Part shown: in pieces, positions 1 to 64,000 of the stretch
Layout: every line of letters begins with the position of its first letter
How positions within the stretch are numbered: the stretch's first letter is position 1
Assembly (NCBI RefSeq): GCF_009914755.1
Contig: NC_060940.1
Origin: the human T2T-CHM13v2.0 reference genome, Homo sapiens
Strand: one strand, 5' to 3'
DNA: 64,000 nt
Made by a program: the position numbers and the translations under genes
Notes under the pieces: model-generated
What the model saw: only the letters and a program-made list of their open reading frames with translations
What the model was told of the DNA's origin: nothing
Databases searched by the model: none

Positions 1-1576
1 ACATCAATTCCCCGAGCCTCAGTTTCCTCATTCGTAAAACGGCACAATGCAATCCTTTGCCCGAGAGTCATTGTCACTGCCCTCAGAGCCCAGCTCCATG
101 CACCGCAGAGAGGGGCCCTGGCACTCGTGTCTGAAGTCCTGGCCGTGTGCTCCTGCAGCACTCTTGTGCTTATCACCACACGGCACGTATTTCTCCTCCC
201 ACCTGCACCCTCGTGCTGGGAACGTGCCTGAGGGCACATTTGCACCTGCACAGACACTCCTGCCAGCGAGTCTCCTGAAAGGCAGGAGGCCAGGAGAGGC
301 CGTGGGGGTGTTCCGTGTCTGGTATTAGACAGTAGCAGCTGGTGGCACGATGATAAGGCTTGGCCCATGGAGAGTCATCTTGTTCCTCTCCATGACATGC
401 ACCTGCTGGAAGGCGACTTCCCGGAATCCTCTTGGTTTATTTAGGGAACAGGGGCAAGAATCCAGCTGAAAGTGGCCGAGTTCACGTGGTCACCTGGAGT
501 GTTTCCTTTCCTCTTCCTCTAAAAACTATTTCATAGTGTAGTTTAACTTTTATACTTATCAGTTGTACGTCCACAAAGTTTAAAGAACTACCCTCCCCTT
601 CCTGCTCACCAGAGGTGAACCTTTGTTCTGATTCTCTTGGTGTTTACCCCCTGGAGGTTCCTGTGGTCTCCTGCCAGGCCTGCCCAGGCCACACCACACA
701 CCTTCCACCCCGGGTCCCTCCCGTCGTCTGCGATAAACTCGTTCGATCAGCGGCAGTTTTGCATGCTGATGGTTACACTGTAGATGTTGAAATGATCGTA
801 GTTTAGTAAATGCTATGGACAGCGGAGCCTCCTACAGCAACATGATCACGTGCCCTTTGCTGGCAAACACATCTTCCTGTGTTCCCAGTGTTTAATCTCT
901 GCCTTATTTTTCTTGATTAGTTTTCTATGTATTGATCATCTATCCCTAAACTTTGCTTGCATTGTTCAAGTCTCCTCTCAACATGGTAAACACACAGGAC
1001 ACTCTGTCCACCATCTTCCCGCGGGGGGATTGCCCCTGCCTGCCAGGCCAGGACTCCCGGGAGTCACAGGAAACAAGGCCAGAGGGGAGGAGGGCGGGGC
1101 TTGGGGACCTGGTGGCCACAACAGGGCTTGGGCAGGACCCCCTGTGGGTTCTGAGCAGGATCCCACTCAGGTTTTAATGGGGCTACTCCAGCCACTGTTG
1201 GGTTCTTCATGAATCCAGTGAGGACTCCTTTAGGAAACAAGGCTTTCCTGGTCTGGGTGGTTACAGCAGAGCTGGTGGGACAGTCTCTGACAGAATTTGC
1301 AGGAGAAACCAGTAGGACTCAATGTGGTGTGGGAGGGAAGCAGGGAGCCATAGACTGAACCCCAGGATCGAGGGTGAGATGCAAAGTGTGAGGGTGGGGG
1401 CGCTGCTGCGGGGGAGACCTGAGCTCCTCTGGGGCCACATCGGGGTCTGATGTCTCTTGGATGTCCCAGTGAGATGCCAGGTGGGCACTTAGGACCCTCC
1501 CTGTCCACATGTTCTAAACTACATTGACGTCGTCTGCCTGGTTGGTGCGGCCACTTTCACTCCCTGCGCTGGATGT

Positions 1577-1713
1577 TCTGCAGCCCTTCGTCTGCTAATG
1601 TCCATGAGTTTACCATGCTGGGTGCTCTGTGGCCCTTCGTTCTGCTAACGTCCAGGAATTCACCATGCTGGGCACTCTGCGGCCCTTCGTCTGCTAATGT
1701 CCACGAGTTTACC
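1577..1713. repeat. Tandem repeat, about 50-bp unit, about 2.7 copies
   Basis: GCCCTTCGTCTGCTAATGTCCA... recurs three times. Confidence 0.8.
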
Positions 1714-2534
1714 TGACAGCTGACTTCTCTCTGTTTTCTCTGCCCTCCCTTCCTGAAACTACCGTATTTAGCATATTGGATGCCTGCCTGAGCCCACTGA
1801 TTTTTTTATCTTTCCTCTCCTGTTTTTCATCTCTCGGTCTTTCTGTTCTATTTCTAGGAGACGTCCTTTAGCCCTTCCCTTAGGGTTTTTACTCAGGCTG
1901 TTGTATTCTGACCCCTCCAGCCCCCCTTTATGTTACTGGAACGCTCTTTCTCGGGGCATCTCGCTCTGGACTCATGGGGGCTGTCGCTTCCCTTGTCTCC
2001 CTGAGGGTATTAACAGGGGGTGGTTTTGGGGGTCTCTTCACTCTGCACAGCCTGGCTGCCTGCAGTTGTTCTGCTGGTTGTTTCAGCCCACGTCTCTCTG
2101 GCTAGAGGCTGTCCTCCAATGTCTGCTAATCCCTGACTGCTCCTGCTTCCCACCTGCCACTATGATGCTGACCAGAGCCGAGGCACAGATGGGACCCCTG
2201 CTCATAGGATGACTGGGCCATTTCTCGGAGACTGCACCCTCCCCCCACTGCCACCCTTACAGAGCCATGGCCAAGGACCACGGGAGCTGTCACCCTGTCC
2301 CAAGTCCTGTCTCTAGGTGGGTGACGCAGCCTGAGCTCTTCAACTTCCCAGGGATAGAAATTTGCGCACACACGTCCTGGGGCTGAATCCTGATGTTAGA
2401 CGCCCTCCTTACTCTTCCTACTGCCCTCGTCGGAAACACCATTCAGCCTGCTGAGTCCTGGAAGCAGACAGAATTCTGACACCAGATCAAGCCTGTCCCA
2501 GTGGCAGAGGGTTGGACTTGCTTTTTCTGCATGA

Positions 2535-3069
<535 letters not shown>

Positions 3070-3288
3070 GGTTCTGCAGATAATTTGTACTACTGTTTGC
3101 CAGTACATGTCTTTGTGTTATTAGTATTCATTTTAGGGGAAAAACCCTCAAATTTCAGCCAACTGGACTTTGTGTTTGGCTTTAAATGTTTTCCGCCACT
3201 GTCCATCCAACAGTCTCGCTTCATATTCGTATCCTGGTTCCCAAGTCCCTTCGAGGAGAGATTCTCAAATGCGGTCCGTTTAAAATCA

Positions 3289-4867
<1,579 letters not shown>

Positions 4868-7800
4868 CTGAAAAAGAAGAGGTGATATTTGAACTGGGCT
4901 TGGAAGAATGATTAGAAATTTGCCAGAAAGGGAACACGTTTAGAGATAGGAACACGAATTGTGTCTGGGGCATAGTTGTTGCTTTCCCATCCTGGGAGGA
5001 CAGACATTCGTGTTAGGGCCCAAGGCTGAGACCTTGTTGAGGAGGGGGTTCACATGGTGGACCCAGGAGCACGGGTGTTACTACCGGTGGACCCTGGGGA
5101 CCCTGCGAGCTTTGTAGCGTGAAGCCTGGCTCAGGCTGGTGTCCTCTCCGCAGGTGTTGGGGGACATAAGATGAGGCTTCCCTTGCTCTTGCTCCTTTGG
5201 CTCTGAACCATCTCCTCAAGGCAGACAGAAATGGTGGATTGAACTGTGGGCTTGGGATAGTTGTAAGTGTCACCTTTCCAGATGGCATTTTTAAAATAGT
5301 ATTTTTCTTCCTAAAATGGATATGGGTTTCAAGTGTATTTTTCCTTTTTGGTTTTTTTTATTTGAATGTACTGCTCATGAATGCAATGTGAATGTCTGTT
5401 ACTTAAAAATGTAATTTTGAAAATAACCCTCCAAACCACAGGTGTGATGCTGAAACGCATCCTGCCCCGCAGGCCGAGCACAGCTCTCCTCTGCCCCACG
5501 CTCTCATCGGGGCAGCCGACAGGAGGAAGTGCCGGCATCCACTTCAAACACAAGGTCTGGGGGGGCGGGGGGGTCAGGTGTGGTGGTGAACAGGTCAGGT
5601 GTCGTTTTATTCATGTTGAAAGCAGCCCTTCATTTGAATGCGAGTGTCATTCTCATCTAGTAATTTTTGTTGCGAGGCTCCATGGGGAGCACCCTGCTGA
5701 GCACGGCGCGGCCGTTTGTCTTCTGCCTGGCCTGTGCCGGGCCATTCGTACATTCTCACGTGAAGCCTGTGAGGCAGGTCTTGTTACTGTGCCATCTTAG
5801 CGGTGGGAAGTGAAGGGCTAGGCCAGTGAGGAAATGAGGACAAAGGCAGCAGCCGTTCAAGTCGAAGCCTGTGGTGACTAACTCTGCCATTAACCAGCGC
5901 TCCAGTTAGGAGGGAAAAGATGCATCCCGCTGCGCTGCATGTGTGTTCCCGAGAAGCCCCAGTGCCTTAGTGGTCTGATCTCAGAACCTGATGGCTAGAA
6001 CACCGAGAGGTCCTGCCTCCCTCCCCGAGGGCTGGAGAGCCACTGTTTTCAGTGGTTCCAGTACGCCTTCACCAAGGAGGCTGTCCTGGCTCAGGCACCT
6101 TTCTCAGCTTCTGACTAGAGTCCTTGCCCAGCCACGTGGTGACGCCGCTGACCTCGGGTTATCAGGGTGCTGCGTAGCAGGGGTATGAAGCTGGCTGAGG
6201 GTGGAAGCCCCTGACTGAACTGCATTTGTCTGGTGGGCAGTGTCCCTCCACACTGTGCTCCTGGTGGTGATGGGGAGCCCCACGGTAGAAGGGGTCCCAG
6301 TGGTTGAAAGGTGAGGTTCTCTCTGAGGAAGCTGGGGTGCCTCTGGACCGGGAGGTGTGCAGGAAGACCGCGCACAGCCATCTGCCCTGAGTAGGCTCTG
6401 TCTGCGTGTTCGAGGCAGGGCTCTGATCCGATGACCGTGAAGATTCAACCTCTGTGCTGAAGAGAACTGATGACTGGGCACTTCATTGTCCCAAGCCTGA
6501 GGGACTGAAAAGCTGGTTTGATGGGGCTGGTTCCGTTTTCCACATGCTTGGTGGGAGAATAAATCAGCACCTCGTTGGAGGGGACTTTGTCAGTATTTCT
6601 CAAAATTAAAGATGACCCAGCAATGTGACTTCCCGGCATCTGTGCCCTAGACACCCCGAGTGAACACAGCTGTAGGTGCCAGGACTCCCCCCTTCCCTCG
6701 GCCGACTCTGGCTAGGCCAGGCCCTTCTCACCCTCCATAGGAAGCCTCCCCACCAGGCCCCCGTCCGTTCCTCCTGCCCGTGGCCTCTCCTCATAGCGCG
6801 TGGGCTCTCTGGGAGCTGGGACCATGTCACACGGGGCCAGTCACATCTGTCACCTCCCAGGGGCTGGTGGCAGGAGTGCCCACCCACAGGCAGCGCTCTG
6901 GATTCCGCGCAGGAGAACAGCAGTTTCTTCTCAGCCTGCACTTTGAGTTTGCCCAGCCCAGCTGTGCACGTCAGCATCACCAGCTCTGCTGAGCTCTGGG
7001 TTTTGTGGGGAATCCACTCTTATTCTTCCGTGGCTTCGCCCTGCGGGGTGACTCAGGAATTTGTAGAAATGCCAAAAGGGGGGCTGTGCTCTGGTAGTGT
7101 GTGCTGTGTGTGCTCAGCGTGTGGTTAGCGTGTGCTCAGCGTGTGGTTACCGTGTGCACAGCACGAGCTTGAACTCGCTTTGTCAGAACTCGGTTCTTTG
7201 TGGTCTGCAGAAACCTTTTCTGAGCAGCAGCTTTAGTTAGAGGGAAGCCGTCATCCCCCTTTTATGTGCTTCTGTCATATTGAGAAACAGCTACACACAA
7301 TGACAGGCACCTTCTATATTGAGTGAGTGTCGCCGGCCGTCCTAGTGCTCCGCTCCTTAGCACCCCAGAAAGCACCGTCCCCTGCTCCGAGCACCCAAGG
7401 CACTCCCTGTGGCTCTCAGCAGCGGAAGTCTGGCCTCGGGGCCGTAACCCAGAGCACCCAGTGCCCAGTCGGTTTTCTGTGTGTGGATTCTCCTTGTTTC
7501 TGTGCCCTCACACCTGTAAAGCAGTGCAGGATCGGTTGGAAGTGAGGAAGGAAGCGTGGTGGGGCCGCCCTGGTTTGCTGCTTTCTGAAGCTGGCACAGC
7601 CCACGTGCCGATCTCGTGTCTTGTGTCTGGTGAAGCCCAGTTGTTTTCTTGCCATTCTCTGGGTTTCTCTATGGTAGCAGAGTCCAGGTGTGTGGGCGGA
7701 CCAGCCACTGCCCTGCCTCTGAACAGCTGTGGAGGGCTTCTAGAACATGGGTGCCTCGCGTCAGGAGATGATGTGGCCTGCAGGACTGACCGTTTGGTAG

Positions 7801-7954
7801 GATTCAGAGAAGACTCACACAGGACGTCCAAGCAGCCCGCGGAGCTGTGCTGAGGTTCAGGGCCCTGCGTGGCTCGTTTTCCTCCTGCCTGGGCCAGAGG
7901 CAGGAGATCCCTCAGCTGGCTGGGACAGGGGACTTCATTAAGAGCCCCAGGCTA

Positions 7955-8045
7955 CCTGGGAGGCGGAGCTTGCAGTGAGCCGAGATCGTGCCACTGCACT
8001 CCAGCCTGGGTGACAGAGCGAGACTCCGTCTCAAAAAAAAAACAA
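7955..8045 (+). mobile_element. Short 5'-truncated AluY-like insertion
   Basis: GGAGCTTGCAGTGAGCCGAGATC, poly-A, and a perfect TSD AAGAGCCCCAGGCTA at 7940 and 8046. Confidence 0.9.
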
Positions 8046-8549
8046 AAGAGCCCCAGGCTAGTGGGGAAACCAGACACCCAAATCAAACAAGCAAAAACCA
8101 AGGCCAGTAGTTGAGGGTCTCAAGCACAAAACATACTTTGGCTCTGACAATTTTCATTGTCATGAAGTTTGTTTTGTTAGACAACTATGAAGTGTTGTGA
8201 CGGTTTCAAACTAAGAGCAGAAAACAAAACTGTTTAGTACAAACCACAGACAATAACACAGTAGCTTTCCCCTCACAAGTTAATGAAAGAGATGTGCTGG
8301 AGAGAGAGAACCTGCTGAACATGGGCACAGATCCCACAGAGGGGGCGTGGTGTGTGGGAGGAGACTCGACAGGGTCATGGGGTCACTGCTGCCCGTTGTC
8401 GGGAGATAAGGCTCACAGCTTTATTTGATAATGTTGTCTTTAGCTTGTAAATGAACATGCTTCCCTTCCCCCATTGAGTGTTGAGTGTTGTGCCTGTGGG
8501 AAGCGTTATACACACAGCCTGGGACCTCAGCACAGATGCCCGTTGACAG

Positions 8550-8722
8550 GTGTCCCACCGGCCTTCCGGGTTCCAGCGCCAGGCCTGGTGCCTGCCCCAG
8601 GAGGATGAGCATTTGCATTGCCTGCACCTTATCGTGCCCTTCCACCTGCTGAAGCAGCTGTGCCTGCCGCTCTTGTGAACTGCGAACTTCCCCTTACCTC
8701 CTCTCTCTGGCTCGGGAGCTGG
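8550..8722 (+). other. ACSF3: ACSF3 exon 2 (5' UTR, 173 nt)
   Basis: Acceptor TTGACAG|G and strong donor TGG|GTGAGT at 8723. Length agrees with my recollection of the annotated UTR exon. Confidence 0.7.
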
Positions 8723-9457
8723 GTGAGTTTGAACTTGGCCTCCTTTGCTTTTCTGTGTGCGAACAAGTGGTTGCCTTGTTTGTTTACTGAACAGAGTGTG
8801 GTTGAGGCAAAATGCTGAGATGAAACCTAACCTAATATGTGTGTATTAGACGGTAGCATCATTGTCAAAATAATACTTGTTCAAAGTCCCTGAAAACCAA
8901 ACGGACAACTTGACTACGCTTCGGCCACAGGCCTGGGACGCTGTCAGACCGAGGGCCGCTGAGTGCCCAGTGGCAGCAGAGCCCAGAGGGTGCTTCCCCC
9001 AGGAAGGGAGGCAGACCAGCCTATTCTTACTGTGAGTCGAGCAAAGCTTTGATTATAAAGGGCCAGGGATGCAGGAGCCTCGTGGAGAGTGCCACCCCTT
9101 CTTCTCGCTCTGGAATGCGGGGGCTGTGCCCCTGGCCTGTGTCCGCATCCTGGGGCGGTGTCCCGTGGGCAGTGTCCTCTGGCTGCAGAATGCATGTTGC
9201 AGAATTGGACCAGCCCTCACGCGTCAGGAGCGTTGGGCCCACAGGCGGAGGCACCCTGGCTTCTTCTCGGTCTCCTTTCTCTGAATGAAGAATTCCAGTG
9301 GACGGCGGGCCCGCGCGACCCCTCCCAGGGAGCCCTCGCTTCCTGCTGATTTATTTGTTATTTAGTAGTTAAGTTTTTGGGGGGAAAGGAGAGAATTATA
9401 GTTCAACCTAAAACACGTTTTCTAGCTCTGTGAATTGCCTGATTTAAAGCTTGGCTT

Positions 9458-10108
9458 GGCTGGGTGCAGTGGCTCACACCTGTAATTTCAACACTTTGGG
9501 AGGCCAAGGTGAGTGGATCACCGGAGGTCAGGAGTTGGAGACCAGTCTGGTCAACATGGTGAACCCCTCGTCTCTACTAACAATACAAAAATTAGCCAGG
9601 CATGGTGGTGCGCACCTATAATCCCAGCTAGTCAGGAGGCTGAGGCAGGAGAATCACTTGAACCCAGGAGGCGGAGGTTACAGTGAGCCCAGATCACACT
9701 ACTGTACTCCAGCCTGGGTGACAGACCAAGACTGCATCTTAGATAGATAGATAGATAGACAGAGCGGGTGAGACTCCATCCCAGATAGATAATAAAGAGA
9801 GAGAGAGAAAGGAAAAAAAGGTGAGAGAGAGGAGAGAGAGAAAGAAAAGAAAAGAAGGAAAAAAGCATGGCTTACACCTGCCATAACCCCAGGACTTTGG
9901 ACCAGCCTGGGCAATACAGTGAGACCTTGTCTCTACCAAAAAAAAAAAAAAAAGCTGGGTGTGGTATCACATGCTTGTGGGCCCAGCTACTCGGGAGGCT
10001 GAGGCCACAGGATGGCATGAGCCCAGGAAGTCGAGGCTGCAGTGAGCCATGATTGCATCACTACACTCCAGCCTGGGCGACACAGCAAGACCCTGTCTCA
10101 AAAAAACG
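9458..10108 (+). mobile_element. Two tandem Alus (9458-9865 with AGAT/AG microsatellite tail; 9866-10108 older and partial)
   Basis: Alu consensus motifs and A-rich tails. Confidence 0.9.
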
Positions 10109-10553
10109 AACCTTGGCACCTCACCACATTTCCACTGCGCACCAGTGTGGGAAGGGTCTGAGAGAGGCAGCGCCGTGTCTGCCCCGGGGGCGGGGTCTCC
10201 AGGCCATGCCTGTTGTGAGCGGGGGCTGTGCTGAGCTCTTCTCTGCACTTCCCCCTCTCACGGGTGGTTTTCCAGGCTCAGGATTCTAAAACCCATTATT
10301 CAGATGTACCTTAAGTGTGTTGAATTTTATATGCTTCTCCTTGGTTTTACCTAGTTTATTTCATTGTTTAGAATTTTGTGTGGTTTGGGAATCCTTAAAC
10401 TCATGAAGTGAAATAGAAAGCTGAGATGCTGGGCACGTACGGAACGTTCCAGCAGTGTGGGTGAGAAAGGCTGGACGTGGCCTGTCTGGTGCGCTGCCTC
10501 ATGACTGAAGGTGCAGCAGGCGTACCTGGCTGGGTACTGGGGAGGTGTTTTAA

Positions 10554-11597
<1,044 letters not shown>

Positions 11598-12418
11598 TGA
11601 TGCTGAGGGGCTTTTCGGAGGCCAGCCACGTGTTAGGATGCGTGGTCAGGACCCCACATACACCCGGGTCTTACTCGTTTTTTGTGTGTCCTGTGACCTC
11701 AGTCACATCTTCACAGAACTCTCCAACCACATCACTTACCTGGCATTTGTACAGTGTCATAACGTCTCCTATGCACTTGAAGCAATCAAGTAAAAATGAA
11801 AACCAAAAGCCAGGAAGGGGAAGGCAGGAAGTGTACCCCACGGAGTCGTGGGCTGACGAGGCGCCATGAGCACACAGCAGGCTGGGCCCTGGGTGGCCTG
11901 CGCCGTCACTCCTGGAAGCGGCGCGCCTGTCGGGAGGGACGGGCTCTGGACTCCTCTGTCCTTGCTGAGGGGAGTGACACGCACATGTGCTTCTCCCTGG
12001 AGCCTGTGCAGGCAGCAGGCAGTGTCCTCCGTGAGATTGGACAGAGGATTCAGTGGGCCGTGCCTCACGCTGCTTCTCAGTAAGAGCTGAGGGTGTGCTC
12101 TGGAGCCTGGCCTGGGTTCTGTCCCGGCTGAGCAGGTGACGATAATTCACGAATCGGCAGAGCTCTGTGTGGGCAGTGCTGTCACCTGAGCCAGTGGTTG
12201 GGCTGGGAGTCGATTCCAGCCTGAATGGCGCTGGGTCCCTGAGTCCCAGGCTTGGGCAGGGGCGGAGCTCTGTCGACCTGGTGTCTGCAGAGCCACTCCC
12301 CGACCTTCTAAATTCCCTAAAGCCTCTGGCTGTGTGTGGCGCTGTCCTCTGTCCCCAGGGTAAGTGAGTGACCCAGCAGATCTGCTGTGGTTTTGTCGTC
12401 ATCTTGAGAGGCTGCTAA

Positions 12419-12868
<450 letters not shown>

Positions 12869-12877
12869 CCTGGTGTG

Positions 12878-13177
12878 CAGTCGCCCCTATCCACAGGGGA
12901 CGTGCCAATGCCGAGACCCTGGGTAGCATGGAACCCTGTACCTACGATGCTTTTTGCTATACATACGTACCTATGATAAAGCTTAATTTATAAGTTAGGC
13001 ACAGTAAGAGGTTAACAATAACAGAACAGTTATAACCATGTACTGTAATCAAGTTATGTGAAAGTGCTCTCTCTCTTCAAAATACCTTCCGGTACTGTGC
13101 TCGTCTGTTGTGAGACTGCAGTGGGCCACGCGTCATTGAAACCGTGAATAGTGAGACTGGATGAGCGGAGGTGACTG
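12878..13177 (+). mobile_element. MER44-like (Tigger/TcMar) DNA transposon fossil
   Basis: CAGT...ACTG termini followed by TA. Internal ATACATACGTACCTATGATAAAG..TAATTTATAA resembles MER44 as I recall it. Confidence 0.65.
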
Positions 13178-13179
13178 TA

Positions 13180-13620
13180 CAGGCCCTGCTGCCCGCGAGC
13201 TCCTGCGGCTGCGGCGAATGCTCACGCGCTTGGTTTAAAATAATGCGAGTTTGTTCTTACATGCTTGGAGGCCAGGATTCTGAGACGAGTCTTGCGGAGC
13301 TGATGCTGGGTGTGGTAGGGCTGCTCCGTCAGGAGGCTCCAGGGCAAAGTCCGTTCCTGCCTCTTGCAGCTCTGGAGGCCGCCTGTGCCCTTGGCTCCAG
13401 CTGCTTCACGTCCAGCTCTGCTTCTGCAGGCACACGGCCTTCTCTCCGTAGTCAGGGCTCCCTCGGCTTCCCTTTGTGCAGCCTATGCGGATATTCCAAG
13501 ATCATCTCCCATCTTGAGGTCCTTCGCTTCATCCACCTGCAGTTCCCACCACTGCGAGAGGTGACACATTCGGGGTGTAGGGCGTAGGGCGTGACCCTTT
13601 GAGCTATGATGTGGCCACTG
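13180..13620 (-). mobile_element. MLT1-like MaLR LTR remnant
   Basis: Degenerate MLT1-type motifs (GGAGGCCAG..., GGAGGCTCCAGGG, ATCTCCCATCTTGAGGTCCTT). Confidence 0.5.
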
Positions 13621-14983
13621 TGGCAGCCCTCGGTTACTCCAGAGTACTGGCCCAGCTGGAGAGCTGCTTGCTGCGGAGGGTTACTTTGGAGTATTGGCCC
13701 AGCTGAAGGGCTGCTGTGGAGTCTCTGTCTCCCCTCTCTGCATGGCTTCCTCTGTAGCGTCTCCCTTGGAGCAGGCAGGGAGGGAAGGACGCGGTGCTGG
13801 TCACACAGAGCGCTGGGGTGGGAGCAGTCATCGCCGAGCTGCTGCGCGCAGCCTTGCCTGTGCAGGGCTGTCTCCAGGCAGATCAGGGATGCTGCTTTGG
13901 AGGGAAAGGACCTGGGCTCGAGGCGGGACCCTGTGCACAGCATCGGGCCTCGCCTGTCAGTTGGGGATGGCGGTGGCTTTTAGGAGTTGCTGTGGCCCTG
14001 TGTGCATTCTAGCTGACTGCAGGCAAGAGTCACTCACCAGGCTGCAGAGGGCATGAGGGGCAGGCCTTGAGCCCACAGGAAGGACACGGTGTGCGTATGT
14101 CACAGGTGTGGTGAAGCAGAGCCCTCCGGTGAGGCCATGGACGTTTACCAGCCTCTGCCCGTATAATGAATATGCCTTTTATTCACAGGAAAAAAAGTTT
14201 AACACGTGAATGTATGGAAAAGCCCTTAGAATTTGGATCGTATCATGATGGTTCTCAGCACAGAGGAGCCCATCTCTGAGGCCAGATGCCTGGGACTGGG
14301 CTCTTGGTCTGTGCGGGGTTGTTCTGCAGGGCAGACGTCCCGGCCAGCAGAGGCACAGCCCTAAAGCCCAGAGCACAGCAGCCACCAGTGGCCGGCCCCA
14401 CACTCACCGCTCTTGCCAGGACTCTTCCTGTCTGAAGTCTTTCTGGCCCCATCGAAGGCTGTGTGGAGCTCTGAGGCCTCTGACCGGGAGCTCAGGACCC
14501 AAACCCTAGTCAGGTGTGAATTTCGCCAGGAAGGGGTCCCTGCAAGCAGTCAGCCCTGCCCACCTTCCCTCTGCTTCTCCTGCCGCTGAGAGGCCCATCC
14601 TCTTCTCTGCAGGGCATCCAGCCCCACACGGTGGCTGGAGGTGGAGAGAAGGCAGCTTTTCTGGCCCTCCACCTCTCTGACCTTCAGTCTCATCCCCGGA
14701 AAATAAGGTTGGAGGCCGGCTCACAGTGGGCACAAACTTGGAAAAGAGAAGGGGCTCTTCTCTAGCCTCCACTGGAGGCAAGGTCTCACAAGAGAAGCCA
14801 GTATGTAGAACAGCTTTGTACGAGCAAGTGAGCCTGTTTCTTCACAGATGATAACATTGGGCTTTAGAGAAAGACCTCTTTAAAATCTAGCAGTTACTAC
14901 CGTGCCAAAGAGAGGTGGCTGCCAGCACACTTGCGTGATTAGCCGTCAGCTCCCTCCACTGCTCTTCAGGACGCCTGTAGCCA

Positions 14984-15088
14984 CAGAGCCTCCCTGAGGG
15001 CCCCGTCGCCAGGGTCACCTCCTGAAGAGCCTCCCTGAGGGCCCCGTCGCCAGGGTCACCCCCTGAAGAGCCTCCCTGAGGGCCCCGT
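14984..15088. repeat. About 41-bp tandem repeat, about 2.5 copies
   Basis: AGAGCCTCCCTGAGGGCCCCGTC occurs three times. Confidence 0.85.
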
Positions 15089-16146
15089 CTCCCTAACACA
15101 TTCCACATTCTTGTTGGCTTCAGTCCTTATTTTTCACAGACATCTCAGCCCTGACCCCAGCTGCGACACAGCAGTCTGTTAAGATGGCAGACACTGCGGC
15201 TGCCTCATCTGCGTGGTCCATCCCGGAGACATCTGCCTGGCGCTCTGCTCCAGGCCTTCCTGGCTCCCCTGGTAGGGATCTGGCTCAGTGACCCGACCCT
15301 CCTTGCGGCTCTCTCTGGGGTGCGCCCTGCATGGACACAGCTGTCCTTGGTGAACGTCTGCTGAGTCAAAGTGGTTTTGCTGCAGTGAGTTCCCCGTGAG
15401 TGCACTGTGTGGGTGGTGCAGCGCCTGGTGTGTAGGGAACTTCCATGCCTTTGCTGTGTCTCTGGGGGCTCCTCTGACGGGGCAGCTCCCTCCTCTCCGC
15501 CTTAAGCTCCTCCTTTCCTTTGGCGGTCAGCTCTGTCCAGGGTGTCAGTTTCTGTGCCTGTGACTGGGCCCCCTCAACCTGCCCCACCTTGGCCTCTGCT
15601 CCTTGGCAGCCTGGCCCTGAACCTCTGTTGGGGGCTGCCCGGGCGCTGACGGTGGCTGGTCTACCATGGTCACTTGGGCAGAGGCAGCAACGGCCATTGT
15701 CGTGGACCGTGCCAGGGCGAGATGCAGCTGGCAGGGGCAGAGGCAGAACATCTCCCAGGGAGCTGAGGGCAGGTTGGTTCCATCGTCCCGGAGGGCAGGT
15801 TGGTTCCATCCTCCCAAGTAAAGAGTGTGTTACCCTCAGGGCGAGAGGCAGGTGGGTGTGGGTGCTGGCGCAGGCCAGCTGTCAAGGATCTGGGCTTTCT
15901 GGTCTTGCTGCTTCTCCAGCACTGCATGAATGACACCACCTGGCCCTTTCCAGTGCCCACAGGCACACGGCTTGGGAGCTGCTGCTGCGGCGTCTCTGCC
16001 CAGGGGCATCTGCCAGGGGGTCCCTGCCTTGGGGTCTGTGTCCCAAGGGCGTCTGCCCAGGGATTTCTGCTCCGAGAGTGTCTACCCTGGGGTCTCTGCC
16101 TGGGGATCTGCTGTCATCTTCCAGACACTGCAGACTGGCTCATTAA

Positions 16147-16550
<404 letters not shown>

Positions 16551-17324
16551 GAAAACTTAATATTTAAACAAATTTGATGCTGTGGCTACAAAGGATTGCA
16601 ACTCTTTTCCATAAACTCCAAGTTTCAGGGTTTTCCAACTTTAGGAATTTCTATGTGTAAAATCCAGCTGTCAGCGTTATTGAACTTTGGGATTTTGTCT
16701 AAGATTGTGTGGAAGAATGTGTAGGATACAAGTGTGGGGTGACCAGACACCTGCGGTGGTGCTGAACGATCTCAGACGCGGTGTCTTCAAGTCATCCTGC
16801 ACAGAGGGCCGTGGGTGTCAGTGCCTGCAGGTGACGGATGGGGTTGGGGGAGAGGAGGAGGATGCCGGAAGATGGATGTGCAGCCACAGCCTCTGGAGAT
16901 CAAAGTCACCACTGACGAGACAGCCAGAGGCTCAGATCAGTCACTCGTCTCCAACAGCACTGCCCTGGCCGACTTCCTCAGGATCGCAGCATGGACTCAG
17001 GAGGGCTGCCATCTGGCAGGGTCTGTGCTGTGGCAGCTCAGGTTAGAGCAACAGGCCTGCTCCTGCCACCTCAGAAGCACTTGCTAGTTAGTCAAATGTT
17101 ATGGCGCCCTTCAGGGGGCCTCCAGGTCTTTCACGTCTTGGAAGTGTGGCAACACATTGGGATGTGCTGGAGGAAGAAGGTCACCCTCGGCTCTCAGTGC
17201 CCTTCTTTAGGGCAGCAGCTGCCCTCTGAAGATTTGGATGAATTCCAAGAAAGACCGTCCTTCGTGTCTTTCACCTCCGCGCCTGCTCCCTGCCCCTCAG
17301 CCTTGTCCCGTTGCGTGCATGCTG

Positions 17325-17432
17325 TCCCCGCCTCAGCACCATCCTGCTACACGCATGCTCTCCCCACCTCGGCACCATCCTGCTACACGCGTGCTCTCCC
17401 CGCCTCGGCACCATCCTGCTACACGCGTGCTC
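17325..17432. repeat. 36-bp tandem repeat x3
   Basis: TCCCC(G/A)CCTC(A/G)GCACCATCCTGCTACACGC repeated. Confidence 0.85.
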
Positions 17433-17809
17433 CGTTTTCCGTGCCTCAGTGTCACGTTTGTGTTTCTGGTTCACTGTGCTGTTGATCTGTGTGTTACATC
17501 AAATGCAGTTTGTTCTTTTTACGTTGCTGTGTTGTATTTCCTGGTGTGCAGAAGCCACAGTGCGCTTATCCATTCTGCTCTTGAAGGACTTGAGATTGTT
17601 TTCAGTTTGTGGCTATTAGAAGTCACGGTTGCTATGAACATTCTCACACAGATGTCCCTGTGGACAGTTCCCTTGGATCCGCAACTCCCAGTGCCGGCTC
17701 ACAGGCTAGATGTATGTTTCATTTCAGTGGAAACTGCGGAAGAGTTCTCAAACGTGGCTGCATGTTTCACACACCCCAGCCCCAAATGTGGCTGCATGTT
17801 TCATACGCC

Positions 17810-18193
17810 CCCAGCCCCATTCTGCTGGTACCAATTTACTGTATTAGTCCGTGTGCACACTACTGATAAAGACATACCCAAGACAGGGAAGAAAAAGAGG
17901 TTTAATTGGACTCGCAGTTCCACATGGCTGGGGAGGCCTCAGAATCATGGTGGGAGGCAAAAGGCACTTCTTACATGGCGGTGGCAAGAGAAAATGAGGA
18001 AGAAGCAAAAGCGGAAACCCTTGATAAACCCATCAGATCTCATGAGACTTATTCACTATCATGAGAATAGCACAGGAAAGACCGGCCCCCATAATTCAAT
18101 TACCTCCCCCTGGGCACCTCCCACAACACGTGGGAATTCTGGGAGATACAGTTCAAGTTGAGATTTGGGTGGGGATGCCATCAAACCATATCA
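17810..18193 (-). mobile_element. THE1 (THE1C/D-like) MaLR LTR at 17840-18193 plus about 30 bp of adjoining internal sequence
   Basis: TGTATTAGTCC...AAACCATATCA termini, preceded by CTGGTACCAATTTAC, which resembles the THE1-int junction. Confidence 0.85.
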
Positions 18194-18909
18194 GGAGTCC
18201 TTAAATTTGTTAAATTCCCCACATGTCTCCTCTTCTGGTGCCTTCATTTGTCCCTACAGAGGTTCTCCGCGAAGCACTGTGCTTCCCCCAACTTGTTTCC
18301 CTTCAGCCTGGAGAACTTCTTTTCAATAGTTCTTGTAGTGCAGCTTTGCTGACAACAAATCCCTCAATTTTGTTTCACTGAAAATGTTTTTATTGCACCT
18401 TCCCTTTTCAAAAACAGCTCTATCGAGATACAGTTCACACACCGCAAAATTCATTATTGTAAATTTTGAATTAAGTAGCCATTACCTCAAACCAGTGTCC
18501 ATTTCCCCCCATTCCCAGCCCCTGGCAACCACGAATCTGCTTTCTGCCTCTAGGATTTCCTTGTTTGAGATGGCAGCGTGTGCAAATGGGGCGTGTCACA
18601 CTCAGTCTTTTATTCCAGCTTCTTTCACTTGCAGGATGGTTCTGAGTTTCATCCATGTTCTACTGTGTGTATTAATAACTTGTTCCTGAATAGTACTTCA
18701 TCATATGGATATACCACATTTTCCTCATCCATTCACCATCTGATGGGCATTTGGACTGTTTCAGTTTGGAGCTATTATGAATAATGCTGCTATGAACATT
18801 TACATATAAATCTCTGTAGACATTCATTCATCTTACATAGACACAGAGGGATAGAATTGATGGGTTGTATGGTGACTTTCTGTTTAATGTTTTAAGAAAC
18901 TGTCAAACT

Positions 18910-19265
<356 letters not shown>

Positions 19266-19347
19266 TCATCAGCAGCGTATGAGAGTTTTCATTTCTTTAC
19301 GTCCTGCCAACACTTGTCACTGGCTTCAGTTTGCGTTTCCCTAATGA

Positions 19348-19673
<326 letters not shown>

Positions 19674-19718
19674 GATGTTGAGCATTTTTTGTGTTTATTT
19701 TTACTTTTTTCCTTTTAA

Positions 19719-19877
<159 letters not shown>

Positions 19878-22051
19878 TAATCTTTGGTGAACTGTCTAAT
19901 GAAATCTTTGGCCATTTTTAAATTGGGCTGTTTGTCTTCTTACTGAGTTGTAAGAGTTCTATGTGTATTCCGGATACGAGTCTCTTTTCAGATGTACGGT
20001 TTACAAATATTTCCTCCAACTGCAGCTTGTCTTTTTATTTTCTTAATGTGTCTTTTGGAGCACACATTAATTTTGATGAAATTCATTTTATAAAAAAAAT
20101 TTTAAAAATAAATTCATTTTATCAATTTTTAAACTTTATAGATTGTGCTTTTGGTATCTCATCTGAGAAGTCTTTGCCAAACCACAGGTCATGTCATGAA
20201 GATATTCCCTTTTGTTTTTTCTTAGAAGTTTTCTAGTTTTAGCTCATACGTGGAGGTTTCTGACCCACTTTGGGTTAATTTTGCATATGGTGTGAGGTAG
20301 GGTCTAGGAGTCACCTTCTGCATGGAGATATTCAGTGTGTCAGTGCCATTTGTGAGAAAGATTATCCTTTTGTCCTTTTCCCTATTGGGGACTTGGTTTC
20401 TTTGCCAAGAATCACTTGACCAGATATCTGTGCATTCGTTTATTTCTGGACTCTCCATTGTGTTTTGTGGGTCTCTTGTCTAATCTTACACAGCATCACA
20501 CTGTGTTCGTTACTTCTGGTTTACGTCAGTTTTGGAGTTGGGAACTGTGTGTTCTCACCTTTAATCTGCCTTTTGAAATTTATTTTGGATCTTCTGGGTC
20601 CTTTGCCTTTTCGTGTAAAACGTAGGATAAGTGTATCAATTTCTGCAAAATAAAGCTTGCCGGAATTTTGGGAAGATTGCTTTGAAGCTGGAGCTCAGTG
20701 TGGGAAGAACTGCCATCTTCACAACATGGAGTGTTCCCGTCTGCGAGCCTGGCCTCTCTCCACCCGCTTATCTGTTCCCCTCCCTCCCTCGATGGCAGTG
20801 TTGTGGGTGCTGCTCCGCGGTGCTGCTGTCTCCCGCACTCTGGTCGCCTGTGTCTTTGCTTTCCCGTCTGTGGGTCAGCCTAGATCACCCCCGTTGACTG
20901 TGTCTGACTTTTTTCCTCTTTTCTGCTGCGTCTTGTTTGTTATTAGGTCTATTGAATGAATTCATTTTGGATCTTGTGTTTTTCAGTTTTATGATTTTTT
21001 GCAGTTCCACTTCTCTTTGCAATTCTCCATCTTCCCCACGTTGTTCATCTTTTCTTTGAAATTCCTTAATCTGCTTATTGCAGTGATTTGAAGGGCCTTG
21101 TCTGGTGATTCGGACGTTTGGATTTCCTGAGACTTCTTCCCTTCAGTTGGGGATCACATCTTTGTGTCCTTACATGCTTTGTGACTTTGAAGGGTTCCAG
21201 TCTTTGTCTTTGAAAGAATGATATTATTTCTTCCCCGGAGATTCCTGCCTTTCTCTGCCAGGCAGCTGCGGTGAGGCACTCGTCACTGCAGTCCAGTGAG
21301 GAGATGAGATGGGCTGGGGCTGGACTGTGGCATCGGCATCCGTCGACCCCAGTTTCAACGCCGTGTGGGCGAGATCTGTCCTGTGTGTCCTGGGCCTCCC
21401 TTAGGTGCTGACCCCACAGCACGAAGAGTGCCCTCCTCCCTCCGCCACACCCTTCGGTGCTCCGTGTGGAACACCGCGGGTAGAGAGGGCCATGGAAGGA
21501 ATGCGGCTCACCAGCTCTTCCTGAAGCTTTATGGGCGACGCGAGAACCCGCTAACGAGTGAGGAACTTAAAACGTATTTATATGTAAGCAAGAAATGTTT
21601 ATTATGGAGTAAAATATAAAATTCACATGACTCTTTTAAATAAAAGACTTCACCCGTTCGCTAGTCACTGCATGCCTGTCCATACTGGGAAGCATGCTGA
21701 CTTCAGGTCTGCGGGCAGCCAGGCCCTCCTGCCAGCTTCCCCAAGGTGTACATCCGCCCTCTCTGTGTAGCTGGAAGAGCCTGACCACTCACGTCTCTCC
21801 AGGCCACAGATCCCGAAGCCCTTTTCTAGCTCTGTTCACGATTGCTCTTCCCCTCACAGGCCAGACGCAGCTGTCCCGCGCAACATGGCTTCTGTGGGAA
21901 GGGGTCAGAGTTTGAGGCACCCCTTTTAGAAGGGAGGCGCTGCAGACTCTTGAATGTGAACCATGAGAACGCTGTGCCTGGAGCCAGGAGCCTCCGCCAC
22001 GGGCCCCAGTGCCTGCTCATCTTCCTACCGAGTGCTTCCTTTCCTTCGTAG

Positions 22052-22207
<156 letters not shown>

Positions 22208-22324
22208 TAAGTGAAAAGAGCCCACTTTCTCGTTCAGAAAGTCTTAAAGATCAACAGATACGACTTATTTCTAATAAATCACTCCTACTAAGTTCTGGGA
22301 AGCAGTGCTTTCCATTTCCTTTCA

Positions 22325-22712
22325 ATGTTCCCTCTCTCTCTACCCGTCTCCGTCTCTACCTCTCTAACTGTCTCTCTCTCTCTCTACCCGTCTGTATGTA
22401 TATCTGTAATCTCTTCCACGTCGATAGCTGCCTGGATTCTGTATCGCTCTCTCTGTCACACTCTGTCTCTCTATCTCTCTCTGTCTCTCTTTGTCTCTCT
22501 CTCTCCATCTCTCCATCTATCTGTCTTCTCTGTCTCTCTTGTCAGACTCTCCATCTCTGTCTTCTCTCTGTCTCTCTCCATCGCTCTTCATCTGTCTCTC
22601 CGTCTTCTCTTTCTCTATCTCTCCTGTCTCTCCATCTGTCTCTATCTCTCCATCTGTCTTTGTCTCCGTCTGTCTGTCTGCTCTCTCTCCTGTCCGTCTC
22701 TCTCTCTCTCTG
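22325..22712. repeat. CT-rich low-complexity / degenerate (TC)n tract
   Basis: About 390 bp of strongly pyrimidine-biased TCTC/TGTC/TATC units. Confidence 0.9.
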
Positions 22713-24298
22713 TCATGGCGTCTGAAGGACAAGGGTGAGGACAGTGAGCTGACCCGCTTGCTCCTGCTTCATCTGCCCACATGTCCCACGGCGCCTGCCT
22801 CTCCTATGCAGTCTCTCTGCCTTCGTGGGCAGCCCTGTGAGGCCTCCTGCCTGGGGCACGTTCTGCTGCTTTTCCTCTCAGCCCCGCTCCTCCCCTCCCA
22901 GCTCCCTGGATAAACCCCTCCCTCCCAGGACAAGCTGGTCTTTTGGGCCACCCAGGGGCGTGTTTGCTCTGCACTCTCCCATGAACCTGCAGGCGTGGGA
23001 ACGTTTCTTTTCCCTCGTGGCTGTTGAGGTGTGGTTCACTAACTGGAAACGCACACGTGTGGCTCAGTGAGTCTTCACACGCATCACAGGCCCGCACCTC
23101 CAGCAGAGTCGTGGGTGGGGTATTTTTTCTTTTTGTGAGAGGGAGGGGTGGCGTGGAGGGTGCACTGCAGGAACTGAAGGCTCCACTGCCATCCAGTTTC
23201 CAGTGGGATGTGTGTGTCTGTGGCTGCCGCGCGCTCCTCCCAGTCCCCAGGAAGTGCACAGGGAAGCGGCACCTTTGTTCCTGGAGAGAATTCCGGGTTG
23301 TCCAAGGCACATGTCTGAACCGCTTCGCTCTCTTTGCCGTTCCCTTGCCCCTTTTCTGTGAGGCCACCGGAGCCCATGGTTTTGCTGCTGCTACTGCTGG
23401 GATACCCTGGGGCTGGGCAGGCCCCAAGCTGAGCAGGGTGAGCACAACGTTTTACCAAATCTAAGGAACCAAGGGCAAGAACGAGGTCAGTGAAGGAGAG
23501 GATCAGGTGATTTCTGGGGTGACAGAGGCAATGAGACCTCGGCCATCTGGATCTCCCAGCGGGGGTCCTGTCAGTGGTGCCTCCTCGTAAAGCAGGGGCA
23601 GCAGCAGGGACCACTCCGCTCAGACCGCAAACAAAAGCGCCTTCCCTACTGCCCGTGAGGCTGCGGGAAATGCTGTGTGAGAGCGCGGGGACTCGGAGTT
23701 CTCAGGGCCCGTGTTCTCCTGCCAAGCCTGAGCTGACCCTGTGGGCCAAGATGGCTGCAGTTCTGCGGGTGGTTCTGAGCCCCTTGGGTGTGCCCGGCCC
23801 CACCCCTTGGGTGCCGCGGCCATTCACCCATGTCCGCGTTCTGCTGCAGAGCCTGCAAGCTGAGCCGGCTGTAGTCCCCGGATGTGCCTGGCCGCAGCCT
23901 GCAGCGCCGTGGCTGTTCACCCGTGATCAGCTCCGTGGTCGGCAGCTGCACGGTCACTGCTGTTCTTGAGCGTGGTTGTGAACAGCGCAGGAACTTTGCA
24001 GGGGACACCGCGGACCCTAAGCACATTGTTTACCCTCATTAGCTGTTGGACCTGCTTCCTTCTAAAATACACCCAACAGATCGTTTTCAAAAAACAAAGT
24101 CACGCCGTAGCGCAGACTGCAGCGTTGGTCCCGGGTGTCGCACAGTGGTGCTGTACCCACGGCCTGGGGCTCCTGCACTCGTGAAGGAGCTGCCACTTTT
24201 GCAAGCAAGGGCCGCCTCCTGAGGGGCTAAACCTGCCACCTTTGCACGCGAGAGCCACGTCCCAAGGGGCTAAACCTGCCTTTGGTTGTGCCGCGTAG

Positions 24299-24447
24299 GC
24301 TGATGGTCTCAGGCTCAGCTGCCCTGCCCCTCCCAGTGCTGGAGAAGTGGAAGAACATCACGGGCCACACCCTGCTGGAGCGGTATGGCATGACCGAGAT
24401 CGGCATGGCTCTGTCCGGGCCCCTGACCACTGCCGTGCGCCTGCCAG
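24299..24447 (+). CDS. ACSF3: ACSF3 coding exon 6 (149 nt)
   Basis: GCGTAG|G ... CAG|GTACGA. Encodes [10 protein letters not shown]...[11 protein letters not shown], including the YGxTE motif. Confidence 0.96.
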
Positions 24448-25519
24448 GTACGAGCACTTCCCACAGCTGCGTTCCTCTTCCACTGTGCTCTGAGCCCCCC
24501 AAGGTGGGCCAGTCTCGAACCACCCACATTCGGACTGAAGGGCGGCATGGAGGATGCTCCCCCGTGGGACAGGCCACTCGGCCAGGAGAGCACTCAGGAT
24601 GCACTGCGACCTGTCCCCTCTGGGTAGATCAGCCTTCTCCCAAGTCTCAGTCGGGTGGATGGGGGAGGTGTCTGTGCTGGCCCCTGGCTGTATGACTGGG
24701 GAGACAATGGGAAGAACAGCAATGCCTGGAATGCAGGCGTCAGTGCATGTCTCAGAGGAAGGCGGGGGGCCATGCTGTTGGCTCCAGACCACATCAGCAG
24801 TGGTGGCAGCCTCCGTCTGTCTGGAGTCCGGGTGCCACACAGCGCCAGCAGCAGTGCCAGGAGAGGTGGGTGTGGTGGGCAGGGTGGGATGAGTCAAGCA
24901 CCTGTCTTCCTTCTCTAGATGTGGGCTCCTGATACCGGGCCCCTCTTGTCCAGCCTTCCCTAACACATCCCATTCTGACTTTCATCTGACCCAACCATTT
25001 GAGCCCTGGGTCCTCCGCTGGGACTTCTGGGAACAGAGCCCACAGCTGGGGGGCCACCCTGCTGCTTTCTGCGCAGCCCTTCCAGTCTGTCTAGAGTAGA
25101 AGAGAGATCTCAGTGCAGACTTAAAGTGAGACCATCCCGCACATCTGTCTGTGCAGCTGCTTACCTGCAGACCCAGTAAAAATTCACCCCTCTGGCGTGC
25201 AGCTCTGTGTGTCTTAAGAAACATCATCACAGTCAAAATAGAGAAGGGTTCCTCGCCTCAGAAACTCCCTTCCTAGTGCTCAGCACCTCCTCCACCCCCG
25301 AGGCCTGGCCCCTTGTTCCTGTTTCTCTTCTTGTGGTTTTGCTTTTTCTGGGAGGCCACGTGGCTAAATCCTGCAGGACGTGGCCTCTGAGCCTGTCTGC
25401 TTCCGCCCGGCTTCCGCCCACAGTCAACTGCCTGTGCTGTGTGCGTCAGAGCCCGCGCCTTTCCCTGCTGAGTGGCATCCGTGGTGTGGGTGCGGCACCG
25501 CTTGTGACCCTGTTTTAAG

Positions 25520-26250
25520 CAATGACACGTGAGATGTTATCAACATTTGTGTGCAGGTTTCTGTGCGAACGTGGTTTTTTATTTCACCTGGGCAGATACC
25601 TAGGAGAGAGATTGCTGTGTTGTCTGAAGCTTTCAAGCTGTTCTCCAGAGCGGCTACACCATCCCCTTCCCCCTGCAATGGGTGGGAGGTCACGAGCACC
25701 TGCTGCTCCAGCGGGCGGTGGTGGTGTCTCGTTGAGTTCATGATTCTCTCATGATGGGTGGCGTTGAGCACCTCTTCCTGTTCGTGTCATTCCGTTTTCA
25801 ACTGGGGCCTTGGTTTTCTTGAGTTTTGAGAGCTTTTAAAATTCGGGACCCAAGTGTCAGCTGTGCGATTTTAAATATCATCTCCCAGCTTGTGGTTTGT
25901 CTTCCCATTCACCTAACAGCGTCTTTAAAATCAGGAGTTTTAGGTTTTGGCCCGGTTTATCAATTTGTTTTGTGAATTGTCTGATGTCATATCTAATAAA
26001 TCCTTGCGTAGCCCAAAGTCACAGAGAATAGTTTCAGCTCTTACGTTTGGGACCATGATCCATTTTGAGTTAATGTTTGTACATAGTGCGAGATACGGAC
26101 CACAGTTCTTTTTTAGTGTGTGAATGTCTAACTTTTTAGCACTGTTCGTTGAAAAGACTCCCTTCTCCATCGAACAGCCCTTTGGATCTTTGTTGAAAGT
26201 CCGTCGACTCCTGAGGGGTCGGCTCCTGGGCTCTGCTCTGTCCCATTGCT
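25520..26250 (-). mobile_element. Old L1 fragment
   Basis: ATGATCCATTTTGAGTTAAT and GTTGAAAAGACT antisense L1 motifs. Confidence 0.6.
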
Positions 26251-27410
26251 TTCCGTGTGCCCTTTGGCTCATTCCATGCCTGCTTGGTTCCTGGGACTCT
26301 AGGGTAAGCGTGGACATGGGGGTTCAGGCCCAGGCAGGGACCAGCTGGTGCCAGGCAGCGATACGGTGCTGGGGCCTGCAAGGTGAGTGTGAGGGCTGGC
26401 TGGCTGCTGGGCTGGGAGGAGGAGAGACTGTAGGCTCACGCCCCTTTGCTGGGCCTGGGGAGCCATGGGGGCTGTTAAGTGTATTCTGAGTGTAAAGTCT
26501 CGGTTTGGCTGGGGCATCCTGAGCAGAATGACAGGGCCATGGCAGCGAGATCCTCAGCTGCCGTGCAGAGCTGCCAGTGGGGTGGCCGCACAGAGTGCAG
26601 TGCCTGCTGCAACAGTGCCCAGGGCAGTGGGCGGGTGGGGGCATGTTGTGAAAAGAAGTCAGTGTGAGTGATGAGAAATACATCCTAGTCTCAGACCCCA
26701 GGAAACCGCCGTCAGTGCTGGTGGCCCCTGCCCTGGGCCGGCTCCCGCGTTAGTCTCAGACCCCAGGAAACCTCCACCTCCGTCAGTGCTAGCGGCCCCT
26801 GCTCTGGGCTGACTCGCGCATCTCCACGATGGCTGCGGCACCAGCTGTTTCTTCGGTGGCTAAAGCTCTCTGGTGGAAATAAGATGGGGACCTTGAAATC
26901 AAATGTGACTGGTCTGTTGAGTCTCTGTCCTTATCGTTGTCCTTCTTAGTAGGATGTGCTGGTTTTGTCCAGTGCCACCGGCCACAGTCACCACGTAATA
27001 TGGACGGAATGAGCAAAGCCCGGCTCGCTGAGGCTGCAGGCTGCAGGCAAGTGAGGACTGAAAGGGTAACGGGCTCTGGGCTTTGTCCTCTCTTTGTTCC
27101 GGACATGTGAGCAGGACAAGTTCTGTGTATTCAGAATCTGTCTGCACAGTTTGTAGTTCATGATGACTGTTCATCCACAGCATTGCTTTGTGGGCGTCCT
27201 CTCTTTTGATCTTCTCGAAACAGCCCCTGCGATGGGGTCATATTTTGCACTCACATACAAGAACCCATGAGCCTGCCCACGGTCACGCGGCTGGTGAGTG
27301 ATGCACTTCCCAGGAGCACGGTGACCTCTTCAATGGCCCTCACTAGAGAAGATGGACAGTGCCCCCCTAGCCTTTTTTACTGGAACAGATACAAGGCTGA
27401 GAAGCTGAAA

Positions 27411-27657
27411 TCAGGAGCAGCCCAGGGACCACTGTCTACACCGAGGGAGTCATGAGCAGCCCAGGGACCACTGTCTACACCCAGGGAGTCAGGAGCAGCC
27501 CGGGGACTGCTGTCTACACCGAGGATGTCAGGAGCAGCCCAGGGACCACTGTCTACACTGAGAGCGTCAGGAGCAGCCCAGGGACCGCCGTCCACACCAA
27601 GAGCGCCAAGGAGCAGCCCAGGGACCGCCGTCCACACCGAGGGCGCCAAGGAGCAGA
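27411..27657. repeat. VNTR, 39-40-bp unit, about 6 copies
   Basis: GAGCAGCCCAGGGACCACTGTCTACAC repeated. Confidence 0.92.
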
Positions 27658-27853
27658 TAGTAGCCCAGAGACCCAGGGGAGGCTCAGCTTCCCCACGCTG
27701 GAATCAGAACTCCTAGGCGAACAGGAAGGAGCCCCAGACAGATGGCACAGGGAGAGGAGTCCCCGGCTGAGGAGGGGGATCCAGAGACCCTGAAGCTTCA
27801 GGGTTATTGGGCAAGAAACCTGAGTGCACCAATCCCCGAGTCTTCAGCTACCG

Positions 27854-28229
27854 ACGGCAGGTTCCCTCGGGTGCCGGGGATGCTCCCTCTTCTCTAAGGC
27901 AGAGCCCACAGTAGGTTCCCTCAGGCGCCAAGGACATTCCCTCTTCTCTAAGGCAGAGCCCACAGCAGGTTCCCTCAGGCGCCAGGGACGTTCCCTCTTC
28001 TCTAAGGCAGAGCCCACGGCAGGTTCCCTCGGGCGCCGGGGACGCTCTCTCTTCTCTAAGGCAGAGCCCACGGCAGATTCCCTCGGGCGCCGGGGACGCT
28101 CTCTCTTCTCTAAGGCAGAGCCTGACGGCAGGTTCCCTCGGGCGCCAGGGATGTTCCCTCTTCTCTAAGGCAGAGCATACGGCAGTTTCCCTGGGGCGCC
28201 GGGGACGCTCCCTCTTCTCTAAGGCAGAA
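27854..28229. repeat. VNTR, 54-bp unit, about 7 copies
   Basis: CCTCTTCTCTAAGGCAGAGCCCACGGCAGGTTCCCTC repeated; 18-aa periodicity in the ORF track. Confidence 0.93.
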
Positions 28230-28936
28230 TCAAATATCTGTGATTTTATCCTTGCCTTTAAATCACCAGCAGTGTGAGTTCTTTGGTTTGGAAAAAAGTA
28301 AGTAAAGTCACCTCAGCATTAAATCCAATATGCCCCACAAAAACTCCAAAATGCAGCCTCCTGAGCCATGTTTCTAGAGGGCACGGTGGAGGAGAGCTTT
28401 CCTCACTCTCAGGCTCTAACCCCCACCCTGGTGGCCATGGCCTTGACCCTTGGGTCGGCTCCAGCCACAGGCTCTGAGCTCATGCTTGGCCTCGCTGCTC
28501 AGTGCACTGTCCGTGCTCGGAAGAGAGAGAAGCTGGGTGGAGGGTGAGCTCTGTCGTGTGTTATGGTTACAGGCCTGCTCCGTGCGGTTCCTGTGGAGGG
28601 AGATGAATAATTCATGGCCGACCACTGCTGGGCCTCGTCACACTCTAATTGGAGGTTGAGCTCAGAGGTGCTCACGGCTCCTGGGCCACTCTGTGGCATT
28701 GACAGGGAGCTCCAGGGCCTCATTGGCGGTTTCCGTTCCCTGGGTCCCAGTCCCCAGTCAGAGTTATCAGGGAGGGGCTGGCTGACAGCGATTTTAGAGG
28801 TGGGCTGTGGCAGGAAGGCAGTGCCCCCCACCTGCCTGCAGCTGCGCTCCCATCTACATTGGCCTTTGCGGGGCCAGCCTCTGTCCACTCTCTTGAGCTC
28901 TCATGTCCACACTGTCACATGCCCGGGGCACAGCGA

Positions 28937-29107
28937 GCGGCACCTGGAGTGTGGGGACCCCTCCCTCGAGCTCTCACGGGTGGCACCTGGAGTGTGGGGG
29001 CCCCTGCCTCAAGCTTTCATGGGTGGCACCTGGAGTGTGGGGGCCCCTCCCTGAAGCTCTCACGGGCGGCACCTGGAGTGTGGGGGCCACTCCTTGAGCT
29101 CTCATGG
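28937..29107. repeat. About 43-bp tandem repeat x4
   Basis: GGCACCTGGAGTGTGGGG occurs four times. Confidence 0.88.
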
Positions 29108-30760
29108 ACAATACCACTGCTTGGCTGCTGCAGAATCCAGACACCATCCCAGAGCCTCTTCAGCCTCTGCAGATGGTGTGGGACGGCCACACGGCCTCCC
29201 CACCTGCGGCCCCCGCCCCTACCCCAGCCGTGCCGTGTCCTTGCGCTGCGTCCCCGCCCCAGTAGAGGCATCACCAGGAAGAGGCGAAAGGCCGCCTGTG
29301 ATGGTCCTCTTCTTATGAAACGCCCAGAACAGAAAAACCACGGACGCGGACAGCAGACCTGGTGCCAGGTCTGGGGAGGGAGGGTGTGGCGGTCGTGGGC
29401 TGTGCGGGAGTTCTGACTAGGGGAAGTGGGGGGCTGTGCAATGTGTGTGCGGAACACCGCCGTGCCGCGCACTGAAATGGGAAGTCATGTGTTATGCGGG
29501 TTTCACCCCCATTTAAAAATCTTCAGAAGCAAAACATAAAGGAGGAGAAAGGATGGAAGAAAGGGGGCTGAAGCTGGCCCCGCCACACCCCCCATAGTGG
29601 TGACACGGGTTTCTGACCAGAGTGGAGGTTCGGGGCGTCTGCATACCTGGAACCACAGAGAACTCCCGAGGTGACACTCCGCACACCACACTAGCCCGGC
29701 TTCGCCTGCAGGACCCCAGGTGTGGACAGGCCCAGCAGGATCAGCAAGACCGAGCCGGGCACCGACAGCCCCTCACCAAGCGTCTGGAGGCCGGGACGCC
29801 CCATGGATTGCAGAGTTCACTGCACTGACCCTCGATGCTGACCCTTGAAGTGCCGGAAATCTCAGCGTGGACTCAGACATGATAAGCGTTCAGGCACTCC
29901 CCTGACGCAGGCCAGGGCAAAGGCCTCACGCCCCGGGATAGACAGGAAGTCCCACGTCTGCTCTGCCCCTAGGTCATGCCCGTGCTGACGCCACATCGCC
30001 AGGGCCGCACTCCATGAGCAGCCTCTGCCGTCCCACCAGCAACCTAAACCACAGGCAGAGCGAGGCTGCGGCAGCCCTGCGTGTGCCGGCGGGACACGTC
30101 TCGCCACCTGGGCTCTGCCCCCACCCCGGCCAGTGTAAGATATGATTTTAGCCACGTTGAGACTGTGCAGGTGGGATGGATACACTGAGCAAATCATGGG
30201 TGTCTAATAAATGAGCCAGTACAAAGTGTGGTCCACCTGCCATGCAGAGTTCAGGACAGCCCCTCCTGGGGACATAGGGCAGATCCTGCCTTAGCCCGTC
30301 GTGTGCCGGGCACACACAGGTCCCCTCATCGTGGACAGCCCCGGGGCCATCAGGGCAAGGCGCCAGCCCTCCCTGGCCAGCAAGTGTGTAAAAGTGGGAA
30401 TGACACCAGAATCTGTGGGCAGCTGTGAGGCTTTGGGAAGTAACTGGGAAAGTGATGTATGAGGGGCCCAGGGCAGGCCAGGCCCAGCGTGCCACGTGAG
30501 TGCCTGCTGTGCCACATGGCCATCACTGTGGCATCGGCTGGGCCTGAGCACACCGTGCTTGCCAGCCACGTATCGTGTGGCTTTTCACCTGCTGGTGCCT
30601 ACACCATCTTCTCTCTGGGTCACAGGGCACGTCGCTCCCTCCACACAGACTCCCGCACGTGGCACACGGGAGCTCAGCGGGATCCGAGCTCAGTGTGTGC
30701 TTCTCTCCTCCAGGTTCCTCTCACTCCAGCCTCCCCTTCAGTGTTTCTCCTCTCCTGTAG

Positions 30761-30873
30761 GTTCCGTGGGGACCCCACTGCCTGGAGTACAGGTGCGCAT
30801 TGTCTCAGAAAACCCACAGAGGGAAGCCTGCTCCTACACCATCCACGCAGAGGGAGACGAGAGGGGGACCAAG
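30761..30873 (+). CDS. ACSF3: ACSF3 coding exon 7 (113 nt)
   Basis: TCTCCTGTAG|GT ... AAG|GTAAGC. Encodes [15 protein letters not shown]...GTK. Confidence 0.95.
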
Positions 30874-31892
30874 GTAAGCCACTCTGCTCTTGGCAGGTGG
30901 GCGGCCGTGTGTCCAGTCTAGGCCCCCCAGGGTGGTTACACTGGTGCATCTTTCCCCTGGAGGCAGACTCCCCTCCACGCAGGGGACCAGCCCCCTGGAC
31001 ACTGCAGGTGCTGGCTGGTGTTGCAAGGGCACTGGCTGGTGTTCTGGGCCCTGCCTGCTGCGTGTCCGTCTGTGCGTTCACAGAGCAGTGGGCAGAGGGA
31101 GCCCAGGGCGGAACGCCAAAGGGACTCACACCCGGGCACACAGCTCCTCCCAGGGGCCCTGTCCACGGGGACAGGCTGACGTGGGCCATGATGGCCTTGG
31201 CTAAGCGGAAGAGATAAAGAGCAGAGGCCGTTGTTGTTGATGGGAATCTGGTTAGAAATATGAACTGGCCTGACCCTGGCACCCGTCCTGAGGGGACGCT
31301 GACCACAGGCCCCCATAGTAGGTGTGGGGAGATTCACGGGGCCCTGCACGCGGAGGTGGGTGCCTGTGCAGTGCTCTGTGGCTGCCTCCTTGTCTTGTGC
31401 GTTATTCTAAAGCTGACAAGGGTGAACAAGAACAAAGGACATTGTCTCATTTCTGTGAGGATTTTAACATGAGAGTCTGCTCATCACACGTGAACTCATC
31501 ACAGAGAAAGGTTTAGGGATTATGGGGAAATGGAATCTTGATTTAAAAGGAAATTATTTTCTCTGAAGCCAGTATCCACACCTGATACCACACATGATTG
31601 ACTGTGTTGCCCTGAGGTTTTCAAAGATCGAGGGATCCTGAGTCTCATCTCTGTGCATTTCCTTCTCTGTGACACCATCTTGGCCCTCACGGGCACAACT
31701 GAGCTCCCTGTGCAGAGGCTGAGGGGCCGTGGGCCTTGCTCTCGTGAGTGAACAGCCACACGCCCTCCTTGTACCTTGGTTTCCACACATGACCACGTGA
31801 GGGTTGGAGCGATGGTCGTGGTTGGACGTTTTAGCTCCAGCAACCAAGTAGGATGTGGGTGGCTTTCAGTGTCATTAAATGACACTGAAAGG

Positions 31893-32251
31893 TGCAGTGG
31901 CCGCACCTTGTGTGGAGGGCCACACGGCGTGTCCCGCCTGGCCTGGGCCCCCCGCAGTGGGCTGTTATCCCCCGTGGCCCTGAAGTGGGTATTCTGTTTC
32001 CCCGTGGAAACCTCTCACCTGGGGCCACCTGCAGTGGCCGCACCTTGTGTGGAGGGCCGCACAGTGTGTCCCGCCTGGCCTGGGCCACCCGCAGTGGGCT
32101 GTTATCCCCCGTGGCCCTGAAGTGGGTATTCTGTTTCCCCATGGAAACCTCTCACCTGGGGCCACCTGCAGTGGCCGCACCTTGTGTGGAGGGCCGCACA
32201 GTGTGTCCCGCCTGGCCTGGGCCCCCCGCAGTGGGCTGTTATCCCTGTGGC
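31893..32251. repeat. 137-bp tandem repeat, about 2.6 copies
   Basis: TGCAGTGGCCGCACCTTGTGTGGAGGGCC at 31893, 32030 and 32167. Confidence 0.93.
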
Positions 32252-33859
32252 CCCCACAGAGCCATGGGGCAACTTGCTGAAACCCACCTGGGTGGCTGCC
32301 CCTTGCTATACCCACCTCCCCTGCCCTCTGTAGGGCCCCAGCCCATGCTGTTGTCCTGACATGCCTCTCCTGGGATTCCTGCCTCTGCCCTGCTGGTACT
32401 AGGCTGCTGGCCACACCCCACATCTCAGGTTCCTGAATACACCGGCCCTTCCTGGCTCTCAAGTCTGTGCCCTGCAGTGCCCCTGCCCCCAACTCGAGGA
32501 CCTCCCAGCTCAGCCAGTTCCAACCCTGTCTGCAGGGACGGGGCTCAGCCTGTGCCTGGGTTGGGGACACCATCTAGTCAGAAATGTCCCCAGCAGAGAG
32601 CAGAACGTGAGTGGCGTGTGGAGGAGTGAGACGCCCCGTGGCTGTGCAGCCCTCTCCAGGTGTCAGTCAGCTGACACTCCTGCCTCTGAGCACCTGCTCT
32701 GCCGGAAATGGCAGAAATGTTGCCAGAGAAAGGGGCGGAGCGGGGGTGGGGAGCATTTCTGTCTTAAATTAAAACAAAACTTAACTGCTTCACACCTGCA
32801 TTGGCTGCCGCGCCACCTGATTGCTCCTGCCTGAGTTTCTTTAATTATTTGTGTCTGCTGGTTTCTTCCCTGAAGCAGTCTTGAAATAGAAGCAGCAGCC
32901 TCAGCTACCTGGGCACCCTGACAGTCAGAGACACCGCACAGGGGCCTCTGCGACAGGCATGCAGGCAGACCCTGCAAGGTGAAGCCGCACAGATGCTCTG
33001 GGGCTGCTTAAATCTCAGCGTACGGGGGGTTTGCATCTGCTGACAGCAGGCCCGGGAACATTTCCAGTTCAGCCAAGGAGTCGGTGCAGCAGGTGGAGTA
33101 CAGCTGCCCTGCGGGGCCTGGCTCCACCAGGGGCCAAGACCCTTCGTGGGGAGGAGCACAGCCTGAGGGCCTCAGGGTTTGTGCCCTCCGACACCTGAGA
33201 TTCAGGGCTCCCAGAGGGGTGGGTGGGCGCCCCAGGACAACCAGGTGATGATGGGCGCTGTGAACTCTGAAAAGCCCCAGCATCAGAGACCTGCTGCTCT
33301 CTCATGTGAAGGGACTCCCCACCCCACGCTCACACTCGCAGACGCACTTGGTACTTTCATCTGAGTCTCACGCAGTAGCCCTTCTCTCCACAGCATCCCA
33401 GAACCCGAGGGTGCCCCTCACTACCACGGTCCCGGATCCACGTGGCTCAAGTGAGGCTGTGGCCGACAGCTGGGCTGTCCGATCCACTCTTGTCTGTGCC
33501 GAGGCGTGGGTCCCGGCCAGCGTCCCTCCCCAGAAGGTCTCCCTCAGGACTAGTCATGAGAATGGCCATCCCTAGGCCTGTGGAGTGACTCATGACTGTT
33601 CCTGGGCAGATGATCAGCCAGGCCTTCAGAGCTGAATTAAGAGGCTTGGTGTCATATTTGTCAGGAAACAGAAAGTACCTGCAGAAAGGAATGTGCCCTG
33701 TGGGGATGGGAGGACACCTTCCCAGGATCATCCCCGGGGCCAGAGTATCTGGACCCTCCCCAGGTGGCAGCTGGCCTGCCAGGCCCAGGGCTCAGCCTCC
33801 TCCATCACCTCGCTGAGGGGCTGGCTCCTACCACTCCCTCACATCCTGTGACATATCAC

Positions 33860-34762
33860 AGGTACCACACACACATGCAGTGCGCGCACGGGTATCACAG
33901 ATACACGCAGTGTGCACACGGATAGCACACGTAGTACGCATGGGTATCACATGCAGTGCACACACAGGTATCACACGCACGCAGTGTGCACACTGGTATC
34001 ACACACATGCAGTGCATGAACGGGTATCACACACATGCCTAGTGTGCGCATGGGTATCACACACATGCCTAGTGTGCGCATGGGTATCACACACATGCAG
34101 TGTCCACACAAGTATCACACACACATACACATTGTGTGTGCACAGCTGTTACACACATAAATACAGAAAAAAAGACCTGATGGAAACCCCAGAAGTCAAT
34201 ATGGCTGAGCTCCAGGCCGGACTCCCTGACGATGTCATAGGACGAGGGGGCGCGTGTGCACACTGCATATATGTGTGTGTGAGACCCGTTTGCACACTAC
34301 ATGTATGTGTGTGATACCCCTGTGCACACTGCATGTGTGTGATACCTGTGTGTGCACTGCTCATGTGTGTGTTACCCGTGCGTGCACTGTGCGTATGTGT
34401 GTGATACCCGTGCGTACTCTGCGCATGTGTGATACCCGTGCACACACTGAGTGTGTGTTACCTGTGCACATGCTGCATGTATGTGTGTGTGTTACCCATC
34501 TGCTCACTGTATGTATGTGTGTGAGATACCCATGCGCACACTGTGTGTGTGATACCCATGCATGCACTGCGTGTATGTGTGTGATACCTGTGCACATACC
34601 ATGTGTATGTGATAACTGTGCACGCACTGCGTGTGTCACATATGCACACACTGCATGTGTGTGTGATACCCATGTGCGCACTGCATATACGTGTGTGTTA
34701 CCTGTGTGCAACACTGCATGTGTATGTGACACCTGTGCGCACACTGCATGTGTGTGTGATAT
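33860..34762. repeat. Two inverted arrays of a CA/TG-rich minisatellite (about 28-32-bp unit)
   Basis: Left units GGGTATCACACACATGCAGTG; right units CACTGCATGTGTGTGATACCC. Confidence 0.9.
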
Positions 34763-34978
34763 TTGTTGAAAAGACTACCCTTTCTGCATTGCATTGCCAT
34801 TGCCACTTTGCCAAAGATTAATTGGACATATTTGAGAGGGTCTACATACAGGTTATCTGTTCTGTTCCCTTGATCTATGTTTCCATTCCTCTACCGACAC
34901 CACATTATCTTGACTGTTGTGGTTTTATAGTAGGTCTTAACAATTGTAGTGTGATTTCACCAGCTTTATTCTTTCTCA

Positions 34979-35320
<342 letters not shown>

Positions 35321-35370
35321 AATTAGCTTGTCTATATCTACAAAAAGTTCTTTTGAGGTCTTGAATGGAA

Positions 35371-35679
<309 letters not shown>

Positions 35680-35756
35680 TGTTGATTGGAATTTAGCCAT
35701 TCTGATCGGGGAGATCACTTGGGGGAGAATTAACAATTACTATGCTGAGTCTTCCA

Positions 35757-36069
35757 ATCCATGAACATGGTATGTCTCTCCATTTACTTAGATCCGTGAA
35801 CACGGTGTGTCTCTCCGTTTACTTAGATCCGTGAACACAGTGTGTCTCTCCGTTTACTTAGATCCGTGAACCTGGTGTGTCTCTCCATTTACGTAGATCC
35901 GTGAACACGGTATGTCTCTCCATTTACTTAGATCCGCAAACACGGTATATCTCTCCATTTACTTAGATCCGTGAACACGGTATGTTTCTCCATTTACATA
36001 GATCTGTGAACACGGTCTGTCTCTCCATTTACTTAGATCAGTGAACATGGTGTGTCTCTCCATTTAGAT
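35757..36069. repeat. 35-bp minisatellite, about 9 copies, inside L1
   Basis: GATCCGTGAACACGGTGTGTCTCTCCATTTACTTA with period 35 (35791, 35826, ...). Confidence 0.93.
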
Positions 36070-36205
36070 ATACTTTGGTTTCTTCTGTGTTGTATTCAGC
36101 ATATAGATGCTGTACTTGTGTTAAATTTATAAGTAAATGTTTCTTCTTTTCTTTATTCCTCCTATTTCTTCTCCTCCTTTTCCTCTCCTTTTTAAACTAT
36201 TGTAA

Positions 36206-36547
<342 letters not shown>

Positions 36548-37311
36548 TAGTTTTCAACTGTTCATTGCTAGTAGGTAGAAATAGAATTGATTTTTGTGTG
36601 TTGGCCTCAAATACTTTAGTTGTTACCTTGCTAAATTAACTTACTAGTTTTAGGAGATTTTAATAGACTTCTTGGGAATTTCTACAAATACAATCATGTT
36701 TTCTGCAAATACAAACAGTTTTATTTCTTCCTTTCCAACCTGTATGACCAAAGCCCTGACTAGGACTTCCAATACGATACTGAACAGAAGCAGTCCGAGT
36801 GGACCTTCTTATTTCTGATCTTAGGGAAAGGATTCAGTCTTTCAGCAAGTGTGTTAGTTACTGGCTTTTTGCAGATTCCATTCTATCTATAATGTGCTTA
36901 GACTTTTTATCACTAAATGTATGTTGAATATTTTCAAAAAGCTTTTCGGTATTGATGGACTTTTCTTTATTAGGCTGTTAATATGGTAGATTACATTGAA
37001 CCAAGCTTTCATTCCCAGGACAAACCCCACTTGGTCCTGGTGGGTCATTTTTTTATATATAGTACTGGATTTGATTTGCTAGCATATTGCTGAGTATTTT
37101 TGCATCTGTATTCATAAGAAATTTTGGTCTGTAGTTTCCCATTTTTGTACTTTCTTTGGGTTGTGTTTGAGGGTGATGCTGGCCTCATTAAATGAGTTGG
37201 GAAGTGTTCTCTCCTCTTTTTTTTTCTGGAAGAGATTGTGTAGAATTGGTATTATTTCTTCTTTCAATGATTGGTGGAATTCACCAATGAAATCATCTGG
37301 GCCTAGAGGTT

Positions 37312-37625
<314 letters not shown>

Positions 37626-38199
37626 AACGTTTCTTTTTTGAAAGAAAAAGAACTATGAATTCAATTTCTTTAGTGCTTATAGGACTGTTCAGGTCATCTG
37701 TTGCATCTTGGGTGATTTTTGGTACATATCATTTTTGAGGAATTGGTTCATTTAATCTGTTAAGTTTCTTTATGTAGAGTTTCCCTTCAGGCCACGAAAC
37801 CATTAAAAGGTTGATTAAAAGGTTAATAAGGGAATTCCCATCTTAACCTTTTAATGGTTTCAGGGCCTGAAGTTATGTGGCTCCCATTCCTCATGTTGGT
37901 AATTTGTGTCTTCTGTTTCTTTTTTCTTTGTTATCCTTGCTAGAAGTTTATCTGTTTTATGGCTCTTTTTTCAAAGAAGTCACTTTTGGATACATTGATT
38001 TTTCTTTACTGTTTTTCTGTTTTCAGTTTCACTAGTTCTTGGTTTCTTCTACTTGCTTCTGGCTTTTCTCTTTTTCTAGTTGCTTAAGGTGAAGCTTTAG
38101 ATTATTGATTTGAGACCTTTCCTCTTTATAATGTGTACATTTAATGACGTACGTTGCCCTTAAGCATTGCTTTAGCTGCATCCCCAAATTTATATATAA

Positions 38200-38519
<320 letters not shown>

Positions 38520-38806
38520 TAAATTTTGATATATTTTTATTTTCATTTAGTTCAAAATATTTTTAATGTTCCTTAAGACTTCCTCTTTGACTTGTGGATT
38601 ATTTAGAAGTATAGCACATATTTTCCAAATAGTTGGATATTTTTCCATTATCTTTCTGTTACTGATTTCTAGTTTAAGTCCATTACAGTCAAAAGACGCA
38701 CTTGGTATATTTCAATTCTTTTAAATTTGTTAAGTTGTGTTTTGTGGCCCAGAATGTGGTTTCTTTTCAGGAATGTTCTGGTGTACTTGAAAAGAGTATA
38801 TATTCT

Positions 38807-39096
<290 letters not shown>

Positions 39097-40249
39097 TTAG
39101 GAAATGTCTGTTCTGTAAATTAGATGAAGGTGTTTGATCGTGTTGTTCAGTTCTTCTATATCCTTGCTGGTTTTCTCACCACTTGTTCTGTTACTAAGTG
39201 AGGGGTTGAATTTTCCAACTATAACTGCCTGTTTCTGCTTTCAGTTTTTGCTTCATATATTTTGAAAGTCTGTTGTTTGGTACATTCACATTTATAATGA
39301 TTGTGTCTTATTGGTGAATTGACTCTTATTAACATTTAATGCTCTGGTAATGCTCTTTGCTCTTAAGTTTACTTTGATATTATTATAGCTATTTTAATTT
39401 CTCGGTTGGAGTTTGCATGGTATTTATTGTTCTATCCCTTTACTTCCAACCTACCTGTGTAATTGTATTTGAAGCAAGTTTCTTATACACAGCATACAGT
39501 TGGATTATGTGTGTTTTTTAAATCCAGCCTGACAAGCTTTGTAATTGGTATGTTTAGACCATTTACATTTAATGTAATTATTGATGTGCTTGAATTTAAG
39601 CCTACCATTTTACTATGTGTTTACTATTGTTCCCTGAGAGTTTTATTGCTCAACTTTACTGCCTTCTTTGAGGTTATTTTTTCATATTCCATTTTAATTT
39701 GTCTCTTAAGTTTTTGACCATAAATGTCTTTGCATAGTTTTTTTAGTAGTAGTTCCAGAAACTACAATATACATACTTCCTTTTTTACAGTCTACTTAAA
39801 GTCAACATTTTAACACTTCCAGAAGAATGTAGAGCCACATCCCTGCCTCCACATCGGTTACTTACCCTCTGCCTTTAGAGTGTAGTCAGTGTAATACCTG
39901 TATTTGTTGTAAACTCCGTTAGACAAAATGGTAATTTTTGCTTTCAACAGTCAAAAATATTTCAGAGAACTTGAGAAGAAAGGAACTCAACTTCATTCAT
40001 CCAAATATTTGCCACTTCTGTTGCTTTTCCTGTATTCCCAATATACCAAGTCTCCTTCTGATACCAGTTTCTTTCTGTCTGAAGGACATTCTATAGGAAT
40101 TCTTTTAGATCAGATCTGCTTGCAACAAATTACCTTATTTTTCCTCATCTAAGAATGTCTTTATCTTCCTTCCTGAAGGATATTTTCATTGGATTAGGAA
40201 TTCTGGGTTGACAACTATTTTCTTTCAGCACTTTAAAAATATGATTCTT

Positions 40250-40542
<293 letters not shown>

Positions 40543-41061
40543 CTACTAATAATATAACTCCACTTCTTTCCGGCCTCCATTGTTTCCGTGGAGAAATCAG
40601 TGGGCGCAGGAACCCTTGTTCCTCTCTGTGTGTCAGTGATTGGATTATGATGTGTCTGGGCTTGGACATCTTTTGGTTTGTCCTGTTTGGGATTCTCTCA
40701 GCTTCTTTAGTTTATAGGCTTATGTTTTCACCAAATTTTGGGTTTTTAGCCAAATTTTATCAAACGACTTTGTGCACCTAAGTGTTATCTTTTCTTCTGT
40801 CACTCCAGTAGCATGAACGTTAGCCCTCTGTGTGTTGACTTTCCTGGTGATTTTTCTCTGCTGTTCAGATTTTGGGTCATTTCTGTTGCTCTGTCTTCAA
40901 GTTGTCACGTTCGTTTCTTCATCGTCCTGCTCCTGAACCAATCCATGAGATTCTTTATTTCTGTATTTTTCAGTTTTTAAATTATTGTTTGGTTCTGCTT
41001 TATATCTGTTATTTCTTTGTTGAGACTTTCTGTTTTTCCATTTATTTCCAAGTGTTTGCCC

Positions 41062-41347
41062 TTTCTTTCTTTTTCTTTTTCTTTTTTTTTTTTTTTTTTT
41101 TTTTTTTGAGACAGGGTCTCACTCCGTCACCTAGGCTGAAGTGCAGGGCTGCAGTCTTGGTTCACTGCAATCTCCACCTCAAGCGATCCTCCTACCTCAG
41201 CCTCCCAAGTAGCTGGGACTACAAGCACTGACCACCACACCTGGCTAGTTTTTATCTTTTTTGTAGAGACAGGGTTTTGCCATGTTGCCCAGGCTGTTCT
41301 CAAACACCCGAGCTCAAGCAGTCTGCCCGCCTCAGCCTCCCAAAGTG
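41062..41347 (-). mobile_element. Alu (AluJ-like)
   Basis: Long poly-T and antisense Alu body. Confidence 0.88.
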
Positions 41348-41845
41348 TGCCCTTACTTTTTGGAGCATTTTTATAATAGTGCTTTAAAGTCTTTCTCAGA
41401 TAATTCCAATAACTGTGTTGTCTCAGTGCTGTTGTATTCTTTTTCTATATGAGTTGCTATTTTTCTGGTTTTTTCCCGTGTTGAGTAACTTTGTATTGTA
41501 CCCTGGATATTTTTAATGTTAGGGATGAGATTCTTGGTCTTGTTGACATTCTGTGAAGATGTTGAGGTGTTTGTTTTACTGTGACTTGGTTGGCTTAACT
41601 CTACAAAGTCTGACCCTCCTTCCCTGGGATTGGTCTCATTGTCATTTTATTTGTAGGGCCTTTGCCTTGCTGTCTCTACATGTCCCACAAGTGTACTGAC
41701 CAGTGGCCAGTCTGACCACGTCAGTGGAGCAGATAAAGGACAGCAGTGGAAAAATTCACGAAATTCAGATAAAGTCCGTGGTTTCTTTGAAAAAACAAAC
41801 ACAAGGCTCTGAGCAGCCAGGAGTTAGGCTGGGCACTGCACGGAA

Positions 41846-42016
41846 AGCCCCGTCACCATGTGGGGCAGGTGTTTCACCCCCGTGGGTGGCGTCAGCCCCT
41901 CCTGGAGGAGCCCAGGCTGGCGGGTTGGCAGCCCCGTCATCATGTGGGGCAGGTGTTTCACCCCCGTGGGTGGCGTCAGCCCCTCCTGGAGGAGCCGAGG
42001 CTGGCGGGTTGGCAGC
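41846..42016. repeat. 84-bp tandem duplication
   Basis: AGCCCCGTCA(C/T)CATGTGGGGCAGG at 41846 and 41930, nearly identical. Confidence 0.92.
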
Positions 42017-42722
42017 AGGACGACACACTCGGCAGAGGCTGCCATGGGGCAGTGTTGGCCCCACGGCGTTTGAGCGCCCTTTCTCCACATCAGATCAGTG
42101 TGTTCTGCTATTTCGCAGCTACTTCCCTGGCCCCTGGTTTTCTGAAGTCCATTCCAGATGGCAGGTGATGAGCCTCAGTGAGACTCTTGTACGCATCCCT
42201 TGACCTCCGGGGTCACAGCCAGTCACTTTCACAGTAGAGAAGAGTGAGGGTCGTGGAGCTGGCAGCTGCTCATCTGAAGCCCCTGCTCCTTCTCTGCCCT
42301 CCCCAGACCTTCCTGACCTATGAGCCGAGGGCTCGGCCGGTGTCTTCACAGACCCACCGTGTCCAGGGCCTCCCGTGCCATCTGTTCCTGGTGCTGCAGG
42401 GACCCCCAGCCCAGGCTCATATAACCCAGCCTCCCTCCCGCCCTCTCCATGGTCACAATAGAAGAACAGTGAGGCTGTGTTTCCTGGGGCCATGGCAGTG
42501 CCTGCATGCTTAACAGGGGCCTCCAGGGACCCTCCACCCTCAGGCCCCACCTTCCCTTCCCACGGAGTCTTCCCTCTTGTAATTGGTCACTCAGCCCTGT
42601 GGAGGGCGCTGCCCGCTCCAAGCTGCCCCAGCCCCTGTGGGCAAGGTGTGGACAGGTGCCCGCTGCTGTGTTCCCTGGTTTGAGAAACGCCCCCGAAGAT
42701 GGGATTTGGGCACAGGTTTTAG

Positions 42723-43640
<918 letters not shown>

Positions 43641-43989
43641 TAGCCACACTTGTGCCCTCCACATCCTTCTCCCCACCAGAGTCAGAAGTCAGCTGACGCA
43701 GTGCGGTTGGTTTGCAGTGCGGCTGTTTGTTTACTGTTCCACAAATTAGCACATTCTCTCTGCCTGCCAGAACAGGCCTGTGGGTGAGTGGGAACCTGCC
43801 CACCTGATTGAGGTGGCCCAGGAAGCCTGTGGCGGTCAGGAGAGACGGCGGCGCCCCTGGAGCCTGCTGGCAGCCCCCACTGCCACCCTCCTGCTCTCCC
43901 TGAGCCTGCCCTGAGCTGCTGCTGCCTGACCCCCCTCCTTTGTGAGAAGCTGGCTTGGTCCCAGGATCCCACATCCCGCCCCATGGGGC

Positions 43990-44926
43990 GTATTTGGACA
44001 GTGGATATTTCGACATTTGGATAGTGGACGTATATGGATGGACATTTGGATAGCGGACGTATGTGGATGTGTTACTAGGGGGTCCTTGCTCCCAGAGCTC
44101 CCAAGATGGTAGCGGGCAGCTTCCAAAATGGCGGCAGGCTGCTTCCAAGATGGTGGCAAGCGTCGTGTTCTCTGACCTGGGGTTCTTGGCCTTATGGATT
44201 CCAAGGAATGGAATCTTGGGCCATGCGGTAAGTGTTATAGCTCTATTAGAAGCCGTGGGCCACAGAAAAGAACCATGGAACCCAGTGACTAGTGTTCAGC
44301 TTGATTAGGATGAACGTGGGTGCTTAGCCGTGCAGGAACAATGGCGAGCCTTTAGGCCAATCGGGAGTGGCAGTGGGTGCCTCGCTGGATCAGGAGCACA
44401 GTGGACACCCTGCGGGATCCGGAGGAATAGAAGTCAGCGGCGGGTCTGCAACGGCGGCAAGCAGCAGTGGTGGACGGCGAGCGAAAGCTCAACTTGAGCC
44501 GTAACTACCACGGACCAGAAGAGAGTGTAGTTGCAAGATTTAATAGAGTGAAAACAGAGCTCCCATACAAAGGGAGGGGACCCAGAGAGGGCAGCCGTTG
44601 CCAGGTTTATATCCCGATCATTGTCCCTCCTGCTGTGCTCTGAGGAGATAGATGATTGGCTATTGTTTACCTCCTGTTTTAGCCTAATTAGCATTTTAGT
44701 GAGCTCGCTTTACTACCTGACTGGTCGGGTGTGAGCTAAGTTGCAAGCCCCCTGCTTAAAGGTGGATGTGGTCACCTTCCCAGCTAGGCTTAGGGATTCT
44801 TAGTCGGCCTAGGAAATCCAGCTAGTCCTGTCTCTCAGATGGACATTTGGATAGTGGACGTATGTCCATGGATATTTGGATAGCAGACGTGCGTGGGTGG
44901 ACATTTGGAGAGTGGACACACGTGGT
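43990..44926. repeat. 29-bp minisatellite split by the LTR17 insertion
   Basis: GGACATTTGGATAGTGGACGTAT units on both sides of the LTR. Confidence 0.85.
44070..44837 (-). mobile_element. Solo HERV-W LTR (LTR17-like), 768 bp
   Basis: Minus strand begins TGAGAGACAGGACTAGCTGGATTTCCTAGGCC. TG...CA ends. 4-bp TSD GATG (44066-44069, 44838-44841). TATAAA and ATTAAA on the minus strand. Confidence 0.9.
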
Positions 44927-45719
44927 TGTGTGGCTGCAGGTACTCACTGTAGTGTATTTATCCGGAAGATGTGCACGTTGCTCCTGACCCCTGGGTGGTG
45001 AGATTGCGGTGGTTTTTCTTTTCCTGGTTTTTTTTTTTTTTTTTTGGCCTGTCTATATTTTATGCTGAACATCATTATTTTATAATAACCTTTAAGTAAT
45101 ATTTTCCAAAAAAAAGAGGCCCATTTTCATGCATCAGAATCTGCTGGCCCAAAATCAGAAACGCATCTGCCCCATGCCCTTCCACAGGGAGCAGAGCGGG
45201 GGGCTGCAGCGTGCAGGCGGGATGGGCTCCTTGAGGGATGCTGGAAGGGGCAATGTTGGCCTGCAGCCTCTCCGCCTCATGGCCTGATCCTGTGGGTCCC
45301 AGAGGCCCTGGAGCATGTGCTGCTGTGAGGCAGGTGTGCTAGGTGTGTGGCGGTTCCGCACGTTTGCAAAGTGAAGGCTCCGTGAGCCCCTAGAGCAGAG
45401 GCCAGTGCCCCACGCAGCATCTCATAGGCTTCCCAAGGTACCCTGGGAGGCACCTTCGTGGGCTGGACATCAGCAGAGGACCCAGGGCTGGGGCCCTAGA
45501 AGCCTCTCTGTGACAGGACGTGGTCAGCACATCAAACACTCCCTCCCAATTTATCTTTTTTATACATCCCCATTAGCGCATGCTGATTTGGGGAAACAGC
45601 CTGTCCATGACTTCCCTTCAAATGCAGAATTACAGGAACCGGACTTGAGCAGGTCTTGCTCTGAGCATCCCTCCAGTGCCCTCTGAATGCCCCGACCCCA
45701 ATCCGACTCACGCTGCAGT

Positions 45720-46060
<341 letters not shown>

Positions 46061-46768
46061 TGAAGACGTTTTCTTCTTTGAAAGCACAGGAACCACAGCC
46101 CTGTGGATTTTGCGAGTCGCGGGGCTCCCGGAGCCGCTGGGAGGGCAGCCGTGTGAGATGCGGGGCTGCGAGCGTGGAAACACTCGCAGTCGCCAGTGCT
46201 GAGGCATGTTTCAGCCGGGGCGGAATCACATGCATTAATTATTGTACAGAGATGTCTTTAGTAGAAAATGATTTTGAAATTCAGTTTAATTTCATTGTAA
46301 TGTGCTGCAAACAGGAAGGGAGTATGTGTGTTTAATTGGCTCTCGGGGGTAAGGCCTGGAAGCCGCATGTCTTTGTCACAGGCCATTAGCGATGCTGCTG
46401 CATAATGAGAGCCTGCAATCAGCTCACAGCTGCCGCTCCTGCCGGGAGAGCATGATATTAAATAGAAATCAGGAGAAATTAAACTTAACCCTTTCCCTGG
46501 CCAGCCCCTCCTGCCACACGGATTCTGGCATAAGCCGGCGGGCACAGGGGACAGCCAGGGATGGCTGGACACAGCTGAGGATGGCCGAGGCCGGCCTGCA
46601 GCTCCCCAACGGCCTCCTCCGGGTCAGGATGAGAGGAGAGGTTGCCAGCTTTGATGCCAGCCGCTCCTGCCTCCCCCACCTGCCTCTGTGCCTACAGCCC
46701 GCTTCTGCCTCAAGATCACACAGCGGGCTTGTGAGGCCAGGGGTCTCCGCTGCTGCTCAAGGAGATGG

Positions 46769-46925
46769 CAAAGGTCTGTTTCAGGTAACTCCTCTGACGG
46801 CCACAACGATGTCTTCAGACGTCAAAGGTCTGTCTCAGGTAACTCCTCTGACGGCCACAACGATGTCTTCAGACGTCAAAGGTCTGTCTCAGGTAACTCC
46901 TCTGACGGCCACAATGATCTCTGCA
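46769..46925. repeat. 54-bp tandem repeat x3
   Basis: CAAAGGTCTGT(T/C)TCAGGTAACTCCTCTGACGGCCACAA occurs three times. Confidence 0.92.
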
Positions 46926-47172
46926 GATGCTCTGACTCCACGTGCCCTCGCTCAGAGACACACGCGCACATTTGCCACCTGGGGCGAGTGGAAGGTGACG
47001 TGGAGGTGGGCATCTCTGCCGGGCAGATGCGGGAGCAGCAGCAGCAGCAGCCCCTCCTGGGGGCATCCAGGGGTCAGGAGAGGGGCGGTAGGGCAGGGCG
47101 GCATCCCTGCAGGGGTGAATGGCGTCTTAGGCTCCAGCCGGGTGAGGAAACCTGATAACCGAACTCCTTAGA

Positions 47173-47716
47173 GAAGAGCCAGGGATCCCGGGAGGACCAC
47201 CAGGAGCTTGTGGGGAAGGACTGAGGGGAAGAGCCCCAGGTCTCGGGAGGACCACCAGGAGCTCACGGGGAAGGATTGAGGGGAAGAGCCCCGGGTCTCG
47301 GGAGGACCACCAGGAGCTCACGGGGAAGGATTGAGGGGAAGAGCCCCGGGTCTCGGGAGGACCACCAGGAGCTCACGGGGAAGGATTGAGGGGAAGAGCC
47401 CCAGGTCCCGGGAGGACCACCAGGAGCTCACGGGGAAGGATTGAGGGGAAGAGCCCCAGGTCTCGGGAGGACCACCAGGAGCTCACGGGGAAAGATTGAG
47501 GGGAAGAGCCCCAGGTCTCGGGAGGACCACCAGGAGCTCACGGGGAAAGATTGAGGGGAAGAGCCCCAGGTCTCGGGAGGACCACCAGGAGCTTGTGGGG
47601 AAGGATTGAGGGGAAGAGCCCCAGGTCCCGGGAGGACCACCAGGAGCTCACGGGGAAGGACTGAGGGGAAGAGCCCCAGGTCCCAGGAGGACCACCAGGA
47701 GCTCACAGGGAAGGAT
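47173..47716. repeat. Purine-rich VNTR, 55-bp unit, about 10 copies
   Basis: GAGCCCC(A/G)GGTCTCGGGAGGACCACCAGGAGCTCACGGGGAAGGATTGAGGGGAA. Confidence 0.95.
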
Positions 47717-49493
47717 GGGGAGAGGGGAGTGGGGGGCTGGAGAACCCCCAGACTGAGAAATTCTGCTCGGAGCGAGAAGGGAGCTGGGCCCAGGTGGCCC
47801 CATCCCCCAAGGTTGAACATCAGCCCAGCCTCCCAGGCCCTCCACGTGCTCATGGGCACCACTGCCGGGCACTAGCTTACTTGTCACCCTGTCTGAGGCG
47901 TGTTGGGGTAGGAGCAAGAGTCCGCTGCTTCCAGGGCCCAGCTGGGGCTCCATGTGTCCCTGGGCACCCCAGAACCCTCTGGGTCTCAGCCGTTGGGTTC
48001 TTACATCTGGGCCAGTGGCAAAGGGTTAAAGGGACCTTGTGACTTAGTTGGGACTCACTGGCCTCAAGAAGCGAAAATCAGAGGGACAGCAGCCCCAGCC
48101 GCCGGGGATTCCCTGTGGCGCCAGAGCTCCCCGGCAGGCACTGTGGAGGCCAAGTGGGGACCGGCAGTGTCGTGGTCCCGGCCCACAGCCTCTCAGCCTC
48201 CCACAGCCTCTCCCTGTGGTAACGAGGTGGACGCTGAGCCCCAGGCCTGATGGCACATTTGAGGTCAGGTGGGGGCACCTGGGCTGTTCCTGTAGCTGTC
48301 CCCTCGTCCAGGGGAGGGACCTTTTCAGAAGCCCTGGGGCCTTTGTCTCATTGACCAAAACCCTCCTGGCCATGCTGCCTTCACAGGACACTGGGCATCT
48401 CTGTGGGGCAAGGGAAGGAACACAGGCATCCTGGTGGGGCCCCAAGACCCAACCAAGGCTCGTCTGGCTGGTGCCAGCCTCTGTGCCAAGGGTGCCGACC
48501 AAGGTCAGAGCCGATCGCGGGGATGACAGGTGCCGAAATGGCCATGCTTGCCCCAGCCCCTTTCATCCGGCAGAGGGACCTCGCTGGGCCTGCCACGCTC
48601 AGCCAGGCTGTGCTGTGAAGCCCCTCTCTTCCCTTCTCAGAGCCATATGTCCACGCTGACAGCTCCTGAGAGGGACCATGTTTTGCTGCCTGCAGGTGCC
48701 AAGCTGACTGATGGGCCATGCTGAGGAGGGTGCCCCAGCCCTCCTGCAAGATGCCCTTCTGTGCAGCCTGCAGGGCCACCAGGCCCACGAGGCGGCCATG
48801 GTCTTCAGATGTGTCTTAGCCTGGGTTCCCTAGAAAACACATGAGGACTCTGGGCAGAGGCTGAGTGTTTTTACATTTTTATTTTTAAGCCAAAGTTACA
48901 CACCTGTGGCTTAAACACCCAAGTAGTTGTAGCAGTTTGAGAAGAAGAATCACAGCCGTGCCCCTTCCCCAGACTCGCCGGCTGCTGCTTCTGTCCGGTC
49001 CCCGCATCCCGAGGGCCGCCAGCACCGCCACCTCCAGGCTCCTTTTTGCTGCCATGGCTTGAGTCCCGCAGAGGAGGCCCCTCCTCAGGCACGGCCCGGC
49101 TCAGTCCCGTACGGCATCTGCACTATTGAGACTATGGAGTCGCCGCTGAGAACTGAGCCCAGGAGACACTGAGGTTTTTCCTCTTTCTTTGTTTTCCAGA
49201 GTCGGGAAAGTCTTGGTTTTCTTGGTCTCCTGGTGCCAATTCCTCGTGGGCTGGGCTGGTCTCCCCATGGCGCCTCCTTCCCCATCACCACCACCCCTTC
49301 CCTCCTACCGGGTCAGGACGTCGGCTCCCAGCCCACAGCATCCTCGTCTTCCCTCTTCCGCCCCCAGCTGTGGGGACTGCTTTCCCCTGGGGCTTCCTGA
49401 GGCGGGTGTGTAGGGTCCGTACTTGGAGACTTGCGTGTCTCTCCGGGTCTTCGTTCTGCCCTCAGCCTTGCTTGCCGGTTTGGCTGCGTATAG

Positions 49494-49900
<407 letters not shown>

Positions 49901-52459
49901 ATGACCCCCTCTTTTTAACGTACAGGGTGTCCTCTGTCCCCAGACCCCTGAGCCCAGGTTGAGGAGCCACCAGCTGAGGACGGAGCCAAGGTCACGGAGC
50001 TGCCGGGTGAGCGCTGAGCCCAGGTCAGGGAGTTGGGTCTCAGGCCGTCACTGGGACTCCCTCTGCCTTCAAGAAGCCTCTTCCACCCTTGGCCCACAGA
50101 GGAGACCTGGATGGCACTGGGGTCCAGGTGCAGAAGCCTCCAGTGTCCACGGGCACCTGAGCTTCCAGCACCTTCCCTCCTGCTGGGCGGTGGCCTGTGC
50201 CTGGCCGCAATGGAGGCCGCCTTCCCCACTGCCCCTCTGAGCCTCAGTCTGTCCTCCCTGCAGCCACCTCCCCTGGCCAGGTGCCCCGGGGTAACTGGTG
50301 GAGGCTTTCACGTAACTTGGTTTCCAGCTGCCTCTGTACACACACAGGCACCTGTTCCAGGCTTGGCCTCTCTGTACACACACACGGGCACCTGTTCCAG
50401 GCTTGGAGGCTGAGAACTTGGGGGCAGAGATCTCAGGGCAGCGGCTTGGGCGGGGTCCTTGGGCAGGGCCTTGGGCTTCCCTCGGCACTTTCCTCAAGGA
50501 CTGGGGCCAAGCTTCACATTCTGTTGCTGGCATCAGTGCCATTTGGGAGCAAAAGTCCGACAGGCTGGGTCTGGGCCTCTCTTCACCTTGTTTCCTGGGA
50601 TCGCGCTTTGGGTGCTGGTGTCACTCCAGATCCAGGCTCGGGAACCACATCTGCACAGCAGAACAGGCGCTGTTCTTATCTTGCGTGCGGGTCAGGACAT
50701 CCCCCCGGCCAGGAGTGCTTCCTCCGAGGCCCACAGACAAGTTCTCGCTGGGGGACTGGGGACCACAGCACCTCACTCCACCTACACTCTAGAGAATTCA
50801 AATCTGAGTATTGGAAGATTTATTTTCAGTTACAGTGGAAGGCAGAGACATGAAATAGCACCAAATTCAAAAGCAGCTCATAAATCCAGGTAATAGGAGT
50901 TTATTGATTGCTACATTGTATCTGTCAGAAGAAAACTCCTTTAATGAACACATCAGGCCGAGGACATACACAGCCCATTGGCAGCCGACTCCGATTCCAG
51001 AATCGATGCATTTTGATAAATAGGTTGTTATGGAAAGTAAAGGTTATTTAACTTGTTTGACTTGCATTTCACAGTGATCGCAAGTTGCCCTGGAGCCCTC
51101 TGAACCTTCTGAGTCGCCCTCGCTGCCGCAGGACCTCCTCCCGCGGGGTGTCCGACCCGCTCTTGCTTGGCTGAGACTTTGTTTAAACCCTGGCTCCGAT
51201 GCCTCTGAGCCCTTGATAGCAGCGTCCCAGCCTGGAAGAACAAAACCAGCCACTTTTCCCCTTGGCAAAGGCACAGCAAGGCGGGTGAGGCGGGCGCTGA
51301 GTAGTCTGGGAATGGGCAGGGAGATGTCGACCCTCGGAGCTGAGACTGCTCTGTGCTGAGAAGCTAGAACAAAGCCTGACATGTTCCAAGGGGCAAGCTC
51401 AGGGCTGGGAGGGAAGCAGCGGGGCCGCCCCTTTGGGTGGGGGTGCCCAGGCCTTGCAGACAAGACACTGGCCAGAGGAGGTGGAGCAGGGGTACTGGGG
51501 CAGAGGGGCCATGTTTGTGCAGCAGGATGGACCCTGGAGGGCCCCGGCCTAGAGGGGGCCTTTGCCAGGAAGATGCCAGGAACGTCCAGGCCAAGGCGTC
51601 CGGGCAAAGGCATCCAGGCCCGGGAGACGCATGTGGGACTTGGGCTTTCCTCTGTGGGCAGTGGGAAGTCTCTCCCTACCCCTGGAAGGAGCTCCAGGCA
51701 GCAGTGAGGATGGGGATTCTGACACTGGAGTGGGGAGCCGGCCCTGTGGTGCTGGCTGGGCTGAGAGCGGCACCACCCTCTGATGCCCAGGGTGGGAAGG
51801 ACACACGACTGCCACCATGCACTGAGGGCCCTGCACGCCACACACGTGCTCTGAGCACTGAGGGTCCCCTCATGCCACGCACAAGTTCTGGGCACAGAAG
51901 CACCTCTCAGAATCGTCCCCGAGACAGGCGTCCGTCACAGAGACAGGTCTCAGTCCTGCACTGATTGGCTTCGCCCAGTGCTGCTGGGGGAGTCTCAGAC
52001 ACAGCCTTTTTCCGACAGGTATAGCTGCCACTTTCTCCGGCACAGAAGCCTGGGGCCCTGGGAATGGCACCATGTTGCGCGCCGACCCCTACGGTTCTTC
52101 CCTCCGCATGGCTCAGTGGAAACCGTGCGTGCAGCACAGCAGGCAGCTGGGGCCTGTGACGACCCTGGGGTTGGAGGCCAGGCAGGGCTATCACTGAGAA
52201 GCAGGGATTTGGGGCCTGGGGCCCAGGGAATGGACAACTCCCCAAGCTGCCCCCACCAGTCCTTCCTGAGCACTGGCTCCGGAAGAAGCATCTCGGGGCA
52301 GAGGCAGCCAGGCCCAGGCAGGGAGAGACCCCCAAACAAGGCCTACAGCAGGGTCTCAGGGCCTGACCATGCCAGAAACAGCCCAGAGCCAGAGAGGATG
52401 GGCAGATACTCAGTGCCACCACTCCTGGGAGATCTCAGCACCAGGGCTTCGACCTCTGG

Positions 52460-52812
52460 GGATACACACCCACACCTGCTGAGATATAACACATCTGCAG
52501 AGACACAGCCACGCCTGCAGAGACATACCCACACCTGCAGACACACCCACACCTGCAGACACACCCACACCTGCAGAGACACAGCCACACCTGCAGACAC
52601 ACCCACACCTGCAGACACCTACACCTGCAGGCACACCCACACCTGCAGACAGAGCCACACCTGCAGAGACACCCTCACCTGCAGAGATACAGGCACACCT
52701 GCAGAGACACAGCCACACCTATAGACACACCCACACCTGCAGAGACACACCCACACCTACAGAGACACCCACACCTGCAGACACACCCACACCTGCAGAC
52801 ACACCCACACCT
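52460..52812. repeat. 18-20-bp minisatellite (GACACACCCACACCTGCA)n
   Basis: About 18 degenerate copies. Confidence 0.92.
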
Positions 52813-53184
52813 AAGGAGACGGGGTCTCGCAGTGGGCGGAGAGGTTGGGTCTTGCATCTAATCAGCCATTGATGGGCCTCTCCTGTGAAGGGCACTCATT
52901 CCTTGTATTCATAAATTAAGCTCATGTGAGTTTGTTCTTTAACAAGTTATTGCGCGATCATAATCCATTGCCGACGTTGGCGTGACTCACCATGTCATGA
53001 GCCCACTCGGGGCTGGTGCTGCTGGAGATGGGGAAGAAAATTGCTCCATAAACCAAAAAGCAACATTTTAAAACTTATAAAAAAGATTCGCAGGAAATTA
53101 GAAATAACACACAGGGGTTCCTTGTGCCGTCCCCCCAGTTTCTCCCAGCATCAGCCTGGTGTGTAACGGTGGTACATCCTCAGT

Positions 53185-53270
53185 GCCGTGCGTAGCTTTG
53201 GTGCAGTCTCAGCCCCGTGCGTAGCTGTGGTGCAGCCTCAGCCCCGTGAGTAACTGTGGTGCATCCTTGG
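53185..53270. repeat. 30-bp tandem repeat, about 3 copies
   Basis: CCGTGCGTAGCT(T/G)TGGTGCAG repeated. Confidence 0.8.
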
Positions 53271-55126
53271 AGCCAGGACACAGGCAGCTCAAGAGGGTGC
53301 CGGGGACTTGTCAGCCTTGGGGGCAGGCAGTGATGGCCTCTCCGGCAGGACCAGAGCAGGGCAGTGGCTCCATGCTGCGCTGGGTCTCTGGGTGGTGCAG
53401 GCCAGGGTGGAGCCAGGCCAGAAGCTGTATGGAGGGCCCTGAGCACCTGGCAGCCTCCCTGGTGTCAGCAGCTGTGGCATCCGTGGGGCAGGAGCAGCCT
53501 GGACGGGGTGGCTCGGTGCGATTAAGAGATGCTATTGGAAGATTGGTGGCTGTCTGGTCCAGAGGGGACACACAAGCCAGGCTGCACAGCAGGAGCAGGA
53601 GCCATGGCGGGTCCCACGGGACTTGGGACAGGCTGTGTCCAACCCCGCCCACAGCCCAACCTGCACACCCCCTTCCAGCCGCCCAGACTACCCCAGGGGC
53701 GCAGTGAGACCACTCTCCTGTCGGGGAGCCTCTGGTTTTTCTGCTACCCATCAGCACAGAGTTCCAGAGTTCCAGAGCTCCATAAATAAGCCTGGAGCCC
53801 ACCTGGGCACACCCATCCGTCTTGTTTAATAGACTGAGGAGCACGCCATGGGTCTCAAGGAGTGGTGAGGTGATGGATGGGGCCTTTCTGCGTCCAACAG
53901 CATGATGTATAATGAAGTATTTATGATTTATTCCAGCTAATAACCCATGTGGAGTGCAGGGTATGTGGAAGCAGACAGTTGAGGCCTCAGCACTGCCCTT
54001 ACATGCCCTGCATGCTCCCACAGCCACGGCACACATGTGTGCGTGCACATGCTCACAGTCACGCATACCGCGCCCTCCCAGCTGCACACACGCTTGCAGG
54101 CACGCACACTATGGGCCCATGCGTCATGAGACAGCTTCGGGCTGGGAGTACAGGCTCTGAGGCTGCAGCCCGCTCTTCCCGACTCCCCACCCTCAGTGGC
54201 TGGTGGTGTCTGTGTTGAGCTACTCGAGAAAGGAAGAAAACGAAGGAAGCTTGGTTCCCACAGGAGCTCCAGGAACTGCACGGGGAGGAGCAAGGGCCAC
54301 ATCGTGGCTTTGCCTTAGGAAGGAAAACGTGGGGCAGCCCCGGCCATTGTTCTAGGACCAGCATGGTCAGGTGTGGAGGGCACAAGATGGGCACCAGCAG
54401 GAGGCTCCAGGCACCCAGGAAAGGCCCTGTCCTCCTCAGCCACCAGCCCCTCCCTGTGGCCTCTGCGTGGGCCTTGGTGCCTCTCCCATCCAGAGGGGCT
54501 GGGCATTCACTGCTGGAGCCCACCGTGGTGGGATGTTGTAATGTGTCTGGTTCACTTCTTTTACTGAATATTTGGCCTGGATTCTTTTGTGGGCCTGAGA
54601 GAAATGGCAGGACAGGGCCTGGTGGGCCTCGGCCCCTCTCCCAGAGCAGCCTGCCTGCATGAGGGGCGGCCCCTCTATGCTGCAGTCCCAGGGGCTCCGT
54701 CTGGGGGCCCTTGCAGCAGTAGCAGCACAGCCAGGAGGCCCAGCACACCCTGGCACCCATCCTGAGGGAGGGTAAAGCATCAGACCCTGTGCTTGTTGCT
54801 CAGAAAAGGCCACGCATCCCACCCATGGCCAGTGGTTATCAATCACTGTCACAGAAACAGGGCCTGAGCCGGCTTCCTAATGCAGGGTGTCTGCAGACCA
54901 CAGGCCCAGCAGGGCTTCTGGCACCTCCTGCTCCTGGCAGGCTCTGGACCCACTGCTGACCTGCCCCTGGAGGAAGTGCATACAGCTGAGCATGGGGAAG
55001 GGACCCCACAGGAAGGGCAGACCCCACATCATGGGCACAGTCCCACCTTGGGACGCACGTCGTGACCACCAGAAATGTGGGCTTACCTGGCATAGCTGTT
55101 TCTCCGTTGGGGTTGCCACAGGGTAG

Positions 55127-55285
55127 TAACCAGAGCCCCCTTTCCTCAGAGGACACCGTGGTGTTTAAGGACGGCCAGTTAACCAGAGCCCCTTTTCCTC
55201 AGGGGACACCGTGGTGTTTAAGGATGGCCAGTTAACCAGAGCCCCTTTTCCTCAGGGGACACCGTGGTGTTTAAGGATGGCCAGT
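55127..55285 (+). repeat. 53-bp tandem triplication spanning the intron 8/exon 9 junction
   Basis: Units start at 55127, 55180 and 55233; AGs end at 55149, 55202 and 55255. Confidence 0.97.
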
Positions 55286-55390
55286 ACTGGATCCGAGGCC
55301 GGACCTCAGTGGACATCATCAAGACTGGAGGCTACAAGGTCAGCGCCCTGGAGGTGGAGTGGCACCTGCTGGCCCACCCCAGCATCACAG
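55256..55390 (+). CDS. ACSF3: ACSF3 coding exon 9 (135 nt, in-frame acceptor)
   Basis: TTTTCCTCAG|GG ... CAG|GTGCGT. Completes TGD and encodes [21 protein letters not shown]. Only this third AG keeps the frame. Confidence 0.94.
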
Positions 55391-55589
55391 GTGCGTGGCC
55401 GGACTTGGGCCAGGGAGGCCAGGCTAGACGGGTGCTGCCTTCCATGTTTGAGTTTTAGACGACTGCAGATGAGTCGACGCCGTCCCAGCTGCCTGCAGGG
55501 GTCCCTGTGATGCTCACCTCTGGTCCCTGCCCTGGCCAGGGAACATGGGGCTAGTGGGGGTGCAGCCTGCTCGGTGTTGGAGCCACTGA

Positions 55590-56039
<450 letters not shown>

Positions 56040-57112
56040 TAGGGCTGGGTGGGGCGGGCAGGGAGCACTCATGGGGTCTTGGGGGTCCAGTCTTGAGGGC
56101 CACCCTAGGTATTGGCATCGTCCGTCTTAGAGGTGGAGATGAGGGATCAAGAAAGACCAGCAGTGAGGGTCCTTAGAGACCTGAAGGCCGCACACAGCAG
56201 GTAGAGACGAGGGCAGGGGGCAGGAGCCGTGCTCAGATTTGACTTGGTGGCAATATTCCGAGGGGGCAGAAACTCACATTCCTGGGACAGGGCCCTGTAC
56301 GGCCTGTGGTGGGTTCCGTCCTGGTCCCAGGAGAGATCCCGGATGAGCCAGGCCAGGCCCATGCAGGAGGTGCATGGAGCTGAGATCCAGGGTTGACACC
56401 AGCTGGCCGCACGCGCTGGGCCCTTCCCCGCCAGGCCACAGGCAGCCTGTCCACCTGCCGCCCCAAAGCCAGTGCTGGGCCCCAGCAGAACTGCAAGGCC
56501 CACCCATTCTCCGTCGGCACCTGCACGGCCTCTCCCTCTCCTGCCCTGGGGGTGGGTCCTGAAGGTGCCTCACACACCTCCAGTCAGTTCCACGGAGACC
56601 CCAGCACCATCACCATCCCCTCAGTCATTTCACTTTCCCCTCCATGTCCAGGGCAGGGCCTGTTCCTCAGCGGTGGCCACCACCCAGTCCTTAAACTCAC
56701 CTGCATTTTTTGTTTTGCCTTTACCTTACCCAGAACCTTTCCCCAAGGACTTTCTCCCACCTGTCTCACCCCCAGTGGTTTCTGATGCATGGGATCCACA
56801 GACCCTCCACTTTTGCCAGCAGTGGTGGTGGTCACGCCCAGGGCTGAACCTGAGCTATGGCCTTGTCAAAGGCCGTCAGGACGGAAGGGTATCCCATAGG
56901 ACCGTCAGGGCAGAGCCAGGCTGAGCTCAGAAAGGAAGCTTTTAGTTTCACCTACAGTAATTTCTTTTGTTTTTTTAATTTATAAAGAAACGGGGTATAA
57001 TTGGCTCATGGTTCCACAGGCTATACAGGAAGCGTGGCTGGGGAGGCCTCAGGAAACTTACAGTCATGGCAGAAGGCAAAGGGGAAACAGGCACATCCTA
57101 CATGGCCGGAGC

Positions 57113-57623
57113 AGGAGGGAGGAGGGAGGAGCCACAGAGTGAGTGAGGGAGGAGGGAGGGTCCACAGAGGGAGGGAGGGTCCACAGAGTGAGTGAGAGAG
57201 GAGGGAGGGTCCACAGAGTGAGTGAGGGAGGAGGGAGGGGTCACAGAGTGAGGGGGGGAGGGGCCACAGAGTGAGTGCGGGAGGAGGGAGGGGCCACAGT
57301 GTGAGTGAGGGAGGAGGGAGGGGTCACAGAGTGAGCAAGGGGGGGAGGGGCCACAGAGTGAGCGGGGGAGGGGCCACAGAGTGAGTGAGGGAGGAGGGAG
57401 GGGTCACAGAGTGAGTGAGGGAGGAGGGAGGGGTCACAGAGTGAGTGAGGGAGGAGGGAGGGGTCACAGAGTGAGTGAGGGAGGAGGGAGGGTCCACAGA
57501 GTGAGTGAGGGAGGAGGGAGGGGTCACAGAGTGAGCGGGGGGGGGGGGGGGGGGGGGGGGGAGGGGCCACAGAGCGAGGAGGGGGTGGGAGGAGCCACAG
57601 AGCGATGGGAGAGGGAGGGGCCA
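57113..57623. repeat. 30-bp GA-rich minisatellite containing a G25 homopolymer (57537-57561)
   Basis: GAGTGAGTGAGGGAGGAGGGAGGGGTCACA units. Confidence 0.92.
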
Positions 57624-58100
57624 CGCACTCTCAAACATGCAGGTCTTGTGAGAACTCACTCACTAGCACGAGAACAGCAAGGGGAAAATCCACCCCTGTG
57701 ATGCAGTCACCTCCCACCAGGTCGCTCCTCCAACAGCGGGGATCACAATTCAACATGAGATTTGGGTGGGGACACAGATCCAAACCATATCGTTCCTCCC
57801 TGGCCCCTCCCAAATCTTACGTCCTTTTTACATTGCAAAATACAATCCTACTTCCCAACAGTCCCCCAAGTCTTCACTCATTTCAGCATTAATTCAGAAG
57901 TCCACAGTCCAAAGTCTCGTCTGAGACAAGGCAAGTCCTTTTCACCTATGAGCCTGTAAAATCAAAGACAAGTTACTTCCCAGATACAGTGGGGGTGCAG
58001 GCATTGGGTAAATACACCAGTGCCAAAAGAGAGCCGCCAGCCAAAACAAAGGGGCTGCGAGCCCCAGGCAGGTCCAAAACCTAGCAAGGCAGTCACTGAA

Positions 58101-58425
58101 TTGTTTTTTGGTTTCTTCTTTTTTGGTTTTTTTTTTTTTTTTTTTTTTGAGACGGGGTCTTGCTCTGATGCCCAGGCTGGAGTGCAGTGGCATGATCTCA
58201 GCTTACTATAGCCTCTGCCTGCAAGCAATTCTCCTACCTCAGCCTCCCTAAGTAGCTGGGACTATAGGCATGCACCACCACACCCAGCTAATTTTTGTAT
58301 TTTTTAGTAGAGATGGGGTTTTGCCATGTTGTCCAGGCTGGTCTCGAACTCCTGACCTCAAGTGATCCACATGCCTCAGATTCCCAAAATGCTGGAATTA
58401 CAGGCGTGAGCAACCCCACCCAGCC
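58101..58425 (-). mobile_element. Alu inside MaLR internal region
   Basis: Poly-T and antisense Alu body. Confidence 0.9.
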
Positions 58426-59412
58426 CAATAAATCTTAAAGCCCCAAAATAATCTCCTAAGACCCATGTCTCACATCCAGGCTACACTGATGCATGGAGGT
58501 GGCTCCCAAGGCCATGGGTATCTCTGCTCCTGTGGCTCTGTAGGGTACAGCCCCCATGCTGCTTTCATAGGCTGCTGTTGTGTGCCTGCGACTTTTCTAG
58601 GTGCACCACACAGTGCAAGCTGTCGGTGGGTTATTCTGGGGTCTGGAGAACGGTGGCCCTCTTCTCACAGCTGCAGTAGCCAGGGCCCCACTGGGGACTC
58701 TGTGTGGGGGCTCCAACCCCATCTTTCTCCTCTTCACTGCCCTGGAGCAGTGGCCTGAGCTCTATCTGGAGCCCTTTTAGCCCCAGAGCAACAGGGATGC
58801 AGGGGCCAGTGTCCCTCAGGGCAGTGGCCCACAAAACCATTCTTCCCTCCGAGGCCTCCAGGCCTATGATGAGAGGCACTTCCATGAAGGTCTCTGACAC
58901 GCCTAGAGACATTTTCCTCATTGTCTTGGCGATTAATATTCAGCTCCTCTTTACTTACGCACATTTCTGCAGCCAGCTTGAATTCCTCCCCAGAAAATTG
59001 TTTGTTTGTTTGTTTTCTACCATGTGATCAGGCTGCAAATTTTCCAAATTTTATGCTCTGCTTACCTTTTAAATCTAAGTTCCGGTTTCAGGTCATCTCT
59101 TTGCTCATGCTTAACAAAAGCAATCTTTGCTCCAGTTCCCAATAAGTTCCTCATCTCCCTCCGAGTCTACCTCAGCCTGGACTTCATTGTCCATATCGCT
59201 ATTAGCATTTTAGTCACAACAATTTAACAAGTCTTTAGGAAGTTCCAAACTTTCCCTCATCTTCCTGTCTTCTTCCGAGCTCTCCAAATCGTTCCAGCCT
59301 CTGCCTGTTACCCAGTTCCAAAGCTGCTTCCACATTTCCAGATGTCTTAACAGCAGTGCCCCACTTCCCTGTACCAGTTTTCTGTGTTAGTCCAGTCTTG
59401 CATTGCTATAAA

Positions 59413-59978
59413 TGAAGCCAGATTTTTCTCAGCCACTTTGCCAACCGGGGACCTCCGTGGCTGGTGACACCCCCCCAACCCAGGCCTGCCACAGAAGGCA
59501 CCCACACACTCGACCCACTGGGCCATGCTTGGCTTATGCACCTCAGCCCACCTGTGTTATAGCTTATACCTGCATTCATCGGTTCCCAAGTTCTTGTCCC
59601 GCGTCCAAGAAGAATGAGGTTACACTGACAATTCAAAGGGTGAGGAGAGTGGAGAAGAATTTTATTGAGCAATGAAACAGCTCTCAGCGGAGAGGGTATG
59701 CGAGGGTGCTGAACCGCCCAGAGTTGGGTGTGGCTGGGTCTAGGGCTTTTCTGGGCACAGAATGGGGAGGGGCAGGCTGTAGGTAGCACTGGAAAAGGTA
59801 ACCTTTGGTTAGTTAAAAAGCATTATTCAGAAAGAACCAGTGGGAAAGAGTGGGCAAACAGGAATAGAAGTTCTCACTCCAGGCTGCAGGTTTCAGGCTG
59901 TTTTTGGCTTGAAGGTGGGGTTTCACCAGGGACCCACCCCTGTCTATCTGGGCATTTGACTGCTTCCTGTTGCTTTCA
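59413..59978 (-). mobile_element. ERV1-class solo LTR (LTR27/LTR28-like; family uncertain) inserted in the MST LTR
   Basis: TG...CA ends; imperfect 4-bp TSD TAAA/TAAG; AATAAA on the minus strand (59661-59666). The MST LTR resumes after it. Confidence 0.7.
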
Positions 59979-60929
59979 TAAGGAACTACCCAAGATGGTA
60001 ATTTATAAAGAAAAGAGGTTTAAGTGGCTCACAGTTCCACAGGCTATAAGGAAGCATGGCTGGGGAGGCCTCAGGAAACTTACAGTCATGACAGAAGGGG
60101 AGGCAGGCATGTCCCACATGGTGGAGCAGGAGGAAGAGCTCACCTACAGCAAATTATTTAAGACCGAGCATTTGTCTCTGTTCTGTTCCCTCTCTGGACG
60201 CACCCTCCTGCCTCCACCCTGACTTGCCGTCTCCTGAGCACTGAAGATATTTTTGGCTTGTCCGATGTGACTCCACAGACAGCAGAAACGCTTGCTTGAT
60301 CAGGGCAGCATCAGGGCACCACACATGCCTGGGCTTGCACAACACAGCGGGAGCACTGCCACTCAGCAGCAGCTGCTGCTTTCATTAAACAGTTACCTTG
60401 AGAAGAAAAGATAGGTGTCGAGGGCTGAGAGCTGTGCTAGAGTTTCAGGGTCCGAGTTGGCAGGAACTGAAGTCCCGATGCTCCTCAGCCCTTGGCTGTC
60501 CTCAGGGCTGCCCTCTGCGTGGGGACACCAGGCCGCCCCTGCCCAGGGACACCAGGCTGCCTGCTCCTGCTCTGTGCATCTCTCACATCAGGCTCCTCAC
60601 CCAGCATTGTTTGGGCTATGACAGTGGCTGTGACAAGACCCTAAGACGGGAAGCTGCGTGCAGGGCACTTGAGGGCCCGCTGAGGAGAAGCCGCCTGTGA
60701 GGGACAGGACTGGGCAGGGAAGGCCACCAGCCATGTGGTCACAGCCCAGGACTCCGCCAGTCCTGCAGGAGCCCTGGAGCCAGGCCCTTGCTGTCCAGGC
60801 CACTTGCTGTACCTGGCCCACAGCTACCTCCCCTGCAGCCCTGAGTCCTGCTTGCTGTGCCCGGCTCAGGCTGAGACTGCAGTGCTTGTCCATTCACCAT
60901 GAAAGAAAGAAGAACAGGAAGGGAGGCAG

Positions 60930-62110
<1,181 letters not shown>

Positions 62111-62349
62111 CTGCTGGGCGTTTTCCTCCTGTGACCAGGAAGGGGCGCCTGCCCTCACCACTGCCACCCAGTCTCATTCAACACAGAGTTTGTCCCCTGT
62201 TAGAAACCGAGACGTTGGTTACACGTGGAGGTTGGGAGTGGCTCAGGCAGGCAGAGGGGCTTCTGGGAACCTGGCCATGTTCCCTTTCAGTCTGGGCGCT
62301 ACTTAGAGCAGGGGGCAGTTGCTTCAATAAAACTTTAGATTCCCACACA

Positions 62350-62644
62350 GGCCAGGCGTGGTGCTCACACCTGTAATCCCAGCACTTTGGGAGGCCGAGG
62401 TGGGCAGATCACCTGACGTCAGGAGTTGGAGACCATCCTGGCCAACATGGTGAAACCCCGTCTCTATTAAAAATACAAAAATTAGCCAGGCATGGTGGTA
62501 TGCGCCTGTAGTCCCAGCTAGTTAGGAGGCTGAGGCAGGAGAATCGCTTGAACCCGGGAGGCGGAGGTTGCGGCAAGCCGAGACTGCACCACTGCAATCC
62601 AGCCTGGGCGACAGGGCAAGCCTCTGTCTCAAAAGAAAAAAAAA
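62350..62644 (+). mobile_element. Alu (plus an Alu monomer fragment at about 62775-62926)
   Basis: Alu dimer with poly-A. Confidence 0.92.
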
Positions 62645-64000
62645 TCTACACATCCCTCACCACACTGTACATAGGACAGCTGGGTGTAAATTACATCTCC
62701 ATTTAAATGCCTGTCATAGTTTTATACAACTATAAAATATATACGTGCCAAAATAAATTTGATAGGAACATTGGAACCAGGTAAGGTGACGCATACCTGT
62801 AGCACTTCGGGAGGATCCTTTGAGCCCAGGAAGTCGAGGCTTCAGTGAGCCATGACTGCACCACTGCACTCTGGCCCAGGCAACAGTGAGATCCTGTCCT
62901 AGAAAGAAAAGAGAAAAAAAGAAAAATGCGATTTGGAAATGTGGAGGTCGAGGTTGACAGCGACACCGAGGTCGAAGCCAGTTGCCCCTGGAGAGCGAGA
63001 GACTGGGCTGGGCCGACTCCCACCTCTGTCGCGAGAGGCCTACGGGCAGGGGCAGGTGGGCAGGGGGACTGTGCTGGGTCTCTGGCCGCGTCTGGACGGC
63101 AGGCGACACTTTCTCCACAAAAAGCGTCAAGAAACCACGACACTTGGTTTCTGGACTTTTCCGCGGAACAGTAACCAGAACAATCGCCATGAAGGTTCGT
63201 TTCTGTCATGGCTCAGTGCAGCCTGGACGCCCTGGACCAGCCCCTCCTGCGCCTGGGCCACGGCCGCTGCCTTCAGGGCATCACTGGTGGGCGGCACAAC
63301 CATCCTCCCTTTGGGGGGTTAATTTCATTTCTTTCCTCCCTTCTTTAATGGTGAATGGAGGAGCACCGAGCACCACTGCAGTCTCAGTTTCAGATCCCAG
63401 CGCCTCGTCCCTGCCCACTGCCCTCGGCCCCGCCCGCCTGCATTGGCAGTGCCCTGGCCCCACCCACCCGTGTCAGCACCGCCCACCGCCCTGGCACCAC
63501 CCACCGAGTTCTCGCCCATGAGGAAGGGGGACCCTGAGTGGAGGTTTCAAACCTTAGGGGCCGTCCCTGCCGTGCAGGGCTCTGTGAGGCCTCTTGCCAC
63601 ATAGGCTTGTGTCTGCAGGACTGTGCGGCATTTACTCCCATCTCAAATACCCCATACAGGGCAGACTGCCCCTGCCCCACCTGCCCACCCACTCCCCAGC
63701 CTCTTCCGCACGCCTCCTCTGGAAGGGGAACGGGCCACAGAGTGAAATGGGGCCTTCCAGCTCCAGTGCGGGGACTTGGAAGGCCTGGCCCGGTGTGGGG
63801 GCCCCTCTGCCCTGCAGGCCACTCTGTGCAGGCCTATCCTCAGGTGTGCCCTCGCCCAAGGCCTGCACGCACCATGGCTTCTGTGGTACCAGTGATAACA
63901 CCATGCCGGGCACCTCCTGCAGTCACCACCCCTGGGCTGCTAGGGCAGAGACAGCTGCGGTGGCCCGGTGCACCTGCCTGGCCTCAGGATGGCCGAGGCG

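What the first reader, a model, noticed from the sequence alone, without database searches (positions are those of the whole stretch)
55127..55285. Exon 9 3' splice site is tandemly triplicated: two out-of-frame decoy acceptors precede the only in-frame one
Seen: a 53-bp unit (TAAC branch-point-like motif, pyrimidine tract, CAG, first 30 nt of exon 9) occurs three times. Copies 2 and 3 are identical; copy 1 differs at three positions. Splicing exon 8 to copy 3 (55256) gives the conserved KTGD. Splicing to copy 2 (55203) adds 53 nt and shifts the frame to a TGA at 55936-55938 in exon 10, 100 nt upstream of the next junction, which fits the usual NMD rule. Splicing to copy 1 (55150) reaches TAA at 55233-55235. 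Established: spliceosomes usually take an AG just downstream of a branch point, so an identical upstream site should compete. Inference: this may be a built-in unproductive-splicing valve whose copy number tunes ACSF3 dose, making it a candidate splice-QTL VNTR and CMAMMA modifier. I cannot tell from here whether it has been described.
Basis: partly seen in the sequence, partly recalled or inferred. Interest (0 to 1): 0.8.

Follow-up and report, generated by a model that had tools for sequence, protein, structure and literature searches.

The report
Triplicated splice acceptor in human ACSF3
A 53-base stretch spanning the start of ACSF3 exon 9 is present three times in a row, giving two extra out-of-frame splice acceptors, but the copy number looks fixed in people, so it is more likely a constant small splicing leak than a tunable dose control.

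Summary
Window 55127-55285 is an exact 3.0-copy tandem repeat of 53 bp: 23 nt of intron (TAAC, a 12-nt pyrimidine tract, CAG) plus the first 30 nt of exon 9. Copies 2 and 3 are identical; copy 1 differs at 3 positions. Only acceptor 55256 is in frame (FKTGD...). Acceptor 55203 leads to TGA at 55936-55938, 100 nt before the exon 10 donor. Acceptor 55150 leads to TAA at 55233-55235.

The hub's RefSeq table already lists an exon 55203-55390, so use of the copy-2 acceptor is annotated. The locus is in a published VNTR catalogue (Lu et al. 2021, supplementary data). There GRCh38 is 160 bp, 16 long-read genomes average 160.0 bp (SD 0.4), VST is 0.0000, and it is not an expression QTL. A common copy-number "valve" or splice-QTL VNTR is therefore not supported.

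My best reading is a fixed tandem duplication in a minisatellite-rich gene, which causes a constitutive leak into NMD-targeted mRNA of unmeasured size. I found no open-access paper describing it. It is a new member of a known kind, of moderate interest.

The parts
55127..55179 (+). Repeat copy 1: degenerate decoy 3' splice site (acceptor at 55150, +106 nt, stop at 55233-55235)
   Evidence: It differs from copies 2 and 3 at 3 positions: the pyrimidine tract has C for T, the first exon base is A instead of G (giving CAG|A and KTED instead of KTGD), and GAC replaces GAT. Its branch-like motif is GTAAC, which misses the first y of yUnAy.
55180..55232 (+). Repeat copy 2: decoy 3' splice site identical to the authentic one (acceptor at 55203, +53 nt, stop in exon 10)
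   Evidence: It has TTAAC at 55179-55183 (a perfect yUnAy match, with the leading T supplied by the preceding unit), a 12-nt pyrimidine run and CAG|G. The hub table lists exon 55203-55390 in another RefSeq transcript.
55233..55285 (+). Repeat copy 3: the authentic 3' splice site of exon 9 (acceptor at 55256) and the first 30 nt of exon 9
   Evidence: It is the only in-frame acceptor. TTAAC lies at 55232-55236, and the branch-like A at 55235 is 20 nt before the G of the AG at 55254-55255.
55256..55390 (+). Exon 9 of ACSF3 (NM_001243279.3). It encodes the stretch after the TGD motif, at the hinge and start of the C-terminal domain of an adenylate-forming enzyme
   Evidence: Hub table. The 44-aa exon translation matches AMP-binding enzymes and Malonyl-CoA Ligase 3nyq (E 2.6e-05) over query residues 6-43.
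55936..55938 (+). TGA reached when acceptor 55203 is used. It lies 100 nt upstream of the exon 10 donor (56038)
43092..43218 (+). Exon 8, whose donor (TTAAGACAG|gtagga) pairs with the triplicated acceptors across a 12-kb intron
   Evidence: Hub table

Best explanation
A 53-bp segment spanning the intron 8/exon 9 boundary of human ACSF3 was tandemly duplicated twice. In the human genomes examined it stands at three copies. Each unit carries everything a 3' splice site needs: a branch-point-like TAAC, a 12-nt pyrimidine tract and CAG. The pre-mRNA therefore offers three acceptors 53 nt apart, all facing the same exon 9 donor. Only the last gives ACSF3 protein. The middle one is identical to it and is used at some level, giving a +53-nt mRNA with a premature stop in exon 10, which should be degraded by NMD. 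The first has been weakened by substitutions. The most likely status is a fixed by-product of the high local rate of minisatellite-type duplication. It imposes a constitutive leak of unknown size into unproductive mRNA, and it is not a copy-number-variable dose control. Shown here: the anatomy, the frames, the stop positions, the three-copy state in CHM13 and GRCh38, and the length invariance in a published panel. Inferred: branch-point use, NMD sensitivity, the size of the leak, the order of the duplications, and neutrality.
For: Copies 2 and 3 each have a perfect yUnAy match (TTAAC), while copy 1 has GTAAC, a C-for-T change in the tract and A at exon position +1. The Gly of the TGD motif is conserved in this enzyme superfamily (recalled knowledge), so A at +1 in copy 1 is probably a derived change. 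The hub RefSeq table lists exon 55203-55390. For fixed copy number, Lu et al. 2021 supplementary data give ref.len 160, asm.len 160.0, SD 0.4, asm.n 16, VST 0.0000 and eqtl False, with a marker k-mer that matches the copy junction. CHM13 has 159 bp. The local context is tandem-repeat-rich: 24 TRF arrays cover 8.1% of the window. 2 of the 26 exon ends I listed lie inside arrays, and the other one is a 54-bp x3 repeat over the donor of alternative exon 46503-46784. About 2 of 26 would be expected from coverage alone. The other annotated alternative exons also break the main frame (97-nt exon: stop at 43106; 210-nt exon: stop at 51101). Unproductive isoforms are therefore common in this gene's annotation.
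Against: No RNA data were available, so the share of splicing that goes to 55203 or 55150 is unknown. It could be large, because copy 2 is identical to the real site and NMD would hide its product. It could also be near zero. The hub table does not say which transcript holds exon 55203-55390. That transcript could start at the internal first exon 46503 rather than include exon 8. The panel is small: 16 genomes, which I read as 32 haplotypes, plus two references. That puts the upper 95% bound for other alleles at about 8%, so rare 2- or 4-copy alleles are not excluded. I read the column names asm.n and asm.len.std without a column description. A strong GTEx lung sQTL for ACSF3 exists (rs8043697, effect -0.8; table in PMC13399529), and I could not establish which intron it concerns. 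No primate sequence could be examined, so age and fixation history are inference.
Confidence: 0.6

Rival explanations
1. One reading: the repeat is a VNTR whose copy number varies among people and tunes ACSF3 output through unproductive splicing, making it a splice-QTL and a modifier of CMAMMA.
For: The decoy acceptors are complete, and copy 2 is identical to the real site. ACSF3 has a strong GTEx sQTL of unknown intron. ACSF3 dose has been tied to height and basal metabolic rate through a distal enhancer variant (PMC12230238: abstract in the listing, passages).
Against: In Lu et al. 2021 the length is 160.0 +/- 0.4 bp in 16 long-read genomes, GRCh38 is 160 bp, VST is 0.0000 and the locus is not an eVNTR in GTEx. 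CHM13 has the same three copies. The locus is absent from the VNTR rows shown for chr16:89.12-89.16 Mb in Eslami Rasekh et al. 2021 and from the ACSF3 rows of the Bakhtiari et al. 2021 target list. Either absence may reflect design limits of those studies.
Confidence: 0.06
2. A fixed-copy but regulated switch: trans-acting factors (SR proteins, hnRNPs, U2AF level) shift the choice between the identical copy-2 and copy-3 acceptors, so the cell sets ACSF3 output by AS-NMD.
For: Two identical sites 53 nt apart should be finely balanced, so small changes in factor levels could move the ratio (inference). In classic in-vitro work on duplicated 3' splice sites, the choice depended on SR protein level and on the adjacent exon sequence (recalled, not read here).
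Against: No data on tissue or condition dependence were available. Searches pairing ACSF3 with splicing terms found nothing relevant. No RNA structure signal was found around the sites (z = +1.08; 87 of 100 shuffles fold at least as well).
Confidence: 0.14
3. Silent relic: the upstream copies are essentially never used. The downstream site wins because it lies closer to exon 9 enhancers and to the exon 9 donor, and the RefSeq exon 55203-55390 reflects rare noise or a transcript from the internal promoter.
For: The main annotated transcript uses 55256. Copy 1 is visibly weakened. The hub table does not link 55203 to exon 8. Short junction reads with 30 nt or less of overhang cannot tell 55203 from 55256, so apparent use in short-read data could be mis-assignment (this follows).
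Against: Copy 2 has the same 53 nt as the real site, including the branch motif, tract and AG. A curated or modelled RefSeq transcript does contain the +53 exon (hub table).
Confidence: 0.2

Closest known systems
Alternative 3' splice site use coupled to nonsense-mediated decay (unproductive splicing, AS-NMD)
   Same: An upstream AG adds a number of bases that is not a multiple of three. The stop then lies more than 50-55 nt before a later exon junction, and the isoform is listed beside the coding one (hub table).
   Different: Here the alternative site is an exact 53-nt copy of the authentic site rather than a weaker cryptic AG, and there are two such copies. NMD sensitivity and usage were not measured.
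Splice sites and alternative splicing born from tandem arrays: Zhuo et al. 2007 PNAS (recalled, not read); De Grassi and Ciccarelli 2009 Genome Biol, PMC2812944 (title and start of abstract only, listing)
   Same: Tandem repeats inside genes supply extra splice signals and alter gene structure.
   Different: Those reports, as I recall them, concern repeats that create new introns or exons, often in young paralogues. Here a constitutive coding exon of a disease gene has its own acceptor triplicated.
ERAP2 exon 9-flanking 101-bp tandem duplication, reported as an eVNTR in Lu et al. 2021 (passages read)
   Same: A short tandem duplication lies next to an exon of a protein-coding gene and appears in the same catalogue.
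   Different: The ERAP2 duplication is polymorphic (17 of 38 haplotypes) and associated with expression (effect -0.52). The ACSF3 array is length-invariant in that panel and is flagged eqtl False.
NAGNAG and other tandem acceptors
   Same: Several AG acceptors compete for one intron.
   Different: NAGNAG sites are 3 nt apart, share one branch point and tract, and keep the frame. Here the sites are 53 nt apart, each has its own branch motif and tract, and the frame shifts. Copy 1 does contain CAGAG, with two AGs 2 nt apart.
Artificial duplicated 3' splice-site constructs used to study splice-site choice, such as beta-globin duplications (Reed and Maniatis 1986; recalled, not read)
   Same: Identical 3' splice sites in tandem compete in cis.
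   Different: Those are engineered substrates. This is a natural genomic arrangement.

Membership tests
VNTR / minisatellite | Head-to-tail copies of a unit of roughly 10-100 bp | tested here: met
   53 bp x 3.0 copies, 97% matches, TRF score 297
VNTR / minisatellite | Copy number varies among individuals | tested here: not met
   Lu et al. 2021 supplementary data: ref.len 160, asm.len 160.0, SD 0.4, asm.n 16, VST 0.0000. CHM13 has 159 bp. The sample is small, so rare alleles are not excluded.
Unproductive alternative 3' splice site (AS-NMD) | A competent alternative acceptor (branch motif, pyrimidine tract, AG) | tested here: met
   Copy 2 is identical to the authentic site over 53 nt, with TTAAC, a 12-nt Y run and CAG|G. 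This is sequence inspection only; no scoring model was available.
Unproductive alternative 3' splice site (AS-NMD) | The alternative acceptor is used in vivo | not testable with these tools
   The only evidence is the hub's RefSeq table, which lists exon 55203-55390 among exons of other transcripts. No RNA data were at hand. Nothing is annotated for 55150.
Unproductive alternative 3' splice site (AS-NMD) | A premature stop more than about 50-55 nt upstream of a downstream exon-exon junction | tested here: met
   With 55203, TGA at 55936-55938 lies 100 nt before the exon 10 donor. With 55150, TAA at 55233-55235 lies 155 nt before the exon 9 donor.
Unproductive alternative 3' splice site (AS-NMD) | The isoform rises when NMD is blocked | not testable with these tools
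   This needs UPF1 or SMG1 inhibition data. The search for ACSF3 plus NMD gave 8 papers, none about this by title or abstract start.
NAGNAG tandem acceptor | Two AGs 3 nt apart sharing one branch point, with the frame kept | tested here: not met
   The spacing is 53 nt and the frame shifts.
ANL adenylate-forming enzyme (host gene ACSF3) | Exon 9 encodes the conserved segment after TGD (DG.....GR..D.IK..G) | tested here: met
   The 44-aa exon 9 translation matches 47 PDB sequences at E <= 1. The best are 3etc AMP-binding protein (1.9e-05) and 3nyq Malonyl-CoA Ligase (2.6e-05). A Pfam scan of the short exon alone gave 0 families.

The most novel reading that the evidence does not exclude
The identical middle acceptor captures a sizeable share (10% or more) of ACSF3 intron 8 splicing events, and NMD hides this share. 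A tandem duplication fixed in the human or ape lineage would then have permanently lowered, or made factor-dependent, the output of the mitochondrial malonyl-CoA synthetase. Blocking the decoys with an antisense oligonucleotide would raise ACSF3 protein, which could help carriers of hypomorphic CMAMMA alleles.
Probability: 0.2. Interest if true: 0.6.

Novelty: new member of a known kind. Interest (0 to 1): 0.35.

Why it matters
ACSF3 is the gene for combined malonic and methylmalonic aciduria, and its dose has been linked to height and basal metabolic rate (PMC12230238: abstract in the listing, passages). A built-in competitor identical to the productive acceptor is a natural duplicated-splice-site experiment in a human disease gene. 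It could waste part of the transcript output, and it would be an obvious antisense target if that waste is large.

It also has a practical consequence. Junction reads with 30 nt or less of exon 9 overhang cannot be assigned between 55203 and 55256. DNA reads inside the 159 bp are also ambiguous, so splice counts, sQTL calls and variant calls in the first 30 nt of exon 9 need care. If the leak is small, the feature is a curiosity produced by a minisatellite-rich subtelomeric region.

Tried and rejected
- ACSF3+VNTR: 0 papers.
- ACSF3+tandem repeat+splicing: 6 papers, of which 5 were listed, none relevant by title or abstract start.
- ACSF3+53 bp: 1 paper; the 53 bp there refers to another locus.
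- ACSF3+sQTL: 2 papers.
- ACSF3+alternative splicing+nonsense-mediated: 0 papers.
- ACSF3 plus genomic coordinate prefixes: 0 papers.
- ACSF3 alone: 529 papers, 40 listed, none on this repeat by title.
- ACSF3+A3SS: 2 papers, not opened.
- ACSF3+NMD: 8 papers, none relevant by title or abstract start.
- Supplements are not covered by these searches.

**VNTR catalogues.**
- The Bakhtiari 2021 supplement has two ACSF3 rows, both in the 3' end of the gene and not this locus.
- The Eslami Rasekh 2021 supplement has one ACSF3 eQTL VNTR. It is the 23-bp array at chr16:89160342, downstream of the gene.

**Coordinate anchoring.** I compared an upstream hg38 anchor with a 3'-UTR VNTR anchor. CHM13 came out a net 65-66 bp longer across 23 kb. 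That first looked like one extra unit, but the Lu et al. row places about 34 bp of it before the repeat and about 31 bp after it, and shows GRCh38 with three copies.

**Frame rescue.** None of the other annotated alternative exons (97, 282 or 210 nt) restores the frame of the +53 isoform.

**RNA structure.** Folding 55060-55400 gave no signal (z = +1.08).

**Orthologue evidence through protein databases.**
- The frameshifted exon 9 peptide found one 201-aa ORF call on a non-human mammalian ACSF3 stretch. It starts inside exon 9, so it is uninformative about the duplication.
- The 113-aa stop-to-stop ORF across copies 2-3 found nothing in the 62-198 aa range.
- No primate or other vertebrate DNA collection was available, so the age of the duplications could not be tested.

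**Other.** The search of earlier findings was not open. No splice-site scoring model (such as MaxEntScan) is installed, so site strengths are compared by inspection only.

Full report
**What is in the sequence.**
- Window 55127-55285 is a perfect-phase tandem triplication of a 53-bp unit (TRF period 53, 3.0 copies, 97% matches, no indels, score 297).
- The copies start at 55127, 55180 and 55233. Copies 2 and 3 are identical.
- Copy 1 differs at three positions: C for T in the pyrimidine tract, A for G at the first exon base, and C for T in the exonic part, where copy 1 has a CpG.
- With up to 3 mismatches the unit occurs only at these three places in the window. 0 of 100 shuffles gave three or more matches.
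- The 159-bp array matches one place only in the 3.1-Gb assembly, so it is not part of a dispersed repeat family.
- Each unit consists of 23 intronic nt (TAAC, then CAGAG, a 12-nt pyrimidine run CCCCTTTTCCTC, and AG) followed by the first 30 nt of exon 9.

**Reading frames.** I joined the annotated coding exons by coordinate.
- The CDS through exon 8 is 1366 nt, so exon 9 must begin in phase 1.
- Acceptor 55256 keeps the frame open through exon 10 and reads ...[32 protein letters not shown]....
- Acceptor 55203 adds 53 nt and stops at TGA 55936-55938, 100 nt before the exon 10 donor (56038).
- Acceptor 55150 adds 106 nt, changes KTGD to KTED and stops at TAA 55233-55235.
- The 44 residues encoded by exon 9 align with the segment after the TGD motif of adenylate-forming enzymes, including Malonyl-CoA Ligase 3nyq (E 2.6e-05; 47 PDB sequences at E <= 1). 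A product frameshifted there would lack the rest of the C-terminal domain.

**Splice-site anatomy.**
- Between 55060 and 55260 the only perfect yUnAy matches are CTTAC at 55082 and TTAAC at 55179 and 55232.
- The two TTAAC motifs belong to copies 2 and 3. Their first T is the last base of the preceding unit, so the duplication junction itself completes the consensus.
- Copy 1 has GTAAC instead. In copies 2 and 3 the branch-like A lies 20 nt before the G of the AG.
- Copy 1 is thus weaker on three counts: the branch motif, one U fewer in the tract, and CAG|A instead of CAG|G. Copy 2 matches the real site over the whole 53 nt.
- By the established first-AG-after-the-branch rule, the choice among the three acceptors should be made when U2AF and U2 pick one of the three branch/tract modules (inference).
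- No local RNA structure stands out (z = +1.08; 87 of 100 shuffles fold at least as well).
- No splice-site scoring model was available, so these comparisons are by inspection.

**Is the decoy used?**
- I had no RNA data. The hub's RefSeq table lists exon 55203-55390 among exons of other transcripts, so the copy-2 acceptor is already annotated. Nothing is listed for 55150.
- The table does not say which transcript carries it.
- Exon 46503-46784 has no AG in front of it. It also lies 3846 nt after rs11646135, which matches a -3847 TSS distance in a published table. It is therefore an internal first exon in intron 8, and the +53 exon might belong to transcripts that start there.
- None of the other annotated alternative exons restores the +53 frame, and two of them are themselves frame-breaking.

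- Supplementary data of Lu et al. 2021 (PMC8275641; the header row read, the locus row) list chr16:89145136-89145296 (GRCh38).
- The values are ref.len 160, asm.len 160.0, asm.len.std 0.4, asm.n 16, len.vst 0.0000, len.p 0.435 and eqtl False. The marker k-mer is GTTAACCAGAGCCCCTTTTCC, which is the junction of our units.
- GRCh38 therefore has three copies like CHM13. A single 53-bp change among the 16 long-read genomes would have given an SD of several bp.
- That study's main text (passages) describes 19 haplotype-resolved genomes and GTEx eQTL mapping. I read asm.n as the number of genomes, without having seen a column description.
- Taking 32 haplotypes plus two references with no variant, the 95% upper bound for other alleles is about 8% (my arithmetic).
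- Two other VNTR studies do not list the locus in the tables I could see. Their ACSF3 entries are other arrays.
- An apparent 65-66 bp excess of CHM13 over GRCh38 between two anchors lies outside the repeat.

**Context.**
- The window is rich in minisatellites: 24 TRF arrays of score >= 100 cover 5200 bp, or 8.1%.
- 2 of the 26 exon ends I listed fall inside arrays, about what coverage alone predicts.
- The second case mirrors the first. A 54-bp x3 repeat at 46763-46924 triplicates the GT donor of alternative exon 46503-46784.
- This favours a mutational origin, meaning locally frequent tandem duplication, over design.

**History (inference).**
- Copies 2 and 3 are identical, while copy 1 differs by 3 of 53. 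This fits an older first duplication and a younger second one, or later homogenisation.
- The A at +1 of copy 1 is probably derived, because the Gly of TGD is conserved in the superfamily (recalled).
- The CpG in copy 1 suggests that C is ancestral at the third site.
- No vertebrate DNA collection was available to test any of this, and attempts through protein databases were uninformative.

**Literature.**
- Ten searches of the open-access library found no paper that describes this repeat or its splice consequences. Supplements are not covered by these searches.
- Paper reading closed before I could check unproductive-splicing tables.
- A table in PMC13399529 reports a GTEx lung sQTL for ACSF3 (rs8043697, -0.8). 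The intron involved is unknown to me.
- PMC12230238 ties ACSF3 dose to height and basal metabolic rate through a distal enhancer. It notes that tandem repeats were not analysed (passages).

**Verdict.**
- The mechanism I consider most likely (0.6) is a fixed tandem triplication. It gives a constitutive leak of unmeasured size into an NMD-targeted +53 isoform that is already annotated.
- The copy-number valve is unlikely (0.06).
- A factor-regulated switch (0.14) and a silent relic (0.2) remain open.
- It is a new member of a known kind (alternative 3' splice site with NMD, born from tandem duplication).
- It is moderately interesting, and it carries a practical warning about read assignment in the first 30 nt of exon 9.

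Noticed in passing
window 46763-46924: A second tandem triplication (54 bp x3; copies 94% and 89% identical to the first) straddles the donor of the alternative first exon 46503-46784. The annotated donor is TTTCAG|GTAACTCC at 46784/5. Near-identical copies TCTCAG|GTAACTCC follow at 46838/9 and 46892/3. It is the 5'-splice-site mirror image of the exon 9 case.
   Followed up: partly
window 46503-46784: This annotated exon has no AG before it (ctggcc|AGCCCC). It lies 3846 nt downstream of rs11646135 (window 42657), matching the '-3847 ACSF3' TSS distance in a supplement of PMC13399529. It is therefore an internal transcription start within intron 8.
   Followed up: partly
window 26950-27046 and 51075-51284: The 97-nt alternative exon has a GC donor (CTGCAG|gcaagt) and shifts the frame to a stop at 43106-43108. 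The 210-nt alternative exon carries an in-frame stop at 51101-51103. Both look like poison exons in the main reading frame.
   Followed up: partly
whole window: Minisatellite density is high: 24 TRF arrays of score >= 100 cover 8.1% of the 64 kb. Arrays also end within 30 nt of the exon 4 donor (12723-12874) and the exon 6 acceptor (24190-24280).
   Followed up: no
window 55148-55151: The G-to-A difference in copy 1 creates CAGAG, two AGs 2 nt apart, so copy 1 offers two adjacent possible acceptors (55150 and 55152).
   Followed up: no
window 52464-52812 and L002 1350-1422, 1927-2022, 3466-4000: Other arrays near the 3' end of the gene appear in published VNTR tables. Examples are hg38 chr16:89142454-89142822 (ref 368 bp, assemblies 362.8 +/- 7.6) and two 3'-end arrays in Bakhtiari 2021. 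An ACSF3 expression-associated 23-bp VNTR lies downstream at hg38 chr16:89160342-89160481 (FDR 4.63e-06 in Eslami Rasekh 2021).
   Followed up: partly
P0001: The protein database holds a 201-aa ORF call that reads straight through exon 9 (shifted frame), intron 9 and exon 10 of a non-human mammalian ACSF3. It is a prokaryote-style gene call on mammalian DNA, and its Pfam tag PF13193 comes from the exon 10 part.
   Followed up: partly
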